Positions 1 to 64,000 of a DNA stretch of 64,000 nt are shown here, in pieces. Source of the stretch: Acidimicrobiales bacterium (GTDB lineage Bacteria > Actinomycetota > Acidimicrobiia > Acidimicrobiales > VFJN01). The position numbers were made by a program, and so were the translations under genes. Within the stretch, counting starts at the first letter, position 1; every line of letters begins with the position of its first letter. The DNA lies in assembly GCA_035265325.1 (NCBI GenBank), contig DATFOS010000177.1:14581-78580 (forward strand), written 5' to 3'. Under the pieces are notes generated by a model, which saw nothing but the letters and a program-made list of their open reading frames with translations, ran no database searches and was not told the origin of the DNA.

Positions 1-291
1 GTCGGACCGCTCGGTCGGCTTGTCGGATCGGCCGAAGCCGACCAGGTCGGGCGCCACGCACCGCAGCCCGGCGTCCACCAGGACCGGGATCATCGTCCGG
101 TACAGGAACGACCACGACGGCTCGCCGTGCATCAGCAGCACGACGGGGGCGTCAGGCGGGCCCTCGTCCAGGTAGTGGGCCCGCAACCGGCCGCCCTCGC
201 CGTCGTCGACCTCGACGTAGTGGGGGGCGAACGGGAAGTCGGGCAGGCCGGCGAACCGGTCGTCGGGTGTCCGGAGCGCCTTCACGCCCAC
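1..291 (-). CDS. alpha/beta hydrolase, haloalkane dehalogenase-like (N-terminal 97 aa only; gene runs off the left edge)
   Basis: Own reverse-strand translation from GTG at 291-289 (in-frame TAG at 297-295 closes the frame upstream): [97 protein letters not shown]. The [11 protein letters not shown] and [11 protein letters not shown] segments are typical of HLD-type alpha/beta hydrolases. Absent from the ORF track because it is edge-truncated. Confidence 0.7.
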
Positions 292-354
292 GGCCTACCA
301 CCCGGCGTGGCGGCCCGGCCAGGACCGGGGGCCGCCCGCCACCGGCGGGCTGGG

Positions 355-524
355 CCTAGTGGTCTGTCGCCGAAATGACGGCGCGGTCTCGGCGAGTCAG
401 GGGCGTCGCTGGCAAGGACGCAGGAGGACGGCGCACACCTTGCGGTGCGGTGACGACGAGGACGCAGCCAGCGGCGTTCCTGGCCGGCGAGGCCGCCCGC
501 TCAATTCGGCGACGGACCACTAGG
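355..524. repeat. 170-nt near-palindromic element: imperfect ~40-nt inverted-repeat arms (355-394 / 485-524) around ~90 nt; MITE-like or a long 3'-UTR stem
   Basis: Hand alignment of 355-> against the reverse complement of 524<-. The outer 20 nt CCTAGTGGTCTGTCGCCGAA vs CCTAGTGGTCCGTCGCCGAA match 19/20, and about 33/40 match over the extended arms. The right arm contains the stop codon (520-522) of the endonuclease III-like gene. Confidence 0.8.
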
Positions 525-1170
525 TCGCCTTGATCTCGGCGTGGTCCTTGGCCAGCTCGACCCGGACGAGGGCGGCGACGAGGCGGACCATGCCGTCCCC
601 GCCGCCCGGGGCGAGGGCGGCGAGCGCCTCCGGGTCGGTCGGGAGCCCGAGCTTGCGCGCGCTCGCCGCGGCCCGCTTGTCCACGAACGGCGCCAGCTCG
701 CCCCAGGCGCCCTGCACCTCCCGGAAGAAGATGTCCACCCCGACGTCGGCGATGCCCTTGGCCTCCTTCAGCAGGCGGCGCTCGGCCTTCGGGTTGCGCC
801 CGGCCTCCTCTCGGAGCCGCCGCAGGTCGCCGCCCCACCGGTCGTGGACCATGTCCGCCGTCTCGCCGAGGACCCGGGCCGTGCTCTCGTCGAAGCGGGC
901 GTAGCCGGACTCGTTGAGCACGTGCACCCGTTCCTCCCAGGTGGAGGCGCGCATCTTGTCGACGGTCGTCCAGCCGGCGTCGGCGAGGCCGCGGGCGGCG
1001 GAGACGGCGGCGTCCGCCCGGATGCGCGCCGCCAGCAGCGTCGCCAGGCACAGCAGCCGGTAGAGGGGCGAGGGCGTGTCCTTCACCGTGAAACCGGCGT
1101 CGGCGGCGTAGGTGGTGCCGTACCGGTCGAGCAGCCGCCCGACCACGTCCTTCTCGCGCCTCCCGGCCAT
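520..1170 (-). CDS. endonuclease III-like / HhH-GPD superfamily DNA glycosylase-like protein
   Basis: 216-aa ORF of normal composition. PSPLYRLLCLATLLAARIRADAAVSAARGL..., WGGDLRRLREEAG and KGIADVGVDIFFREVQGAW (helix-hairpin-helix-like) match the actinobacterial endonuclease III domain family. Confidence 0.75.
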   Translation of the reverse strand: MAGRREKDVVGRLLDRYGTTYAADAGFTVKDTPSPLYRLLCLATLLAARIRADAAVSAARGLADAGWTTVDKMRASTWEERVHVLNESGYARFDESTARVLGETADMVHDRWGGDLRRLREEAGRNPKAERRLLKEAKGIADVGVDIFFREVQGAWGELAPFVDKRAAASARKLGLPTDPEALAALAPGGGDGMVRLVAALVRVELAKDHAEIKAT

Positions 1171-1209
1171 GCCGCGCGGCTACCCCGCCTGGCGCGGGCC
1201 TATCCGGCG

Positions 1210-2115
1210 TCAGCCCGCGGCGGCGCGGGCCTGGCGGGCGAGGGTGACGGTGGCGGCCCGGACGGCGTCGGCCGTGGCCACGGGCTCGTCGAACGGCAGG
1301 CGCACCCGCCCGGGGCCGCCGGGCCCGGTGGCCACCAGGTCCATGCCGTAGCGGTCCAGGCCCGTGACCGTGACCGACTCGGCGTCCGGGCGCCCGCCCA
1401 GGTGGCGGGCCATGAGCAGGCAGGCGTGGGCGTGGTCTGCGTTGAGGTGTGCGACCGCCCCGGCCGCGACCGGCGCCACGGGGTCGGGTTCGGCGGCGGC
1501 CCAGCCGTCGACCGATACCCAGGACATGCGCCCGTAGCCGCCGACGAACCGGATCGACGCCACCTCGAGCCGCCACAGGGCGAAGTCGCCGTAGTCGATG
1601 TAGGTGGCGGCGTGCGGGTTGCCCGCGAGGTGGGCCTCCCGGGCGGCGGGGACCTCGTCGTCCGGCACCACGGCCAGCGTGCCGAGCAGCGTGACCCGGG
1701 CGACCGCCAGCGGATCCTCGCCCGGAGCAACCGGCCGGGCGACCAGCAGCGACCCCCGGGGGTCGGCCCGCAGGTTCCGGGTGTGCTCGGCCATCTCGGA
1801 GATGCACAGGACCGGCCGGGCCGACGCGTCGAGCCCGTACGGGGCCACCGACCCGAACGGCGTGCCGGCCGGTTCGCGGGCCAGGGTGGACAACGTGCCG
1901 GTGGCGACGGGGGCGGCCAGCGTGCGCGCCCGCTCGGCGTCGGTCGGCTCCCGTCCCCGGACAACCGGCGCCACCACGGCGGGCGCCACCCCGCTGGGCA
2001 CGACGTGGTCGGCCGGCGGCCCGGACGCGGCCGCGGCGCCTTCCGGGGTCGGGTCGGGAAGGGCCTCGTCGCCGGGACGCACACCATCGGTCACCGTCGC
2101 AGTATCCCCGGTCAC
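1210..2115 (-). CDS. HugZ-like haem-utilisation / PNPOx-fold FMN-binding protein with C-terminal DUF2470
   Basis: C-terminal ~300 aa of the 394-aa ORF: ERARTLAAPVATGTLSTLA...PFGSVAPYGLD...RPVLCISEMAEHTRNLRADPRGSLLV (PNPOx split barrel) and AVAHLNADHAHACLLMARHLGG (DUF2470). The N-terminal 90 aa of the track ORF are Pro/Ser-rich junk. GTG at 2115 or 2094 is the plausible start, so the start is uncertain. Confidence 0.75.
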   Translation of the reverse strand: MTGDTATVTDGVRPGDEALPDPTPEGAAAASGPPADHVVPSGVAPAVVAPVVRGREPTDAERARTLAAPVATGTLSTLAREPAGTPFGSVAPYGLDASARPVLCISEMAEHTRNLRADPRGSLLVARPVAPGEDPLAVARVTLLGTLAVVPDDEVPAAREAHLAGNPHAATYIDYGDFALWRLEVASIRFVGGYGRMSWVSVDGWAAAEPDPVAPVAAGAVAHLNADHAHACLLMARHLGGRPDAESVTVTGLDRYGMDLVATGPGGPGRVRLPFDEPVATADAVRAATVTLARQARAAAG

Positions 2116-2278
2116 GATCCCCGTGCACGGCGACGCCACCGGCAGCGCCGGGCTCGCCGGCGGGCCGGGCGCTCGGAGGCCCGATCCGGTGGGCGGCCCG
2201 CACGCATGACACGCCGACGGTGGACCGGTACGGTCACCCTCCTGGGCCGAAAGGCCCTCGTCGAGGGTTGGGGGAAGC

Positions 2279-4627
2279 TTGGGGAGGCAGGTCTCGACAA
2301 CGGCTCCGCGCCACGAGGGCTCCGACGCGCCCGGAGTGGCCGGCGTCGACCGGGAACGGGACCACCCCGAGGGTGGTGATGGACGCGACCACACCGACGC
2401 CGTCCGCGACGGCGACCGGGGTGACGCCTGCGGCAGCGGGCACGCCGCCCGACCGCTCCACCGGTTGCGAGACTTCTCGCCGCGGGGCCGCCTCGTCGCC
2501 GCCGCCTTCGGCTTGGCGCTCGTGGCGGCCCACGCCTACGCCGTCCTGCGGTTCGCCGGGGACTGGGTGGCGACCGGCGACACCGCCCTCATGGGCCTGC
2601 GGTCGCTCGACTCGCTCACAGACCGCATCCCGCTCGTGGGCCAGCCCTCCACGTCGGGCATGTACGGCGGGTTCCCGCGCAACGCATTCCATCCCGGGCC
2701 GCTGCACTTCTACCTGATGGCGCCGGTGGTCCGGCTGCTCGGCCTGACGGCCGGGATGCTGGCCGTGTCGGTGCTGGTCACGGGTTCGTCGGTGCTCGTC
2801 GCAGCCTGGGCGGTGTTCCGCCAGCTGGGCGCCCGGGCCGGCGCGTTCGCCGCGGTGCTCCTGGCACTGATCGTCTTCACCACCGGACCGGGCAGCCTGG
2901 TCTTCCCGGTCAGCTCGAACATCAGCGGCTACCCGTTGCTCACGGGCGCCGTGCTCGTGTGGTGCCTGCTGGCCGGCGACGACCGGCTGTTGCCGCTCGC
3001 CGTCGTGTTCCTCTCCTTCGCCGGCCAAGCCCACCTGGCCGTCTCGCCGACGGTGGCGATCCTGGGCGCCGCCACCGTCGTGGGCCTCGCCGTCCACTGG
3101 CGCCGGGCGGTGACCCCCGGCGGCTCGGGTGCCCTCCGGCGGCGAGTCGCCTGGCTCGGCGGCGGGTCGCTCCTGCTGGGGCTCGCTCTTTGGGCGCCGG
3201 TCCTCTACCAGGAGGTGCGCGGCGACCCCGGGAACCTGACGGCCATCGTCACGTTCGCCTCCGACGGCGACCGGCGCAGCGTCGGCCCGGAGGCCGCCGC
3301 CCGCCAGCTCGCGCATACGCTCGGATGGCCGCCGCTGCTGGGCCGGACCGACCTCGCCGGCGGCGACCTCCTCGGCCCCGTCGGCGGCGTGACGTGGGTG
3401 ACCGCCGCCGCCGTCGTGGCCGCCCTGGTGGTCGCCGGCCTGCGCTGGCGCCGAGCCGCCCCCCGCCGCGCCCTGCTCGTCCTCATGACGGCGCCCGTGG
3501 CGGCGGCCGGCCTGGCCAGCGGGTCGAACGTGCCGGACTCGATCGAGCAGACCCGTTTGCCCTTCTACCACTGGGTCTGGCCCCTCACGCTGTTCGCCAC
3601 CCTGGCCCTCGGCCTGGCCGCCGCCGACCTGGCCCGCGGCGTCGTGGCCCGGGCCGCCGAGCGCCGGCCGGGCCCGAGCACGCCGGCCGCCACCGTCGGC
3701 CGGCTCGCCACCCGCCTCCGCACCGGCCCGGGCGCCGCCGTCGTCACCGGGCTGGCGCTCGTGGCCGTCCTCGCTCCCGTCGCCGTCATGCCGGCGCTCG
3801 ACCGGCGCAGCGACGAGCTGGACGCGTCCGGCGCCTTCGTCCCCCGCTGGGCGATCGACGCCCTGGCCGACCGGATCCTCGCCGCCGGGAACGACGGGAC
3901 GAGCGATGCCGGGGCCGATGGCGACGGCCGCGGCGCCGGCGTCCGCCCGCGGGAACCGGTGGTCGTCGTGACGGTCGGCGGTTCCATCTTCGCCGGGACC
4001 GACGCCGCCGTGGCGATGCGCCTCATGGAGCGCGGCGTGGACGTCCGCTTCGCCCTCGGCCTCCGGGACTTCGTCGCCGACGAGCACCTCGTCGACCCGG
4101 GCGGCGTCGGGACGCTGGCGATCATGGCGTCCCACGGGACCGTGGACGCGCCCCCGGACGACATCCCCGGCGAGGAGGTCGGCACCGTGCTCGTCGCCGA
4201 CGGCATCGACCTCGGCGCCCACGCCGCCCTGGTCGCCGCCCTCGACGGTGTGTCGGCCGACGACCTCGAGTTCGGGCCCGAGCTGACCACCTACGTCGAG
4301 CGGGGCGACGACGAGCGCACGCTCGCCGAGATGACCCTCGCCGGCCTGCTCGCCGACCCGGCGGTCGGCCTCCAGGACCGCGCCTTCGTCGAGTTCCTCC
4401 TCGACCACCCGCTCGCCACCCCGTCGCTCGACCGCGAGGCCCTCGCCGCCCTGCGCGACAGCCTCCCGGCCGACGGCGTCGCCTCGCCGACGTTCAGGCT
4501 CCACCTGGTCACGGGCGAGGAGGCCGCCCGCACCCTGCAGCCGGGCGGTTGGTTGGACCGGCAGGCCGCACGCCAGGCCGAGGCCAACGGCCTGATCCGC
4601 GAGGAACGGGACGGGGAGGACCCGTGA
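2279..4627 (+). CDS. large polytopic membrane protein with C-terminal soluble domain (possibly a GT-C-type glycosyltransferase; function unproven)
   Basis: 782-aa ORF with about 10 hydrophobic helices (LVAAAFGLALVAAHAYAVL, LLGLTAGMLAVSVLVTGSSVLVAAWAV, LLTGAVLVWCLLAG ...) followed by a ~300-aa non-repetitive acidic soluble part. The first ~60 aa look non-coding; an in-frame TTG at 2465 is an alternative start. Confidence 0.7.
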   Translation: MGRQVSTTAPRHEGSDAPGVAGVDRERDHPEGGDGRDHTDAVRDGDRGDACGSGHAARPLHRLRDFSPRGRLVAAAFGLALVAAHAYAVLRFAGDWVATGDTALMGLRSLDSLTDRIPLVGQPSTSGMYGGFPRNAFHPGPLHFYLMAPVVRLLGLTAGMLAVSVLVTGSSVLVAAWAVFRQLGARAGAFAAVLLALIVFTTGPGSLVFPVSSNISGYPLLTGAVLVWCLLAGDDRLLPLAVVFLSFAGQAHLAVSPTVAILGAATVVGLAVHWRRAVTPGGSGALRRRVAWLGGGSLLLGLALWAPVLYQEVRGDPGNLTAIVTFASDGDRRSVGPEAAARQLAHTLGWPPLLGRTDLAGGDLLGPVGGVTWVTAAAVVAALVVAGLRWRRAAPRRALLVLMTAPVAAAGLASGSNVPDSIEQTRLPFYHWVWPLTLFATLALGLAAADLARGVVARAAERRPGPSTPAATVGRLATRLRTGPGAAVVTGLALVAVLAPVAVMPALDRRSDELDASGAFVPRWAIDALADRILAAGNDGTSDAGADGDGRGAGVRPREPVVVVTVGGSIFAGTDAAVAMRLMERGVDVRFALGLRDFVADEHLVDPGGVGTLAIMASHGTVDAPPDDIPGEEVGTVLVADGIDLGAHAALVAALDGVSADDLEFGPELTTYVERGDDERTLAEMTLAGLLADPAVGLQDRAFVEFLLDHPLATPSLDREALAALRDSLPADGVASPTFRLHLVTGEEAARTLQPGGWLDRQAARQAEANGLIREERDGEDP

Positions 4628-4785
4628 CCGTGGCCCCCTCCTGTGCCGACGCCGTGACCCGGGTCGGCGCCGGCGGTGCGGACTCGTCCAGGGCGGCACC
4701 GCCGCCGTCGGCGTAGAGGAGCGGCGGACCTCGCAGCCGGCCACCCCACCCGACGAGGCGGCCCGCCCGGCCGTGACGCGGCCCC

Positions 4786-5208
4786 TCAGCAGACGCAGAA
4801 CTCGTTGCCCTCGGGGTCGGCCATCACGATGTGGTGGCCCTCGAACGGCTCGAGGACCCTGGCGCCGGCGGCCGCGAGCCGGTGGGCCTCGGCGCTGATG
4901 CGGGCCCAGCGCGCGTCGGGCGTGCCCGGGCCGCCCACCCGGACGTCGATGTGCAGGCGGTTCTTGGCGACCTTGGGCTCCGGCACGGCCAGGATGGCGA
5001 TACGCGGCCCGACGCCGGCGGGGTCGTGGATCCACTCGCCGCCCGCCCGCTCGTCCTCGGGCACCTCGTAGTGGTCGAGCCACTCCTCCCGGGTCGTGAA
5101 CGGCGGTGGCGGTGGCTCGTCCTCGTAGCCGAGCGCCAGCTTCCAGAAGTCGGCCACCAGCGTGGCGTCGGCACAGTCGAGCGTCAGGTCGATGCGGGCG
5201 GTTGCCAT
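4786..5208 (-). CDS. VOC / glyoxalase-bleomycin-resistance family protein
   Basis: The last 140 aa of the 324-aa track ORF start at ATG 5208: MATARIDLTLDCADATLVADFWKLALGYE...NRLHIDVRV...GHHIVMADPEGNEFCV, typical of small VOC proteins. The upstream part of the track ORF is low-complexity. Confidence 0.85.
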   Translation of the reverse strand: MATARIDLTLDCADATLVADFWKLALGYEDEPPPPPFTTREEWLDHYEVPEDERAGGEWIHDPAGVGPRIAILAVPEPKVAKNRLHIDVRVGGPGTPDARWARISAEAHRLAAAGARVLEPFEGHHIVMADPEGNEFCVC

Positions 5209-5299
5209 CACGTCGACCGTACGCCCGGGGTGTGACGGCTTGGCTCGGTCGGGCGAAGGGGCGCGGCTCGGGCCGCCGGTCCGTGGCAGGCTCGCGCCC

Positions 5300-5716
5300 A
5301 TGTGGGATCGGGTCGGTGGGTTGCGGACCGTCGCGCTGGGCACGCCGGGCCGCTCGCGTGACCGGCTGAACCGGCTCGTCCTGGAGGGGGCGAAGACCGC
5401 CACGGCGGGGCTGTACGAGGTCGAGTACGTCGCCGAGGAAGAGGCGCTCGAGACGGTCGGCGAGCGGCTCGTCCTGCTCGACAGCGCCGAGGCCCCGATC
5501 GGGGTCATCGAGGTCACACGGGTCGAGACGTACCCGTTCCTCGAGGTCCCGTGGGAGTTCGCCGCCGCCGAAAACGAGGGCGACGACACGATCGAGGACT
5601 GGCGGCGCGGCCACCGGGAGTTCTTCGACGCCGTCGGCACGCCGGTACGGGACGGCGACCGCATGGTCTGCATCTGGTTCCGCCTCCTCGACGAGCCCCC
5701 GCCCACCCGGGGCTGA
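5300..5716 (+). CDS. ASCH domain-containing protein
   Basis: ATG at 5300 (in frame with track ORF 5162). MWDRVGGLRTVALGTPGRSRDRLNRLVLEGAKTATAGLYEVEY...IGVIEVTRVETYPFLEVPWEFAAAENEG is the ASCH (PUA-like) pattern. Confidence 0.8.
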   Translation: MWDRVGGLRTVALGTPGRSRDRLNRLVLEGAKTATAGLYEVEYVAEEEALETVGERLVLLDSAEAPIGVIEVTRVETYPFLEVPWEFAAAENEGDDTIEDWRRGHREFFDAVGTPVRDGDRMVCIWFRLLDEPPPTRG

Positions 5717-5728
5717 GTGCCGGTGCCC

Positions 5729-5767
5729 ATGGACCTGCGCGGCAGTGTCGCCGTGGTCACCGGCGGA
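5729..5767 (+). pseudogene. possible remnant of a short-chain dehydrogenase (SDR) gene: N-terminal 13 codons only
   Basis: ATG at 5729 encodes MDLRGSVAVVTGG, the canonical SDR N-terminus and start of the TGxxxGxG Rossmann motif. None of the three forward frames continues as an SDR after that. Confidence 0.25.
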
Positions 5768-5806
5768 ACCGCCCGGCCGAGCCGTACCCGGCGTCGGCGG
5801 ACGCGA

Positions 5807-5839
5807 GCATGCCCCGCCCAGGGGGAAGGCGGGGCATGC
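5807..5839. terminator. perfect 12-bp GC-rich stem-loop (GCATGCCCCGCC-cagggggaa-GGCGGGGCATGC)
   Basis: Read directly from the sequence: arms 5807-5818 and 5828-5839 are fully complementary, with a 9-nt loop. It lies in a ~330-nt non-coding stretch downstream of the ASCH gene. No T-tract, as is usual in high-GC actinobacteria. Confidence 0.45.
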
Positions 5840-6002
5840 GCTGCCGGTCACGAGCGCCGGTGGGGCGCCGGTGACAGGCCGGGCGGCGGCTGGCGGGTGC
5901 CGCCGTTCGGCCGGGATGCCGCCGGGCCGGACGGGGAATCCGGGGCCGGGGCTGGGGGCCCGGCCGGGCTTTGGGGAGAGCCCTCCGGCGACGGAGCGGC
6001 CG

Positions 6003-6021
6003 GGCCGCCGCGTCGGCGGCC
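6003..6021 (-). terminator. GC hairpin (8-bp stem, 3-nt loop) ~23 nt downstream of small ORF 6044-6211
   Basis: GGCCGCCG-cgt-CGGCGGCC read directly from the sequence. Confidence 0.3.
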
Positions 6022-6043
6022 GCCGGGCCTCCTCGGTGAGGGA

Positions 6044-6211
6044 CTAGGGCGTCGCCCCGCGTCGGGCGACGGTCGGTCGGAACAAGCGCACCTGGCGCTG
6101 CCCGCTCGGCGCCGCCGCGATCAGCGTCCCGCCCGAAGCGGTGCGGTACACGACCTCGGTCGAGCCGATCCGCCGGCGGTTGGTGCGTCGGTTCCCATCG
6201 GACTTCCACAT
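6044..6211 (-). CDS. small basic protein, 55 aa, uncharacterised (paralogue of 22391-22555)
   Basis: MWKSDGNRRTNRRRIGSTEVVYRTASGGTLIAAAPSGQRQVRLFRPTVARRGATP. ATG at 6211 is preceded by GAGGAGG (6223-6217) with a 5-nt spacer. A second copy in the window shares 16/30 identical residues in a gapless core, with many synonymous codon differences. A hairpin follows. Confidence 0.55.
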   Translation of the reverse strand: MWKSDGNRRTNRRRIGSTEVVYRTASGGTLIAAAPSGQRQVRLFRPTVARRGATP

Positions 6212-6535
6212 GGTGGCCTCCTCGGCCTCGGTGATCCTGTGCTGCTGTACCTGCATTGTGAGGACCGGGGGCGGCCGCCGGAATGGTGCTGCCTCCCGAG
6301 CCGACGTGGGGCTGTCCCCCCTATAGAGGTCGGCCACCGGGCCTCGATACACACCATGCGCGACGCCGCTTGGACGCGGCTTGCATCCCGCTGGCACGGC
6401 GCAGTCACGGCCGGCAGCCGGTGCGAGCGGGCTCGGCGGCCGGCCGCCGGTGAGAGACGGCTCGATGCCTTACCCCTACCGGCGGTAACCTGAGCACGAT
6501 TTCGCCACGCCCGCAGGTGAGAGCAGAGGACACGC

Positions 6536-8011
6536 GTGGAGCATCTCGACGTCCTGATCGTCGGCGCCGGTCTGTCCGGCATCGGCGCCGCCCACCACCT
6601 GCAGGCCAAGTGCCCGTGGGCGAGCTACGCCGTCTTCGAGGCCCGCGACGCCGTGGGCGGCACCTGGGACCTGTTCCGGTACCCCGGCGTCCGGTCCGAC
6701 TCCGACATGTTCACCCTGGGCTACTCGTTCCGCCCGTGGAGGCACGACCGGACGATCGCCGATGGCGGCTCGATCCTGCAGTACATCCGCGACACGGCGG
6801 CCGAGGCGGGCATCCACCGCCACATCCGCTTCCACCACCGGGTCACGTCGGCCGCCTGGTCCACCGAGGACGCCCGCTGGCACGTGACCGCCAAGCGGGC
6901 CGACACCGGCGAGTCGGTCGAGCTGACCTGCGGGTTCCTGTTCTCGTGTAGCGGCTATTACCGCTACGACCGGGGCTACCTGCCCGACTTCCCGGGCATC
7001 GACGACTACGCCGGCATGCTCATCCACCCCCAGGCCTGGCCGGAGGGCTTCGACCACGCCGGCAGGCGCATCGTCGTGATCGGCAGCGGGGCGACGGCGA
7101 TTACGCTGGTGCCGTCGCTGGCCGAGACGGCCGAGCACGTGACGATGCTCCAGCGCTCCCCCAGCTACATCGCCTCGCTCCCGAACGTGAGCCCGATCGC
7201 CCCGTTCGTGCGCAAGGTCATGCCGGCCCGGTGGTCGGCCCCGGCGACCCGCTGGCTGCACGCCCTCGGCACGCAGGCCTTCTTCCGGTTCAGCCGGCTG
7301 CGGCCGCACGTGGTGAGCCGGGCGCTGCGGCAGGGCGTCCAGCGCCAGCTGCCGCCGGGCTACGACGTCGAGACCCACTTCACGCCCCGGTACGACCCGT
7401 GGGACCAGCGCCTCTGCGTCGTCCCCGACGGTGACCTGTTCGCCGCCATCAGCAGGGGGACCGCGTCGGTCGTCACCGACCGGATCGATCGCTTCACCGA
7501 GAAGGGCCTGCTGCTCGAGTCCGGGACGGAGCTCGAGGCCGAGGTCGTCGTGACCGCCACCGGGCTTGACCTGTTGTTCCTGGGCGGCATCGCGCTGTCG
7601 GTCGACGGCGAGGCGGTCGACGTGGCGGCGAGGCTCACCTACAAGGGGATCATGCTGGAGGGCGTGCCGAACCTGGCCTTCGCCGTCGGCTACACGAACG
7701 CCTCGTGGACGCTCAAGGCCGACCTCACCAGCGACTACGTCTGCCGGCTGCTCGACCACCTGCGCAAGGTCGGCCTGCGCCAGGCGACACCGCGCAACAC
7801 CGGCGGCTCCGTCAGCACCGAGCCGCTGCTGGGCCTGACCTCGGGCTACGTCCAGCGCTCGGCCCACCTGTTCCCGAAGCAGGGCTCGCGCGTCCCCTGG
7901 CAGGTCCACCAGAGCTACCTCAAGGACTACCGCGCACTGCGGCTCAAGCCGATCCAGGACGAGGCCATGGCCTTGTCCAACCCCACCGCCGACGCGGTCC
8001 GCGTGCGTTAA
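6536..8011 (+). CDS. FAD-dependent flavin-containing / Baeyer-Villiger-type monooxygenase (EthA-like)
   Basis: 491 aa. N-terminal FAD Rossmann [34 protein letters not shown]-like fingerprint [10 protein letters not shown], and a second dinucleotide motif VVIGSGATA. Confidence 0.9.
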
Positions 8012-8020
8012 CTCGTTGGG

Positions 8021-8059
8021 CGATAGGCGCCGCCTATCGGCGTGAGTGCCAAAGTCGAT
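8021..8059. promoter_or_regulatory. candidate OxyR operator upstream of ahpC: perfect 19-nt palindrome containing ATAG-N7-CTAT, followed by a degenerate second half-site
   Basis: CGATAGGCG-C-CGCCTATCG (8021-8039) is perfectly palindromic. ATAG (8023-8026)-N7-CTAT (8034-8037) matches the E. coli OxyR half-site pattern. AGTG-N7-CGAT follows after 7 nt. It lies 85-120 nt upstream of the ahpC ATG, and an oxyR gene lies 2.4 kb downstream. Confidence 0.5.
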
Positions 8060-8142
8060 CGAGGATAACTATCGTTCTTGGGAGCCTCGATCTAGCCTGC
8101 CTATGTCCCGTAGACCCCCCTCCCACGGAGGCAACGCACGCA

Positions 8143-8706
8143 ATGGCGCTGATCAACACCGAGCTCAAGCCGTTCACGGCCACCGCTTACCACGACGGCG
8201 AGTTCGTCGACGTGAGCGACGAGGACCTGAGGGGCAAGTGGTCGGTCGTGTTTTTCTACCCCGCCGACTTCACCTTCGTCTGCCCGACCGAGCTGGGTGA
8301 CCTGGCCGACAACTACGCCGAGTTCCAGCGGCTCGGGGTCGAGATCTACTCGGTGTCGACCGACACGCACTTCACGCACAAGGCGTGGCACGACACCTCC
8401 GACACGATCGGCAAGATCCGGTACCCGATGATCGGCGACCCGACCACGGCGATCTCGCAGAACTTCGACGTCCTGCGTGAGAACGAAGGCCTCGCCGACC
8501 GCGGCACGTTCGTGATCGACCCCGACGGCATCATCCAGGTCGTCGAGATCACGGCCGAGGGCATCGGCCGGAACGCGGTCGAGCTGCTCCGCAAGGTCAA
8601 GGCGGCGATCTACGTCCGTGAGCACCCGAACGAGGTGTGCCCGGCCAAGTGGGAAGAGGGCGACGACACCCTCGCCCCGTCGCTCGACCTCGTCGGCAAG
8701 ATTTAA
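8143..8706 (+). CDS. ahpC: alkyl hydroperoxide reductase subunit C (typical 2-Cys peroxiredoxin)
   Basis: [51 protein letters not shown]... has the peroxidatic FVCPTE and the resolving EVCPAKW near the C-terminus. 187 aa. GGAGG at 8127-8131. Confidence 0.97.
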
Positions 8707-8708
8707 TC

Positions 8709-8852
8709 CCTCGGGGGGCTTCGCCCCCCGAGTGCCCCCGCCGGGGCTGCGCCCCGGACAACGCGTGGGCGGGCCACCGCACGAACCCACCACCTCGGGG
8801 GCTTCGCCCCCCGAGTCCCCCCGCCGGGGCTGCGCCCCGGACAACGCGTGGG
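8709..8852. repeat. two ~60-nt direct copies (8709-8769, 8793-8852; period 84 nt) of a double-hairpin REP-like element in the ahpC-ahpF spacer
   Basis: The copies differ by one G in a G-run and one G/C substitution. Each contains hairpin A, CTCGGGGGG-cttcg-CCCCCCGAG (8710-8732; 8794-8815), and hairpin B, CCGGGGC-tgc-GCCCCGG (8741-8757; 8824-8840). The repeated 'peptides' in several track ORFs here are a consequence of the DNA repeat. Confidence 0.85.
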
Positions 8853-8931
8853 TGAGCCCGTCGCCTGACGGGCCCGCCCACGCCGTTCCCCCACCACGTT
8901 CCCGCCCGCCCCCACCCGGTAGGAGCATTCG

Positions 8932-10545
8932 ATGCTGGACGACGCCCTCGCCGCGCAGCTGAAGACCCACTTCGCCAAGATCACCCGACCGATCGAGCTG
9001 GTGTCCTCACTGGACGACTCGCCCAAGTCGGCCGAGCTGGCCGCGCTGCTCGACCAGGTCGCCTCGCTGTCCGACCGCATCTCCGTGGCCCGGCGGGACG
9101 ACGACGCCCGCCGTCCCAGCTTCGCTATCACGCGGGTCGGCACCGACGTGTCGGTCCGCTTCGCCGGCATCCCCCTCGGCCACGAGCTGTCCTCGTTCGT
9201 GCTGGCACTGCTGCAGGTCGGCGGCCACCCGTCGACGGCGTCACCCGAGGTCGTCGAGCAGGTGCAGGAGCTGGTCGGCGAGTACCACTTCGAGACCTAC
9301 TTCTCGCTGTCCTGCCAGAACTGCCCCGACGTGGTGCAGGCGCTCAACCTCATGAGCGTCCTGAACCCCAACATCACGCACACGGCCATCGACGGCGCCC
9401 TGTTCCAGGACGAGGTCGAGGCCCGCCAGGTGATGGCCGTCCCCAACGTCTTCCTCAACGGCGAGCCCTTCGACCAGGGCCGCATGACGCTCGAGCAGAT
9501 CGTCGCCAAGCTCGACACAGGCAGCGCCGACCGGGCGAAGGCCCGCATCGACGGCCTCGACCCGTTCGACGTGCTGGTGGTCGGCGGCGGGCCCGCCGGC
9601 GCCTCGGCCGCCGTCTACGCCGCCCGCAAGGGCATCCGCACCGGCCTCGTGGCCGAGCGGTTCGGCGGCCAGGTGCTCGACACGATGGCCATCGAGAACT
9701 TCATCTCGGTCCCCTACACCGAGGGCCCCAGGATGGCGACGGCGCTCGAGCAGCACGTCAAGGAGTACGACGTCGACATCCTGGACCTCCAGAAGGCCAG
9801 CAAGCTCGTGCCGGCGTCCGAGCCGGGCGGGTTGACGACGGTCGAGCTGGAGTCCGGCGCCACCCTTCAGGCCCGGGCGGTCGTGCTGTCGACCGGTGCC
9901 CGCTGGCGCCAGACCGGCGTGCCCGGCGAGTCCGAGTACCGCAACAAGGGCGTGACCTACTGCCCGCACTGCGACGGGCCGCTGTTCAAGAACAAGCGGG
10001 TCGCCGTCATCGGCGGCGGCAACTCGGGCGTCGAGGCCGCGATCGACCTGGCCGGGGTGGTCAGCCACGTCACGCTGATCGAGTTCGACGGGAAGCTGCG
10101 CGCCGACGAGGTCCTCCAGCGCAAGCTGCGCAGCCTGCCCAACGTGACCATCGTGGTCGGCGCCCTGACGACCGAGGTGCTCGGTGACGGCGAGAAGGTC
10201 ACCGGCCTCACCTACGAGGACTGCCCGAGCGGTGAGGTCCACGCCGTCCACCTCGACGGGGTGTTCGTCCAGATCGGCCTGCTGCCCAACACCGAGTGGC
10301 TGGCCGGGGCGGTCGAGCTGTCCGACCGGGGCGAGGTCCTGGTCGACGAGCGGGGTCACACGTCGGTGCCCGGCGTGTTCGCCGCCGGCGACTGCACCAC
10401 CGTCCCGTTCAAGCAGATCGTCATCGCCATGGGCACCGGCTCGACGGCGGCCCTCAGCGCCTTCGACCACCTCATCCGCACTTCGGCGCCCGCCGAGGCG
10501 GCGGGGGCCGCCGACACCCCGGCGGACGCCGTGGCGGTGGCGTAG
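8932..10545 (+). CDS. ahpF: alkyl hydroperoxide reductase subunit F (NADH-dependent peroxiredoxin reductase)
   Basis: 537 aa. N-terminal thioredoxin-fold CxxC (SCQNCPD), FAD motif [16 protein letters not shown], redox-active CPHCDG, and NAD motif [19 protein letters not shown] at 8921-8925. Confidence 0.97.
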
Positions 10546-10594
10546 GTTCCCCTCGGACAGGGTACGTGGGCCCCAGTCGCCGGAGGCACCACCC

Positions 10595-11527
10595 ATGAAC
10601 CTGCGTGATCTCCACTACCTGGTCGCCGTGGCCGAGCACCGCCACTTCGGCAAGGCCGCCGACGCCAGCTTCGTGAGCCAGCCGACGCTGTCGATGCAGC
10701 TGAAGAAGCTGGAGCGCGAGCTCGGCGTCGAGCTGGTCGAGCGCAATTCGCGTCACGTGCTGCTCACCGACACCGGGCGCCAGGTGGTGGAGCGCGCCAA
10801 GGTCATCCTGGGCGAGGTCGACAACATCCGGGGCATCGCCCAGCAGGCGTCCGACCCCGAGTCCGGCACGCTGCGCATGGGCCTGTTCCCCACGCTGGCG
10901 CCCTACTTCCTGCCCCACGTCGTGCCGCAGGTCCACGCCCGGTTCCCCAAGCTCGAGCTCCTGCTCGTCGAGGAGAAGACCGAGGTCATCCACCGGGGCC
11001 TCCGCGACGGGCGGCTGGACGTGGCCCTCATGGCGCTGCCGGTCCACGACGACACGCTGCACGCCGAGGTCCTCTTCGAGGAGGACTTCCTGCTCGCCGT
11101 GCCCGCCGACCACCCGCTGGCGGCGCGGGAAGGCCCGGTGGAGGCGTCGGTGCTGGCGCAGGAGGAGGTCCTCCTCCTGGAGGAGGGCCACTGCCTCCGC
11201 GACCAGGCCCTCGCCGTGTGCCAGCTGGCCGGGGCCGCCGAGCGCAGCGGCTTCCGGGCCACCAGCCTGGAGACGCTGCGGCAGATGGTGGCCGCCGGGG
11301 TCGGCGTGACGCTGCTCCCCCAGCTGTCGGTGCAGCCGCCGGTCCCGACGTCGGGCGACGTGGCGCTGCGGCGCTTCGCCGAGCCGGCACCGCGCCGGCA
11401 GATCGCCATGTTCTGGAGGCCGAGCAGCGTCTACCGCGACCTGCTCCCCCGCCTCGCCGAGGTCATGCGCGACATGCCCCCCGGCCTGGCCAGCGCCTCG
11501 AGCCCGCTGACCGTCGCCCCGTCCTGA
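10595..11527 (+). CDS. oxyR: LysR-family hydrogen-peroxide-sensing regulator OxyR
   Basis: ATG at 10595 (GGAGG at 10582-10586). LysR wHTH LRDLHYLVAVAEHRHFGKAADASFVSQPTLSMQLKKLE, and the OxyR redox pair in EEGHCLRDQALAVC (equivalent to Cys199/Cys208). Confidence 0.9.
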   Translation: MNLRDLHYLVAVAEHRHFGKAADASFVSQPTLSMQLKKLERELGVELVERNSRHVLLTDTGRQVVERAKVILGEVDNIRGIAQQASDPESGTLRMGLFPTLAPYFLPHVVPQVHARFPKLELLLVEEKTEVIHRGLRDGRLDVALMALPVHDDTLHAEVLFEEDFLLAVPADHPLAAREGPVEASVLAQEEVLLLEEGHCLRDQALAVCQLAGAAERSGFRATSLETLRQMVAAGVGVTLLPQLSVQPPVPTSGDVALRRFAEPAPRRQIAMFWRPSSVYRDLLPRLAEVMRDMPPGLASASSPLTVAPS

Positions 11528-11545
11528 CCCGCGGGGCGGGCGCCA

Positions 11546-11836
11546 CTAGCCGGACACCATCTCGCTGGTCTGCATCACCGGCGTGATGGTCGTGTAGTTC
11601 GCGACGTCGGCGATGATCTCGCCTGTCCCCCCGGCGCCCATGGCGGCGTTCAGAGCGTCCTGGTCGGCGAAGATGAAGTGGACGGCGGCCACGTGGGGCC
11701 CGTCGATGCCGCGGTCGACCTCGGCCCGGACCGGCGACCACGTCTTCACCGCCAGCGGGACGTGCCGCTCGCGGTAGTAGTCGTGGTCGAACGTGGCGCC
11801 GTCGGTCGACGGGTACAGGACGCTGAGTCGGATCAC
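11546..11836 (-). CDS. EthD family reductase (small dimeric alpha-beta barrel)
   Basis: GTG at 11836. 96 aa: VIRLSVLYPSTDGATFDHDYYRERHVPLAVKTW...VAAVHFIFADQDALNAAMG..., the EthD-family pattern. The rest of the 636-aa track ORF is shadow. Confidence 0.8.
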   Translation of the reverse strand: MIRLSVLYPSTDGATFDHDYYRERHVPLAVKTWSPVRAEVDRGIDGPHVAAVHFIFADQDALNAAMGAGGTGEIIADVANYTTITPVMQTSEMVSG

Positions 11837-12076
11837 GCCCGCACAGTACGGGGCGGCGACCGCCACGGCGACCGGGGACCCACCGATCGTGCCGGCGGGG
11901 GCGAGAGGGGTTGACGCCGGGGCGGGGACGGGAGGAGCCTCGTGGCCGGACCTTCCACCCGTCGTGCCGGTTCCCGGCCCGACCCGGGGCCGAGGGGCGC
12001 TGCGACGGGACGACCCCGCCACGCTCGGGCCCGGCGCGCAGGCCAAGGGCGCCCTCTCCCGAGGAGGACACCCCCC

Positions 12077-12871
12077 ATGGGCCCATTCGCTCCCGAGCCG
12101 CTCACCATCCCGGCCGTCCCCGCCCCCGGCACCGTCGTGGGCCGGGTCGCCGGCCTGTGGCGCTACCCCGTGAAGGCCATGGCCGCCGAGCCACTCGATC
12201 GCGCCGAGGTCGCCTGGTACGGCATCGCCGGCGACCGGCGCTGGGGATTCACCCGCGACGCGGCGGCGGCCACCGGCTTCCCGTGGCTCACGATCCGGCA
12301 GCGCCCCGACCTGGTCCGCTACGCCGCGCGGCTCGTGGACCGGGACCGGCCCGACAGCACCGCGGTCGTCGTCCGCACGCCGGCCGGGGACGACGTCGAC
12401 GTGACCGACCCCGCCCTGGCGGGCGAGCTGGGCGACGGTGTCCGGGCCATCAAGCTCGACCGCGGGGCCTTCGACGCCGCCCCACTGTCGGTCCTCACGA
12501 CCGGCTCGCTGGACGCGCTGGGCAAGGTGGCAGGCGGCCCGCTGAGCGCCGTCCGCTTCCGCCCGAACGTCCTCGTGGCGACGGGCCCCGCCGCCGGCGC
12601 GTGGCCGGAGGACGGCTGGGTCGGCGGCACGCTGGCCGTCGGCCCGGTCGTGCTCCACGTCGACCGGCCCGACCGCCGCTGCGTCGTCGTCGACGTGGAC
12701 CCGGCCACGGGCTGGAAGGAGCCCGGTGTGCTGCGGGCCATCGCCCGCCACCACGGCGGCACGTTCGGCACGTACGCCGCCCCGGTCCGGCCGGGGACCG
12801 TGGCCGTCGGCGACCCGGTCACGGTCGTGTCCTCTCCGGTGCCGGAGCCGGGCCCGGTCGGCGTCCCGTGA
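12077..12871 (+). CDS. MOSC domain-containing protein (N-terminal beta-barrel + MOSC)
   Basis: ATG at 12077 with GAGGAGG at 12061-12067. GRVAGLWRYPVKAMAAEPLD (MOSC_N), then RFRPNVLV...DRRCVVVDVDPATG with the conserved Cys. Confidence 0.85.
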   Translation: MGPFAPEPLTIPAVPAPGTVVGRVAGLWRYPVKAMAAEPLDRAEVAWYGIAGDRRWGFTRDAAAATGFPWLTIRQRPDLVRYAARLVDRDRPDSTAVVVRTPAGDDVDVTDPALAGELGDGVRAIKLDRGAFDAAPLSVLTTGSLDALGKVAGGPLSAVRFRPNVLVATGPAAGAWPEDGWVGGTLAVGPVVLHVDRPDRRCVVVDVDPATGWKEPGVLRAIARHHGGTFGTYAAPVRPGTVAVGDPVTVVSSPVPEPGPVGVP

Positions 12872-12891
12872 GGCCTGCCTGACGGGCCGGC

Positions 12892-13782
12892 TCAGCGCTC
12901 GAGCTGCGTGACCACGTAGTCGGCGTGGACGGCGATGCCCTTGGATGTCGTCTGGCTGCGGGCGGCGAGGTGGTTCTCCATGATCGCCCGGCCCTCGTCG
13001 AGCTTTCCCGCGGCGGCAAGGGCCTCGGCCGTGGCGACCCAAGGAGCGGCGTTGGCCATCATCGAGTCGACGGCCGCCGCCGGCGACGGGAACGGGATGA
13101 GCACGCGGGAGGTCCGGGCGCCGGCGAGCACCAGGCCGGTGCCGGCGAAGAAGGCGGCCACCTGCTCGGGGTCGGCCCACCGGGTGGTGTCGACCGGGGC
13201 GTCGGCGGCCGCGCCACCGCTGGTCCCGGGGGGCGGGGCCGGGAACAGGTCGAGCAGCGCGAGCGGCGGCCGGCCGAACGCCCCGTCGCCGTGCCAGGCG
13301 GCGACGGACACGGTCCCGCCGGGGGCGGTGGCGCTGGCCACCTGGGCCGCCACGGCCACGGGGTCGCCGGCGAACATGACACCGAACGCGGAGGTCACGA
13401 CGTCGTGGACGCCCACCCCGCTCAGGTCCTCGAACGACCCGGTCACGAACCGGCACTCGACCCCCGCCGCCAGGGCCCGCTCGGTGGCGACGGCCAGCAT
13501 CTCGGGCGTCACGTCCACGCCGACGACCTCGGCGCCGGCGCGGGCGGCGGCGATGGCGACGCTGCCGGTCCCACAGGCGACGTCGAGGAGGCGCGCCCCC
13601 GGCGTCACGAGGGGTTCGCCGTCGGCGGCGACGAGGACGTCGCGGGACGCCTCGGCGTACCAGTCCCCCACGACCGCGTAGTCGCCACGCCGCCAGAAGG
13701 CGCTGGCCGGGTGCTCCTCGTCCGGGACGGCGGGTGCGGCGCGGGTGGGCCCGGCTGCGGCGGTGGGGTCGACGTCGGCCAT
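12892..13782 (-). CDS. class I SAM-dependent methyltransferase
   Basis: ATG at 13782. 296 aa. Motif I LLDVACGTGSVAIAAARAGAEVVGVDVTPEML and post-I/II FEDL...VVTSAFGVMF. Confidence 0.85.
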   Translation of the reverse strand: MADVDPTAAAGPTRAAPAVPDEEHPASAFWRRGDYAVVGDWYAEASRDVLVAADGEPLVTPGARLLDVACGTGSVAIAAARAGAEVVGVDVTPEMLAVATERALAAGVECRFVTGSFEDLSGVGVHDVVTSAFGVMFAGDPVAVAAQVASATAPGGTVSVAAWHGDGAFGRPPLALLDLFPAPPPGTSGGAAADAPVDTTRWADPEQVAAFFAGTGLVLAGARTSRVLIPFPSPAAAVDSMMANAAPWVATAEALAAAGKLDEGRAIMENHLAARSQTTSKGIAVHADYVVTQLER

Positions 13783-13917
13783 GGCGCGAATGATGTCAGC
13801 CCCACGCACACGCCCGGCGGGCCTCGGCCGCGTCCGGGGCGGCCCCCACCGCCGCCCGGCATGGGCGATGCTGGGCGCCTGGGGTGTCGCCCGGCACCCG
13901 TGTGGGTGGAATGAAGG

Positions 13918-15291
13918 GTGGCGCATGTGATCGAGCGGCTGTCCCGTCGACGTTTCGTGCTCGCCTCGGGGGCCGCCGCGGTCGCGACCTCGGTGGGGGC
14001 CGCCTGCTCCGGCGGGGACGACGACGCAGCGGGCTCCGGCGGCGCCGCCCTTGCCGGCGGCCGGGCGGACGGGAGCGACGCCCCCGTCTTCGACCCGTCC
14101 GACTGGGACTCCGTCCGCGGCCAGTTCCGCCTGTCCCCCGACGTCGCCCACTTCGCCGCGTTCGTGTTCGCCTCGCACCCGGCCCCGGTCCGGGAGGCCA
14201 TCGCCCGCCACCGCGACGGGCTCGACGCCGACAGCGACAGCTACATCGCCGCGAACGAGGTCGACAGCGAGATCGCCGTGCGCGAGAACGCCGGCCGGTA
14301 CCTCGGCACCGAGCCCACCGACGTGGCGCTCACCGACAGCACCACCATGGGCCTCGGGCTCCTCTACGGCGGGCTCCGGCTCGAGGACGGCGACGAGGTC
14401 GTCACGACCGAGCACGACTTCTACGCCACCCACGAGGCGCTGCGGCTGCGGGCGGAGCGGACGGGCGTGTCGGTCCGGCGCGTGGCCCTCTACGACGACC
14501 CGGCCGCGGCGAGCGCCGACGAGATGGTGTCCCGCGTCCTCGACGCGGTGACGCCCCGGACCAGGGCGATCGCGGTGACGTGGGTTCACTCGGGCACCGG
14601 CGTGCGGCTGCCGGCCGCCGAGCTGTCCGAGGCCGTGCGCGAGCAGGCCCGCACCGCCGGGATCGAGGCGCCGCTGGTGTGCCTCGACGGCGTCCACGGC
14701 CTCGCCGCGGTCGACGCCGACGTGGGCGACCTGGGCGTCGACTTCCTGTCCGCCGGGACCCACAAGTGGCTCTTCGGGCCCCGGGGCACCGGGGTCCTGT
14801 GGGGTCGCCGCGCCGCCTGGGAACGCGTCGACGTGGCCATCCCGCCGTTCGAGCCGTCGTCCTTCGAGGCGTGGCTCAACCGGACAACGCCCGAGCCCGT
14901 CCCCGCCGGCCTCCGGGTCAGCCCGGGCGGCTACCACACGTTCGAGCACCGCTGGGCGCTGGCCGAGGCGTTCCGGTTCCACCTCGACATCGGCCGGGCC
15001 GCGGTCGCCGACCGCATCACCGAGCAGGCCACCCGGCTCAAGGAGGGCCTGGCGGCGATCGACGACGTGTCGGTGGTGACGCCGATGGGCCCGGACCTCT
15101 CCGCCGGGATCGTGTGCGTCGATGTCGAGGGCGTGGCGCCCTACGGCGTGGTCAGCACGCTGCGCCAGGCCGGGTACGCCGTCTCGATCGCCCCGTACCC
15201 GACGCCGTACGCCCGCTTCGGCCCGAGCATCGTCACCACGCCCGAGCAGGTCGACGGCCTGGTCGCCGCGGTCGCCGACCTCCGCTCGTGA
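13918..15291 (+). CDS. class-V (PLP) aminotransferase, isopenicillin-N-epimerase-like, with Tat signal and lipobox
   Basis: 457 aa. N-terminus SRRRFVLASGAAAVATSVGAAC (twin-Arg plus Cys lipobox). PLP-Lys motif SAGTHKWLFGPRGTG. DSTTMGL and VTWVHSGTG segments are typical of fold-type I class V. Confidence 0.85.
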   Translation: MAHVIERLSRRRFVLASGAAAVATSVGAACSGGDDDAAGSGGAALAGGRADGSDAPVFDPSDWDSVRGQFRLSPDVAHFAAFVFASHPAPVREAIARHRDGLDADSDSYIAANEVDSEIAVRENAGRYLGTEPTDVALTDSTTMGLGLLYGGLRLEDGDEVVTTEHDFYATHEALRLRAERTGVSVRRVALYDDPAAASADEMVSRVLDAVTPRTRAIAVTWVHSGTGVRLPAAELSEAVREQARTAGIEAPLVCLDGVHGLAAVDADVGDLGVDFLSAGTHKWLFGPRGTGVLWGRRAAWERVDVAIPPFEPSSFEAWLNRTTPEPVPAGLRVSPGGYHTFEHRWALAEAFRFHLDIGRAAVADRITEQATRLKEGLAAIDDVSVVTPMGPDLSAGIVCVDVEGVAPYGVVSTLRQAGYAVSIAPYPTPYARFGPSIVTTPEQVDGLVAAVADLRS

Positions 15292-15312
15292 CGGCTCCGC
15301 GGGCCCGGCCGG

Positions 15313-15930
15313 TCAGCTCGACGGTGGGTAGCCGCTCGCCTCGAGCAGGGTGGCGAGGTGGGCGGCGTTGACCGCCACCTGCTTCGTGGTGCCGGACACG
15401 CTCTCGGGCGTCTTCTCGAGGTCCTTGTAGTCGGTGCCGCCCATCGCCTCGCCCACCCAATAGGTGGTGGCGTTGGCGGGGATCGTGAAGCCCACGTCGC
15501 TGAGCGCCTGGTACAGCTCGGCGGACACGTGGTGGGCGCCGTCCTCGTTGCCCACCACGGCGACGACGGCGACCTTGCCGAAGCTCGGCATGCGGCCACC
15601 GTCGTCGGTCTCGGACAGGAAGGCGTCCATCCGCTCGGTGACCCGCTTGGCCACCGACGAGGGCTGGCCCAGCCAGATCGGCGTCCCGAACACCAGGATG
15701 TCCGCGCCCATGATGCGCTCACGCAGGGCGGGCCAGTCGTCGCCGTCGCCCTCGTCGGACGTCACACCCGGCTTGATGATCAGGTCCGCGACCCGGACCG
15801 GCGGGCCCATGACCTCGACGCCGGCTGTGTCCAGCTCGTCGAGGAGCTGCTGGACCAGCAGGTCGGTGCTGGACGGCGTCGTCCCGCCCTTCAGCGTGCA
15901 GTTGATCCCGAGAGCCCGGAGGTTCGCCAT
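15313..15930 (-). CDS. flavodoxin-like NAD(P)H-dependent FMN reductase
   Basis: ATG at 15930. MANLRALGINCTLK...ADILVFGTPIWLGQPSSVAKRVTERMD...KVAVVAVVGNEDG, the flavodoxin_2/FMN_red pattern. Confidence 0.85.
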   Translation of the reverse strand: MANLRALGINCTLKGGTTPSSTDLLVQQLLDELDTAGVEVMGPPVRVADLIIKPGVTSDEGDGDDWPALRERIMGADILVFGTPIWLGQPSSVAKRVTERMDAFLSETDDGGRMPSFGKVAVVAVVGNEDGAHHVSAELYQALSDVGFTIPANATTYWVGEAMGGTDYKDLEKTPESVSGTTKQVAVNAAHLATLLEASGYPPSS

Positions 15931-16132
15931 GGCGGCGGCGCTACCCGGCCAACCCGGCGGACAACCGGGCACGGTCGGTGCGTGCGGTCAGACGGTGCAG
16001 CGTGCCCACCCTCGCCCGGCCGGCCCGCGGTCCCCGTCGTCGCCGCTCCGCCGGGCCCCGCGATCCCCGTCCCGCGGCCCGGGCGCTCCGATCCCGCTTG
16101 CGGGCCGGCGGGCCCGTGGGTCACCGTGCCGC

Positions 16133-16957
16133 ATGTTCGTGACCTCGGGCGCCGCCCGCCTCGCCGTCGACGTCACCGGGGCGCCGGACGGGCCGCCGGT
16201 GCTGATGCTCCACGCCAGCGTGAGCGACAGCCGCAGCTGGTCGCCCCTGGCCGAGGCGCTCGGGCCCGGCGTGCGTGCCATCGCCGTCGACCGCCGGGGC
16301 TTCGGCCTCACCGCCTACGCGCCCGAGCCGCACTCCGACGTCGACGACACGGTGGCGGTGGTCGACGCGCTGGGTGTGGGCGCCGCCGCCGTGGTCGGTG
16401 CCTCCCGCGGCGGCCTTCTTGCCCTCGACCTGGCGCTGGCCCACCCCGACCGGGTGTCCGCCCTCGTGCTGATCAGCCCCGGCGTGCGGGGCGCCCCGGT
16501 CCTGGTGCCGGACTCGCCGGCCCTCGAGGCGCTCGACCTGGCGATCCAGGCCGCCGAGGAGGCCGGCGACCTCGACGAGGTCAACCGCCTCGAGGCGCAG
16601 GTCTGGCTCGACGGGCCGCACGCCCCGGCGGGGCGGGTTACCGGCCCGGTGCGGGACCTGTTCCTCGACATGAACGGCATCGCCCTCGCCGCCGCCGACC
16701 CGGGCCCGCCGGCCGATGCGCCGCCGGCATGGGACCGGCTCGACGACGTCACCGTCCCGACGCTGGTGCTGGTCGGCGACCTCGATGTCCCCGACGACGT
16801 CGCGCGGGCCGACGCGCTGGGCGAGCGGTTACCCCAGGCTGAGGTCCGCCACCTCGGCGGCACGGCCCACCTCCCGCACCTCGAGCCCCATCCCGCCTGC
16901 CTCCCCGCCATCACCTCCTTCCTCGCCGCCGCGGGCGCCCTCGGCTCCCGCCCCTGA
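16133..16957 (+). CDS. alpha/beta hydrolase
   Basis: ATG at 16133 (in frame with track ORF 15464). PPVLMLHASVSDSRSW, nucleophile elbow VVGASRGG, and C-terminal GTAHLPHLE (catalytic His). Confidence 0.85.
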   Translation: MFVTSGAARLAVDVTGAPDGPPVLMLHASVSDSRSWSPLAEALGPGVRAIAVDRRGFGLTAYAPEPHSDVDDTVAVVDALGVGAAAVVGASRGGLLALDLALAHPDRVSALVLISPGVRGAPVLVPDSPALEALDLAIQAAEEAGDLDEVNRLEAQVWLDGPHAPAGRVTGPVRDLFLDMNGIALAAADPGPPADAPPAWDRLDDVTVPTLVLVGDLDVPDDVARADALGERLPQAEVRHLGGTAHLPHLEPHPACLPAITSFLAAAGALGSRP

Positions 16958-16982
16958 CCGCCGGTACCTGGCCGGCGGCGGG

Positions 16983-17192
16983 TCAGCTGGTGGGACGCTC
17001 GAACGTGACGAGCACGCCCTCGACCGAGCCGGGCCCGAGCCGGCCCTTGACCTCGACCGCGGTGATGGCCCTGAGCTGCCAGCCGGACCGGCCGTGCTCG
17101 TTGAGCACCTTCTCCACCTTGTCCGGCGACATCTTCCCGCCGATCAGCCCTTCCCGGAGCTGGACGACCTTGTACTCCCACGTCTGTGCCAT
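16983..17192 (-). CDS. DUF4177 domain-containing small protein
   Basis: 69 aa: MAQTWEYKVVQLREGLIGGKMSPDKVEKVLNEHGRSGWQLRAI... matches the DUF4177 pattern (WEYK...LN..G..GWEL). Confidence 0.8.
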   Translation of the reverse strand: MAQTWEYKVVQLREGLIGGKMSPDKVEKVLNEHGRSGWQLRAITAVEVKGRLGPGSVEGVLVTFERPTS

Positions 17193-17221
17193 GCCGACCG
17201 TCTAGCCGCTCGGCCCGGCGT

Positions 17222-18571
17222 TCAGCCGGTGACGGCGTCGCCGGCGAGCACGAAGAACACGACGAGCAGGACGGCGAGGGCGCCGAGCCCCGGCAGCACC
17301 CCGATCGCGTCGGTCAGCGCGGCCCCCAACATCGCCGGCCCCGCGAGCGCGACCGCCCAGGTCGGCGGCACCCGCGGCCGCACGGCCTCGTCCCGGGCCG
17401 AGCGGCCGGGCGGGGGCACGTCGCCCCCCGGGCCCCGCTGCAGCGTGGGCCGGCGCTGGGCCGGGGCCACGACCCGCCGGTGGCGCAGGAGGACGGCGAG
17501 CAGCACGAGCGCGGTCCCCACCAGGATCGCCCCCAGGACGCCGGTGAGGAACCCGACGGCCGCGGCCACGACGAGCAGAATGGCGCCCGACAGCCGTGAC
17601 CGCACCCGCCGGTCGCGCGGGGCGGGGGTCGGCGCGCCGGCGATGCCCGCCCGCGGGGCGGCGGGGACCGTGCGGGCGTCCGCCGCCCGGGCGTCGGCCG
17701 GCCGCCGGGGCGTCGCGGGGACGGTCGTCCCGGGCCCGCGCCCCGGTGCGGGGTCTCCCCGGGTCGTCGCCTCCCACGGGTCGGGGCGTCCGGCCATGGC
17801 CTCGACGAGGACCGATGCCGGCGGGCGGGCGGCCGGGTCCGCCGCGGTGGCGGCCCGCACCCACGGCGCCAGCCAGTCCGGCGGGCCGTCGGGGGAGGCC
17901 CCCTGCGAGGCGTACGCCATCACCGCGCCCCACGACCACACGTCGGCGGCCGCCGTGGCCTCGCCCCGGGCCACCCGTTCGGGCGCCATCCACGTGGGCG
18001 TCCCCATGGCTGACCCGGCCTGCGTGACCGGCACGGCTCCCGGGAACCAGGCGATGCCGAAGTCGACCACGCGGGGCCCGTCGGGGCCGAGGACGACGTT
18101 GCGGGGCGTGAGGTCCCGGTGGACGACCCCGGCGGCGTGGATGGCGGCGAGCGCCTCGGCCATCGCGGCCCCGAGCGCCCGGAGCGCCGGGCCGGTCACG
18201 GGGCCGTGGCGGGCGACGTGGTCGGCCAGCGAGGGCCCGGCGACGTAGGCGGACGCCAGCCAGGGCCGGGGCGCGTCCGGGTCGGCGTCGAGCAGGGGCG
18301 CCACGTGCGGGCTCGCCACCCGCCGCAGGGCGGCCACCTCGCGGGCGAAGCGCGCCCGGGACGACGGGTCGGCCGCCAGCGTCGCCGCCAGCAGCTTGAC
18401 CGCCACCGGCCGGGGCGCCCCGCCGGCCGCACCGGTGGGGTCGTCGGCGCGCCACACCTCGCCCATCCCGCCCCGCCCGAGCAGCTCGACCAGCCGGTAC
18501 GGCCCGATGGCCTGCCCCGGCGCCGGCGTCCCGCCGCCCTCCGGCTCGCGGCCCGCGTGCCCGCTCGTCAC
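17222..18571 (-). CDS. Ser/Thr protein kinase with C-terminal membrane segments
   Basis: Kinase subdomains: LGRGGMGEVW, VAVKLL, HRDLTPRNVV, VDFG, GTPTWMAPE. The C-terminus has 2-3 hydrophobic helices. GTG at 18571 (alternative 18589) is the first plausible start; the track ORF extension to 19291 overlaps the opposite-strand EamA gene and is low-complexity. Confidence 0.85.
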   Translation of the reverse strand: MTSGHAGREPEGGGTPAPGQAIGPYRLVELLGRGGMGEVWRADDPTGAAGGAPRPVAVKLLAATLAADPSSRARFAREVAALRRVASPHVAPLLDADPDAPRPWLASAYVAGPSLADHVARHGPVTGPALRALGAAMAEALAAIHAAGVVHRDLTPRNVVLGPDGPRVVDFGIAWFPGAVPVTQAGSAMGTPTWMAPERVARGEATAAADVWSWGAVMAYASQGASPDGPPDWLAPWVRAATAADPAARPPASVLVEAMAGRPDPWEATTRGDPAPGRGPGTTVPATPRRPADARAADARTVPAAPRAGIAGAPTPAPRDRRVRSRLSGAILLVVAAAVGFLTGVLGAILVGTALVLLAVLLRHRRVVAPAQRRPTLQRGPGGDVPPPGRSARDEAVRPRVPPTWAVALAGPAMLGAALTDAIGVLPGLGALAVLLVVFFVLAGDAVTG

Positions 18572-18716
18572 CCCCGTAGCCTGCCGCACGGGCCGCGCAC
18601 CGACGCGGCAGCCCGTGTCGGCGGCCGTGGCCGGCGTCGCCCGCGTCGCCGGCCGACGGTAGTGGGCGGCCCCCCGCCGCGCCCGGGGCTGACAACGGGG
18701 GCGGCCGCGCACGAGG

Positions 18717-19853
18717 ATGGGGTCCGTGGACGATGCGGTGATCGGGCGCCGGGGTGGCGAGCTGGCGGGACTGGCGGCCGCCGTCTCGTTCGGGATCAGC
18801 GCGCCGCTGGCCGCCGCCCTGCTCGACGTCGCCGACCCCCAGCTCCTGGCCGGGCTGCTGTACCTGGGCGCCGCGCTGGCCCTCGCGGTGGGGTGGCGGG
18901 TGCGGCGGGCCCGCACCCGTCCCCTCGACCGGGCCGACCTGCCCGCGGTCGCCGTCGTGGCGTTGACCGGCGGGATCGTGGCACCGGTCCTCCTGCTCCT
19001 CGGCCTGGACCGGGTCGGCGGGCTCGGCGGCGCCCTCCTCCTCAGCCTCGAGACGCCGACCACGCTGCTCGTCGCCATCGCCGTGTTCGGCGAGCACCTC
19101 GACCGCCGCAGCATGCTCGGCAGCGCCGCCGTCATCGCCGGCGCCGGGCTGCTCGGCGGGGCGCCCGGCGAGGGCGGCACCGGCTGGGCCGGCGTCGGCC
19201 TCATCGCCGGCGCCGCCGTGCTGTGGGCTGTCGACAACAACGTCAGCCGGGACGTCGCCACCCGCTCGCCGCTGGCCCTCGTCACCACCAAGTGCGCCCT
19301 CGCCGCCGCCGTGAACCTGGCCGTCGCCGTCCTGCGCGGGGTGGCGTGGCCGGCGCCGGGCTACCTGGCCGGGGCGCTGGCGCTCGGGGCGGTGTCCTAC
19401 GGGGCATCGGTCCTGCTGGACGCCCACGCCCTCCGCCTCATCGGCGCCGCCCGGGAGGCCGCCCTCTTCGCCACCGCGCCGTTCGCCGGTGCCGCCCTGG
19501 CCGTAGCGATCGCCGGCCGCCTCCCGGCTCCGGTCGAGCTGGCGGCGATCGCCGCCATGGGCCTCGGGGTCGCGGCGCTGCTGACGGCGCACCACGAGCA
19601 CGACCACCACCACCCGGCCGAGGCGCACGACCACCTGCACCGCCACGACGACGGCCACCACGAGCACGCCCACGAGGACGGCGATGGCGCCGACCGCACC
19701 CGCACCGGCGCCCACTCCGGAACCGGCGCCCGTGGGCACCGCGGCCCTGCGTACGCGCCGGGCGGGGCGCACCGGCACCCGCACCGCCACGGCGCCCGGT
19801 CGCACCGCCACGCCCACGTGAGCGACCCCCACCACCATCACGACCACGCCTGA
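18717..19853 (+). CDS. EamA/DMT-family transporter with His-rich C-terminal tail
   Basis: 378 aa with ~10 TM helices in two EamA halves. The last ~85 aa are HHEHDHHHPAEAHDHLHRHDDGHHEHAHEDGDG...HRHPHRHGARSHRHAHVSDPHHHHDHA. Confidence 0.8.
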   Translation: MGSVDDAVIGRRGGELAGLAAAVSFGISAPLAAALLDVADPQLLAGLLYLGAALALAVGWRVRRARTRPLDRADLPAVAVVALTGGIVAPVLLLLGLDRVGGLGGALLLSLETPTTLLVAIAVFGEHLDRRSMLGSAAVIAGAGLLGGAPGEGGTGWAGVGLIAGAAVLWAVDNNVSRDVATRSPLALVTTKCALAAAVNLAVAVLRGVAWPAPGYLAGALALGAVSYGASVLLDAHALRLIGAAREAALFATAPFAGAALAVAIAGRLPAPVELAAIAAMGLGVAALLTAHHEHDHHHPAEAHDHLHRHDDGHHEHAHEDGDGADRTRTGAHSGTGARGHRGPAYAPGGAHRHPHRHGARSHRHAHVSDPHHHHDHA

Positions 19854-19930
19854 GCGCGGGCTCGGCGCCCCAGGGCGCGGCGTCCGGGGCGTTCAGCCGT
19901 CCGTCAGGGGCGGGGGCGCACGGTGACGGC

Positions 19931-20110
19931 ATGAAGACCGTTCCGTCGCTGCTCCGCTGGCCCGTGTTCCTGGCCCTGGCGGCGCTGCACCTCGCCGTGC
20001 TGCCGTTCGTCCTGGCCGAATCCGAGCAGGTGACCGTGTCCCTGCTGGCCGGCGCCGGCTACCTGGTCTTGGCCGCCGCCGACCGCCTCTGGCAGCGCAC
20101 GCCCGCCTGA
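19931..20110 (+). CDS. hypothetical small membrane protein (59 aa, two hydrophobic helices)
   Basis: ATG at 19931: MKTVPSLLRWPVFLALAALHLAVLPFVLAESEQVTVSLLAGAGYLVLAAADRLW. The composition is unlike the surrounding shadow frames. No family recognised and no clear SD. Confidence 0.35.
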   Translation: MKTVPSLLRWPVFLALAALHLAVLPFVLAESEQVTVSLLAGAGYLVLAAADRLWQRTPA

Positions 20111-20196
20111 CGACCCCACCCGCCCGGCCGGGCCCCGCCCCAGCAGGGACCCGGCCCGAGCGGGGGACCGTCAGTCCTGGTTGGGCAAACCCTGCA

Positions 20197-20829
20197 TCAG
20201 TGATCCCTTCCGGGGTCGGGGTGGGGTGCCGTGGCGACGGGGAACGTCACCGCGACGGCGGCGCCCGGTCCGGCGACCGAGCGGGCGCCGTCGAGCAGGA
20301 GCGTGGCGACCACAGAGGCCACCACTTCCGGGGGGTCGTCGGGTGCGCTCAGCGACCAGCTGACCAGCAGCCGGACGATCATGTCCGCCAGCCGCCGCCG
20401 CGTCATGGTGTCGAGGGACGGGAGGCGGTCGCCGACGATCGCCTCGATGGGAGCGCGGGCGACCGACAGCACCCGGGGGTCGTCGGAGGTCAGGAGGGGG
20501 ACGAGCCGTTCCGGCTCGGTGCGCACGACCCGGTCGAGCAGCGGGTGTTCCCGGGCCCGGCGCAGCGCCACCACGACGCCGGCGGCCAGCGCCTCCCCGG
20601 GGTCGGCGATGCCGGCCATCGTCGTGGTCACGGCCTCGACGGTGGCGGCCGTCTCCCGCCACACGGCGGCTGCGACCAGGGCGTCCTTGGTCGCGAAGTG
20701 CTTGTAGACCGTCGGGCGGGACAGCCCGGCCCGCTTGGCCACGTCCGCCACGGACAGCCGGCCGAGCCCGTGGATCGAGGCAACCTCGACGGTCGCCGAC
20801 AGGATCCGCTCCTCGGTCCCTTGCCCCAC
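20197..20829 (-). CDS. TetR/AcrR family transcriptional regulator
   Basis: 210 aa. N-terminal HTH ILSATVEVASIHGLGRLSVADVAKRAGLSRPTVYKHFATKDAL. Confidence 0.9.
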   Translation of the reverse strand: MGQGTEERILSATVEVASIHGLGRLSVADVAKRAGLSRPTVYKHFATKDALVAAAVWRETAATVEAVTTTMAGIADPGEALAAGVVVALRRAREHPLLDRVVRTEPERLVPLLTSDDPRVLSVARAPIEAIVGDRLPSLDTMTRRRLADMIVRLLVSWSLSAPDDPPEVVASVVATLLLDGARSVAGPGAAVAVTFPVATAPHPDPGRDH

Positions 20830-20924
20830 GGCGACGTTCTAACAGTTGAGGCCAAAGTGTCAAAGGGCGGGGCGGTAGGGAACTCGCTCGCGATCGGTGC
20901 CGCCGGACCGGTAGTCCTGGGGTC

Positions 20925-21413
20925 GTGCCGCCCCGCCGCGCCGTCGCCCTCGCCCTGGTCGCCGCCGCACTGGGTGTTGGCCATGCGCTGTTCAGCGCCT
21001 ACTGGGCGCTGGGCGGCACCGCTATGCTCGACACGATCGGCGGCTCGCTGGAGGAAGCGGGCCGCGACCGGGACCCGGACCTGATCGCCGGCCTGTGGGT
21101 CGTCGTGGTGGTGAAGCTCGTCGTGGCGGTGGCGGCCCCGATCCTCGTCGGCGTCGGCGCGGCGACGCTGCCGGCGTGGGCCCGCTCGCGGGTGCCCCGC
21201 CTGTTGGGCTGGGTCGCCGCCGTCGTCCTCGTGGTGTACGGCGGCGTGCTCACGCTGGTCGGCCTGCTGATCCAGGCGGGCGTCATCGAGGCCGCCGACG
21301 ACGCCGACCACCGCGCCATCGCCTGGCACGCCTACTTCTGGGACCCGTGGTTCCTGCTCTGGGGCCTCGCCTTCGCCGCCGGCCTGTGGCTCACCCGGCC
21401 CCCGCGGGACTGA
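20925..21413 (+). CDS. DUF3995-like membrane protein
   Basis: 162 aa with four hydrophobic helices. HALFSAYWALGGTAML and FWDPWFLLWG motifs are typical of DUF3995. Divergent from the TetR gene. Confidence 0.75.
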   Translation: MPPRRAVALALVAAALGVGHALFSAYWALGGTAMLDTIGGSLEEAGRDRDPDLIAGLWVVVVVKLVVAVAAPILVGVGAATLPAWARSRVPRLLGWVAAVVLVVYGGVLTLVGLLIQAGVIEAADDADHRAIAWHAYFWDPWFLLWGLAFAAGLWLTRPPRD

Positions 21414-21420
21414 GGCGCCG

Positions 21421-22215
21421 GTGGTCGACGCGATCTTCGCCGAGCCCCGGCTGGCCGCGGTGTACGACGCCTTGGACGGTGACCGGGACGACCTGGACGT
21501 GTACACCGCGCTGGTGGACGAGCTCGGCGCCCGGTCGGTGCTCGACATCGGGTGCGGGACCGGCACGTTCGCCTGCCTGCTGGCCCGGCGAGGGACGGAC
21601 GTGATCGGGTTGGACCCGGCCGAGGCGTCGCTGAACGTGGCCCGCCGGAAGCCCGGCGCCGACCGGGTCCGCTGGCTCGCCGGGGACGCGTCCGCGCCGG
21701 TCGCGACCGGGCCTCGGGCCGACGGTGGCACCGGGATCGATCTCGTGACGATGATCGGGAACGTGGCCCAGGTGTTCCTCGCCGACGAGGACTGGGCGGC
21801 GGCGCTCGCCACCGCCTCGGCCGCCCTCCGTCCCGGGGGCTGGCTGGCGTTCGAGGTACGCGACCCGGCGCGTCAGGCCTGGCGGGGGTGGGACCGGGCG
21901 CACGCGTACCGCCGCGCCCACGTCCCCGGGGTTGGCGACGTGGAGGCCTGGCCGGAGGTGACGGACGTCCGGCTGCCGCTCGTCTCGTTCCGCTGGACGG
22001 TCGTGTTCGCGGCCGACGGCGTGTCGCTGACCTCGGAGTCGACCCTGCGCTTCCGCTCCCGTGACGAGGTGGCCGCGTCGCTGGGCGCCGCCGGCTTCGC
22101 CCTCCACGAGGTGCGGGGCGCGCCCGACCGCCCCGGTGCCGAGTTCGTCTTCCTCGCCCACCGCTGGGTTCCCCCGCCGGGGGCCGCGGAGGAGGGGACA
22201 TCCGACGACGCGTGA
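21421..22215 (+). CDS. class I SAM-dependent methyltransferase
   Basis: 264 aa. Motif I VLDIGCGTGTFACLLARRGTDVIGLDPAEASL. LRPGGWLAFEV. Confidence 0.85.
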   Translation: MVDAIFAEPRLAAVYDALDGDRDDLDVYTALVDELGARSVLDIGCGTGTFACLLARRGTDVIGLDPAEASLNVARRKPGADRVRWLAGDASAPVATGPRADGGTGIDLVTMIGNVAQVFLADEDWAAALATASAALRPGGWLAFEVRDPARQAWRGWDRAHAYRRAHVPGVGDVEAWPEVTDVRLPLVSFRWTVVFAADGVSLTSESTLRFRSRDEVAASLGAAGFALHEVRGAPDRPGAEFVFLAHRWVPPPGAAEEGTSDDA

Positions 22216-22390
22216 GGCCCGCTACGGCGCTGGCCGTGGCGACCGTGCTCGGGCTGGCGGCGGGGCACCTGGCATGTGGGGGTGACACGGACGACGCCGG
22301 GGCCGGGCCGCAGGCGCGCTGATGCGGCCGGGTGCGGGCGTGTCAGCGGGGGCTCAGGGCGGCGTCAGCGGGTGGGACGACGATGCGGTC

Positions 22391-22555
22391 ATGCGGATCT
22401 CCACCAGCACCAGCAGCAGCACCCGGCGCCTCGCTCGGGGCGACGTCGTCTACCGGCTCGCCTCCGGCGGGACGGTCGTCGCCTCCAACCCGTCGGGTCG
22501 CCCGACCGGACGGTGGCGGCCACTCACCTCCACCCTCAGCCGCCGGCGCACCTGA
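22391..22555 (+). CDS. small basic protein, 54 aa, uncharacterised (paralogue of 6044-6211)
   Basis: MRISTSTSSSTRRLARGDVVYRLASGGTVVASNPSGRPTGRWRPLTSTLSRRRT. It shares RR[IL]...[ED]VVYR.ASGGT[LV][IV]A..PSG....R..RP with the other copy and is followed immediately by a hairpin. Confidence 0.5.
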   Translation: MRISTSTSSSTRRLARGDVVYRLASGGTVVASNPSGRPTGRWRPLTSTLSRRRT

Positions 22556-22556
22556 C

Positions 22557-22578
22557 CCGCCGGGGCCCGAGCCGGCGG
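22557..22578 (+). terminator. GC hairpin (CCGCCGG-ggcccgag-CCGGCGG) 2 nt after the stop of small ORF 22391-22555
   Basis: Read directly from the sequence: 7-bp stem, 8-nt loop. Confidence 0.3.
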
Positions 22579-22707
22579 TCGGTCACGTCGGCGACCGGGC
22601 CCGGCATGCCGCACCGGGGCCTGCTCCTCCCCTCTCTCGGCGCCCGGGCCGCGGCTACGCTCGCCGCCGGCCCAGCGTTGCGGACCCACGAGCCCGGAGG
22701 CCCCACG

Positions 22708-23634
22708 GTGACCCGCGAGGACGTGAGGAGCGACGAGCCCACGGGTGACGTTGCCGGCGCCGGCGCTGTCGCCACCCCGCCGGACGCCGGCCTGCTGAAC
22801 CTCAAGCAGGTCGCCCGCGCCCTCGACGTCCACTACATGACGGCCTACCGGTACGTCCGCCAGGGGCGGCTGCCGGCGGTGCGGTCGGGCAACGTGTGGC
22901 TGGTCGACCCCAACGACGTCGCCGCACTGGCGAGCGCTGGGCGCGGCGGCGCCGGCAGCGCCCCCACCACGGCGCCGGCGGCCGACTGGGCGGCGCGGTT
23001 CGGCGAGCGGCTTCTGGCCGGCGACGAGGTGGGGGCCTGGACGGTGGTGTCCCGGGCGCTGGCCAGCGGCCACACCCCGCAGCGCTGCTACCTCGAGCTG
23101 ATCAGCGGGTCGATGGCCGCCATCGGCGAGGACGTGGCCGCCGGCCGGCTGTCGGTGGCGGACCAGTACGTCGCCACCGCCACCGCTCAGCGCGTCGGGG
23201 CCCGGCTCGGGGCCCGGTTCCGCCGGCGGGGCCGATCCCGGGGGACGGTCGTGCTCGGCGCCCCCGCCGGCGAGCGCCACGCCCTGCCGATCGCCGTGGT
23301 CGCCGACCTGGCCCGCCTGGCCGGGTTCACGGTCGTGGAACTGGGCGCCGACGTCCCGCCGGAGGCGTTCGGCCTGGCGGCGGAGCGGGCCGAGCGGCTG
23401 GTGGCCGTAGGCATCGGCGTGACCACCGTCGACCACCTCGACGCCGCCCGGGCCGCCGTGGACGCCGTCGAGAGGGCCGCCCCCGGGGCGCCCGTGGTCA
23501 TGGGCGGCCAGGCCGTCCGCAACCCCGAGGTCGCCGGCCTGTTGGGCGTCCACGAGTGGGCGGCCGACGGTGCCGCCCTCGTCACCGCCCTCGACCGCCT
23601 GGCCGCCGACCGGGCCTCGCCCACCGGGCGCTAG
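22708..23634 (+). CDS. DNA-binding (excisionase/MerR-type HTH) protein fused to a cobalamin (B12)-binding domain; CarH/LitR-like architecture
   Basis: GTG at 22708 with GGAGG at 22696-22700. HTH LLNLKQVARALDVHYMTAYRYVRQGRLPAVRSGNVWLV. A helical B12-binding-2-like segment (YLELISGSMAAIGEDVAAGRLSVADQYVAT). Rossmann B12 domain VVLGAPAGERHALPIAVVADLARLAGFTVVELGADVPPE (E-x-H variant of DxHxxG). Confidence 0.8.
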   Translation: MTREDVRSDEPTGDVAGAGAVATPPDAGLLNLKQVARALDVHYMTAYRYVRQGRLPAVRSGNVWLVDPNDVAALASAGRGGAGSAPTTAPAADWAARFGERLLAGDEVGAWTVVSRALASGHTPQRCYLELISGSMAAIGEDVAAGRLSVADQYVATATAQRVGARLGARFRRRGRSRGTVVLGAPAGERHALPIAVVADLARLAGFTVVELGADVPPEAFGLAAERAERLVAVGIGVTTVDHLDAARAAVDAVERAAPGAPVVMGGQAVRNPEVAGLLGVHEWAADGAALVTALDRLAADRASPTGR

Positions 23635-23705
23635 GCCGGCACGGGCGCTAGCCCAGCCCGGGCCTCGCCCACCGGGCGCTAGCCCAGCACGGGGGCTAGC
23701 CCACC
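23611..23705. repeat. 47/48-nt tandem duplication (23611-23657, 23659-23705) built from four CACSGGGSGCTAGSCCA sub-units
   Basis: Copy 1: CGGGCCTCGCCCACCGGGCGCTAGGCCGGCACGGGCGCTAGCCCAGC. Copy 2: CGGGCCTCGCCCACCGGGCGCTAGCCCAGCACGGGGGCTAGCCCACC. The stop codons of both convergent genes (TAG 23632-23634 on +; CTA 23696-23698 on -) lie in CTAG cores of the repeat. Confidence 0.85.
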
Positions 23706-24610
23706 AGGGTGTTCAGGAGCTCGCGGGTGCGGCGGCGGGAGGCCGACCGGTCGTCGCCGACCGCGAACGGGGCCGCCCACACGTCGGTGGCGCCGGCCTC
23801 GAACAACGCCTCGACCTGCGCCGTCACCGACGCCTCGTCACCCACGACGGCGGCGTCGGCCGGCCCGCCCGCCCCGCCGATGTCGAGGATGCGGCGGTAG
23901 TTGACCAGCGTGCCGTACATGGCGAACTGCCGGGCGGCGGCGTCGCGGCCCGCCGCTTCGTCGTCGACGACCGCCACCGGCAGGCCGGCGACGATGCGGG
24001 GCGCCGGGCGGCCCGCCGCCTCGGCCGCCGCCCGCAGGCGCGGGGCCACGTGCGCCGAGATGGCCTTGGCGTTGGCCATCCAGAGGATCGTCCCATCGGT
24101 GTGCGTCCCCGCCACCCGCAGCAGCCGAGGCGCCAGCGCCGAGACCATCAGCGAGACCGGGTACGGCGGCGGGGTGCCGCGGCCGAACGAGTGGACCCGG
24201 AAGTCCTCGCCGGTGAACGCCACCTCCTCGCCGCGCAGCATCGGAGCCAGGACCGAGACGTACTCCTCGGTGTGGCGCCCCGGGTGCGAGAAGTCGAGGC
24301 CGAGGACGTCCTCGATGACCGGCTGGTGCGAGGGGCCGATGCCGAGCGTCAGGCCGGGGCGGCCCATGGCGGCGACGACGGACGCGGCCCGGTTCGCCAT
24401 CAGGAACGGGTGGGCGGTGTAGGTCTGCAGGACGGACGTGCCGAGCTCGATGCGGGTCGTCGCCCGCCCGGCGAGGGCCATCGCCACCAGGGGGTCGCCG
24501 CTGGTGGCGCTGGCGTACCAGAGCGACGTGTACCCGTCGGCCTCGGCCCGCACGGCCTGCTCGATCATCTTGTCGACGCTGGACGCGCCCCCCGACAACC
24601 CGATGCGCAT
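23696..24610 (-). CDS. LLM-class F420-dependent oxidoreductase (luciferase-like monooxygenase family)
   Basis: ATG at 24610. 304 aa: MRIGLSGGASSVDKMIEQAVRAEADGYTSLWYASA...LGTSVLQTYTAHP...LGIGPSH...AGTHTDGTILWMA, typical of the TIGR03564-like F420 LLM group. The remaining 800 aa of the track ORF are shadow. Confidence 0.9.
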   Translation of the reverse strand: MRIGLSGGASSVDKMIEQAVRAEADGYTSLWYASATSGDPLVAMALAGRATTRIELGTSVLQTYTAHPFLMANRAASVVAAMGRPGLTLGIGPSHQPVIEDVLGLDFSHPGRHTEEYVSVLAPMLRGEEVAFTGEDFRVHSFGRGTPPPYPVSLMVSALAPRLLRVAGTHTDGTILWMANAKAISAHVAPRLRAAAEAAGRPAPRIVAGLPVAVVDDEAAGRDAAARQFAMYGTLVNYRRILDIGGAGGPADAAVVGDEASVTAQVEALFEAGATDVWAAPFAVGDDRSASRRRTRELLNTLVG

Positions 24611-24883
24611 GGCCGGGACGCTACCGGCGGACGGCGCCCTCTGGTGACGATCTGTCACAACGGGCGGCAGACACTCGGCGGGACGGGCTACGGTCCGTCC
24701 GGAAAGTGACGCCGCGTAACCGACGCCGGGGATGCCGTCGGCCGGGGCACCCATCGGCGCCACCGATGGGAGGGGGTTCGGACTTGTGCGCCTGCGGTTC
24801 GGAAGCGCGAGACTTGAACCAGGGTCAATCCGTAGGGGGAGCGCGCTGCGGCCCGCCAGGGGAACCACGACCAGGGGGAACGA

Positions 24884-27172
24884 ATGGTCTCGACGGTGAC
24901 GTCGGGGGGCGCCGCCCCGCCGCGAGGGGCGCCGCAGGCGACGCACAGGAGGCTCGCCGACCGGGGGCGGAGGGCCGTGCCGAGCGTGGCCCCGGCCCTC
25001 GTGATCGTGGCGGTCCAGCAGCTGCTCTTCCCGTCCACGTCCAACGACGGCACCTACCTGTGGGGCCTCGTCCTCCAGGGACTGACCATGGGGTTGATGA
25101 CCGCCCTCGTGGCGCTCGGCCTGGCCCTCGTCTACCGGGCCAACCGGATCGTCAACTTCGCCCAGGGCGACCTCGGCCTGGTCCCCACGGCCCTGGCCGT
25201 GAACCTCATCGTGTTCTCCGGGCTGAGCTACGTGCTCGCCCTCGTGCTGGGCCTGGCGGCCGCCGTCGTGGTCGGCGCCGTGGTCGAGCTGGCGGTCGTG
25301 CGGCGCTTCTTCCGCCAGCCCCGCCTGATCCTCACGGTGGCGACGATCGGCCTCGCCCAGTTGCTCTCGTTCGCCTCCCTCATGGTCCCGAGCATCTGGG
25401 GCGAGGACCCGCTCAACACCTCGATCAGCGCCCCGTTCACCTGGCGGGCCGACGTGGCACCGCTCGTGTTCGACGCCGACCACCTGGTGGCGTGGGTGCT
25501 GGCCCCGCTGGCGATGATCGCGGTGGCGGCGTTCCTGCGGTTCACCGACGTGGGCGTGGCGGTCCGGGCCGCCGCCGACCGGGCCGATCGGGCCGCCCTG
25601 CTCGGCATCCCCGTCGGGCGCCTGCACACCATCGTCTGGGCCGTCGCCGCCGCGCTGTCGTTCCTGGCGCTGTTCCTCCAGGCGGGCGTCGTGGGCCTGC
25701 CGCTCGGCTCGCCCGTAGGGCTGACGGTCCTGCTCAGCGCGCTCGCCGCCCTCATGGTCGGCCGCATGACCGACATGCCGGCCATCGTCACCAGCGCCAT
25801 GGCCCTCGGCCTGCTCGAGACCCACGTGCGGTGGAACGACGAGCTGAACGTCGGCCCGATCCACCTCGACCTGGCCAGCGACCTGGTCGTCGCCCCCGTC
25901 CTGGCCGTGGTCATCCTGGTCACGCTGCTGGCCCGGCGCCGGGGCGTGACCCGGGCCGAGTCCGACGCCACGTCGTCGTGGCAGGCGGCCGCCGAGGTCC
26001 GCCCGGTCCCGGCCGAGCTGCGCGACCTGCGGTCGGTCCGCCTGGCCCGCCTGGCCGGGCTCGCCGTGGTCGCCGTCGTCCTCGTCCTGCTGCCCACCGT
26101 CATGGGGCCCGGCGAGACGCTCAAGGCGGCCGCCGTCGTGGCGTTCGCCATCGTGATCCTCTCGATCACCGTCCTCACGGGCTGGGCGGGACAGGTGTCG
26201 CTGGGCCAGATGGGCTTCGTCGCCATCGGGGCCGCCCTCGGGGCGCACGCCACCGTCGAGCGCGGCTGGGACCTCGCCCTCACGCTCCCGGTCGCCGGCA
26301 TCCTCGGCGCCGTCATCGCCGTGATCGTCGGCCTGCCGGCCCTGCGGCTGCGGGGCCTGTACCTGGCCGTCACCACGCTGGCGTTCGCCCTGGCCACGAC
26401 CCGCTACTTCCTCAACCCGACGTTCTTCGACTGGGTGCCGTCGGGGCGGTTCGAGCCACGCGACCTGCTCGGCGTGTGGGACTACGACACCCCCAGCGGC
26501 GTCTATTACCTCGCCCTCGGCACGTTCGCCCTGGTGGTCGTCGCCATCCTCGGGATCCGCCACAGCCGGACCGGCCGGGTGCTGATGGCCCTGCGCGAGA
26601 ACGAGCGGGGCGCCGCCTCCTTCGGCGTCTCGATCGTGCGGGCCAAGCTCACCGCCTTCGCCATCTCCGGGTTCTTCGCCTCGATCGCCGGCGTCCTGCT
26701 GGTCACCCAGAACGGGCGGTTCACGCTCGGCCTGTTCCCGGAGGAGGACAACCTCGTCGTCTTCACCGCCGCCGTCGTCGGGGGGCTCGGATCGGTGACC
26801 GGCGCCGCCGTCGGGGCGCTGTTCCTCAAGGGCGGCGAGTGGTTCCTGCAGGACACCTGGCGGCTGTTCGCCTCGTCGATGGGCGTGCTGATCGTGCTGC
26901 TCCTGCTGCCGGGCGGGCTCGGCGGCTGGCTCTTTCGGGGCCGCGACCTCGCCCTGCGCTGGGTCGCCCGCCGCAATGGGATCGTGGTCCCCAGCCTGCT
27001 GGCGGACGTCCGGACGCTCGAGGCCGACGCCGAGGACGCCTTCGCCGCCCGCGCCGACGCCATGGCGCAGGAGGCAGGCACGGAGGGCCATCCGCCGACC
27101 ACATCGGCGGAGGACGCCGGGCCGGTGCCCGTCAGCCCCGTGAGCGCCGCGACCCCGGGGGGCCCCACGTGA
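24884..27172 (+). CDS. branched-chain-amino-acid-type ABC importer permease, fused LivH-like + LivM-like domains
   Basis: 762 aa. N-terminal half GLTMGLMTALVALGLALVYRANRIVNFAQGDL (LivH). C-terminal half LTGWAGQVSLGQMGFVAIGAAL...GIRHSRTGRVLMALRENERGAASFGV (LivM). AGGGGGAA SD at 24873-24880. Confidence 0.9.
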   Translation: MVSTVTSGGAAPPRGAPQATHRRLADRGRRAVPSVAPALVIVAVQQLLFPSTSNDGTYLWGLVLQGLTMGLMTALVALGLALVYRANRIVNFAQGDLGLVPTALAVNLIVFSGLSYVLALVLGLAAAVVVGAVVELAVVRRFFRQPRLILTVATIGLAQLLSFASLMVPSIWGEDPLNTSISAPFTWRADVAPLVFDADHLVAWVLAPLAMIAVAAFLRFTDVGVAVRAAADRADRAALLGIPVGRLHTIVWAVAAALSFLALFLQAGVVGLPLGSPVGLTVLLSALAALMVGRMTDMPAIVTSAMALGLLETHVRWNDELNVGPIHLDLASDLVVAPVLAVVILVTLLARRRGVTRAESDATSSWQAAAEVRPVPAELRDLRSVRLARLAGLAVVAVVLVLLPTVMGPGETLKAAAVVAFAIVILSITVLTGWAGQVSLGQMGFVAIGAALGAHATVERGWDLALTLPVAGILGAVIAVIVGLPALRLRGLYLAVTTLAFALATTRYFLNPTFFDWVPSGRFEPRDLLGVWDYDTPSGVYYLALGTFALVVVAILGIRHSRTGRVLMALRENERGAASFGVSIVRAKLTAFAISGFFASIAGVLLVTQNGRFTLGLFPEEDNLVVFTAAVVGGLGSVTGAAVGALFLKGGEWFLQDTWRLFASSMGVLIVLLLLPGGLGGWLFRGRDLALRWVARRNGIVVPSLLADVRTLEADAEDAFAARADAMAQEAGTEGHPPTTSAEDAGPVPVSPVSAATPGGPT

Positions 27173-30100
27173 TCGGCTTCACCCCTCCCCCGGTCCACGA
27201 CCAGCCCTGGCACGTCCGCCTGCGGGAGGCTGTCCGTCACCCCAGGGCGTGGCTCGACCGGCTCACCGGCGAGGGGCCGGTGCTGGCGCTGCTGGTCCTC
27301 ACCGGCCTCAACGCGGTGGACGAGCTGTCCCGGGTCTCGTTCGCCGTCGTCGCCCCGTCGATCGCCGAGCACTTCGACGTCGGCATGGCAGGGATCGTCA
27401 TCCCGTTCATCCTGGCCTTCGCCGCCGCCTTCGCCCTGTCCGTCCCCATCGCCACGCTGGCCGACAAACACAACCGGGTCCGCCTGGCGATGCTCGGCGG
27501 CGTCATCTTCGCCGTCTTCTCGGCGATGGTCGGCCTGTCGCCCACGATCTGGGCCCTGGCGATCTTCGTGGCGGGGTCGAACCTGGGCAAGGCGTTCATC
27601 GAGCCGTCGCACACGTCGCTGCTGGCCGACTACTACGCCGTGCGGCTGCGGCCCCGCATCTTCTCGTTCCACCGGGCCGGTAACGCCGTCGGCGCCTTCG
27701 TGGGCGGTGTCGGAGCCGGCTACGTGGCCGAGGCGTGGGGCTGGCGGGCGCCGTTCTTCCTCTTCGCCGTCCCCACCGCCCTGCTGGTGCTCGTCGGCGG
27801 GCGGCTGAAGGAGCCGGTGCGCGGCGCCCAGGAGCGCGCCCTCGCCGGGGCGGCGGCCGACACCATCGAGACCGAGGAGGACGCGCCGAGCCTGGCGGAG
27901 GGCTGGCGGATGTGCTGGCAGGTGGACAGCCTCCGGCGCATCTACCGGACGCTGCCGTTCCTGACGCCGGCCGTCGCCGGCTTCGGCCTGTTCGCCGTCT
28001 TCATGTACGTCGACGTGTACGGGCTCGACGAGTCCGCCCGGGGGTGGGTCGTCGGCCTGGTCGAGGGGCCGTCGCAGCTCATCGGCCTGACGATCGGGGC
28101 GACGATCGGCATGCGGCTGTTCGCCAAGGACCCGCGGCTCGTGTTCGGCCTGCTCGCCAAGGCCAACTTCCTGACCACGGCGGCGGTCCTGGTCTTCGCC
28201 TGGTCGCCCAACGTCTACGTCGCCGTCGGTGCCCACGTGGTGATCAGCGCCTGCCTGGCCTTCACGCTGCCCGGCGTGCTCGCCGCCCTGTCGGTGGCGA
28301 TCCCGCCCCGGGCCCGCTCGATGGGCTTCGCCATGGGGGCGGTGTTCATCCTCGTCGGGCTGCTGTCGCTGCCGGTCATCGCCGCCATCGGCGAGTCGTG
28401 GGGGATGCGCTGGGGCATGACGTTCATGACCCCGCTGTTCCTGATCGGCGGCCTCGTCATCGCCTCGGCCGGCGACCTCGTGGCCCGCGATATCCAGCAG
28501 GTGTGGACGGCGTCGGCGGCCCGCAGCGAGGTCCTCGCGGCCCGGCGGGCCGGCCGCGCCAAGTTGCTCGTGGTACGGGGGCTGGACGTGAAGTACGGCG
28601 ACGTCCAGGTGCTCTTCGGGGTCGACTTCGAGATCGACGAGGGCGAGATCGTGGCCCTGCTGGGGACGAACGGTGCCGGCAAGTCCACCCTGCTCAAGGC
28701 CATCAGCGGGCTGGTCCCCGCCAACAAGGGCACGGTCATCTACGACGGGCGCGACATCACCTACGCCCCGGCCCACGAGATCGCCCCGCGCGGCGTCGTG
28801 CTCGTGCCCGGCGGGCAGGGCACGTTCCCGTCGCTGACCGTGGCCGAGAACCTGCGGGCCGCCGCCTGGGCCCACCGCCGGGCCAAGCGCGGGGCCGGCG
28901 CCCGGGTCGACGAGGTCCTGGAGATCTTCCCCGAGCTGCGGTCCCGGATGTCCGACCCGGCGGCCGACCTGTCGGGCGGGCAGCAGCAGATGCTGTCGCT
29001 GTCGATGGCCTTCCTCTCCAGGCCGCGGCTCGTGCTGATCGACGAGCTGTCGCTCGGGCTGGCCCCGGTCGTCGTCGAGCGGCTCGTCGAGGTGGTCCGC
29101 AAGATCCGCGACCAGGGGACGACCGTCGTGGTCGTCGAGCAGTCGGTGAACGTCGCCCTCACGCTGGCCGAGGAGGCGTACTTCATGGAGAAGGGCGAGG
29201 TGCGGTTCCACGGTCCGACGGCCGACCTGCTCGCCCGGCCGGACGTCCTGCGCTCGGTCTTCCTCCACGGCGCCGCCTCCCATCCCGACGGCGCCAACGG
29301 CTCGTCGGCGATCCGCGAGGTCGCTCCGTCCGGGACCGGCGCCTCCGCCGGGCCCGTGTCCTCGAACGGCGCGCCACCGCGCGGGAACGGCCGCGCCCCG
29401 GCGGCCACCGAGGGCCCCGAGGCCGCCCCGGGTGACGACCCCGGCGTCACGCCGGTGCTCGCGGTGCACGGCCTGGTCCGGGCGTTCGGCGGCATCCGAG
29501 CGGTCGACGGGGTGGGCTTCGACGTGGCCCCGAGCGAGGTGGTCGGCCTCATCGGGCCCAACGGCGCCGGCAAGACCACCGTGTTCGACCTGGTCTCGGG
29601 CTTCCTGCCGGTCGACGGCGGGACCGTCCTCCTCGGCGGGCAGGACGTCACGAAGCTGCCGCCGGATGCCCGGGCCCGGCGCGGCCTGGGCCGGTCCTTC
29701 CAGGACGCCCGCCTCTTCCCGGCCCTGACCGTCGAGCAGTGCATCGCCGTGGCGCTCGACCGCTGGGTCGAGGTGCGGGACCCGATCCAGGCGGCCCTGC
29801 ACCTGCCGGCGGTGTTCGACGCCGAGGCGGCGGTCGACGCCCGGGTGGACGAGCTGATCGACCTGCTCGGACTCGGCGCGTTCCGCTCGAAGTTCGTCCA
29901 CGAGCTGTCGACCGGCTCCCGGCGGATCGTCGACCTGGCCTGCCTGGTCGCCCACCGGCCGACGGTGATCCTGCTCGACGAGCCCTCCAGCGGCATCGCC
30001 CAGCGGGAGGCCGAGGCGCTCGTCCCGGTCCTGCTGCGTATCCGCGAGCAGCTGGGCGCAAGCCTCGTCCTCATCGAGCACGACATGCCGCTGGTCACGA

Positions 30101-30258
30101 GCGTGGCCGACCGGCTGGTGGCGCTCGACCAGGGCCGGCTGGTCGCGGAGGGCCCGGCCGACGAGGTGCTGGCACACCCGCAGGTCATCGCCTCGTACCT
30201 CGGCACCAACGAGGCCGTCATCGCACGTAGCGGCACCCGGGCCGACGGGCCCGGGTGA
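27169..30258 (+). CDS. triple fusion: MFS transporter domain + LivF-like ABC ATPase + LivG-like ABC ATPase (1029 aa)
   Basis: The GTG at 27169 overlaps the permease stop (GTGA). aa 1-455 are MFS: motif A IATLADKHNRVRL, GWRAPFFLFAVP, about 12 TM. From 28561, LivF-like: GTNGAGKSTLLKAISG, LSGGQQQML, LVLIDELSLGLAP. A ~60-aa Gly/Ala/Pro/Ser linker follows. From 29455, LivG-like: GPNGAGKTTVFDLVSG, LSTGSRRIV, ILLDEPSSGIA. There is no stop or frame change across the junctions. Confidence 0.85.
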   Translation: MIGFTPPPVHDQPWHVRLREAVRHPRAWLDRLTGEGPVLALLVLTGLNAVDELSRVSFAVVAPSIAEHFDVGMAGIVIPFILAFAAAFALSVPIATLADKHNRVRLAMLGGVIFAVFSAMVGLSPTIWALAIFVAGSNLGKAFIEPSHTSLLADYYAVRLRPRIFSFHRAGNAVGAFVGGVGAGYVAEAWGWRAPFFLFAVPTALLVLVGGRLKEPVRGAQERALAGAAADTIETEEDAPSLAEGWRMCWQVDSLRRIYRTLPFLTPAVAGFGLFAVFMYVDVYGLDESARGWVVGLVEGPSQLIGLTIGATIGMRLFAKDPRLVFGLLAKANFLTTAAVLVFAWSPNVYVAVGAHVVISACLAFTLPGVLAALSVAIPPRARSMGFAMGAVFILVGLLSLPVIAAIGESWGMRWGMTFMTPLFLIGGLVIASAGDLVARDIQQVWTASAARSEVLAARRAGRAKLLVVRGLDVKYGDVQVLFGVDFEIDEGEIVALLGTNGAGKSTLLKAISGLVPANKGTVIYDGRDITYAPAHEIAPRGVVLVPGGQGTFPSLTVAENLRAAAWAHRRAKRGAGARVDEVLEIFPELRSRMSDPAADLSGGQQQMLSLSMAFLSRPRLVLIDELSLGLAPVVVERLVEVVRKIRDQGTTVVVVEQSVNVALTLAEEAYFMEKGEVRFHGPTADLLARPDVLRSVFLHGAASHPDGANGSSAIREVAPSGTGASAGPVSSNGAPPRGNGRAPAATEGPEAAPGDDPGVTPVLAVHGLVRAFGGIRAVDGVGFDVAPSEVVGLIGPNGAGKTTVFDLVSGFLPVDGGTVLLGGQDVTKLPPDARARRGLGRSFQDARLFPALTVEQCIAVALDRWVEVRDPIQAALHLPAVFDAEAAVDARVDELIDLLGLGAFRSKFVHELSTGSRRIVDLACLVAHRPTVILLDEPSSGIAQREAEALVPVLLRIREQLGASLVLIEHDMPLVTSVADRLVALDQGRLVAEGPADEVLAHPQVIASYLGTNEAVIARSGTRADGPG

Positions 30259-30278
30259 CGCCCGAGAGGGGGAACACG

Positions 30279-32054
30279 ATGCAACCGGCATCCGATGGCA
30301 ACGGCGCGCGTCGCCGGTCCAGTCACTTGCGCCGCTACGGGCCCCTCGCGGTCATCGTGGCGCTCCTCGTCGTCGTCGGGGCGGTGGTGATCACCGGCGG
30401 CGGGGGCGACGACGGCGACGAGTCCGCCGAGGACGGCGGGAACGCCGACTCCCTGTCCGGCTGGGCCGAGCCCGGCGACGAGCCCGGCGCCCCCGCCCCC
30501 GAGGGCCGCATGCCGGTCACCTACGCGGAGGCGGAGGCCGCCGGCGAGGTCGACGACTACGAATGGCCGGAGTCGTGCGACACCGAGCGCGGCACGCTGG
30601 CCATCCCGTCGGTGTTCGCCGCCCCCTGTGTGCCGGCGTTCGAGGGCGACAACGGCGGCGAGACCTCCCCGGGCGTCACCGCGGACGAGATCCGCATCGT
30701 CTTCTACGCCCCCGAGCGGTCGGCCGACCTCCAGTCGATCCTGGGCGGCATGGGCGCCAACGACACGTCCGAGCAGCGGCGCGACACGGTCGAGCACTAC
30801 GTCGAGCTGTTCATGTCCCTCGGGGAGACCTACGGGCGCGAGGTCGTGCTCGAGCGCTTCGCCGCCACGGGGGCCGCCGACGACGTGGTGGCGTCCCGCG
30901 CCGACGCCACCGATGTCCTCGCCATGGAGCCGTTCGCCGTGCTCGGCGGGCCCGCCCTCGACCGGGGGACCTTCGCGCAGGAGCTCGCCGACGCCGGGGT
31001 CATGTGCTTCGGTTGCGCCGGCGTCCTGCCCAACCAGATGGTCCTCGACATGGCGCCGTACGTGTGGGCCAGCCTGCCGACGCCCGAGCAGTTCCTCGCC
31101 AACCTCGACGCCTGGGTGGCGGCGGGGGTGGAGGCCGGCGCGGGGTCGACGGCCCAATTCGCCGGCGGCGACCTGCAGGGCCAGGAGGCCCGCACCGGGG
31201 TCATCAACTTCGAGCAGGACCCGCCGCTCTACAACACCGACGACGGCGCCAGCGCCGAACGGATGCGGGACGTCGACCTCCAGGAGTCGTACGTCCTCGA
31301 TTTCCCCAGCCTGCCGGCCCGGGCCGCCGAGATCATCGCCCGCTTCAAGTCCGAGGGCATCAACCGGATCGTCTTCCTCGGCGACCCGTTCATGCCGATC
31401 TACCTGACCCAGGCCGCTACTCAGCAGGACTACTACCCCGAGTGGATCTTCACCGGGACGGCGCTGACCGACACGAACACGTTCGGCCGCCAGTACGACC
31501 AGGCGCAGATGGCGCACGCCTACGGCATCTCCCAACTGGCGGCGCCGACGGAGCAGGACCTGCAGGAGAACATCCGCCTGTACCGCTGGTTCTACGGCGA
31601 GGACGCGTTCCCGGCCGCGCAGAACCAGTACGCCCTGCTGTCGCCGGGGGCAGCCTGGCTGGCGGCCGGCATCCACATGGCCGGCCCCGAACTGACGCCC
31701 GAGACGTTCGCCCGCGGGCTGTTCCGCATCCCGCCCCGCGGCGGCGGACCGGCCAACCCCCAGGTCAGCTACGGCAACTGGGGCTTCTTCGAGGACATGG
31801 ACTACCAGAGCGTCGACGACTCCGCGGAGATCTGGTGGGACCCCGACGTCGAGGTCCAGGACGAGCGGGGCGAGACCGGCGTGGGCGCCTGGCGCCGGTC
31901 GAACGGCGGCGAGCGGTTCACCGCCGACGAGGCGCCGTCACCCCGCCCGTTCACCGACGAGGAGGACTCGGTCACGGTCCTCGACGAGCTCACGGGCGAG
32001 GACGCCGTGCCGGAGTACCCGTCCCCTCCGGGATCCCCGGCCGCCGCCACGTAG
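30279..32054 (+). CDS. ABC transporter substrate-binding protein (type I PBP, LivK-like), N-terminally membrane-anchored, unusually large (591 aa)
   Basis: ATG at 30279 (GAGAGGGGGA SD). A single TM (LAVIVALLVVVGAVVI), an acidic linker, then a PBP-like core (ADEIRIVFYAPE..., INRIVFLGDPFMPIY, YGISQLAAP). It is the last gene of the LIV-type operon. Confidence 0.8.
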   Translation: MQPASDGNGARRRSSHLRRYGPLAVIVALLVVVGAVVITGGGGDDGDESAEDGGNADSLSGWAEPGDEPGAPAPEGRMPVTYAEAEAAGEVDDYEWPESCDTERGTLAIPSVFAAPCVPAFEGDNGGETSPGVTADEIRIVFYAPERSADLQSILGGMGANDTSEQRRDTVEHYVELFMSLGETYGREVVLERFAATGAADDVVASRADATDVLAMEPFAVLGGPALDRGTFAQELADAGVMCFGCAGVLPNQMVLDMAPYVWASLPTPEQFLANLDAWVAAGVEAGAGSTAQFAGGDLQGQEARTGVINFEQDPPLYNTDDGASAERMRDVDLQESYVLDFPSLPARAAEIIARFKSEGINRIVFLGDPFMPIYLTQAATQQDYYPEWIFTGTALTDTNTFGRQYDQAQMAHAYGISQLAAPTEQDLQENIRLYRWFYGEDAFPAAQNQYALLSPGAAWLAAGIHMAGPELTPETFARGLFRIPPRGGGPANPQVSYGNWGFFEDMDYQSVDDSAEIWWDPDVEVQDERGETGVGAWRRSNGGERFTADEAPSPRPFTDEEDSVTVLDELTGEDAVPEYPSPPGSPAAAT

Positions 32055-32138
32055 CGCCGGATCGGCGCCCCGTCGCGCAACGGCCCTGTGTGACCGGCGT
32101 GTGACGGGGCGCCCCGTCCCGTGTGTTGGACTGGGGGC

Positions 32139-33926
32139 ATGCCGCTGGGGCCGGAGGGACCTTGCAGGCGTCCGGCCGTGCGCCGGGGCGTCGCCGTCGC
32201 GCTGGTGATTTCCAGCCTCGCGGGCTGCCCGGAGGGCGACCCGCCGGACGACGACGAGGCGGGCGCGGGGACGAGCGGCTCGACCGCCTCGGCCGAGGCA
32301 ATCGCCGCCGAGGTGGCGGCGCCGGAGGGCGTCGCCGTCGTGGTGGAGGGCGGGTCGGGCGCCGAGTTGGCCGCCGCCACCAGCGAGACGCTGTTCGTGT
32401 CGGCGCCGGTGGTCGTGCTGGCGGCCGAGGACGACCCGGCCGCCCAGGTGGCGGCGGCGCCCGCTGCGGTGGGGTTGGGCGTGCCGCTGCTCCTCACGCC
32501 CGGGCCCGCGGCGGAGGGCGAGGACGACGACGACGACGGTGCCGGGGGCGACGATGCCGCCGGCCCGGTCGCCGACGAGCTCGCCCGGCTGGCCCCGGAG
32601 GCGGTGCTCGCCGTCGGGGACGGCGCCGCCGCCTGGGCCGAGGACGACTCCCCCGCCGGTGAGGTCGTCACGACGCCGGCCGACGCGGAGGCGCTGGCCG
32701 CGGCGGCGGGGCTGCCGTCCGGCGACGCCACCGAGGTGACGGGGGACGAGGCCGTCGAGCAGGTGGCCGGCCTCACGGAGGACGACCCCACCCCGCTCAC
32801 GCTCGCCGACCCCGACGAACCGAGCACCGAGACGACGGGCACGGACACGACCGGGGCCGGTCGCGGTGAGCTACTGGTGGCGACCGCGCCCGGCGCGGCT
32901 CTCGAGGACGTGGCCGTCCTCGTGGGAAGGCGCCCGGACGGCGTGGCGGCCGCCGCCACGGCCCGGGCCGCCGGGGCGCACGTGGTCCCCGCGGGCCACC
33001 CCGACCCGCGGGCCGACCCCGCCGCCATCGAGGCGCTCAGCGGCCGGGAGTTCGCCCACGTCGTCGGGGTGGGCGCCCAGTTCGGCCCAGCCGAGCGGCT
33101 GTGGCAGCGTGCCCGGGTCGCGGCCACGGGCGTGGAGCTGCCGGGCGGCGGGCAGGTGCTGTTCCCCGGCCGGCGCATGGCGGCGCTGTACGGCAACCCG
33201 ACCACGGCGGCACTCGGCGTCCTCGGCGAGCAGCCGCTGGAGGAGTCGATCGCCCGCGCCGAGGGCCTCGCCGCGCAGTACGACGAGCTGGTGCACGAGC
33301 CGGTGGTCCCCGCCTTCGAGCTGATCGCCACCGTGGCCAGCAGCGCCCCCGGCCCGGACGGCAACTACGCCAACGAGTCGGAGGTCGAGGAGCTCCGGCC
33401 GTGGATCGACGCCGCCGGCGAGGCGGGCGTCTACGTCGTCCTCGACATCCAGCCGGGCCGCACCGACTTCCTCACGCAGGCGCGCCGCTACCAGGACCTG
33501 CTCGCCGAGCCCCACGTCGGCCTCGCCCTCGACCCGGAGTGGCGCCTGGGGCCCGACCAGGTCCACATGGACCAGATCGGCTCGATCGCCGCCGACGAGG
33601 TGAATCAGGTCGCCGAGTGGCTGGCCGACCTGACCCTGACCTACGACCTTCCCCAGAAGCTGCTGCTCCTGCACCAGTTCCGCACCGACATGCTGCGGGA
33701 CCGGGACCGCATCCGCACCGACCACGACGAGCTGGCGGTGCTGGTCCACGCCGACGGGTTCGGCACGCCGGGGCAGAAGTTCGAGACCTGGGACCGGCTC
33801 CAGCAGTCGCCGCCGGCCAACATCTGGTGGGGCTGGAAGAACTTCGTCGACGAGGACCGGCCGATGTTCACGCCGGCCCAGACGACGGCGATCGAGCCCT
33901 CCCCCATGTTCGTCTCGTACCAGTGA
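32139..33926 (+). CDS. secreted lipoprotein: acidic cell-wall-binding-repeat-like N-terminal region + conserved C-terminal domain of unknown (possibly glycoside-hydrolase-like) function
   Basis: ATG at 32139. Lipobox ISSLAGC. Two segments like SAPVVVLAAEDDPAAQVAAAPAAVGLGVPLLLTP / LAPEAVLAVGDG (CWB2-like). A well-composed C-terminal ~300 aa (VYVVLDIQPGRTDFL...LALDPEW...LLLLHQF...VHADGFG...WGWKNF). Confidence 0.75.
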   Translation: MPLGPEGPCRRPAVRRGVAVALVISSLAGCPEGDPPDDDEAGAGTSGSTASAEAIAAEVAAPEGVAVVVEGGSGAELAAATSETLFVSAPVVVLAAEDDPAAQVAAAPAAVGLGVPLLLTPGPAAEGEDDDDDGAGGDDAAGPVADELARLAPEAVLAVGDGAAAWAEDDSPAGEVVTTPADAEALAAAAGLPSGDATEVTGDEAVEQVAGLTEDDPTPLTLADPDEPSTETTGTDTTGAGRGELLVATAPGAALEDVAVLVGRRPDGVAAAATARAAGAHVVPAGHPDPRADPAAIEALSGREFAHVVGVGAQFGPAERLWQRARVAATGVELPGGGQVLFPGRRMAALYGNPTTAALGVLGEQPLEESIARAEGLAAQYDELVHEPVVPAFELIATVASSAPGPDGNYANESEVEELRPWIDAAGEAGVYVVLDIQPGRTDFLTQARRYQDLLAEPHVGLALDPEWRLGPDQVHMDQIGSIAADEVNQVAEWLADLTLTYDLPQKLLLLHQFRTDMLRDRDRIRTDHDELAVLVHADGFGTPGQKFETWDRLQQSPPANIWWGWKNFVDEDRPMFTPAQTTAIEPSPMFVSYQ

Positions 33927-33950
33927 CATGACGGGAAAAATCGCTTGTGT

Positions 33951-33966
33951 GAGTGAGCACTCACTC
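33951..33966. promoter_or_regulatory. 16-nt palindrome GAGTGAG-ca-CTCACTC overlapping the TetR gene start; candidate TetR operator
   Basis: Read directly from the sequence. It sits in the only AT-richer patch (GGGAAAAATCGCTTGTGTGAGTGAGCACTCAC) between the lipoprotein gene and the TetR/ABC-exporter operon. Confidence 0.45.
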
Positions 33967-34588
33967 CGGTAGCGTCGCCCGGGTGTCCCGAGCCTCGGCC
34001 ATGCCCCCGGAGGAGAGACGAGCGGCGATCGTCGACGCGACGCTGCCGCTCCTCCTCGACCGCGGGCGCGGGGTGACGACCCGGCAGATCGCCGCGGCCG
34101 CCGGCGTGGCCGAGGGCACGATCTTCCGGGCCTTCCCGGACAAGGAGGCGGTGGTCGACGCCACGCTCGCCGCCGCCTTCGACCCGGGCCCCACCGAGCG
34201 GGCCATCGCCGCCATCGACCCCGACCTGCCGTTCGACGCGCAGCTGGTCGAGGCCGTGGGCATCATCCAGCGCCGGCTCTCGGTGATCTGGCGCCTGCTG
34301 TCGTTCGTGGGGGCCAAGCCGCCCGCCCGACCGCCGGACTCCCCCGCCCTGGTCGAGCTGCTCGCCCGTCACGACCACCGCGTGCGCCTGCCGGCACCGG
34401 TCGCCGCGAGGCGGCTGCGGGCGCTCACGCTGGCGTCCAGCCATCCCGCCGCCGTCGATGTGCCGCTCACGCCGGAGGAGATCGTCGACCAGCTGCTCCA
34501 CGGCATCGCCGTCCGCCCCGACCGCCCCGACGACCACACCCACGACCGCACCGACGAGACCCGATCGACCGAGGCCGCCCCGTGTTGA
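33953..34588 (+). CDS. TetR/AcrR family transcriptional regulator
   Basis: HTH AIVDATLPLLLDRGRGVTTRQIAAAAGVAEGTIFRAFPDKEAV. The start is either GTG 33953 (possibly leaderless) or ATG 34001. The stop overlaps the next gene by 7 nt. Confidence 0.85.
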   Translation: MSTHSGSVARVSRASAMPPEERRAAIVDATLPLLLDRGRGVTTRQIAAAAGVAEGTIFRAFPDKEAVVDATLAAAFDPGPTERAIAAIDPDLPFDAQLVEAVGIIQRRLSVIWRLLSFVGAKPPARPPDSPALVELLARHDHRVRLPAPVAARRLRALTLASSHPAAVDVPLTPEEIVDQLLHGIAVRPDRPDDHTHDRTDETRSTEAAPC

Positions 34589-36315
34589 CCCGTCTTCTCC
34601 GTTCCTACCTGCGCCCGTACCGCAGGCTGCTGGTCGCCGTCGTGCTGCTGCAGGGCGTACAGGCCCTGGCGTTGCTGTACCTGCCCACGCTGAACGCGGA
34701 CATCATCGACCGGGGCGTGCTGGCGGGCGACGACGGCTACATCCGCCGGATCGGCCTCGTCATGCTGGGCGTGACGCTGGTGCAGGTGGTGTTCGCGGTG
34801 GCGGCCGTGTACTGCGGCTCGCGGGTGGCGATGAGCCTGGGCCGCGACGTGCGCAGCGAGCTGTTCCACCGGGTGACCGACTTCTCGTCCCGCGAGGTGG
34901 GGGTGTTCGGCGCCCCGTCGCTCATCACCAGGATCACCAACGACGTCCAGCAGGTCCAGATGCTGGTCGTGATGGCGTGCACGCTGGCCGTCGCCGCCCC
35001 GATCACGGTGGTGGGCGGCGTGGTCCTCGCCCTCCAGCAGGACATGGGCCTGTCGTGGTTGCTGGTGCTGAGCCTGCCGGCGCTGGCGCTGAGCGTCGGG
35101 ATGGTGGTGCGGCGGATGGTGCCGGTGTTCCGCCGGATGCAGGAGCGGATCGACAACGCCAACGGCGTGCTGCGCGAGCAGATCACAGGCGTGCGGGTCG
35201 TGCGGGCGTTCGTGCGCGAGCCGGAGGAGGTGGACCGCTTCGGCGCCGTGAACGACGACCTGACGGCCACGTCGCTGGAGGCGGGGCGCCTGATGGCGCT
35301 GATGTTCCCGACCCTGCTGCTGATCATCAACGCGTCCAGCGTCGGGGTCATCTGGTTCGGGGCCGAGCGCATCGACTCGGGCGCCATGACGGTGGGCTCG
35401 CTGGTGGCGTTCCTGACCTACTTCACGCTCATCCTCATGAACGTGATGATGGGCATGTTCGTGGCGATGATGGCGCCGCGGGCGGCCGTCTGCGCCGAGC
35501 GGATCGTCGAGGTCCTCGACACCGACTCCACCGTCGTGGCGCCGCTGAGCCCGGTCGCCGTCGACGGCCCGGTCGGCTCGCTGGAGCTGCGCGACGTCGG
35601 GTTCCACTACCCCGGCGCCGACACGCCCGTGCTCGACGGCATCTCCTTCAGGTCGCTGGCCGGCCAGACCACGGCCGTCGTGGGGAGCACGGGCGCCGGC
35701 AAGACCACGCTCGTCAACCTGGTCGCCCGGCTGGTCGACGTCACGTCGGGCGCGGTGTTGATCGACGGCGTCGACGTCCGCGAGCTCGAGCCGGACGCCC
35801 TGTGGGACCGCATCGGCCTGGTGCCCCAGAAGCCGTACCTGTTCTCGGGGACCGTGGCCACGAACCTGCGCTACGGCAAGCCCGACGCCACCGACGACGA
35901 GCTGTGGGAGGCGCTGCGGGTGGCGCAGGCCGAGGACTTCGTGTCCGCCATGCCGGGCGGGCTCGACGCCCTGATCCAGCAGGGTGGCACCAACGTGTCG
36001 GGCGGCCAGCGCCAGCGGCTCGCCATCGCCAGGGCGCTGGTGAAGAAGCCCGAGGTGTACCTGTTCGACGACTCGTTCTCGGCGCTGGACACCGCCACGG
36101 ACGCCCGGTTGCGGGCGGCGCTGGCGCCCACGATCGCCGGCTCGACGGTCCTGATCGTGGCCCAGCGGGTCTCGACGATCGCCACGGCCGACCAGATCCT
36201 CGTCCTGGAGGACGGGCGGGCCGTCGGTCTCGGCACCCACGACGACCTGCTGGCGACCTGCGCCACCTACGCCGAGATCGTGGAGTCGCAGGCCAACGCC
36301 CGGGAGGCGGCATGA
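34582..36315 (+). CDS. ABC exporter, fused TMD-NBD half transporter (subunit 1 of a heterodimer)
   Basis: 577 aa with a six-TM ABC_membrane domain. Walker A GSTGAGKTT, signature VSGGQRQRLAIARAL, Walker B VYLFDDSFSALD. Confidence 0.92.
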   Translation: MLTRLLRSYLRPYRRLLVAVVLLQGVQALALLYLPTLNADIIDRGVLAGDDGYIRRIGLVMLGVTLVQVVFAVAAVYCGSRVAMSLGRDVRSELFHRVTDFSSREVGVFGAPSLITRITNDVQQVQMLVVMACTLAVAAPITVVGGVVLALQQDMGLSWLLVLSLPALALSVGMVVRRMVPVFRRMQERIDNANGVLREQITGVRVVRAFVREPEEVDRFGAVNDDLTATSLEAGRLMALMFPTLLLIINASSVGVIWFGAERIDSGAMTVGSLVAFLTYFTLILMNVMMGMFVAMMAPRAAVCAERIVEVLDTDSTVVAPLSPVAVDGPVGSLELRDVGFHYPGADTPVLDGISFRSLAGQTTAVVGSTGAGKTTLVNLVARLVDVTSGAVLIDGVDVRELEPDALWDRIGLVPQKPYLFSGTVATNLRYGKPDATDDELWEALRVAQAEDFVSAMPGGLDALIQQGGTNVSGGQRQRLAIARALVKKPEVYLFDDSFSALDTATDARLRAALAPTIAGSTVLIVAQRVSTIATADQILVLEDGRAVGLGTHDDLLATCATYAEIVESQANAREAA

Positions 36316-38249
36316 GCACGACCACCGGTTCGCCCGGCACCGACGGCCGGGCCCCGGCGCCCGGCGGCGCGGACGGCACGAACGGGACGAACGGGCCCAA
36401 CGGCAGCGACCCCGTGGCCCCGCCCCGCGCCAGCGTCAGCGCGGTGCGGACCTGGAACGCCGGCATGCCGGGCGAAACCTCCCGCGACTTCCGCAACGCC
36501 TCCACCCGGCTCCTGGCGCTGCTGCGCCGCGACCGGGTCGGGCTGGGCGTGGTCGTCTGCCTGGCGATCGCCGGCGTGGCGCTCACCGTGGTCGGCCCGC
36601 GGATCCTGGGCCACGCCACCGACATCGTGATCCGGGGCCTCGTCAGCGGCAGCGGCATCGACTTCGGCGAGCTGCACCGGGTCCTGGGGATCGCGCTCGT
36701 GCTGTTCGTCGCCTCCTCGGCGCTCAGCTACGCCAGCGGCTTCCTCATGGCCGGGATCATCCAGCGGACCATGCAGCGGCTGCGCTCCGACGTCCAGGAC
36801 AAGCTCAACCGCCTGCCCCTGGCCTACGTCGACCAACAGTCCCGCGGCGACCTGCTCAGCCGGGTCACCAACGACATCGACAACCTGGCCCAGAGCCTGC
36901 AGCAGACCCTCAACCAGATGCTCACGCAGGTGCTCAGCGTGGTCGGCGTGCTGATCTTCATGGTGTCGATCTCGCCGCTGCTGGCGATCGTCGCCCTCGT
37001 GTCGGTGCCGCTGTCGATCCTCACGATGCGGGGCATCGCGGCGCAGTCCAAGAAGCGGTTCATCAGCCAGTGGAGGCACACGGGCGAGCTCAACTCGCAG
37101 GTCGAAGAGGCCTTCACCGGCCACGCCATCGTCAAGGCGTTCGGCCGCCAGCGCGAGGTCGAGGACCGGTTCCGGGCCACGAACGACCACCTCTACGGGG
37201 CGAGCTTCGCCGCCCAGTTCGTCTCCGGCGTGATCCAGCCGGCGATGATGTTCCTCGGGAACCTCAACTGGGTGATCATCGCCGTGGTCGGCGGCATGCG
37301 CGTCACGTCGGGGGCGATGTCGATCGGCGACGTCCAGGCCTTCCTGCAGTACACCCGGCAGTTCACGATGCCGCTCACCGCCATCGCCTCGCAGTTCAAC
37401 GTGTTGCAGTCCGGCGTGGCCTCCGCCGAGCGGGTGTTCGACCTGCTCGACGCCGACGAGCAGACACCCGATGGCGACGCCACCCCGCTCGATGGCGTGC
37501 CCCGGGGCCGGGTCGCGTTCGAGGACGTCTCCTTCTCCTACGACCCCGACGTGCCGCTCATCTCGCACCTGTCGTTCGTCGCCGAGCCCGGCCAGACCAT
37601 CGCCATCGTCGGCCCGACCGGCGCCGGCAAGACCACGCTCGTCAACCTCATCATGCGGTTCTACGAGCTCGACGGCGGGCGCATCACGATCGACGGCCGC
37701 GACGTCGCCACCATGCGCCGCAGCGACCTGCGCCGCCACATCGGCATGGTCCTCCAGGACACCTGGCTCTTCGGCGGCACCATCCGCGACAACATCGCCT
37801 ACGGCAACGCGGAGGCCACCGAGGGTCAGATCCGCGAGGCGGCCAAGGCCACCTACGTCGACCGGTTCGTCCACTCGCTGCCCGACGGCTACGACACGGT
37901 CCTCGACGACGACGCCACCAGCCTCAGCGCCGGCGAGAAGCAGCTCCTCACCATCGCCCGGGCCTTCCTGGCCGACCCGGCCATCCTCATCCTCGACGAG
38001 GCCACCAGCTCGGTGGACACCCGCACCGAGGTGCTCATCCAGCACGCCATGGCGGCGCTGCGGTCCTCCCGCACCAGCTTCGTCATCGCCCACCGCCTCT
38101 CCACCATCCGCGACGCCGACATCATCCTCGTGGTGGAGGCCGGCCAGATCGTCGAGCAGGGCGACCACGAGGACCTCCTGGCGAAGGGCGGCGCCTACGC
38201 CCGCCTCTACAACGCCCAGTTCGCCGCCGCCGCCACCGAGGTCGCATAG
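36312..38249 (+). CDS. ABC exporter, fused TMD-NBD half transporter (subunit 2)
   Basis: The ATG at 36312 overlaps the upstream stop (ATGA). Walker A GPTGAGKTT, signature LSAGEKQLLTIARAF, Walker B ILILDEATSSVD. The N-terminal ~60 aa are Gly/Pro/Thr-rich. Confidence 0.92.
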   Translation: MSTTTGSPGTDGRAPAPGGADGTNGTNGPNGSDPVAPPRASVSAVRTWNAGMPGETSRDFRNASTRLLALLRRDRVGLGVVVCLAIAGVALTVVGPRILGHATDIVIRGLVSGSGIDFGELHRVLGIALVLFVASSALSYASGFLMAGIIQRTMQRLRSDVQDKLNRLPLAYVDQQSRGDLLSRVTNDIDNLAQSLQQTLNQMLTQVLSVVGVLIFMVSISPLLAIVALVSVPLSILTMRGIAAQSKKRFISQWRHTGELNSQVEEAFTGHAIVKAFGRQREVEDRFRATNDHLYGASFAAQFVSGVIQPAMMFLGNLNWVIIAVVGGMRVTSGAMSIGDVQAFLQYTRQFTMPLTAIASQFNVLQSGVASAERVFDLLDADEQTPDGDATPLDGVPRGRVAFEDVSFSYDPDVPLISHLSFVAEPGQTIAIVGPTGAGKTTLVNLIMRFYELDGGRITIDGRDVATMRRSDLRRHIGMVLQDTWLFGGTIRDNIAYGNAEATEGQIREAAKATYVDRFVHSLPDGYDTVLDDDATSLSAGEKQLLTIARAFLADPAILILDEATSSVDTRTEVLIQHAMAALRSSRTSFVIAHRLSTIRDADIILVVEAGQIVEQGDHEDLLAKGGAYARLYNAQFAAAATEVA

Positions 38250-38344
38250 GCCGCCGGCGGGAGGGCCCGGCGGGCGGGGGGCGCCGATCCGTTTGCGTGG
38301 GCCTACCGATGTGCCGGCGGCGGGCCGGGCGGAGGATGGCGCCC

Positions 38345-39793
38345 ATGACGGCGGTGGACTCGGCGTGGGCGTTGCGCCAGACGGTGGTGGGGGTGGACCA
38401 GCCGGTCCCGGTCGTGGACGGGCGGATGCTGCCCTACGTCAACCTCGACAACGCCGCCAGCACGCCGGCGTTCCACGAGGTGTGGCGGGCGGTCGAGGAC
38501 TTCCTCCCCTACTACTCCGGCGTCCACCGGGGCACGGGCTACCTGTCCCGGATGAGCACGGCCGCCTTCGAGGAGGCCCGGGCCATGGTCGGCCGGTTCG
38601 TCGGCGCCGATCCCGAGCGGGACGTGGTGGTCTTCGGGAAGAACACGACCGAAGCCGTCAACCGCCTGGCCCGATCGCTGCGCCTGGCCCCCGACGCGGT
38701 CATCCTGACCACGCTGCTGGAGCATCACTCCAACGACCTCCCCTGGCGTGACCGGGCCGGGGCGGGGCCGGGCGTCCGGGTAGTACGGGTGCGCGCCGCG
38801 AGGGACGGCTCGCTCGACGAGGACCACCTCGACCGCCTGCTGGCGACCCATGCCGGGCACGTCGCGCTACTGGCCGTGAGCGGGGCGTCGAACGTCACGG
38901 GGCTGGTCCCGCCGATCCATCGACTGGCCGCCCGTGTCCACGCCGCCGGCGGGGCGATCCTCGTGGACGCCGCCCAGCTGGCCGGCCACCGCCGCATCGA
39001 CATGCGTCCCCACGACGACCCGGGCCACCTCGACTTCGTGGCGCTGTCGGCCCACAAGGCGTACGCCCCGTTCGGGACGGGCGCGCTGGTCGGACGCCGC
39101 GACGCCTTCGCCGGTCACCCGGACCACGTCGGCGGCGGCACCGTCCGGGCCGTGAGCGCCACGGACGTGGCCTGGGCCGACCTGCCCGATCGCGAGGAGG
39201 CCGGGAGCCCCAACGTCGTCGGCGCCGTCGCCCTCGCCGCCGCGACGCAGGCCCTGTCCCGCATCGGCCTCGACGCCATCGCCGCCCACGAGGCGGCCCT
39301 CACCGGGTACGCCGTGGACCGCCTCCGGCGGGTGCCGGGGGTGACCGTCCACGGCCCGGCCGCCACGGCGGCCCCGCCCGACCGGGTCGGCGTCGTCCCG
39401 TTCACGGTCGCGGGGTTCGACCACGCCCTGGTGGCGGCGGTGCTCGGCTACGAGCACGCCGTGGGCGTTCGCAGCGGCTGCTTCTGCGCCCAGCCGTACG
39501 TCCGCCGCCTCCTCGGCGTCTCGGAGAGCGACGCCGACCTCCACGTGGCCCTCGCCCGCGGCGGTCCCGTCGAGGCGCCCGGCCTCGTCCGGCTCAGCTT
39601 CGGGTGCTACAGCGACCCCGCCGATGTCGACCGGGCGGTCGCCGGGGTCATCGACCTCGTGGCCGACGGCCCGGGGCCGGTCCGTGCCCGGTACCGGTGC
39701 GACGCCGACGGCGCCTACGCCCCGGTCGGCTACGTCGAGCCCTCCCTGTTCTGCCTGGACTGCGTCCCGCCCCTGACACCCGCCCCCGCCTGA
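38345..39793 (+). CDS. class-V aminotransferase / cysteine-desulfurase-like PLP enzyme
   Basis: ATG at 38345 (GGAGG at 38331-38335; alternative ATG 38336). YVNLDNAASTP, TLLEHHSNDLPW, PLP-Lys SAHKAYAPFGTG, and GCFCAQPY near the C-terminus. Confidence 0.85.
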   Translation: MTAVDSAWALRQTVVGVDQPVPVVDGRMLPYVNLDNAASTPAFHEVWRAVEDFLPYYSGVHRGTGYLSRMSTAAFEEARAMVGRFVGADPERDVVVFGKNTTEAVNRLARSLRLAPDAVILTTLLEHHSNDLPWRDRAGAGPGVRVVRVRAARDGSLDEDHLDRLLATHAGHVALLAVSGASNVTGLVPPIHRLAARVHAAGGAILVDAAQLAGHRRIDMRPHDDPGHLDFVALSAHKAYAPFGTGALVGRRDAFAGHPDHVGGGTVRAVSATDVAWADLPDREEAGSPNVVGAVALAAATQALSRIGLDAIAAHEAALTGYAVDRLRRVPGVTVHGPAATAAPPDRVGVVPFTVAGFDHALVAAVLGYEHAVGVRSGCFCAQPYVRRLLGVSESDADLHVALARGGPVEAPGLVRLSFGCYSDPADVDRAVAGVIDLVADGPGPVRARYRCDADGAYAPVGYVEPSLFCLDCVPPLTPAPA

Positions 39794-39966
39794 CGCCGAC
39801 CGGCGACGGGACACGCCCCGCCCGCTCGGCCCGGGACCCGCCCCCGGGCCGGGCGCGCGCCACCACGCTCGCACCGCCGAACGAGCCGTCGTGAGCCCGG
39901 CGGACGAGGTGGGGGTCGACCCCGGGGTGGGCGGTGGCGCAGAATCTCCCGGCGAGAGGGGTGGGC

Positions 39967-40857
39967 ATGAGGTTCGGCAACCTGGCGGGGCGCTTCGTCC
40001 TCCGCACCGACGAAGGCGCGGTCGACGTGGCGGCGGCCACCAACGGCCTGCTCCCGGCGGACCCGGCGGAGGCGTACGTCCGCTGGGACGACGTGACGGC
40101 CTGGGCGGCGGCTCTCGATCCCGCCACCCTCGGCCCCGTCGTCACGAAGGACATCGGGCTCGACGCGCTCGGCCCGCCCAGTCCCCGGCCGCGGCAGGTG
40201 TTCGCCCTCGCCCTCAACTACGCCGACCACGCCGGCGAGAGCGGCCTCGCCGCCCCGGCCGCTCCGTCGGTGTTCACCAAGTTCCCGACGTCGGTCGCCG
40301 GCCCGTTCGGGACCGTCGCGTTGCCGAGCGCCACCGTCGACTGGGAGGTCGAGCTCGTCGTGGTCATCGGCCGATCGGCCCGCCACGTCGCCGCCGCCGA
40401 CGCCTGGGCGCACGTCGCCGGGGTGACCGTGGGCCAGGACCTGTCCGACCGGGTGGTGCAGTTCGCCGACGCCACGCCGCAGTTCTCGCTGGCGAAGTCG
40501 TTCCCCGGCTTCTCGCCGCTGGGCCCGTGGCTGGTCACGCCCGACGAGCTGGGCGACCCCGACGACCTCGAGCTGGGCTGCGCCGTGAACGGGGAGACGG
40601 TGCAGGCGGCCCGCACGACCGAGATGGTCTTCCGGGTGCCGGCGATCGTGGCGCACCTGTCCCGCGTGCTGCCCCTGCTGCCGGGCGACCTGGTCTTCAC
40701 CGGCACGCCGGCCGGCGTCGGCGCACTCCGCACGCCACCGCGCTTCCTCGCTCCCGGCGACGTCCTGACCAGCTGGGTGACCGGTGTTGGCGAGATGCGG
40801 CACGTCTGCACGGCGCCGCACGAGACGACGTCCCGTGACGCTCACGGTGGCAGGTGA
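39967..40857 (+). CDS. fumarylacetoacetate hydrolase (FAH) family protein
   Basis: ATG at 39967. FALALNYADHAGE, DWEVELVVVIG, and LLPGDLVFTGTPAGVG are hallmark FAH-family segments. Confidence 0.88.
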   Translation: MRFGNLAGRFVLRTDEGAVDVAAATNGLLPADPAEAYVRWDDVTAWAAALDPATLGPVVTKDIGLDALGPPSPRPRQVFALALNYADHAGESGLAAPAAPSVFTKFPTSVAGPFGTVALPSATVDWEVELVVVIGRSARHVAAADAWAHVAGVTVGQDLSDRVVQFADATPQFSLAKSFPGFSPLGPWLVTPDELGDPDDLELGCAVNGETVQAARTTEMVFRVPAIVAHLSRVLPLLPGDLVFTGTPAGVGALRTPPRFLAPGDVLTSWVTGVGEMRHVCTAPHETTSRDAHGGR

Positions 40858-40952
40858 TACGACTACGCCACTGGCGGCGTTCGTAGGCAGCCGATAGCTT
40901 CCCGCCCGGCATCTCGCAGGTAGCACCGGGGCTACCCACGGGACGGGGGGCA

Positions 40953-42956
40953 ATGAGACGCATACCGATCCGCCAGAAGCTGGCGGCAGCGATGGCGGTC
41001 CCCCTGACGGGCCTGGTCATCGTGAGTGCCCTCGAGGTGCGTGAGACCTTCGAGGACGCCGAGGGCGTTCGCGACCAGACGGAGCTGGCCCAGGCCACGC
41101 TGGGCCCCGACGGGCTCGTCGGCGCGCTCCAGGTCGAGGGCCAGCACGCCACGGCCGTGATCGTGGGACTCGATGGCGGGCTCAACCTGCCCGTGTCGGA
41201 CAACGCGGAGGCGCGTCGCATCACCGACGACGCCATCCGGGCGTTCCGGCAGCAGACGGAGGCGCGGGGCGGCACGACGCTGGAGGCGTACCGCCCCGCG
41301 CTCGACCGTCTCGACGAGCTCCCCGAGATCCGCCAGCTCGCCGACTCGTACACCGGCGAGCGGGAAATCACCAGCGGCCTGTCCGCGGGCAACGAGCTGC
41401 TGTCCCGCTACACGAGCCTGACGGCGATGTTCTTCGAGGCCGACAGCCGCATCGCCGGCGCCGTCGAGGACCGCCAGCTGCGCACGGGCACGGAGCTCAT
41501 CAACCTCGCGTCCCGCCGGGTCGACACCGGCGCCAACCTCGTCCGCACCCTGGCGGTCAGCTACCTCGGCGACAACCGGATCGACCCGGCCGCCGAGCTG
41601 CCCGACATCGCCGTCCAGATGGGCGCCTACGACCAGCAGGGCGAGACCATCCAGGCCACCGCGGTGGGCGACTACGCCCCCGCCGCCGGAGAGCTGGCCG
41701 CGTCCGAGCCCGAGCAGGCCTTCCACGACATGATGGTGGAGGCGACGCAGACCCTGCAGGTCGACGTGATGGAACTGGCGCAGGTCAACAGCGCCACCGG
41801 CGAGTCCGACCTCACCACCTTCCGGAACCGGGTCGCCGGCGTGCTGGCCGACCACGCCGACGAACTGAACGACGCCGCCGGCTCCCGGGCCTGGCGGTTG
41901 GCCGTCGTGGCGGGTGTCGTCGTCGTGCTGGCCTTCGTCGCCACCTGGCTGACCTCCCGGTCGATCACGCGTCCGCTCCAGGCCCTCACCGCCCAGGCGA
42001 CCGACGTCGCCCAGCGGCGGCTGCCCGGCGTCCTGCGCGAGATCCTCCACAGCCCGCTCGGCGACGACGTGGCGGTCCCCCACCTCGACCCCATCGTGGT
42101 GCGGACCCGCGACGAGGTCGGCGACGTGGCGGAGGCGCTCGGCTCGGTCCAGCGCACGGCCGTCGACCTCGCCGTCGAGCAGGCGGTCCTTCGCCGGAAC
42201 ATCGCCGACTCCTTCGTCAACCTGGGCCGCCGCAACCAGAACCTGCTCGGCCGCCAGCTCGACTTCATCACCGAGCTCGAGTCCGACGAGACCGACCCCG
42301 ACTCGCTGGGGAGCCTGTTCAAGCTCGACCACCTGGCCACCCGCATGCGGCGCAACGCCGAGAGCCTCCTGGTGCTGGCCGGCGTCCACCCGCCCCGGAC
42401 CTGGGCGGCGGCGATCAACATCACCGACGTCGTCCGGTCCGCCCTCGGCGAGGTCGAGGGCTACGAGCGGGTCGAGATGCGCTACGTCGAGCCGGCGACG
42501 GTCGTGGGGGCCTGCGCCGCCGACCTGGCGCACCTCGTCGCCGAACTGGTCGAGAACGCCCTCCACTTCTCGCCGGCGGACCGGCTCGTCCACATCCGCG
42601 GCCAGGTGCGCCCCGATTACTACGCGCTCGCCATCATCGACGAAGGCCGCGGCATGCCGGCGGCGGACGTCGAGCGGGCCAACCGCCGGCTGGCCGGCAC
42701 CGAATCCTTCACGGTCGCCCCGTCGAAGTACCTGGGCCACTATGTCGCCGGCCACCTCGCCGCACGCCACGGCGTCGCGATCCAGCTCATGAGCCCGCCG
42801 GCCGAGGGCGTGACCGCCACGATCACGCTCCCCCGGGGCCTGCTGGTGTCGGTGCCCTCCGAGGAGGAGGCCAAGGCCCGGGCGGCCGCCGCCAGCCAGC
42901 GGGCGCTCCGGTCACCGTTCGTGCCCGCCGCCGTCCTCGGACCGTCGCCGCGCTGA
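40953..42956 (+). CDS. sensor histidine-kinase-like protein, NIT-type extracytoplasmic domain + HAMP + HATPase (CvnA-like)
   Basis: 667 aa. A TM segment, a ~280-aa helical sensor domain, a second TM (LAVVAGVVVVLAFVATWL), and HAMP (SRSITRPLQALT). LDHLATRMRRNAESLLVLAG, N-box ELVENALHFS, G1 IIDEGRGM. No roadblock/DUF742/GTPase partner genes follow it. Confidence 0.85.
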   Translation: MRRIPIRQKLAAAMAVPLTGLVIVSALEVRETFEDAEGVRDQTELAQATLGPDGLVGALQVEGQHATAVIVGLDGGLNLPVSDNAEARRITDDAIRAFRQQTEARGGTTLEAYRPALDRLDELPEIRQLADSYTGEREITSGLSAGNELLSRYTSLTAMFFEADSRIAGAVEDRQLRTGTELINLASRRVDTGANLVRTLAVSYLGDNRIDPAAELPDIAVQMGAYDQQGETIQATAVGDYAPAAGELAASEPEQAFHDMMVEATQTLQVDVMELAQVNSATGESDLTTFRNRVAGVLADHADELNDAAGSRAWRLAVVAGVVVVLAFVATWLTSRSITRPLQALTAQATDVAQRRLPGVLREILHSPLGDDVAVPHLDPIVVRTRDEVGDVAEALGSVQRTAVDLAVEQAVLRRNIADSFVNLGRRNQNLLGRQLDFITELESDETDPDSLGSLFKLDHLATRMRRNAESLLVLAGVHPPRTWAAAINITDVVRSALGEVEGYERVEMRYVEPATVVGACAADLAHLVAELVENALHFSPADRLVHIRGQVRPDYYALAIIDEGRGMPAADVERANRRLAGTESFTVAPSKYLGHYVAGHLAARHGVAIQLMSPPAEGVTATITLPRGLLVSVPSEEEAKARAAAASQRALRSPFVPAAVLGPSPR

Positions 42957-42999
42957 CGCCGAGCCGGGCGGGGGGCCGGCCGCGGCCCGGCCGCAGGCG

Positions 43000-43863
43000 T
43001 CAGCGGGCGTACTCGTAGAAGCCGCGGCCGACCTTGCGGCCCAGCAGGCCGGCGTCGACCATGCGGGAGAGCAGTGGCGGGGCGGCGTACAGCGGCTCCT
43101 TGAACTCCTCGTACAGGGACTGCGCCACGGCCATCGTCGTGTCGAGCCCGATGAGGTCGGCCAGCGCCAGCGGCCCCATGGGGTGGGCGCAGCCCTGGAC
43201 CATGCCGGTGTCGATGTCCTCCGCCGTGGCGAAACCCGACTCCAGCATGCGGATGGCCGACAGCAGGTACGGGATGAGCAGGGCGTTGACGATGAAGCCG
43301 GCCCGGTCCTGCGAGCGGATCACCTTCTTGTCGAGCACCTCGGCGGCGAACGCCTCGGCCCGGCGGGCGGTCTCGTCACCGGTCAGCAGCGACGTCACCA
43401 GCTCGACCAGCGGCAGGACCGGCACCGGGTTGAAGAAGTGCAGGCCGATGACCTGTTCCGGCCGGCGGGTGGCCATGGCCAGCTTCATGATCGGGATCGA
43501 GGACGTGTTGGACGCCAGCACGGCGTCGGGCGCCTCCACCACGTCGTCGAGCCGGCGGAACGTCGCCACCTTCACGTGCTCGACCTCGGGCACCGCCTCG
43601 ATCACGATGCGGCGGTCGGCCAGGGCGTCGATGTCGGCGAGGACCTGCAGGCGCTGAAGTACGCCCGTGGCGTCGGCGTCTGTCAGCTTCTTGCGGGCGA
43701 CGGCGGTGGCCAGCGACTTCTCGACGCGGGCCCGACCGGCCTTGGCTGCGGCCTCGTCCGCCTCGACCACGACCACGTCGTTGCCCGCGCGGGCCGCCAC
43801 CTCGGCGATGCCCGCTCCCATCAGCCCGCACCCCACGACACCGACCCGGTCCAGCGTTTGCAT
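43000..43863 (-). CDS. hbd: 3-hydroxybutyryl-CoA / 3-hydroxyacyl-CoA dehydrogenase (NAD-dependent)
   Basis: 287 aa. Rossmann VGVVGCGLMGAGIAEV, IEAVPE, ASNTSS, HFFNPVP, and the C-terminal domain DRAGFIVNALL...HPMGPLALADLIGLD. Confidence 0.93.
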   Translation of the reverse strand: MQTLDRVGVVGCGLMGAGIAEVAARAGNDVVVVEADEAAAKAGRARVEKSLATAVARKKLTDADATGVLQRLQVLADIDALADRRIVIEAVPEVEHVKVATFRRLDDVVEAPDAVLASNTSSIPIMKLAMATRRPEQVIGLHFFNPVPVLPLVELVTSLLTGDETARRAEAFAAEVLDKKVIRSQDRAGFIVNALLIPYLLSAIRMLESGFATAEDIDTGMVQGCAHPMGPLALADLIGLDTTMAVAQSLYEEFKEPLYAAPPLLSRMVDAGLLGRKVGRGFYEYAR

Positions 43864-43873
43864 GAGCGCAGGT

Positions 43874-43891
43874 TAGATGTCCACTCATCTA
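43874..43891. promoter_or_regulatory. inverted repeat TAGATG-tccact-CATCTA between hbd and the divergent MarR gene; candidate MarR operator
   Basis: Read directly from the sequence. It is in an AT-richer patch of the 67-nt divergent intergenic region. Confidence 0.4.
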
Positions 43892-43930
43892 GTCCACCAG
43901 GGCCCTGGGCGTGACCTACGGTGCGGGGCG

Positions 43931-44545
43931 ATGGCGCACCCCGCCTTCGACGCCATCGCCGAGGCCCGGCGGCTCTGGGCCCGGCACGAGCTGGACGAGC
44001 CGCTGGCGATGGCCGCGGCCACGTCGATCATGCGCGCCAACCAGCTCGTCACGATCGCCGTCGACCGGGCGCTGCGCCCGATCGGACTGACGTTCGCCCG
44101 CTACGAGGTGCTCATGCTGCTGCGCTTCGCCCGGTCCGGTGCGCTGCCGGTGACGAAGATGGGCGAGCGGCTGATGGTCCACCCCACGGGCATGACCAAG
44201 CTGGTGGACAAGCTCGAGCACGACGACCTGGTCCGGCGCGAGCCCAACCCGGAGGACCGGCGGGGCACCCTCGTCCGGCTCACCCCGGCAGGCCAGCGAC
44301 TCACCGACACCGCGACCAAGGCCGTCGGGGCCGTCCGCTTCGGTGCCGACCTGCCCGACGACGACCTCGAGGGCCTGGTCGAGCTGCTCCGCCGGCTCCG
44401 CATCGAGGCCGGCGACCTGGCGGCGGACGAGGCCGGTTCGCCCGCCGGCCCGCCCAGGGGCCCGCCCGCCGGCCCGCCGGTCGGTTCGGTCCCCCCGGAG
44501 AGGGCGGCCAGGCCGCCGGCCGTGCCGGGCGCCGGTACGCCGTGA
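43931..44545 (+). CDS. MarR family transcriptional regulator
   Basis: ATG at 43931. LTFARYEVLMLLRFARSGALPVTKMGERLMVHPTGMTKLVDKLEHDDLVRREPNPEDRRGTLVRLTPAG is a MarR wHTH. The C-terminal tail is Pro/Gly-rich. Confidence 0.85.
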   Translation: MAHPAFDAIAEARRLWARHELDEPLAMAAATSIMRANQLVTIAVDRALRPIGLTFARYEVLMLLRFARSGALPVTKMGERLMVHPTGMTKLVDKLEHDDLVRREPNPEDRRGTLVRLTPAGQRLTDTATKAVGAVRFGADLPDDDLEGLVELLRRLRIEAGDLAADEAGSPAGPPRGPPAGPPVGSVPPERAARPPAVPGAGTP

Positions 44546-44603
44546 CGCCGATCGCCGCACGGCGAGGAGGCGGGCAACCCGACGGCGTCCCGGCGCGCGC
44601 CGC

Positions 44604-44632
44604 GGGCCACCCCTCGTCCAGAGGGGTGGCCC
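44604..44632. terminator. perfect 11-bp stem-loop GGGCCACCCCT-cgtccag-AGGGGTGGCCC between convergent genes
   Basis: Read directly from the sequence. It lies between the MarR stop (44545) and the stop of the small minus-strand ORF (44655). Confidence 0.5.
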
Positions 44633-44654
44633 GGCGCAGGCGTCGACGGTGGGG

Positions 44655-44795
44655 TCAGGCGGGGTCGGGGTTGATGGCGAACTGGACCGTGGCGATGTCC
44701 GACGCCACGCCGAGCGCCCGCAGGTCCCGGCGGTCGACGTCGCCGTCGAGGTCGGCGTCCTCGACGACGTTGGGCGCGATCGAATGCTTGCGCAT
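44655..44795 (-). CDS. small acidic ORF (46 aa) with an EF-hand/dockerin-like D-x-D-x-DG-x-V-D-x-x-DL motif
   Basis: MRKHSIAPNVVEDADLDGDVDRRDLRALGVASDIATVQFAINPDPA. ATG at 44795 is preceded by AGGAG (44808-44804) with an 8-nt spacer. It is divergent from the ECF sigma gene. The rest of the 251-aa track ORF is shadow over the sigma gene. Confidence 0.4.
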   Translation of the reverse strand: MRKHSIAPNVVEDADLDGDVDRRDLRALGVASDIATVQFAINPDPA

Positions 44796-44882
44796 CGGAG
44801 TGGCTCCTGGTGTGTGTGAACTCTGTCCGTGCGGCCGTCTACGGGAGCCGGGCCCCTCCGGTTCTCGACTACTTTTCGCCGC

Positions 44883-45488
44883 GTGTTGACGGCGGGTGAC
44901 ATCGCTGGCTTCCGCGCCGGTGACGCCGACGCCGTGCGGGCCGTGTACCGGGAGTACGGCCGGCTCGTCTACGTCGTCGTCCTGCGGACGCTCGGGGACA
45001 AGCAATTGGCCGAGGAGGCCACCCAGCAGACGTTCGTGAAGGCGTGGCAGGCCGCGTCCAGCTTCGACCCCGCGCGCGAGATGGGCCCGTGGCTGGGCAC
45101 GATCGCCAAGCGGACCGCCATCGACCTGTACCGCCGCGAGTCCCGCCGGTCGGCGGCCGCCCTCGAGGACGTCCCGCCCGGGCACCCGGCCACGGTGGAG
45201 CACCCGCCGGGCATCGAGCAGGCGTTCGACGCGTGGGAGGTGCGCCGCGCCGTCGAGGACCTGCCGCCCGACGAGCGCGAGATCGTCCGCCTCCAGCACC
45301 TGGAGGGGCTCACCCACCAGGAGGTGGCCGGGCGCCTCGGCATCCCGGTCGGGACCGTGAAGTCGCGGTCGTTCCGCGCCCACAAACGCCTGGCCGGCCG
45401 CCTCGGGCACCTACGCGAGCCCACCGCCGACGGACCTGGAACCGGCAAGGGCCCTCCGCCGTATCCTGACCAGGAGGTGAGACCATGA
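44883..45488 (+). CDS. ECF (group 4) sigma-70 family RNA polymerase sigma factor
   Basis: Region 2: AVYREYGRLVYVVVLRTLGDKQLAEEATQQTFVKAWQAASSFDP...WLGTIAKRTAIDLYRRE. Region 4: LPPDEREIVRLQHLEGLTHQEVAGRLGIPVGTVKSRSFRAHKRL. GTG 44883 is preferred over the track start 44829. The stop overlaps the anti-sigma start (ATGA). Confidence 0.85.
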   Translation: MLTAGDIAGFRAGDADAVRAVYREYGRLVYVVVLRTLGDKQLAEEATQQTFVKAWQAASSFDPAREMGPWLGTIAKRTAIDLYRRESRRSAAALEDVPPGHPATVEHPPGIEQAFDAWEVRRAVEDLPPDEREIVRLQHLEGLTHQEVAGRLGIPVGTVKSRSFRAHKRLAGRLGHLREPTADGPGTGKGPPPYPDQEVRP

Positions 45489-46345
45489 GCAGCGACGACG
45501 ACCGCGTCGCCTACCTGGCGGGTGACGGGACGGAGGCCCCGTTCTTCCCCGAGGGCGCCGACGACCTCGACGAGCTGCGTGGCCTCCTGGCCGACGCGAC
45601 GCTGTGGGACGACCCACCGGCGAGCCTCGAGGACGACGTCGTCGCCGCCGTCACCGCGGCCGCCGCCGAGGCGCCCCCCGAACCGGGGACCGACGTCCCC
45701 TTCCCGCGCACCGACGAGTTGCCGGTCGTCCCCGACGCCCCGGCCCCCGGCACCGCGCCCCTTGCCGGGGCGGCCCCGGCGGGCCCGGCGGCCGCCCCCG
45801 GCGGGGACCGGCCGGCCACCGGAGCGGCCCCGGGGAGCGCGACCGCTGCCCCGGACACCGCCGGCGCCGGCCCGGCCTCCCTGGACGAGCGCCGGCGGCG
45901 GCGCCGGGCCTGGCCGGCCGCCCTTGCGTCCGCCGTCGCCGCGGCGGCGGCCGTGCTGATCGGCGTCGTGGTCGTGTCCGACACCGGGGGCGACGAGGGC
46001 CCCTCCGCCACGTTCGAGGCGGCGCTGGCAGCCACCGACCTGGCCCCCGGGGCCGGCGGCACGGTGAGCGCCGCCCGGTTCGACTCGGGCTGGCGGCTCG
46101 AGCTCGACGCCACCGGCCTCCCCCGCCTGGCCGACGGCGAGTTCTACGAGGCCTGGCTGCTCGGGCCGGGCGACGTGCTGGTCCCCGTGGGCACGTTCAA
46201 CGAGGGCGCCGACGTGGTCCTGTGGGCGGGTGTCTCCCCCGCCGACTTCACGGCCTTCACGGTCACCCGCGAGACCGCCGACGGCAACCAGGCCTCGTCC
46301 GGCCGGCGCGTCCTCTCCGGTCCCCTGGAACCGACCGACGGGTAG
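45485..46345 (+). CDS. anti-sigma factor with RskA-type extracytoplasmic C-terminal domain
   Basis: 286 aa. A cytoplasmic N-terminal region, a Pro/Ala linker, RRRRRAW followed by a TM (AALASAVAAAAAVLIGVVVV), then GEFYEAWLLGPGDVLVPVGTF...FTVTRE, typical of anti-sigma-K (RskA) C-terminal domains. Confidence 0.8.
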   Translation: MSSDDDRVAYLAGDGTEAPFFPEGADDLDELRGLLADATLWDDPPASLEDDVVAAVTAAAAEAPPEPGTDVPFPRTDELPVVPDAPAPGTAPLAGAAPAGPAAAPGGDRPATGAAPGSATAAPDTAGAGPASLDERRRRRRAWPAALASAVAAAAAVLIGVVVVSDTGGDEGPSATFEAALAATDLAPGAGGTVSAARFDSGWRLELDATGLPRLADGEFYEAWLLGPGDVLVPVGTFNEGADVVLWAGVSPADFTAFTVTRETADGNQASSGRRVLSGPLEPTDG

Positions 46346-46346
46346 A

Positions 46347-47270
46347 TCACCGCACGACGAGCGGCGACAGCGTGCGGTGAGCCACCTCGAGGCCCGCCTC
46401 GACCAGCGCCTCGGTGCCGCCCCACACGGGGTCCTCGTGCTCGACCGACAGCACGCCGTCGAAGCCGCCCTCGTACAGGGCGTCGACCAGCCGCACCCAG
46501 TCGACCTGGCCGAGCCCGGGGACCCGGTAGCGCCACCAGCCAACGTCCCACGGGTCCTCGCGCACCACCGCCTTGCCGAACGTGCCGTAGCGGTTGCGCT
46601 TCTCGGGGAACAGCTCGACGTCCTTGGCCTGGGCGTGCGGGATCCGGTCGACATAGGGCCGCACGGCCGCGACCGGGTCGATGCCGATCCACACCAGGTG
46701 GGAGGGGTCGAAGTTGAGGTACAGCCCCAGCTCGAACATCCACTCCCACAACTCGGGCGAGTAGGCGAGGTTGCCGGGGTAGCCGTCGGGGTGCCAGCCC
46801 TCCATCACGCAGTTCTCGACGATGACCTTCACGCCCCGCTCGCCGGCCCGGTCGACGATGGGCCGGAACACCTCCTCGGCCTGCGTCAGGTTCTCCCGGA
46901 CGGACAGGCCCGGGTGCCGGCCCACGAACGTGCCGACCGTGGGCACGCCGAGCTCGGCGGCGGCGTCGATGCAGGCGAGGACGTGGGCGTTGATCGCCTC
47001 GCGCTCCTCCGGGTCGGGGTGGAGGTTGTTGTCGTAGAACGCCAGCGACGACGCGATCAGCCCGTGCTTGTCGAACGTGGCGCGGAAGGCGTCGGCGCCC
47101 CCACCGGACGACAGCGCCGTGACGTCGACGTGCGTGGCGGTGAACGGGCGGTCGCCGAGGGCGGGCCAGGCGGCCACCTCGAGGGCGGCGTAGTCGTGGG
47201 CCGCCGCCCAGGCGGCGATGTCGTCGAGCGAGCGCTTCGGCAGGCAGGCGGTCAGGAACCCGAGCTTCAC
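46347..47270 (-). CDS. sugar phosphate isomerase/epimerase (xylose-isomerase-like TIM barrel)
   Basis: 307 aa: MKLGFLTACLP..., VPTVGTFVG, VKVIVENCV, NFDPSHLVW, LSVEHED, the AP_endonuc_2/TIM pattern. Confidence 0.9.
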   Translation of the reverse strand: MKLGFLTACLPKRSLDDIAAWAAAHDYAALEVAAWPALGDRPFTATHVDVTALSSGGGADAFRATFDKHGLIASSLAFYDNNLHPDPEEREAINAHVLACIDAAAELGVPTVGTFVGRHPGLSVRENLTQAEEVFRPIVDRAGERGVKVIVENCVMEGWHPDGYPGNLAYSPELWEWMFELGLYLNFDPSHLVWIGIDPVAAVRPYVDRIPHAQAKDVELFPEKRNRYGTFGKAVVREDPWDVGWWRYRVPGLGQVDWVRLVDALYEGGFDGVLSVEHEDPVWGGTEALVEAGLEVAHRTLSPLVVR

Positions 47271-48412
47271 GGCGGCACCTCGATCCAGGAGAGGGAACGG
47301 GCCGACGCCAGCACGGCGTCGGTGATGGTGGCGGCCCGTACGCCGTCACCGACCAGGGGCAGGCCCTCGGGCGCCACCCCGGACACGGCGGCGTAGGCGT
47401 CCGCCACGAACAGGTCGAAACAGTCGTGGTAACCCTGGCCGTGGCCCGCCGGCAGCGTGGCCAGGCGGGCGGCGTCCGGGGCCAGGTGGGCGGCGTCGCG
47501 GGGCACGAGCGTGGCGCCCTCGCGCCGGCCGACCCAGAGCAGCTCGGGCCGCTCCTGGTCGAAGGCGAGCGCGGCCTCGGTCCCGTCGAGCTCGAAGGCC
47601 AGGTGGTTCTTCCGCCCCGCCGACACCTGCGAGACGACGACCGACCCGCTCCCCCCGGCATCCGTCTCGAACAGGACCAGGGCGACGTCCTCGGTGGCGA
47701 CGTCCTCGGTGGCCACGGCGCCGGCGGCCCCGGCGGCCGCGAACGTGGGCCGGTCGCCGGTCGCCCGGGAGCTGACCGTCGTGGCCGTGTGGGCCAGCAG
47801 GCGGGTGATGCGGGCGCCGGAGGTGAACTCGACGAGGTCGCACCAGTGCGAACCGATGTCGGCGAAGGCCCGGGAGGCGCCGCCCAGGCCGGGCTCGACG
47901 CGCCAGTTGGTGTCGTCGGCGCCGAGCAGCCAGTCCTGCAGGTACGTACCGTGGAGGACCCGGACGGGCCCGAGCTCGCCGGCCGCCACCCGGGCGCGGG
48001 CCTCCCGCACCAGCGGGTGGAACCGGTACACGAACGGGACGGCGACGACCCGGCCCGCGTCGGCGGCGGCCGCAGCGATGCGCCGGGCGCCGTCGCCGTC
48101 GAGCGCCACTGGCTTCTCGCACACCACGTGCTTCCCGGCGGCGAGGGCGGCGAGGGCGAGCGGTTCGTGCAAGTGGTTGGGGGTGCAGAGATGCACGACG
48201 TCGATGCCGTCGGCCGTCACCAGTTCGTCGGCCGAGGCGAAGGCGCGCGCCGCCCCGAGCTCGGCGGCGGCCCGCTCGGCGGACTCGGGCGACGACGCCG
48301 CCACGCCCGCCAGCTCCGCCCCGGCCAGGCGGGCCGACCGGGCGTGGACCCTCCCGATGAAGCCCGTGCCGGCGACGGCGATGCGCAACCCCATGTCGGG
48401 CACCGTATGCAC
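47267..48412 (-). CDS. Gfo/Idh/MocA family NAD(P)-dependent oxidoreductase
   Basis: 381 aa. RIAVAGTGFIGRVHARS Rossmann, VHLCTPNHLHEPLALAALAAGKHVVCEKP. An alternative ATG at 48394 is possible. The stop overlaps the isomerase start. Confidence 0.9.
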   Translation of the reverse strand: MHTVPDMGLRIAVAGTGFIGRVHARSARLAGAELAGVAASSPESAERAAAELGAARAFASADELVTADGIDVVHLCTPNHLHEPLALAALAAGKHVVCEKPVALDGDGARRIAAAAADAGRVVAVPFVYRFHPLVREARARVAAGELGPVRVLHGTYLQDWLLGADDTNWRVEPGLGGASRAFADIGSHWCDLVEFTSGARITRLLAHTATTVSSRATGDRPTFAAAGAAGAVATEDVATEDVALVLFETDAGGSGSVVVSQVSAGRKNHLAFELDGTEAALAFDQERPELLWVGRREGATLVPRDAAHLAPDAARLATLPAGHGQGYHDCFDLFVADAYAAVSGVAPEGLPLVGDGVRAATITDAVLASARSLSWIEVPP

Positions 48413-48433
48413 GGCTTAGGTCGGATGACAAGC

Positions 48434-48449
48434 AAAGATCTTCATCTTT
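48434..48449. promoter_or_regulatory. inverted repeat AAAGAT-cttc-ATCTTT in the AT-richer divergent region; candidate ROK-regulator operator
   Basis: Read directly from the sequence. It lies between the Gfo/Idh/MocA gene (minus) and the ROK regulator gene (plus). Confidence 0.35.
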
Positions 48450-48490
48450 CGTCGTTGACCGAACAAAGCCTGCCGTGTTACGACCGTCGC

Positions 48491-49735
48491 ATGCCGGCCG
48501 GGCCGACACCACATCGCCATGCCGCCGCCAGCCGGGCGTCCACGCCCCATGCGGTGACGCCCGGTGCGCTGTTCCAGCTCGTCCGGGACGGGCACGCCGA
48601 CTCGCGGGCCGGCCTGGCGCGGGCCACCGGCCTGGCCCGGTCGACGGTGTCCCAGCGGGTCGACGAGCTTCTCCTCGCCGGCCTCCTCGTCGAACGCGGC
48701 GACGGCCCCTCGACCGGCGGTCGCCCGCCCACCCGCCTGGCGTTCGACAGCCACGGCGGGGTCGTCCTCTGCGCCGACCTGGGCGCCACCCACTGCCGGC
48801 TGGCGGTGAGCGACCTCGACGCGTCGATCCTGGCCGAGCGCCCCGACGAGATGGACATCGCCAACGGGCCGGACGTGGTCCTGCCCTGGGCCCAGGAACG
48901 CTTCGCCGACCTGCTCCACGAGGTCGGCCGCAGCCCGGCCGAGGTGCGGGGCATCGGCGTCGGCCTCCCCGGGCCGGTGGAGTTCGCCGCCGGCCGGGCC
49001 GTGAACCCGCCGATCATGCCGGGGTGGGACGGGGTCTCGGTCCCCGAGGCGTTCGCCGCCCGCTACCCGGGCGTGCCGGTCCTGGTCGACAACGACGTGA
49101 ACGTCATGGCCATCGGCGAGTACTGGACGAGCTGGCGCCACGACGTCGACGACCTGCTGTTCGTGAAGGTCGCCACCGGCATCGGCTGCGGCATCGTCAG
49201 CCGGGGCGCCCTCCACCGGGGCGCCGACGGCACGGCCGGCGACCTCGGCCACGTCCAGGTCCCCGACGCCGGCGACGCCCTGTGCCGCTGCGGCAACCGG
49301 GGCTGCGTCGAAGCCGTGGCCAGCGGCGGTGCCCTCGCCCGCCGGCTCACCGCGGCCGGCATCGACGCCCACGACAGCCGCGACGTCGTCGCCCTGGTCC
49401 GGGCGGGCAACGTCGAGGCGTCCACGCTGGTCCGCCAGGCCGGGCGGCTGGTCGGTGAGGTGCTGGCCGGGGCCGTCAACTTCTTCAACCCGGCGGTGAT
49501 CGTCCTCGGGGGCGACCTCGCCCACGCCCACGAGCAGTTCTTCGCCGGCGTGCGCGAGATCGTCTACCGGCGCTCGACGGCGCTGGCCACCCAGCACCTC
49601 CAGGTCGCCCGCAGCCGGCTCGACGACCGCGCCGGGGTCATCGGCTGCGCCGTGACCGTCATCGAGGATGTCCTCTCCCCCGCCGCCATCGACGCGGGCC
49701 TCGCCGCCCACGCCGCCCAGGAGGCCACGGCATGA
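48491..49735 (+). CDS. ROK family transcriptional regulator
   Basis: ATG at 48491. wHTH LVRDGHADSRAGLARATGLARSTVSQRVDELLLAGLL. ROK sugar-kinase fold GIGVGLPGPV, and the zinc motif GHVQVPDAGDALCRCGNRGCVEA. Confidence 0.9.
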   Translation: MPAGPTPHRHAAASRASTPHAVTPGALFQLVRDGHADSRAGLARATGLARSTVSQRVDELLLAGLLVERGDGPSTGGRPPTRLAFDSHGGVVLCADLGATHCRLAVSDLDASILAERPDEMDIANGPDVVLPWAQERFADLLHEVGRSPAEVRGIGVGLPGPVEFAAGRAVNPPIMPGWDGVSVPEAFAARYPGVPVLVDNDVNVMAIGEYWTSWRHDVDDLLFVKVATGIGCGIVSRGALHRGADGTAGDLGHVQVPDAGDALCRCGNRGCVEAVASGGALARRLTAAGIDAHDSRDVVALVRAGNVEASTLVRQAGRLVGEVLAGAVNFFNPAVIVLGGDLAHAHEQFFAGVREIVYRRSTALATQHLQVARSRLDDRAGVIGCAVTVIEDVLSPAAIDAGLAAHAAQEATA

Positions 49736-51366
49736 CGCTGATCGACGCCCCCCGCCTGTCGGTACGGGGCCTGGTCAAGGAGTACCCGGGCGTCCGGGCG
49801 CTCGGCGGGGTCGACCTCGACGTCGCCGCCGGGCAGGTCCACTGCATCGTCGGGCAGAACGGCGCCGGGAAGTCAACGCTGATCCGCTGCGTGGCCGGCC
49901 TCGTCACCCCGAGTGCCGGGACCGTGGCCGTGGACGGCACGCCGCTGCCGCACGGTGACCCGTCCGCCGCCCTGGCCGCCGGCGTCGCCACCATCTACCA
50001 GGAGCTCGACCTCGTCGCCGACCTGGCGGTGGCCGACAACCTGTTCCTGGGCCACGAGCTGCGGCGGGGCCCGCTGATCGATCGCCGCCGGTCGTTCGCC
50101 TCGGCGACGGCCCTGCTCGAGCGGCTGGGCCACGCCGACATCGACGTCCGGGCCCTGGCGGGGACGCTCTCGCCCGCCGCCCAGCAGATCGTGTCGATCG
50201 GGCGGGCGCTGTCGCGGGAGGCCCGGGTCCTCGTCATGGACGAGCCCTCCGCCGTGCTGGACGGGCCGGAGGTCGAGGCGATGTTCGCCGTGGTCCGCCG
50301 CCTCGCCGCCGAGGGCGTCGGCATCGTCTACATCTCCCACCGGCTGGAGGAGGTCGCCGCCATCGGCGACACGATCACGGTCCTGCGCGACGGCGAGACG
50401 GTCGCCAGCGGCCTGCCGCCCGACACCCCGCGGGACGACCTGGTCGCCGCCATGGTGGGCCGCCGCCTCGGCGAGCTGTTCCCCGACCGGCCCGACGGCG
50501 ACGGCGACGGCGCCGGTGCCGAGCCGGGGCCGGTCGTGCTCCGGGCCGAGGGCCTGAGCCGCCAGCCCGCCGGCGGGGGCGCCGAGGGCGTCCCGGTCCA
50601 CGACGTGTCGTTCGACGTCCGGCGTGGCGAGGTCGTCGGCCTCGGGGGGCTCGTCGGCGCCGGCCGGACCGAGGTCCTCCGCCTCATCGCCGGGGTCGAC
50701 CGGCCCGACGCCGGGACCGTCACGGTCGAGGAGCGCCGGCTGCCGCCCGGGCGCCCCGACGTCGCCATCCGCGCCGGCGTCGGCCTCGCCCCCGAGGAAC
50801 GCAAGAGCCAGGGCCTGTGGCCGGGGTGGGACCTCGTCCGCAACGTGACGGTCGCCGACCTGCGCCGGTTCCGCCGGCGGGCGCTGCTCGACCGCCGGTC
50901 CGAGCGCCAGGCAGCGGCCACCCAGCTGCGCGAGCTGGGCACCGTGCCCGACGACCCGACCCGGCTGGCCGGCGAGCTGTCGGGCGGCAACCAGCAAAAG
51001 GTCGTGCTGGCCCGCTGGCTGCTCCACGACTGCACGGTCCTCCTCCTCGACGAGCCCACCCGGGGCGTCGACGTGGGGGCCAAGGCCGACGCCTACCGGG
51101 CGATCCGCACGCTGGCGGCGTCCGGCCTGGCCGTCGTGATGGTGAGCAGCGAGCTGGCCGAGCTGGTGGCGCTGTGCGACCGCATCGTCGTCATGGCCGA
51201 CGGCCGGGTCACCGCCATCCTCGACGGCCCCACGTCCACCGAGGCCGACATCCTCGCCCATGCCCTGCCGTCCGCCGGCGCCGCGCCCGCAGGCGCGGCC
51301 ACCGACGGCGGCGCACCCGACCGCCCGGAGCCCGACCCCGACCGCACGGAGGCCGCCGCCCCATGA
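49732..51366 (+). CDS. sugar (ribose/CUT2-type) ABC transporter ATP-binding protein, duplicated NBD
   Basis: 544 aa. NBD1 GQNGAGKST / VLVMDEPSA. NBD2 GLVGAGRTE / LSGGNQQKVVLARWL / LLLDEPTRGVD. The start overlaps the ROK stop (ATGA). Confidence 0.93.
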   Translation: MTLIDAPRLSVRGLVKEYPGVRALGGVDLDVAAGQVHCIVGQNGAGKSTLIRCVAGLVTPSAGTVAVDGTPLPHGDPSAALAAGVATIYQELDLVADLAVADNLFLGHELRRGPLIDRRRSFASATALLERLGHADIDVRALAGTLSPAAQQIVSIGRALSREARVLVMDEPSAVLDGPEVEAMFAVVRRLAAEGVGIVYISHRLEEVAAIGDTITVLRDGETVASGLPPDTPRDDLVAAMVGRRLGELFPDRPDGDGDGAGAEPGPVVLRAEGLSRQPAGGGAEGVPVHDVSFDVRRGEVVGLGGLVGAGRTEVLRLIAGVDRPDAGTVTVEERRLPPGRPDVAIRAGVGLAPEERKSQGLWPGWDLVRNVTVADLRRFRRRALLDRRSERQAAATQLRELGTVPDDPTRLAGELSGGNQQKVVLARWLLHDCTVLLLDEPTRGVDVGAKADAYRAIRTLAASGLAVVMVSSELAELVALCDRIVVMADGRVTAILDGPTSTEADILAHALPSAGAAPAGAATDGGAPDRPEPDPDRTEAAAP

Positions 51367-52346
51367 CCGTCACCCCCGCCACGCTGGGACCGGACGCCCC
51401 GGTGGCGCCCGTCACCCGTGCCCGGCGCCGGGTCCGCCTCCAGGAGGCGGCCCTCCCGGTCGTCGTCCTCGCGCTGATCATCGCCGGGGCCATCGCCGAC
51501 CGCGAGGCCTTCCTCACCCGCGACAACCTCCTCACAGTCCTCACCCAGGCCAGCGTGGTCGGGGTCGTTGCCGTGGGCATGACGTTCGTCATCGCCACCG
51601 GCGGCATCGACCTGTCGGTGGGCTCCATGCTCGCCGCCGCCTCGATCGCCGGCGGGCTGGTCGGCGAGGAGCAATCGCTGCCCTTCATGCTGGGCGCCCT
51701 CGGGTTCGGCCTGCTGCTGGGCCTGATCAACGGCCTGGCGATCAGCTACCTGCGGATCGTCCCGTTCATCGCCACGCTGGCCATGTTCGCCGGCGCCCGC
51801 GGCCTCGCCATCTGGATGAGCGACCGCACGCCGATCAGCCTCCGCCAGCTCGACATCGTTCGGGACATCGGCCGGGGCGAGCTCGTCGGCCCCATCCCGA
51901 ACGCCGCTCTGGTGTTCCTCGCCGTGACCGCCGGCGGGTGGGTCCTGCTGAACCGGACCCGCTACGGGCGCCACGTCGTTGCCATCGGGGGCAACCGCGA
52001 GGCGGCCCGCATGGCCGGGATCCGACCCGGGCCGATCGTGACCAGCGTCTACGTGCTCTCGGGCCTGTGCGTCGGCATCTCGGCGATCCTGCTCAGCGGC
52101 CGGCTGGGCAGCGCCTCGCCGGTGTCCGGCAACCTCCTCGAGCTCGATGCCATCGCCGCCGTCGTCATCGGCGGCACGAGCCTCGCCGGGGGACGGGCCA
52201 CCGTGACCGGCACCTTCCTCGGCGTCATCACGTTCGGGCTCGTGTTCAACCTGCTGAACATCCTCGACATGCCCGCCGAGCTCCAGCAGCTCAGCAAGGG
52301 CGTGATCATCCTCGCCGCTGCTGCCCTGCAGCGGCGCGACACCTGA
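51363..52346 (+). CDS. sugar ABC transporter permease (RbsC/CUT2-type)
   Basis: The ATG at 51363 overlaps the upstream stop. GVVAVGMTFVIATGGIDLSVGS, RYGRHVVAIGGNREAARMAGI, IGGTSLAGGRATVTGTFLG. Confidence 0.92.
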   Translation: MTVTPATLGPDAPVAPVTRARRRVRLQEAALPVVVLALIIAGAIADREAFLTRDNLLTVLTQASVVGVVAVGMTFVIATGGIDLSVGSMLAAASIAGGLVGEEQSLPFMLGALGFGLLLGLINGLAISYLRIVPFIATLAMFAGARGLAIWMSDRTPISLRQLDIVRDIGRGELVGPIPNAALVFLAVTAGGWVLLNRTRYGRHVVAIGGNREAARMAGIRPGPIVTSVYVLSGLCVGISAILLSGRLGSASPVSGNLLELDAIAAVVIGGTSLAGGRATVTGTFLGVITFGLVFNLLNILDMPAELQQLSKGVIILAAAALQRRDT

Positions 52347-52393
52347 CCGGCGACCGGACCGCCGGGCGCGTCAACCCACCGGAGGGGGACGGA

Positions 52394-53440
52394 ATGACCA
52401 AGACACGATGGATGCGCTTCGCCGGCATGGCCACGGCCACGATGCTGGTACTCGGAGCCTGTGAGAGCGGAGGTGACGACGAGTCGTCCGACGACGAATC
52501 CACGGCCGACACCGCGGCCGTGGAGGGAGAAGGGGTGGTCGAGTCGGGCGAGACGATCCGCATCGCCTTCAGCGCCCCGGGCGCCGACCACGGCTGGCTG
52601 GCGGCGATCACCGCCAACGCCGAGGAGGAGGCGGAGCGCTACGACGACGTGGAGTTCGTCCTGCTGGAGGGCACCAACGACTCGGCGGCGCAGGTGTCGC
52701 AGGTCGAGCAGCTCATCGCCGAGGACCCCGACGTCCTCATCATCCTCCCGCACGAGGGCGAGCCGCTGACCCCGGTGGCCCTCGAGGCGATGGAGGCCGG
52801 GATCCCCGTGGTGAACGTCGACCGCGAGTTCTCGACCGAGGGCGCCTACCGGACCTGGATCGGCGGCGACAACTACGGCATCGGCGTCTCGGCGGCCAAC
52901 TACCTCGCCGAGCAGCTCGACTGCCAGGGCAACGTGGCCGAGATCCAGGGCGTGGCCGGCATCTCGGTGACCGAGCAGCGCAGCGCCGGCTTCGCCGACA
53001 CGGTCGAGCAGCTGTGCGGCGACGGCATCCGCATCGTCGCCCAGCAGCCCGCCGACTTCCTGCCCGACCGCGGGCTCGAGGTCATGGAGACGATCCTGCA
53101 GGCGGAGCCCGACCTCGACGCCGTGTACACCCACGACGACGACATGGCCATGGGCGTCGTCTCGGCCATCGAGAACGCCGGCCGCGAGGACGAGATGATC
53201 CTCACCGGGGCCGGCGGCTCGCGGGAGGCCATGGAGATGATCCAGGACGGCGGCCTCTACTCGGCCACCTTCCTGTACAACCCGTCGATGTCGGCCTCGG
53301 CCGTCCGCGTCGCCCGCCTCATCGCCCTGGGTCAGGGCTTCGAGGAGCTGGTCGAGCCGGGCGTCCCCAGCCGCATCGAGCTGCCCGCCAGCACGGTCAC
53401 GGCCGACAACGTCGACGACTACCTCGACCTGGCCTTCTAG
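52394..53440 (+). CDS. sugar ABC transporter substrate-binding lipoprotein (RbsB-like, type I PBP)
   Basis: ATG at 52394 (GGAGGGGGA SD). Lipobox MLVLGAC, an acidic linker, IRIAFSAPGADHGW, IPVVNVDRE, and GDNYGIGVSAANYL. Confidence 0.9.
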   Translation: MTKTRWMRFAGMATATMLVLGACESGGDDESSDDESTADTAAVEGEGVVESGETIRIAFSAPGADHGWLAAITANAEEEAERYDDVEFVLLEGTNDSAAQVSQVEQLIAEDPDVLIILPHEGEPLTPVALEAMEAGIPVVNVDREFSTEGAYRTWIGGDNYGIGVSAANYLAEQLDCQGNVAEIQGVAGISVTEQRSAGFADTVEQLCGDGIRIVAQQPADFLPDRGLEVMETILQAEPDLDAVYTHDDDMAMGVVSAIENAGREDEMILTGAGGSREAMEMIQDGGLYSATFLYNPSMSASAVRVARLIALGQGFEELVEPGVPSRIELPASTVTADNVDDYLDLAF

Positions 53441-53475
53441 GCCCACCTGACCGGGGCGCCCGCGCCCCACCCCGT

Positions 53476-53507
53476 CCGCCGCCCCCGGTCCCGCCCGGGG
53501 GCGGCGG
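53476..53507. terminator. perfect 13-bp GC stem-loop CCGCCGCCCCCGG-tcccgc-CCGGGGGCGGCGG between convergent units
   Basis: Read directly from the sequence. It lies between the sugar SBP stop (53440) and the stop of the 124-aa ORF (53546). Confidence 0.55.
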
Positions 53508-53545
53508 CGCGTCGGTCGAACTCTGCCGCCTCGACGACCAACCGG

Positions 53546-53920
53546 TCAGCTGAGGTCGTCGACCACGTCGGCGACGGTGTCGAGCCAGTTGTGGAGTTCG
53601 GTGGCGGTGGGGGCCAGGTCGTAGGCGTGGTGGTGGCAGGCGGTGGAGAGGGCCGCCCAGGCCTCGAAGGCCGCGGTCGCCACCTCGGTCGGGACGTAGC
53701 TGCGCAGGCACAGGAGCTGCGTGGTGAACGAGCCGGTGACGGCCTCGGGGACCTCGCGTTCCCAGAACCCGGCGATCGCCGCCTCCAGCGCCTGGCGGGC
53801 GAGGAGCGCCGTGCTGCGCGCCCACGCCGACCCGGGCAGGGCGTCCGGGCGGTCGAGGACCGTCCGGGCCGCGGCCACCAGGTCGGCCGGGGTCTCCAGC
53901 CCGGCCGCTGCGGCCGTCAC
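53546..53920 (-). CDS. 124-aa all-helical protein, stand-alone paralogue of the C-terminal domain of the upstream ABC ATPase (tentatively HEPN-like)
   Basis: The GTG at 53920 overlaps the ATPase stop (GTGA at 53917-53920). VTAAAAGLETPADLVAAARTVLDRPDALPGSAWARSTALLARQALEAAIAGFWEREVPEAVTGSFTTQLLCLRSYVPTEVATAAFEAWAALSTACHHHAYDLAPTATELHNWLDTVADVVDDLS. Normal composition. By hand alignment it resembles aa ~750-850 of the ATPase. Confidence 0.6.
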   Translation of the reverse strand: MTAAAAGLETPADLVAAARTVLDRPDALPGSAWARSTALLARQALEAAIAGFWEREVPEAVTGSFTTQLLCLRSYVPTEVATAAFEAWAALSTACHHHAYDLAPTATELHNWLDTVADVVDDLS

Positions 53921-56481
53921 CGGGACCCCAGGGCGGTGACGAGGGCGCTGGTGTCCGCCACGAGGTCGAGGGGGTCGCCGGGGCAGACGCCGTGGGCGCC
54001 CTGCTGCAGCTTCTTGAACGTGTCGCCGTGGACGCGATCGACCTCGTTGAGCGCCCGCATGACCTTGTCGGCCTCGTCGGCGGTGCCGAACAGCGCCAGC
54101 GCCGCCTTCGTGGTGAGGCGCTGCGCCGACGCCAGCGTCTCCTCGACCTCGTCGTGCCGGGCGCCGGCGTCGAGCAGGGCGCGCTGGGCCATCGAGGTCA
54201 ACGTGGCCTCCAATGCCAGGCGGCACAGGCCGGGGACGACCCGCCGGCGCACCTCGAGCGGCGTCCGCAGGCTCTTGGCCACGACCCGGGCGTCCCGGAG
54301 CGCCTGGGCGGCGGGGTCCGCGGCCGGGACGACCTCGACGACCGAGTCGCGCCGGCGCTGGACCTGGACGACCCGCGCCGCGATCCCGAGGCGACGGACG
54401 GCGGCGGGCAGCCGGTCGTCGTGGGTGAACACCACGACCTGGCGCGCCCGGGCCGCGCGGTCGAGCGCACGGGCGAGCCCGTCGACCTTGGCCGGGTCCA
54501 TGGCCTGGACCGGGTCGTCGATGACCACGAACCGGAACGGGCTCTCGGGCAGCATCGCCCGGGGCAGGAAGATGCTGAGGGCCAGGGCGTTCACCTCGCC
54601 CTGGCTCATGACGCCGAGGGCGTTGCCGTCGCTGCCGTCGACCTGGGCCGCCAGCTCGACCCGGCGCTGCGTGGCGCTGCCGGTGAGCCGCATGACGCCG
54701 AGCGAGACGTTGCTCTCGTGGCGGAGCAGGTGCCAGACCTCCTGCGCCTGCTCGGCGATCGGGCGGAGCCGGTCGTTGCGGATGTCGTCGTGGGCGGCCC
54801 GGAGCCAGGTGGCCGCCGCCTTGAGGTCCTTGACCAGCGGCTTGTCGGCCTCGACCGCCCGTGCCCGCACCACCCACGCCGCCACCTGCGCGGCCACCGG
54901 GGCCCAGCGGTCGTCGCGGGCGGCGAGCGCCTCGGCCGCCGCCTTGTGGACCGGGCCGACGAGCGCCGCCAGCCCGGCACCCGAGACCACGTGGTCCGCG
55001 AGCCGGCGCAGGTCGGCGGCCACCGCCCGGTCGGTGGCGGGCGGGCTGGCCCACGCCGCCCACGCCTCGACCAGCTCGCCCGTGGCGAGATCGTCGCCGG
55101 GCACGGCCGCCGAGCCGGCGAGCGCCTCGCGGGCCGGCGAGGCGGGGCGGGAGGCGGCGATGAGGGCCGCCGGGACCGGGCGGAGGGCGCCGATCGCGTC
55201 GGCCCGGGCGGCCCCGGCCTCCTTGTGGGCGCGGTCGGCCTCGTCGGACTCGGCCCGCAGCCGGCCGACCTCGCCGGCCGCCTGACCCTCCCACGCCGCG
55301 TCGAGGGCGCCGGACCGGCCGCACACCGGGCAGTCGGCCTCGTCGGGGTGGGCGGCGTGGTGGTCGAGCGCCCGGTCGAGCAGGTCGGCGAGCGCCCGGG
55401 CGCGGGCGGCGGACGTCCCGGCCACGGCGTCGAGCCCGGCGGCCGCGGCCCGCAACCGCTCGGCCGCGGCGACGAGGACGGGGACCGGCGGGGCGTCCAG
55501 CGCCGCCAGCTGGCGGAGGGTATCGAGCGACCCGCCCGGCGCCGGACCGGTCGCGCCCGTGACTACCTGCTCGACGGCGTCGAGGTCGGGCTGCCGGGTG
55601 GACAGGGCCCGGGCCACGGCGGCCGCCCGCTCCTCACCGGCGTCGCGGTCGAGGGCGCCGAGTGCGGCGGCCAGGCGCTTGCGCTCGGCGTCGACGTCCT
55701 TCGCCTCGGCCTCGCGGGACCGGCGCTCGCGGCCCAGCCGGTCCTGCGCCCCGACCAGCTCGTCCAGCCCGAGCACGGAGGCCAGCCGGTCGTACAGCCT
55801 GGTCGGGCTCGTACTGAGCACCGCGGCCAGCTCGGAGTGGGCCAGGAACGGCCGGTGGCTCACCAGGGCGTCGGCCCACCCGAGCCGGTCGAGGCCGGGG
55901 GCCCGCCGCTCCCCCGCGACCTGGACCGACACCTCGCCGTCCGCCAGGCCGGCGTCGTCGTCCCACCGGCGCTCGACGGTGGTGGTGCCGGCCGCGCCGG
56001 CCACGTGGAAGTCGGCGGCGACCCGGGCGCCGGTCGGGCGGTGGAGGTTGCGCCAGCCGTCCCGGAACACGGTCTGCTTCTCGAACCGGTCGGTCGTGCC
56101 CGTGAGCAGGACCTCGAGCGCGTCGGCGAAGCTCGACTTACCGGACCCGTTGCGCCCGACGACCACGGTGAGCCCGGCACCCGGCTCGAGCTCGAGCGTC
56201 GCCTCCGGGCCCACGCCCCGGAACCCGGCCACCGTGATCGACCGCAGGTAGGCACCCACCGGCGCCCCCGCGCCGGGCGCCCCGGGCGAGCCGGGCACTC
56301 CCGACGACCCGTCGGCGCGGTCGCCGGCCGCCGCGGCCGGGGCGGCGCGCCCGCCGGCCAGAGCCGCCGCCAGGGCGTCGTCGCCCCGGCAGGCCGCGAG
56401 GACCAGGTCGCGTGCCGCCTCGGCGAGTGTGCCGTCGCCGTCCACCCGACCGAGGACGACGTCCACCAAGGCATCATCCAT
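53917..56481 (-). CDS. SMC/Rad50/RloC-like ABC ATPase with long coiled-coil insert, CPVC hook-like motif and helical C-terminal domain (854 aa)
   Basis: Walker A GRNGSGKS (aa 109-116). A ~450-aa Ala/Arg/Glu/Leu-rich insert with CPVC at aa 384-387 (nt 55321-55332). Signature-like MSQGEVNAL (625-633), Walker B FVVIDDP (651-657), FTHD (685-688). C-terminal ~140 aa are helical, with CRLALE and RALNEVDRVHGDTFKKLQQGAHG. Confidence 0.85.
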   Translation of the reverse strand: MDDALVDVVLGRVDGDGTLAEAARDLVLAACRGDDALAAALAGGRAAPAAAAGDRADGSSGVPGSPGAPGAGAPVGAYLRSITVAGFRGVGPEATLELEPGAGLTVVVGRNGSGKSSFADALEVLLTGTTDRFEKQTVFRDGWRNLHRPTGARVAADFHVAGAAGTTTVERRWDDDAGLADGEVSVQVAGERRAPGLDRLGWADALVSHRPFLAHSELAAVLSTSPTRLYDRLASVLGLDELVGAQDRLGRERRSREAEAKDVDAERKRLAAALGALDRDAGEERAAAVARALSTRQPDLDAVEQVVTGATGPAPGGSLDTLRQLAALDAPPVPVLVAAAERLRAAAAGLDAVAGTSAARARALADLLDRALDHHAAHPDEADCPVCGRSGALDAAWEGQAAGEVGRLRAESDEADRAHKEAGAARADAIGALRPVPAALIAASRPASPAREALAGSAAVPGDDLATGELVEAWAAWASPPATDRAVAADLRRLADHVVSGAGLAALVGPVHKAAAEALAARDDRWAPVAAQVAAWVVRARAVEADKPLVKDLKAAATWLRAAHDDIRNDRLRPIAEQAQEVWHLLRHESNVSLGVMRLTGSATQRRVELAAQVDGSDGNALGVMSQGEVNALALSIFLPRAMLPESPFRFVVIDDPVQAMDPAKVDGLARALDRAARARQVVVFTHDDRLPAAVRRLGIAARVVQVQRRRDSVVEVVPAADPAAQALRDARVVAKSLRTPLEVRRRVVPGLCRLALEATLTSMAQRALLDAGARHDEVEETLASAQRLTTKAALALFGTADEADKVMRALNEVDRVHGDTFKKLQQGAHGVCPGDPLDLVADTSALVTALGSR

Positions 56482-56538
56482 GCCGGACGATCGTAGGCCC
56501 GCCCTGTGACACCCTCGGCACGAGGGGTCGGGCCACGC

Positions 56539-57117
56539 CTATCCGGCCGCCGAACGCAGGCGGTCCAGCTGCGCCGACGACCCGAGGGCGATGAGCACGT
56601 CCCCCGGCGCGAGGATCGTCGCCGCCGGCGGGTTGACGTCGTAGGTGCCGTCGGCCCGCTTCATGGCGATGACGGCGGCCGTCGCCCCGCCGCCGTCGGC
56701 ACCGGTGACGGTCCGGAGCGACGCGCCGTCCGCCCCCGAGCCCGCCGCCACCAGGACCTCCTGGATGTCCACGTCGTGCTCCTCGGCGTGGATCACCTCG
56801 TCGAGGAACTCGGCCACGTGCGGGCGGAAGGCGATCGCCGCCATGCGGGCGCCGCCGATCTCGTAGGGGTTGACCACGTGGTCGGCTCCGGCGAGGCGGA
56901 ACTTGCGCTCGTTGCGCTGGTCGGCGACCCGGCAGACGATGACCAAGTCGGGGCGGAGGGACCGGGCCGTCAGCGCCAGCGCCAGGTTGTCGCTGTCGGT
57001 GGCGAGGGCGGCCACGAGGCTGCTCGCCCGGTGGATCCCGGCCGCCTCGAGCACCTGGCGCCTGCGCCGCCGCACCTCCACGAGGAACGGGGTTTTAGCA
57101 GCCTCGGGTGGGCCCAC
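56539..57117 (-). CDS. RCK/TrkA-family fragment: C-terminal half of TrkA-N plus TrkA-C; N-terminally truncated relative to the family (possible pseudogene remnant)
   Basis: 192 aa starting ...FLVEVRRRRRQVLEAAGIHRASSLVAALATDSDNLALALTARSLRPDLVIVCRVADQRNERKFRLAGADHVVNPYEIGG (the distal half of a TrkA-N Rossmann), then TrkA-C (IQEVLVAAGSGADGASL...ILAPGDVLIALG). No GxGxxG and no channel/TM part. The frame is closed by TAG 12 codons upstream of the GTG. Confidence 0.65.
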   Translation of the reverse strand: MGPPEAAKTPFLVEVRRRRRQVLEAAGIHRASSLVAALATDSDNLALALTARSLRPDLVIVCRVADQRNERKFRLAGADHVVNPYEIGGARMAAIAFRPHVAEFLDEVIHAEEHDVDIQEVLVAAGSGADGASLRTVTGADGGGATAAVIAMKRADGTYDVNPPAATILAPGDVLIALGSSAQLDRLRSAAG

Positions 57118-57165
57118 GGCCGTGGCGGCCGCACCGCCGCAGGGACGTCGCTACATTCCCGGCCG

Positions 57166-57594
57166 ATGACCGTCCTCAACGACGCCGCCCGCGCCCTGCT
57201 CGAGTCGCCGACCATCGTCCACCTCACCACGCTCGACCCCGACGGCGCCCCGCAGGTCAGCGCCGTGTGGGTCGGCCTCGACGGCGACGACATCGTGAGC
57301 GGTCACATGCGGCGGACGAAGAAGGTCCGCAACGTCGCCCGCGACTCCCGGGTGGCGCTGTCGCTGCAAACCGACGTGGTCAACGCCTACGGCCTGCAGG
57401 AGTACATGGTCGTCCGCGGCACCGCCCGGGTCGAGGAGGGCGGGGCCGCCGCCCTGCTGCAGCGGCTGGCCCACGTCTACATCGGCCCGGACGTGACGTT
57501 CCCGCCGCCGGGCGTCGAGGGGCCCGGTTACGTCATCCGGACGACGCCGGAGAGGGTGACGGGCGTCGGGCCCTGGGTCGGCCCGGACCGGTAG
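57166..57594 (+). CDS. PPOX-class (pyridoxamine 5'-phosphate oxidase fold) probable F420-dependent enzyme
   Basis: ATG at 57166. 142 aa: ARALLESPTIVHLTTLDPDGAPQVSAVWVGLDGDDIVSGHMRRTKKVRNVARDSRVALSL, the typical PPOX class F420 pattern. Confidence 0.85.
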   Translation: MTVLNDAARALLESPTIVHLTTLDPDGAPQVSAVWVGLDGDDIVSGHMRRTKKVRNVARDSRVALSLQTDVVNAYGLQEYMVVRGTARVEEGGAAALLQRLAHVYIGPDVTFPPPGVEGPGYVIRTTPERVTGVGPWVGPDR

Positions 57595-57603
57595 GTTCCC
57601 GGC

Positions 57604-58020
57604 ATGGCCGGCGACTACGCGGACGTCCCCGAGGACGTGGTCGCCCGCGTGCGGGCGCTGTGCCTGCGCCTGCCCGACGCCTACGAGGAGAAGGCGTGGG
57701 CCGGCGTGCGGTGGATGGTCCGCAAGCGCACGTTCGCCCACGTGCTCGGCGTGGAGGACGGGAACCCGAGGGCGTACGCCCGGGCGGCGGGGTCGGCCGG
57801 GCCGGTCCTCGTCGTCACGTTCCGCGTCCAAGGCCCCGAGCTGGAGGCCCTCCGCCACGTCGGCCACCCCTTCTTCGTCGCCCGCTGGGGCCGCGACGTC
57901 GTCGGCATGGTCATCGACGACGGAACCGACTGGGACGACCTCGGCGACCTGGTCACCGAGAGCTACTGCGTCATGGCCCCGCAGAAGCTCGTGGCCCTCG
58001 TCGACCGCCCGGAGCCCTGA
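57604..58020 (+). CDS. MmcQ/YjbR family DNA-binding protein
   Basis: 138 aa. LCLRLPDAYEEKAWAGVRWMVRKRTFAHV...VTFRV...FFVARWGRDVVGMVI, the YjbR-family pattern. Confidence 0.85.
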   Translation: MAGDYADVPEDVVARVRALCLRLPDAYEEKAWAGVRWMVRKRTFAHVLGVEDGNPRAYARAAGSAGPVLVVTFRVQGPELEALRHVGHPFFVARWGRDVVGMVIDDGTDWDDLGDLVTESYCVMAPQKLVALVDRPEP

Positions 58021-58023
58021 CCG

Positions 58024-58710
58024 TCAGGGCCCGGCGGGGCGGAGGAGGACCTCGGCCCCGAGGGGGACGAAGCCCGCCCGCAGGAAGCAGCGCAGCGAGC
58101 GGGCGTTGCCGGGCGACACACAGGCGAACACCGGCGCCCCCGCCGGCACGAGGTCCAGGGCGTCGCGCAGGAGCGAGAGGCCGGCGCCGCGGCCCGGAGC
58201 GACGCCGGCGTGCAGCTGGATGGACACCTCCCGCCGGCCGCCGAGGCCGGTGCCGAGGGCCACGACCCCGCGCTCGTCGCCGTGGGCGCGGACGTCCAGC
58301 CGGAGGTCCCGGGCCACGTCGAGGCGGGGGTGGCGAACGTCGTCGCCGAGCTCCGGCAACCGGGGCGCGCTGCCGTCCCCGTCGCCGCCCGTGCCCGCAC
58401 CCGTGCCGTGGCCCAGCAGGAGGACGTCGTGGGCGTCGATCCACCCGCCGGGCCCGGCCAGCCACCGCAGGACGTCCGGGGCGACGGCGCCGCCGTAGGC
58501 GTCGATCGCCCGCCCGGCCACCGTGGCGGCGGACCGCGCCGTGACGACGACGGCGTGGGCCGTGAACTCCAGCACCGCCTCCAGGCCGGGGTAGGCCGGG
58601 TCCGGCGGCACGACCTCGACGCACCCGTCGGCCTCGGGCACGACCCCGTCCGCCAGGCCGACGAACAGCTCCCCCAGCCGCTCGCCGCCCCGCTCCTCGA
58701 CCTTCACCAC
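58024..58710 (-). CDS. GNAT-family N-acetyltransferase-like protein
   Basis: GTG at 58710, 7 nt after the PaaX stop. The C-terminal half has VAPGRGAGLSLLRDAL (motif A-like) and SPGNARSLRCFLRAGFVPLG (GNAT motif B pattern). Confidence 0.7.
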   Translation of the reverse strand: MVKVEERGGERLGELFVGLADGVVPEADGCVEVVPPDPAYPGLEAVLEFTAHAVVVTARSAATVAGRAIDAYGGAVAPDVLRWLAGPGGWIDAHDVLLLGHGTGAGTGGDGDGSAPRLPELGDDVRHPRLDVARDLRLDVRAHGDERGVVALGTGLGGRREVSIQLHAGVAPGRGAGLSLLRDALDLVPAGAPVFACVSPGNARSLRCFLRAGFVPLGAEVLLRPAGP

Positions 58711-58717
58711 GGGCCGC

Positions 58718-59509
58718 TCATTCCTCGGCGAGCAGCCAGGCGGTGAAGCGCTGCTTGTAGGCGCGGTCGTGGGCCGCGTAGCAGCGGCGGAGGAGGTCGC
58801 CCGGCCAGTGGGGTGGGAGCAGTTCGTCGGGCAGCAGCGGGTCGGCCTGCAGGTGGCGGACCACGGCGACCGACAGCGTGAAGCCCGCCGCCAGCGTGGC
58901 CGGGTCGACCTGCTCGGCCGGCGGCCCGTCGTCCATCGCCGCGACCAGGTCCCTCGCCCGCCTGGACCAGCCGACCAGGTCGAAGACGCGGGCGGCCAGG
59001 CCCTCGGGGGCCGTGGCGCCGGTGAAGTGCAGGCACTGGGCGTCGAGGACGTCCCGGTGGGCGGGAAGGCGGTCGGGGGCCAGGTTCGCCGGCCGCGCCC
59101 ACGTGCCCTCGCGCACCTCACCCAGGTGGAGGGCGACGGCGGCGGCGCGCAGGGCGAGGCGCTCGGCGGCGGGACGGCGCTCGGCGGCCACGACGGCCAG
59201 CTCCCAGGTGCCGTCCCAGGCCTGGCGGACCGCGGCCTGGCTGTCGTCGACCCGGTCCCTCCGCTCGAGGAGGCGCCCGGCGAGCCGGTACCAGCCGTCC
59301 TGCGCTGCGACCTCGCCGTCGGCGGCCATGCGCCAGAGGGCGGTCCGCATGGCGCCCTCGGCGATGCCGAACAGCGCCCCGGCCCGGACCAGGTGCGACG
59401 CCCGCACCTCGGCCACCTCGGCGCCCAGCAGCGACGTGGCGATCACCGACCGGGCGGACAGCGGCCGCGGCCCCTCGGGGGCGTCGGGCATCTCGGACAT
59501 CGCGCTCAT
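58718..59509 (-). CDS. PaaX family transcriptional regulator
   Basis: RPLSARSVIATSLLGAEVAEVRASHLVRAGALFGIAEGAMRTALWRMAADGEV (PaaX N-terminal wHTH) and the C-terminal PaaX_C-like WDGTWELAVV...LGEVREGTWARP. The start is ATG 59509, 59500 or 59491. Confidence 0.8.
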   Translation of the reverse strand: MSAMSEMPDAPEGPRPLSARSVIATSLLGAEVAEVRASHLVRAGALFGIAEGAMRTALWRMAADGEVAAQDGWYRLAGRLLERRDRVDDSQAAVRQAWDGTWELAVVAAERRPAAERLALRAAAVALHLGEVREGTWARPANLAPDRLPAHRDVLDAQCLHFTGATAPEGLAARVFDLVGWSRRARDLVAAMDDGPPAEQVDPATLAAGFTLSVAVVRHLQADPLLPDELLPPHWPGDLLRRCYAAHDRAYKQRFTAWLLAEE

Positions 59510-59701
59510 CGTCGCGCGGACTTCGCCGTCGACCGCTCGATCCAGCGGGGGCTTTCCGGTGGCGCGAACGAGTACCTGGAGTGCGCCCTGTTCGAGGGCG
59601 CCATCGCTTACTTCCACCGGACGCTGGACGCAGCGCTCGACGCCGGGCCGCAGCCGTCGCCGTGACGGCCCCGACCGGGACGCGGGCGGGTCCCCTTGTG
59701 T

Positions 59702-59718
59702 TTAGTTAGTGCAACTAA
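59702..59718. promoter_or_regulatory. inverted repeat TTAGTT-agtgc-AACTAA in an AT-rich patch upstream of the MarR-MFS operon; candidate MarR operator/promoter
   Basis: Read directly from the sequence (TGTGTTTAGTTAGTGCAACTAATACGTTGACC). This is the most AT-rich 30 nt in this part of the window. Confidence 0.45.
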
Positions 59719-59746
59719 TACGTTGACCCGCGTGCCGAGCCCGCTG

Positions 59747-60244
59747 ATGCACGAGAGCGCCACCGACACCGACGTCGCCGTCCGGCTGCGCGCGGCCACG
59801 GCCCGGCTGGCCCGGCGGCTGCGGCGCGAGACTCGCGCCCAGGCCACGCAGTCGCAGCTCTCCGCCCTCGGCGCGATCGACCGGCTCGGGCCGGTGACCC
59901 TCGGGGAACTGGCGGCCTTCGAGCAGGTCACGCCGCCGACGATGACCCGGCTGGTGCAGGGCATGGAGGCGGCCGGGTGGGTCGCCCGGGCCGCCGACCC
60001 GGCCGACCGGCGGGTGGCCCGCATCTCGCTCGCCCCGGCCGGCGTGGCGATGATCGGGGAGGTCCGCAGCGGCCGCGACGCCTGGATCGCCCGCCGCCTC
60101 GCCCAGCTCTCGCCCGATGACCAGGCGGCCGTCCCCCGGCTGGTCGCCCTGCTCGAGCGCCTGGCGGACTGCGACCAGGGCGCGATCCCGACCGCGACCC
60201 CGGGTGGGTCGCACGGCGGGGCGCACGAGGAGAAACGCCCGTGA
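59747..60244 (+). CDS. MarR family transcriptional regulator
   Basis: ATG 59747 (alternative GTG 59732). LSALGAIDRLGPVTLGELAAFEQVTPPTMTRLVQGMEAAGWVARAADPADRRVARISLAPAG. The stop overlaps the MFS start (GTGA). Confidence 0.85.
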   Translation: MHESATDTDVAVRLRAATARLARRLRRETRAQATQSQLSALGAIDRLGPVTLGELAAFEQVTPPTMTRLVQGMEAAGWVARAADPADRRVARISLAPAGVAMIGEVRSGRDAWIARRLAQLSPDDQAAVPRLVALLERLADCDQGAIPTATPGGSHGGAHEEKRP

Positions 60245-61512
60245 GCCGGGCCGACCGCTTCGCCGCCTCCCCCACACTCCGCTCGCTGGCCACCCGCAAC
60301 TTCCGCCTGTTCTTCGTCGGCCAGCTCGTCTCCCAGGCGGGCACCTGGATGCAGGCCGTCGCCCTCACGTGGGCCGCGCTCGACCTGGGCGGCGGGGGCC
60401 TGACGCTGGGGGCGGTCACGGCCCTCCAGTTCGGGCCGGGCCTCCTGCTCAGCCCCTACGGCGGCCTGCTCATCGACCGGTTCGACACCCGCCGCCTGAT
60501 GATCGGCAGCCAGCTCGCCTTCGTGGCCGTGGCCGTGGCGCTGACCGCGGCCAGCTTCTCCGGCGTCCTCGGGATGCCGGCGCTCTACGCCCTCGCGTTG
60601 GCGTTCGGCATCGTCAACGCGCTCGACAGCCCGCTGCGCCGGGTGATCGTCAGCGAACTGGTCCCGCCCGGCGACGTGGTCAACGCGATCGGGCTCAACA
60701 CCACGCTGATGACGGCGTCCCGGGTGTTCGGCCCGGCGCTGGCCGGCGGCCTCATCGCCGTGGGCGGCGTCGGCTGGTGCTTCCTGGTCAACGCCCTCAG
60801 CTACCCGGCGGTCCTGGCCGGCCTGCTGCTCATGCGGACGGGCGAGCTGTGGCCGGCGCCCCGGGCCGCGCGCGAGCCCCGGCAGCTGCGGACGGGACTG
60901 CGCTACCTGGCGGCGTCGCCCGGGCTGCGGGCGCCCCTGGCGGTCATGACGATCGTGGCCGTCTTCGGCTACCAGATGGAGGTCACGCTGCCACTGCTGG
61001 CGGAGGACACGTTCGGCGCCGGCGCCTCCGGCTTCACGCTCCTGTACGCCGCCATGAGCGCCGGGGCGGCGGCCGGCGGGCTGGTCCTGGCCCGGCGCAA
61101 CGCCAGCAGCCTCCGGATGGTGGTGGCCGGCGCCTGGCTGTTCGCCGCCGCGCTCCTCGCCCTGGCGGCGGCGCCCCACCTGCTCGTCGCCGTCCTGGTG
61201 GCGGTCCCGGCCGGGCTCGGGTCGATCACGGTGCTGTCGGGGGCGGCGACGGTCGTCCAGGTCCACGCCGACCCGCAGCGCCGGGGCCTGACCGTCGCCA
61301 TCGTCTCGATGATCTTCCTCGGGAGCCGGCCCGTGGGCGGCCCGGTGGCCGGTGCCATCGCCGACCACTGGGGGCCGCGCGCCGCGCTCGCCGTCGCGGG
61401 TGTCCTCTGCGGGGTCGCGGCGGTGCTCGGGCTCGTCATGGAGCGCCATCGGGCGGCGCGGCCGGCGTCCACCCCGGCGTCTCCTGAGGAACCCGCCGCC
61501 GCGGCGGCGTGA
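60241..61512 (+). CDS. MFS transporter (MFS_3 / enterobactin-exporter-like subfamily)
   Basis: 423 aa. LRSLATRNFRLFFVGQLVSQAGTWMQAVAL, GGLLIDRFDTRRLM (motif A), 12 predicted TM. Confidence 0.9.
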   Translation: MSRADRFAASPTLRSLATRNFRLFFVGQLVSQAGTWMQAVALTWAALDLGGGGLTLGAVTALQFGPGLLLSPYGGLLIDRFDTRRLMIGSQLAFVAVAVALTAASFSGVLGMPALYALALAFGIVNALDSPLRRVIVSELVPPGDVVNAIGLNTTLMTASRVFGPALAGGLIAVGGVGWCFLVNALSYPAVLAGLLLMRTGELWPAPRAAREPRQLRTGLRYLAASPGLRAPLAVMTIVAVFGYQMEVTLPLLAEDTFGAGASGFTLLYAAMSAGAAAGGLVLARRNASSLRMVVAGAWLFAAALLALAAAPHLLVAVLVAVPAGLGSITVLSGAATVVQVHADPQRRGLTVAIVSMIFLGSRPVGGPVAGAIADHWGPRAALAVAGVLCGVAAVLGLVMERHRAARPASTPASPEEPAAAAA

Positions 61513-61558
61513 GCCCGGCCGCGACCGGGACGCCGGGCCGGGCCCCGAGGGCGGCGAG

Positions 61559-62773
61559 CTAGCCCCGGAGGGCGGCGAGCGCCGTGTGGACCAGCAGCCG
61601 GACGCCGACGGCCAGGGCGTCCTCGTCGATGTCGAACGTCGGCTGGTGGAGGTCGAGGTCGGGCCCGTCCTCGTCGGGGCGGCGCACGCCGAGACGGGCC
61701 AGCGCACCGGGCACCCGGTCGAGGTACCAGGCGAAGTCCTCGCCGCCGAGGCTCTGCTCGGCCTCGGTCACCGCGGCGGCGCCCAGCGACCCCCTGGCCG
61801 CCGACCGGAACACCTCGACCGACCCGAGGTCGTTGACGACGGGCGGCACGCCCTGCGTGTAGGTCACCTGGACCTCGGCCCCCGTCGGGGCGACGACGTC
61901 GGTGATCAGGCGCTGGACCAGGTCCTCCGCCCCGTGCCAGGCCTCGCGGCTCAGCATGCGGACCGTGCCGCGCAGCGTCCCGTCCTGCGGGATCGCGTTG
62001 GCGGCCACGCCGGCGTCGACCGCTCCCCAGACGAGCGACATGCCGTGGCGGGGGTCGGCCCGGCGCGACAGCAGCCCGGGCACGTCGGTGATCACCTTGC
62101 CCAGGGCGTAGACCAGGTCGACCGTGTTCTGCGGACGCGAGGTGTGGCCGCCGGGCCCGCTGAGGCGGACCTCGACCTTGTCGCACGCCGCCGTGATCGA
62201 TCCCGGCCGCAGGCCGACCTTCCCGGTGGCCAGCTTGGGGTCGCAATGGAGGGCGAAGATGCGTTCGACGTCCTTGAGGGCCCCGCCGTCGATGGCGTCG
62301 AGGGCCCCGCCGGGCACCGATTCCTCCGCCGGCTGGAACACGAACCGGACCCGTCCCACCGCCGGCAGCGACGGCAGGGACGCCAGCGCTCTCGCCGCCC
62401 CCACCAGCATCGTGGTGTGGGCGTCGTGGCCGCAGGCGTGGCAGGCGCCGGGCTGCGTGGACCGGTACGGCACGTCCTTGGCGTCGGTGAGCGGGAGGGC
62501 GTCGATGTCCGCCCGCAGGGCGATCGTCCGGATGCCCGAGCCGAGGTCGGCCAGGGTGCCCGTGCCGACCGGGAGCGTCCGGGGACGCAGGCCCGCGAGC
62601 TGGAGCTCGCGCTCGATCAGGGCCGTGGTCTCGTGCTCGGCGTAGCCGAGCTCGGGATGGCTGTGGATCTGCCGCCGAAGCGCGACGAGGTCGTCGATGT
62701 TCTCGGCGAGCCAGTCGTCGAGCCAGGCGTGCTCGGGATCGTGCGGGTGTCCACTGGGAACTTCGTCGGTCAC
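61559..62773 (-). CDS. M20D-family amidohydrolase (N-acyl-amino-acid / hippurate hydrolase-like)
   Basis: The GTG at 62773 overlaps the GCS2 stop (GTGA). LRRQIHSHPELGYAEHETT, ALRADIDALP, and HACGHDAHT metal ligands. 404 aa. Confidence 0.9.
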   Translation of the reverse strand: MTDEVPSGHPHDPEHAWLDDWLAENIDDLVALRRQIHSHPELGYAEHETTALIERELQLAGLRPRTLPVGTGTLADLGSGIRTIALRADIDALPLTDAKDVPYRSTQPGACHACGHDAHTTMLVGAARALASLPSLPAVGRVRFVFQPAEESVPGGALDAIDGGALKDVERIFALHCDPKLATGKVGLRPGSITAACDKVEVRLSGPGGHTSRPQNTVDLVYALGKVITDVPGLLSRRADPRHGMSLVWGAVDAGVAANAIPQDGTLRGTVRMLSREAWHGAEDLVQRLITDVVAPTGAEVQVTYTQGVPPVVNDLGSVEVFRSAARGSLGAAAVTEAEQSLGGEDFAWYLDRVPGALARLGVRRPDEDGPDLDLHQPTFDIDEDALAVGVRLLVHTALAALRG

Positions 62774-63906
62774 AGAGGGAGTCCGTCTCGCATCTCGGAT
62801 AGCAGGGCGTCGACCACGGGGCGCAGGTCGCCGTCGTGCTCGGCCGCCACCCGGCGCTGGCGTTCGTAGCTGGCGCCGTGCTCCAGGATGCGGTGCACGA
62901 TCACCAGTTCCTCTTCGCAGCCGAGACGCCGTGCGGTCGGCATGAGCTCGTCGACGAGTTCGCGGAGGGCGACACGGACCGGACGAACGGTGCCGCGGGC
63001 GTCGACCACGATCTCGGCGTCGAGACCATACCTGGCGGCACGCCACTTGTTCTCACGCACCACCCAGGCCCGCGGTTCGGGCAGCTGGTACCCGCGGTCG
63101 ATCTGGCTGTCCATCTGCTCGACCAGGCACTGGGACATGGCCGCCACGGCCGCGACCTCCTCCAGCGTGGGCAGGCCGTCGCAGATGCGCAGCTCCACCG
63201 TGCCGAAGTTGGGGTGGGGACGGACGTCCCACCACACCTCGCGCACGATCTGGATCGCCTTCGTGGAGATGAGGAGCTCCATGTACCGCTCGAACTGGTG
63301 CCACCCGGAAAGCTGGTAGGGCAGGCCCGCGGTGGGCAGCGCCTCGAACAGCTTGCTGCGGTACGAGGCCAGGCCGGTGTCGCTGCCGATCCAGTAGGGG
63401 CTCGAGGCCGACAGCGCCAGGAAGTGCGGCACGTAGCTGAGCAGGGCGTTCAGGATCGGCATGACCTTCTCCGGCGAGCGGACGCCCACGTGGACGTGCA
63501 CGCCGAAGATCTGCAGCTGGCGCGCCACCCACTGGTTCCGCTCGACCAGCTCGTGGTACCGCGGGTTCTCGGAGATCTCCTGCGTCACCCAGTCGGTCGT
63601 CGGGTGCGTGCCCGAGCACATGACGCCGAGGCCGAGCTTGGCCGCCTGCTCGTGGACCTCGGCGACCGTGGCCGCCAGGTCGTTGCGGGCCTCCTCGACG
63701 GTGAGGCACACGTCGGTGATGACCTCGACGCACGACTGCAGCAGCTCGTGCTTCGCCTTCGGGTGCTCGCCGCCGTCCGGCGGCGCCATCTCGGCGAGGA
63801 TCTCGTTGGAACCGGAGCGGAGCTGGCCGGTGTCCAGGTCGACGAGCTCGAGCTCCCACTCGACCCCCAGGCTGGATCGCTCGGACGAGCTGAAGTCGAT
63901 CCTCAT
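62770..63906 (-). CDS. carboxylate-amine ligase, glutamate-cysteine ligase family 2 (YbdK-like)
   Basis: ATG at 63906. SLGVEWELELVD, GTHP, FGVHVHVG, SSPYW, VRPHPNFGTVELRICD are hallmark GCS2 segments. Confidence 0.92.
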   Translation of the reverse strand: MRIDFSSSERSSLGVEWELELVDLDTGQLRSGSNEILAEMAPPDGGEHPKAKHELLQSCVEVITDVCLTVEEARNDLAATVAEVHEQAAKLGLGVMCSGTHPTTDWVTQEISENPRYHELVERNQWVARQLQIFGVHVHVGVRSPEKVMPILNALLSYVPHFLALSASSPYWIGSDTGLASYRSKLFEALPTAGLPYQLSGWHQFERYMELLISTKAIQIVREVWWDVRPHPNFGTVELRICDGLPTLEEVAAVAAMSQCLVEQMDSQIDRGYQLPEPRAWVVRENKWRAARYGLDAEIVVDARGTVRPVRVALRELVDELMPTARRLGCEEELVIVHRILEHGASYERQRRVAAEHDGDLRPVVDALLSEMRDGLPL

Positions 63907-64000
63907 GATGCGGAGCGTAGGTGGCCGCCCATGGCCCGGGATGCGTCGCAACGCGCCCGTCACGGACGAGCGGTACGGGCCGGTCCAGGCCTATGCGGGG

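What the first reader, a model, noticed from the sequence alone, without database searches (positions are those of the whole stretch)
53546..56481. Two-gene module: Rad50/RloC-like zinc-hook ABC ATPase translationally coupled to a small free copy of its own C-terminal domain
Seen in sequence. An 854-aa ORF carries these elements in order:
- Walker A GRNGSGKS.
- A ~450-aa Ala/Arg/Glu/Leu-rich (coiled-coil-like) insert.
- Signature-like MSQGEVNAL, Walker B FVVIDDP and FTHD.
- A ~140-aa helical C-terminal domain.
Its stop overlaps (GTGA) the GTG start of a 124-aa helical ORF that resembles that C-terminal domain. A perfect 13-bp hairpin (53476-53507) closes the unit. There is no SbcD/Mre11 nuclease, no recN-type context and no kleisin partner. 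The neighbours are a sugar ABC operon and a truncated trkA fragment.

Established knowledge. An ABC ATPase with a coiled coil, a CxxC zinc hook and a C-terminal HEPN-type anticodon-nuclease domain is the RloC (PrrC-related) architecture. SMC-like ATPases with small partners recur in anti-phage systems (Lamassu, Wadjet, PARIS, ABC-three-component systems).

Inference. This is a conflict/defence or damage-sensing module. I cannot match its configuration (ATPase-effector fusion plus a free paralogue of the effector-like domain) to a named system.
Basis: partly seen in the sequence, partly recalled or inferred. Interest (0 to 1): 0.8.

Follow-up and report, generated by a model that had tools for sequence, protein, structure and literature searches.

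The report
RloC-like zinc-hook ATPase with HEPN partner
This is a strictly conserved, horizontally mobile two-gene module: a Rad50/RloC-like zinc-hook ATPase plus a small HEPN-fold protein carrying the same Arg-Glu-His motif. It is most likely an uncharacterised anti-phage or abortive-infection system rather than a DNA-repair gene.

Summary
An 854-aa ABC ATPase (53917-56481, minus strand) ends in a GTGA overlap with a 124-aa ORF (53546-53920). A perfect 13-bp hairpin follows.

The pair is a real unit:
- The small gene lies directly downstream in 81 of 82 related loci from at least seven phyla.
- A 4-nt start/stop overlap occurs in 63 of 81 loci.
- No third gene is conserved.

The ATPase has an invariant CPVCG zinc-hook motif in the middle of its insert. 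It passes no cut-off for Rad50, SbcC, RecN, RecF, SMC, MADS3 or Pfam AAA_13.

The small protein models confidently (pLDDT 93), and its best PDB matches are HEPN domains.

Both the small protein and the ATPase's all-helical C-terminal domain keep a near-invariant Arg-X3-Glu...His motif. This is the published catalytic-triad pattern of the RloC/PrrC anticodon nucleases. Deep profile comparison aligns the two domains end to end (probability 74.5%, E 2.7e-5). They are remote paralogues, not copies.

Elsewhere the module often lies beside DISARM, Shango, MADS, BREX, type I R-M and STAND genes, and on two Streptomyces plasmids. In this window the neighbours are housekeeping genes.

Best reading: a two-subunit RloC-like defence module. 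No function has been tested.

The parts
53917..56481 (-). 854-aa Rad50/RloC-like ABC ATPase with a long helical insert and a C-terminal helical domain (stop codon included)
   Evidence: ORF. Pfam SMC_N 53 bits over aa 78-694, plus AAA_21, AAA_23 and AAA_15. Nearest solved relatives are Rad50 and SMC heads, E about 1e-10. More than 200 full-length homologues at 45-68% identity.
56347..56481 (-). Conserved N-terminal extension (aa 1-45, MDDALxDxVLxRL...DLxLAAC.GD) ahead of a variable Pro/Gly/Ala linker (aa 46-75)
   Evidence: Conservation in the 114- and 29-sequence alignments. It supports the ATG at 56481 as the true start. Function unknown.
56134..56157 (-). Walker A, GRNGSGKS (aa 109-116)
   Evidence: Present in all 120 listed homologues; invariant in A3; coordinates checked.
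55321..55332 (-). CPVC zinc-hook motif (aa 384-387, context DCPVCGR) near the midpoint of the insert
   Evidence: A CxxC motif at this position in 119 of the 120 listed homologues (CPVC itself in 116; the exception is an 803-aa sequence that lacks it). C384, P385, V386 and C387 are invariant in A3. Zinc binding itself is not tested.
54496..54609 (-). ABC signature MSQGEVNAL (aa 625-633) and Walker B/D-loop FVVIDDPVQAMD (aa 651-662), with Asp at the catalytic-Glu position
   Evidence: Invariant S626, Q627, G628, E629, D655, D656, P657, Q659 and D662; coordinates checked.
54418..54429 (-). H-loop, FTHD (aa 685-688)
   Evidence: F685, H687 and D688 are invariant; coordinates checked.
53920..54336 (-). 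C-terminal all-helical domain (aa 716-854) with Arg754-X3-Glu758-X71-His830
   Evidence: AF2 pLDDT 93.8, 7 helices. R754 192/192, E758 191/192, H830 190/192. No convincing PDB fold match. Remote profile match to the small protein.
53546..53920 (-). 124-aa HEPN-fold partner protein. Its GTG start overlaps the ATPase stop (GTGA). Motifs are LLARQALE and LSxACHHHAY[DE]LxPTxxE, giving Arg42-X3-Glu46-X49-His96.
   Evidence: Translation. AF2 pLDDT 93.0. Foldseek top hits are HEPN proteins, probability 0.95-1.0, TM up to 0.70. R42 196/197, E46 197/197, H96 196/197. Directly downstream of the ATPase in 81/82 loci. 4-nt overlap in 63/81 loci.
53476..53507 (.). Perfect 13-bp GC-rich hairpin between the convergent small ORF and the sugar-binding-protein gene; a likely bidirectional terminator
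   Evidence: Inverted repeat, 100% complementary, 6-nt loop. No T-tract, so it is not called by the consensus terminator scan. Function inferred from position only.

Best explanation
This is a self-contained two-gene conflict module, most likely an anti-phage or abortive-infection system, built like the anticodon nuclease RloC but split into two subunits.

Shown here:
- The large protein is an ABC ATPase of the Rad50/SMC type. Its two head halves are separated by a roughly 450-aa helical insert with an invariant CPVCG hook motif in the middle.
- Behind the head sits an all-helical domain with invariant Arg754-X3-Glu758...His830.
- The downstream gene is translationally coupled. It encodes a 124-aa HEPN-fold protein with invariant Arg42-X3-Glu46-X49-His96.
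- The two helical domains are remote paralogues.

Inferred mechanism, by analogy with RloC, PrrC and other HEPN RNases that act as dimers:
1. Two ATPase chains pair through the zinc hook.
2. Each fused C-terminal domain binds one small subunit, forming a HEPN-like pseudo-dimer with a composite Arg/Glu/His site. This site is kept inactive in the resting complex.
3. When the heads sense foreign or broken DNA in an ATP-dependent way, the nuclease module is rearranged and switched on.
4. The active nuclease cuts tRNA or other RNA and stops translation in the infected cell.
For: Unit.
- The pair is adjacent and co-oriented in 81/82 loci. The single exception is cut by a contig end.
- A 4-nt ATGA/GTGA/TTGA overlap occurs in 63/81 loci.
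- The ATPase lies upstream of every small-gene homologue looked up.
- No third gene is conserved beyond genus-level synteny.

Sensor.
- Walker A, signature, Walker B and H-loop are invariant, and so is the CPVC motif.
- The closest solved relatives are Rad50 and SMC heads.

Effector.
- The small-protein model (pLDDT 93) matches HEPN structures: 1wol, 1ufb, 1o3u, 2q00, the sacsin HEPN domain and HepT (7bxo), with probability 0.95-1.0 and TM 0.5-0.7.
- The Arg-X3-Glu...His residues are essentially the only invariant polar residues of both domains.
- They fit the published RloC definition, Arg-X3-Glu-X36-52-His, whose three residues are each essential for RloC tRNase activity (PMC2610378).
- hhalign of deep alignments gives probability 74.5%, E 2.7e-5 and score 33.3. 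Thirty block-shuffle nulls reached at most 27.1, and the reversed template 11.0. The alignment superposes R42/R754, E46/E758 and H96/H830.
- The weak hits of each domain's HMM are heavily enriched for the other domain.
- A genuine Pfam AAA_13 protein (L089: 57 bits against a cut-off of 36, CPLC hook, R-X3-E-X51-H) is hit in its C-domain by the small-protein HMM, conditional E 3e-5.

Defence context and mobility.
- Neighbours include GmrSD, HipA, a STAND-TPR protein, a C5 methyltransferase and a transposase.
- Further neighbours are SngC (1e-267), mad3/mad8, PDC-S37/Hhe and DrmD. Type I methyltransferases, BrxC, PIN and SLFN-type helicases occur among the 137 nearest neighbours of 28 loci.
- Two Streptomyces plasmids, one of them conjugative, carry the pair beside NB-ARC/TPR genes and a large helicase.
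- The pair occurs in seven or more phyla but in few species.
- The closest relatives carry it at other chromosomal sites.
Against: - No experiment exists for any member.
- The fused C-terminal domain has no convincing HEPN fold match (best Foldseek probability below 0.3). Its Glu-to-His spacing of 71 lies outside the RloC range.
- The canonical HEPN Rx4-6H arginine is not conserved in the small protein: Arg occupies position 93 in 78/197 sequences.
- Profile links to the AAA_13 (RloC-type) C-domain are borderline. The small protein gives P 0.002 and score 23.1 against a null maximum of 21.6. The C-domain gives P 0.006 and score 21.0 against a null maximum of 22.5.
- The ATPase fails the AAA_13 gathering score, 24.6 against 36.
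- Neither protein hits any PADLOC effector model. The small ORF has no hit in Pfam, NCBIfam, PADLOC or PHROGs.
- In this window the neighbours are housekeeping genes and the composition is host-like.
- The heterodimer and the DNA trigger are inferred. No complex was modelled.
Confidence: 0.55

Rival explanations
1. Same module, different role for the small protein. It acts as an antitoxin-like inhibitor or decoy. By pairing with the fused C-terminal domain it blocks the homodimerisation that would form an active nuclease. It is displaced or degraded on infection, in the manner of RnlA-RnlB or of type II toxin-antitoxin logic.
For: - Tight translational coupling and strict co-occurrence are what a toxin-neutraliser pair would show.
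- The two domains are remote paralogues, so heterodimerisation that competes with homodimerisation is plausible.
- HEPN RNases are commonly controlled through their dimer state. This is established knowledge, for example for RnlA (PMC8266594, listed).
Against: - A pure inhibitor would not need near-perfect conservation of Arg42, Glu46 and His96 plus the long LSxACHHHAY[DE]LxPTxxE motif across 197 diverse sequences.
- The small gene lies downstream of the larger gene, whereas antitoxins usually come first.
- No orphan copies were seen.
Confidence: 0.2
2. The two helical domains are non-catalytic binding modules for nucleic acid or protein. The complex acts on DNA itself, by tethering, end-binding or recruiting a nuclease in trans, like Wadjet, Lamassu or SbcCD. 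It does not act as an RNase.
For: - The canonical Rx4-6H arginine is missing.
- The C-domain has no HEPN fold match.
- HEPN families without the motif are proposed to be binding domains (PMC3710099).
- The best PADLOC matches of the heads are mad3 and LmuB.
- LmuB often carries a CPxCG hook (PMC10586767).
Against: - Arg, Glu and His are invariant in both domains, which is not expected of a mere scaffold.
- HEPN families with 'H conserved, R lacking' are thought to use alternative basic residues.
- No LmuA- or LmuC-like gene, and no other nuclease gene, is conserved next to the pair.
- The small ORF hits no PADLOC model. There is no Pfam DUF3732 hit.
Confidence: 0.13
3. It is a housekeeping DNA double-strand-break repair or chromosome-maintenance ATPase, an SbcC/RecN/RecF-type paralogue, with a small accessory subunit.
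For: - RefSeq attaches the GO term 'double-strand break repair' to plasmid homologues.
- The heads resemble Rad50 and SMC.
- JGI auto-names homologues RecF or SbcC.
- In this window the neighbours are housekeeping genes.
Against: - All NCBIfam repair models fall far below cut-off: recN 13.9 against 407, recF 24 against 172, Rad50 18.7 against 454.
- No SbcD/Mre11 gene is nearby.
- The distribution is patchy, the pair occurs on plasmids, and it sits at variable sites among defence genes.
Confidence: 0.07

Closest known systems
RloC (Rad50-like anticodon nuclease; Davidov and Kaufmann 2008, PMC2610378) and its Pfam family AAA_13 (PF13166)
   Same: - ABC ATPase head split by a helical insert with a central CX2C hook.
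- Size within the RloC range of 658-897 aa.
- Walker B of the hhhhDDP type.
- A helical C-region with an Arg-X3-Glu...His motif.
- Patchy distribution and occasional linkage to R-M loci.

   Different: - RloC is a single polypeptide. This family always has a second, free HEPN-fold subunit carrying the same motif.
- The Glu-to-His spacing in the fused domain is 71, not 36-52. Only the free subunit, at 49, fits the range.
- The ATPase fails the PF13166 gathering score, 24.6 against 36.
- The profile link between the C-domains is borderline.
HEPN superfamily, especially HepT/DUF86 toxins and the 'H conserved, R lacking' families (PaREP1/8, PDB 2q00; Anantharaman et al. 2013, PMC3710099)
   Same: - The small protein's model matches HEPN folds. 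The best TM is 0.70 to 2q00, and it also matches HepT (7bxo).
- The H98-x-Y100 pattern recalls the DUF86 H-x-Y pattern (from memory).
- UniRef labels one member as DUF86.
- Two members give weak DUF4145 hits.
   Different: - There is no conserved Rx4-6H arginine.
- There is no minimal-nucleotidyltransferase partner.
- The partner is instead a zinc-hook ABC ATPase.
- No Pfam HEPN-clan model reaches significance.
Lamassu / ABC-3C (LmuB with LmuA and LmuC)
   Same: - A Rad50-like coiled-coil ABC ATPase with a CPxCG-type hook acts as the presumed DNA sensor.
- The catalytic Glu of Walker B is replaced.
- The system occurs in defence islands.

   Different: - LmuB ends at the H-loop: the PADLOC LmuB profiles end where our C-domain begins.
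- No LmuA effector or LmuC gene is present.
- The small ORF hits no PADLOC model.
- The genes are ordered ATPase then small gene, and there are only two of them.
Rad50-Mre11 / SbcCD
   Same: The head architecture and the CPVCGR hook motif. The hook hexapeptide matches that of archaeal Rad50 as I recall it.
   Different: - No Mre11/SbcD nuclease gene is present.
- There is an extra C-terminal domain and a HEPN-fold partner.
- Scores fall far below the family cut-offs.
- The module is accessory, not core.
PADLOC candidate PDC-S06 (single-gene ABC ATPase of about 850 aa)
   Same: The profiles are of nearly the same length. The signature/Walker B region matches at nearly the same coordinates: aa 617-688 against positions 614-685 of 858.
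   Different: - Only the head motifs match.
- PDC-S06 is scored as a single-gene candidate.
- Its identity and function could not be resolved from the papers held.

Membership tests
RloC (as defined in PMC2610378) | ABC ATPase motifs: Walker A, signature, Walker B/D-loop and linchpin His | tested here: met
   GRNGSGKS, MSQGE, FVVIDDPVQAMD and FTHD are all invariant in the family.
RloC (as defined in PMC2610378) | Helical insert that splits the ATPase head, with a central CX2C zinc-hook motif | tested here: met
   The SMC_N match spans aa 78-694. A CxxC motif at aa 384-387 in 119 of the 120 listed homologues (CPVC in 116), and invariant in A3. Coiled-coil geometry and zinc binding were not computed.
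RloC (as defined in PMC2610378) | C-proximal Arg-X3-Glu-X36-52-His catalytic triad on the same polypeptide | tested here: inconclusive
   The fused domain has R754-X3-E758-X71-H830, with the residues invariant but the spacing out of range. The separate small protein has R42-X3-E46-X49-H96, which is in range.
RloC / PrrC Pfam family AAA_13 (PF13166) | Score at or above the gathering threshold of 36 bits | tested here: not met
   24.6 bits, over aa 620-688 only. A control protein from L089 scores 57 bits.
RloC / PrrC | Anticodon-loop tRNA cleavage activity | not testable with these tools
   This needs biochemistry or tRNA sequencing.
HEPN superfamily (small protein) | HEPN-type helical bundle fold | tested here: met
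   AF2 pLDDT 93. The Foldseek top hits are HEPN proteins with probability 0.95-1.0 and TM 0.5-0.70, although E is only 0.1-0.5.
HEPN superfamily (small protein) | Conserved Rx4-6H motif | tested here: not met
   His96 and His98 are conserved, but Arg at position 93 occurs in only 78/197 sequences. Published HEPN families with 'H conserved, R lacking' do exist.
HEPN superfamily (ATPase C-terminal domain) | HEPN-type fold or profile match | tested here: inconclusive
   Foldseek gives no convincing hit (probability below 0.3). The link is only indirect, through the small protein (hhalign 74.5%).
Rad50/SbcC | Family model above cut-off and an adjacent Mre11/SbcD nuclease gene | tested here: not met
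   rad50 18.7 bits against 453.75; PRK03918 18 against 700. No such neighbour in the window, and none among the 25 families listed for the 137 nearest neighbours.
RecN / RecF / SMC | NCBIfam equivalog cut-off | tested here: not met
   recN 13.9 against 407.85; recF 24.2 against 172; SMC 22.3 against 729.
Lamassu (LmuB with LmuA/LmuC) | LmuB-type ATPase together with LmuA effector and LmuC genes | tested here: not met
   LmuB profiles match only the head motifs (E 1e-17). No DUF3732 hit. The small ORF hits no PADLOC model. No third conserved gene.
MADS (mad3 ATPase) | NCBIfam antiphage_MADS3 cut-off of 420 bits | tested here: not met
   22.2 bits. The PADLOC mad3 hit at 2e-20 covers the heads only.
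HEPN-MNT type II toxin-antitoxin | Adjacent minimal nucleotidyltransferase antitoxin | tested here: not met
   The conserved partner is the ABC ATPase in 81/82 loci. No nucleotidyltransferase gene is conserved alongside.

The most novel reading that the evidence does not exclude
This is a previously unnamed, widespread defence family in which a HEPN-type nuclease is split into two diverged paralogues. One is fused to a Rad50-like zinc-hook DNA sensor and the other is free. Together they build a single asymmetric Arg/Glu/His active site. Nuclease activity is therefore gated by ATP- and DNA-dependent rearrangement of a heterodimer rather than of a homodimer. This would be a bacterial two-chain analogue of the HEPN1/HEPN2 arrangement of Cas13, coupled to DNA-damage or foreign-DNA sensing.
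Probability: 0.3. Interest if true: 0.75.

Novelty: new variant of a known kind. Interest (0 to 1): 0.62.

Why it matters
If confirmed, this would add a compact two-gene system to the ABC-ATPase defence repertoire, which already includes RloC/PrrC, PARIS, Gabija, Septu and Lamassu. It is common in groups whose immune systems are poorly explored: Actinomycetota, Acidobacteriota, Chloroflexota and Dormibacterota.

It would also give a natural experiment on how HEPN nucleases are controlled. The same catalytic motif sits on a sensor-fused domain and on a free paralogue. Mutating each separately would show whether the active site is composite.

It would further help to explain how Rad50-like zinc-hook sensors are coupled to RNA-targeting effectors. 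That question has remained open for RloC since 2008.

For annotation, several hundred 'AAA family ATPase / double-strand break repair' and 'hypothetical protein' pairs could be relabelled.

Tried and rejected
- BLASTP of the small ORF against the ATPase found nothing meaningful.
- The first shallow profile comparisons were weak: probability 2-14%. Only deeper alignments gave 74.5%.
- Pfam, NCBIfam, PADLOC and PHROGs found nothing for the small ORF. Scanning 36 family members individually gave only two weak DUF4145 hits.
- Profile searches of PDB sequences with the small protein and with the C-domain found nothing.
- Foldseek of the C-domain model found no credible match.
- A search for a third conserved gene found only genus-level (Nocardia) synteny.
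- IMG/VR viral contigs hold no orthologue, only partial head matches. One of those matches (L089) turned out to be a useful AAA_13 control.
- A context look-up for the window's own protein found no record.
- The Krishnan et al. 2020 ABC-ATPase classification (doi 10.1093/nar/gkaa726, PMC7544218) is not held. I could therefore not check whether this clade is already described there.
- The six validated Streptomyces systems of bioRxiv 10.1101/2025.01.08.631966 do not include this architecture.
- Rejected on curated cut-offs and missing partners: SbcCD, RecN, RecF, SMC, Lamassu, MADS and HEPN-MNT membership.
- Model coordinates are not exposed, so I could neither superpose the two domain models nor check whether Arg, Glu and His cluster in space.
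- The coiled-coil propensity of the insert was not computed.

Full report
**1. What is in the sequence**

On the minus strand, an 854-aa ORF (53917-56481) is followed by a 124-aa ORF (53546-53920). The GTG start of the second ORF overlaps the TGA stop of the first as GTGA.

- Walker A, GRNGSGKS, aa 109-116.
- CPVC, aa 384-387.
- Signature, MSQGEVNAL, aa 625-633.
- Walker B/D-loop, FVVIDDPVQAMD, aa 651-662.
- H-loop, FTHD, aa 685-688.

A perfect 13-bp inverted repeat with a 6-nt loop lies at 53476-53507. It sits between the small ORF and the convergent sugar-binding-protein gene. It has no T-tract and is not called by the terminator scan.

The neighbours are as described:
- Downstream: a ROK regulator and a sugar ABC operon (ATPase, permease, binding protein).
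- Upstream: a TrkA remnant covering only TrkA_N positions 51-116 plus TrkA_C, with no room for the missing part.
- Further upstream: PNPOx, YjbR and PaaX-like genes.

The window comes from an Acidimicrobiales metagenome-assembled genome. An NCBI protein from such a genome is 100% identical. The module has the same very high GC3 as the rest of the window.

**2. The pair is a conserved unit**

The ATPase has more than 200 full-length homologues of about 815-830 aa at 45-68% identity. A scan of one genome per species found at least 212 species with a relative. The 80 best loci come from these groups:
- Actinomycetota, including Streptomyces, Nocardia, Micromonospora, Kribbella, Mycolicibacterium, Pseudonocardia and Nocardioides.
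- Acidobacteriota.
- Gemmatimonadota.
- Chloroflexota.
- Dormibacterota.
- Myxococcota.
- Pseudomonadota.

A homologue of the small ORF lies directly downstream on the same strand in 81 of 82 loci. The one exception is cut by the contig end about 100 bp after the ATPase.

In 63 of 81 loci the two genes share a 4-nt ATGA, GTGA or TTGA overlap. Most of the others have short overlaps or gaps.

Starting from the small gene gives the same answer. Three distant and two close homologues all have an ATPase of 801-852 aa just upstream.

An exhaustive profile search finds 1339 50%-identity cluster representatives of the small protein. All of the 150 best are stand-alone proteins, 149 of them 100-165 aa and one of 229 aa.

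No third gene is conserved. The largest neighbour clusters, of at most 15 loci, reflect synteny within Nocardia.

**3. The ATPase**

Pfam gives only generic ABC and SMC-head families. The SMC_N match runs from aa 78 to aa 694 in one stretch, so the head is split by the insert.

All curated NCBIfam models are far below their cut-offs:
- recN 13.9 against 408.
- recF 24 against 172.
- rad50 18.7 against 454.
- SMC 22 against 729.
- MADS3 22 against 420.

The best PADLOC matches (mad3 2e-20, LmuB 1e-17, PDC-S06, HEC-01A) cover only the head motifs. The closest solved relatives by sequence are Rad50 and SMC heads, at E about 1e-10.

A CxxC motif at this position is present in 119 of the 120 listed homologues, as CPVC itself in 116. 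The motif is invariant in a 29-sequence alignment, in the context G-D-C-P-V-C-G-R. It lies near the midpoint of the insert (aa ~215-590), as a zinc hook should.

Walker B is hhhhDD, with both Asp residues invariant. An Asp therefore stands at the catalytic-Glu position. I read this as competent ATP binding with possibly slow hydrolysis. That is an inference.

The first 45 residues form a conserved extension of unknown role.

**4. The two helical domains**

The small protein gives a confident AlphaFold2 model: pLDDT 93, pTM 0.86. Its best PDB matches are HEPN proteins: 1wol, 1ufb, 1o3u, 2q00, the sacsin HEPN domain, HepT 7bxo/6m6u and 3mfn. Their Foldseek probabilities are 0.95-1.0 and TM reaches 0.70, although E-values are only 0.1-0.5.

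The ATPase C-terminal domain (aa 716-854) also models confidently as seven helices: pLDDT 93.8. It has no convincing PDB match.

The conservation pattern is the informative part.
- Across 197 small proteins: R42 196/197, E46 197/197, H96 196/197, plus the motif LSxACHHHAY[DE]LxPTxxE.
- Across 192 C-terminal domains: R754 192/192, E758 191/192, H830 190/192.

Both domains therefore carry Arg-X3-Glu...His on equivalent elements. Arg and Glu lie on the long second helix, and His lies just after the penultimate helix.

With deep alignments, hhalign aligns the two domains end to end over 109 columns: probability 74.5%, E 2.7e-5, score 33.3. R42/R754, E46/E758 and H96/H830 are superposed. Controls scored 11.0 for the reversed template and 11.2-27.1 for 30 block shuffles.

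Plain HMMER supports the link from both directions. The sub-threshold hits of the small-protein model are enriched for ATPase C-termini. The sub-threshold hits of the C-domain model are enriched for the small ORFs.

In degree it is a remote paralogy of 18% identity, invisible to BLASTP.

**5. Relation to RloC**

Davidov and Kaufmann defined RloC by these features (PMC2610378):
- PrrC-like ABC motifs.
- A Rad50-like insert with a central CX2C.
- A C-proximal Arg-X3-Glu-X36-52-His motif.
- A size of 658-897 aa.

Each of the three triad residues is essential for its tRNase activity and toxicity.

The present ATPase meets the first two features. Its fused domain has the triad with a longer spacer (X71). 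The free subunit has it with X49, inside the published range.

A true Pfam AAA_13 protein found by chance on a viral contig served as a control. L089 scores 57 bits against a cut-off of 36, has a CPLC hook and a DDP Walker B, and carries R-X3-E-X51-H. The small-protein HMM matches its C-domain with conditional E 3e-5. That alignment also matches S-x5-H and P-T-x-x-E-L.

Profile-profile scores against the C-domain of 115 such proteins are only borderline:
- Small protein: P 0.002, score 23.1, null maximum 21.6.
- Fused domain: P 0.006, score 21.0, null maximum 22.5.

The ATPase itself fails the AAA_13 threshold, 24.6 bits.

My conclusion is that the module works like RloC and may share ancestry with it. 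It is not a member of the RloC/PrrC sequence family, and it differs in always having a second subunit. L089 has no such partner.

The canonical HEPN Rx4-6H arginine is not conserved in the small protein: Arg at position 93 in 40% of sequences. Published HEPN families with 'H conserved, R lacking', such as PaREP1/8 (PDB 2q00, the best TM match here), are thought to use other basic residues (PMC3710099).

**6. Why defence rather than repair**

In this window the context is housekeeping. Elsewhere the pair often lies among defence and mobile genes:
- GmrSD, HipA and a helicase/PLD gene.
- HipA.
- A STAND-TPR protein, ScoMcrA_N, a C5 methyltransferase, a transposase and a HATPase_c_3 protein.
- Shango SngC at 1e-267, MADS mad3/mad8, PDC-S37/Hhe, and DISARM DrmD with PDC-S37 on the other side.
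- Among the 137 nearest neighbours of 28 diverse loci: type I methyltransferases (3), PIN (3), SLFN-type helicases (2), integrases (2) and BrxC (1).

Two Streptomyces plasmids, one of them conjugative, carry the pair next to NB-ARC/TPR, DUF6119 and a helicase of about 1185 aa.

The closest relatives of the window's module (65-70% identity) lie at a different site, next to an AlkA-like gene.

No orthologue is found on IMG/VR viral contigs or in PHROGs. The module therefore seems to travel with islands and plasmids rather than with phages.

**7. Mechanism**

Shown:
- An obligate, translationally coupled pair.
- An intact nucleotide-binding site.
- An invariant hook motif.
- A HEPN-fold partner.
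- The same invariant Arg/Glu/His pattern on both helical domains.

Inferred, from what is known of Rad50, RloC (zinc-hook- and DNA-dependent regulation of its ATPase and nuclease; PMC3458546 and PMC3874168, listed) and dimeric HEPN RNases:
1. The ATPase dimerises through the hook.
2. Each C-terminal domain pairs with one small subunit to form an asymmetric HEPN-like nuclease module, which is held inactive.
3. DNA ends or foreign DNA sensed by the ATP-bound heads trigger a rearrangement that activates RNA cleavage, probably of tRNA.
4. Translation arrest follows.

Confidence by level:
- About 0.7 that this is a conflict module.
- About 0.45 that it is a nuclease using these residues.
- About 0.3 that the target is tRNA.

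Rivals:
- The small protein is an inhibitor or decoy.
- The helical domains are non-catalytic binding modules and the complex acts on DNA.
- The pair has a housekeeping repair role.

**8. Novelty and limits**

I found no named system with this configuration in PADLOC 2.0, NCBIfam 20, Pfam or the papers held. The Krishnan et al. 2020 survey of ABC ATPases could not be read, so prior description there cannot be excluded.

I file the module as a new variant of a known kind: RloC-like ABC-ATPase/HEPN systems.

The main gaps are:
- No complex model.
- No structural superposition of the two domains.
- No coiled-coil calculation.
- No experiment.

Noticed in passing
window 56539-57117 (-): A truncated TrkA-like gene. 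Only TrkA_N model positions 51-116 and TrkA_C are present. The open frame begins at 57150, so the Rossmann N-terminal half is missing. It ends 57 bp upstream of the ATPase start. The closest homologues of the module lie at a different genomic site, so a rearrangement or insertion at this spot is plausible.
   Followed up: partly
window 56347-56481 (-), ATPase aa 1-45: A conserved N-terminal extension (MDDALLDxVLxRL...DLLLAAC.GD) followed by a variable Pro/Gly/Ala-rich linker (aa 46-75), ahead of the ABC head. Its function is unknown. The AAA_13 control protein in L089 also has an N-terminal extension.
   Followed up: no
window 54514-54531 (-), and L089:3652-6246: Walker B is hhhhDD in both this family and the AAA_13 family. 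Both Asp residues are invariant, so an Asp sits where ABC ATPases normally have the catalytic Glu. This suggests slow or regulated hydrolysis.
   Followed up: partly
L002:5670-7349 and L114:1800-3563: A GAF-SpoIIE (PP2C phosphatase) gene lies immediately upstream of the module in two loci. In L114 it overlaps the ATPase start by 4 nt. It could be an occasional regulatory add-on or just lineage synteny.
   Followed up: no
L089:3652-6246 (IMG/VR contig IMGVR_UViG_3300044537_000424): An 865-aa AAA_13 (RloC-type) protein with a CPLC hook and R-X3-E-X51-H lies on a contig classed as viral. Its family of about 860-880 aa has more than 270 relatives. It has no small HEPN partner.
   Followed up: partly
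L071:2114-5728 and L071:10331-14218 (Mycolicibacterium sp. P9-22): Here the module sits between a DISARM DrmD-like helicase and a PDC-S37/Hhe-like helicase-nuclease. This is a dense defence island that may hold further unannotated systems.
   Followed up: no
window 53476-53507: A GC-only 13-bp perfect hairpin without a T-tract lies between convergent genes. This fits the T-tract-less terminators common in high-GC Actinomycetota, and the consensus terminator scan does not pick it up.
   Followed up: partly
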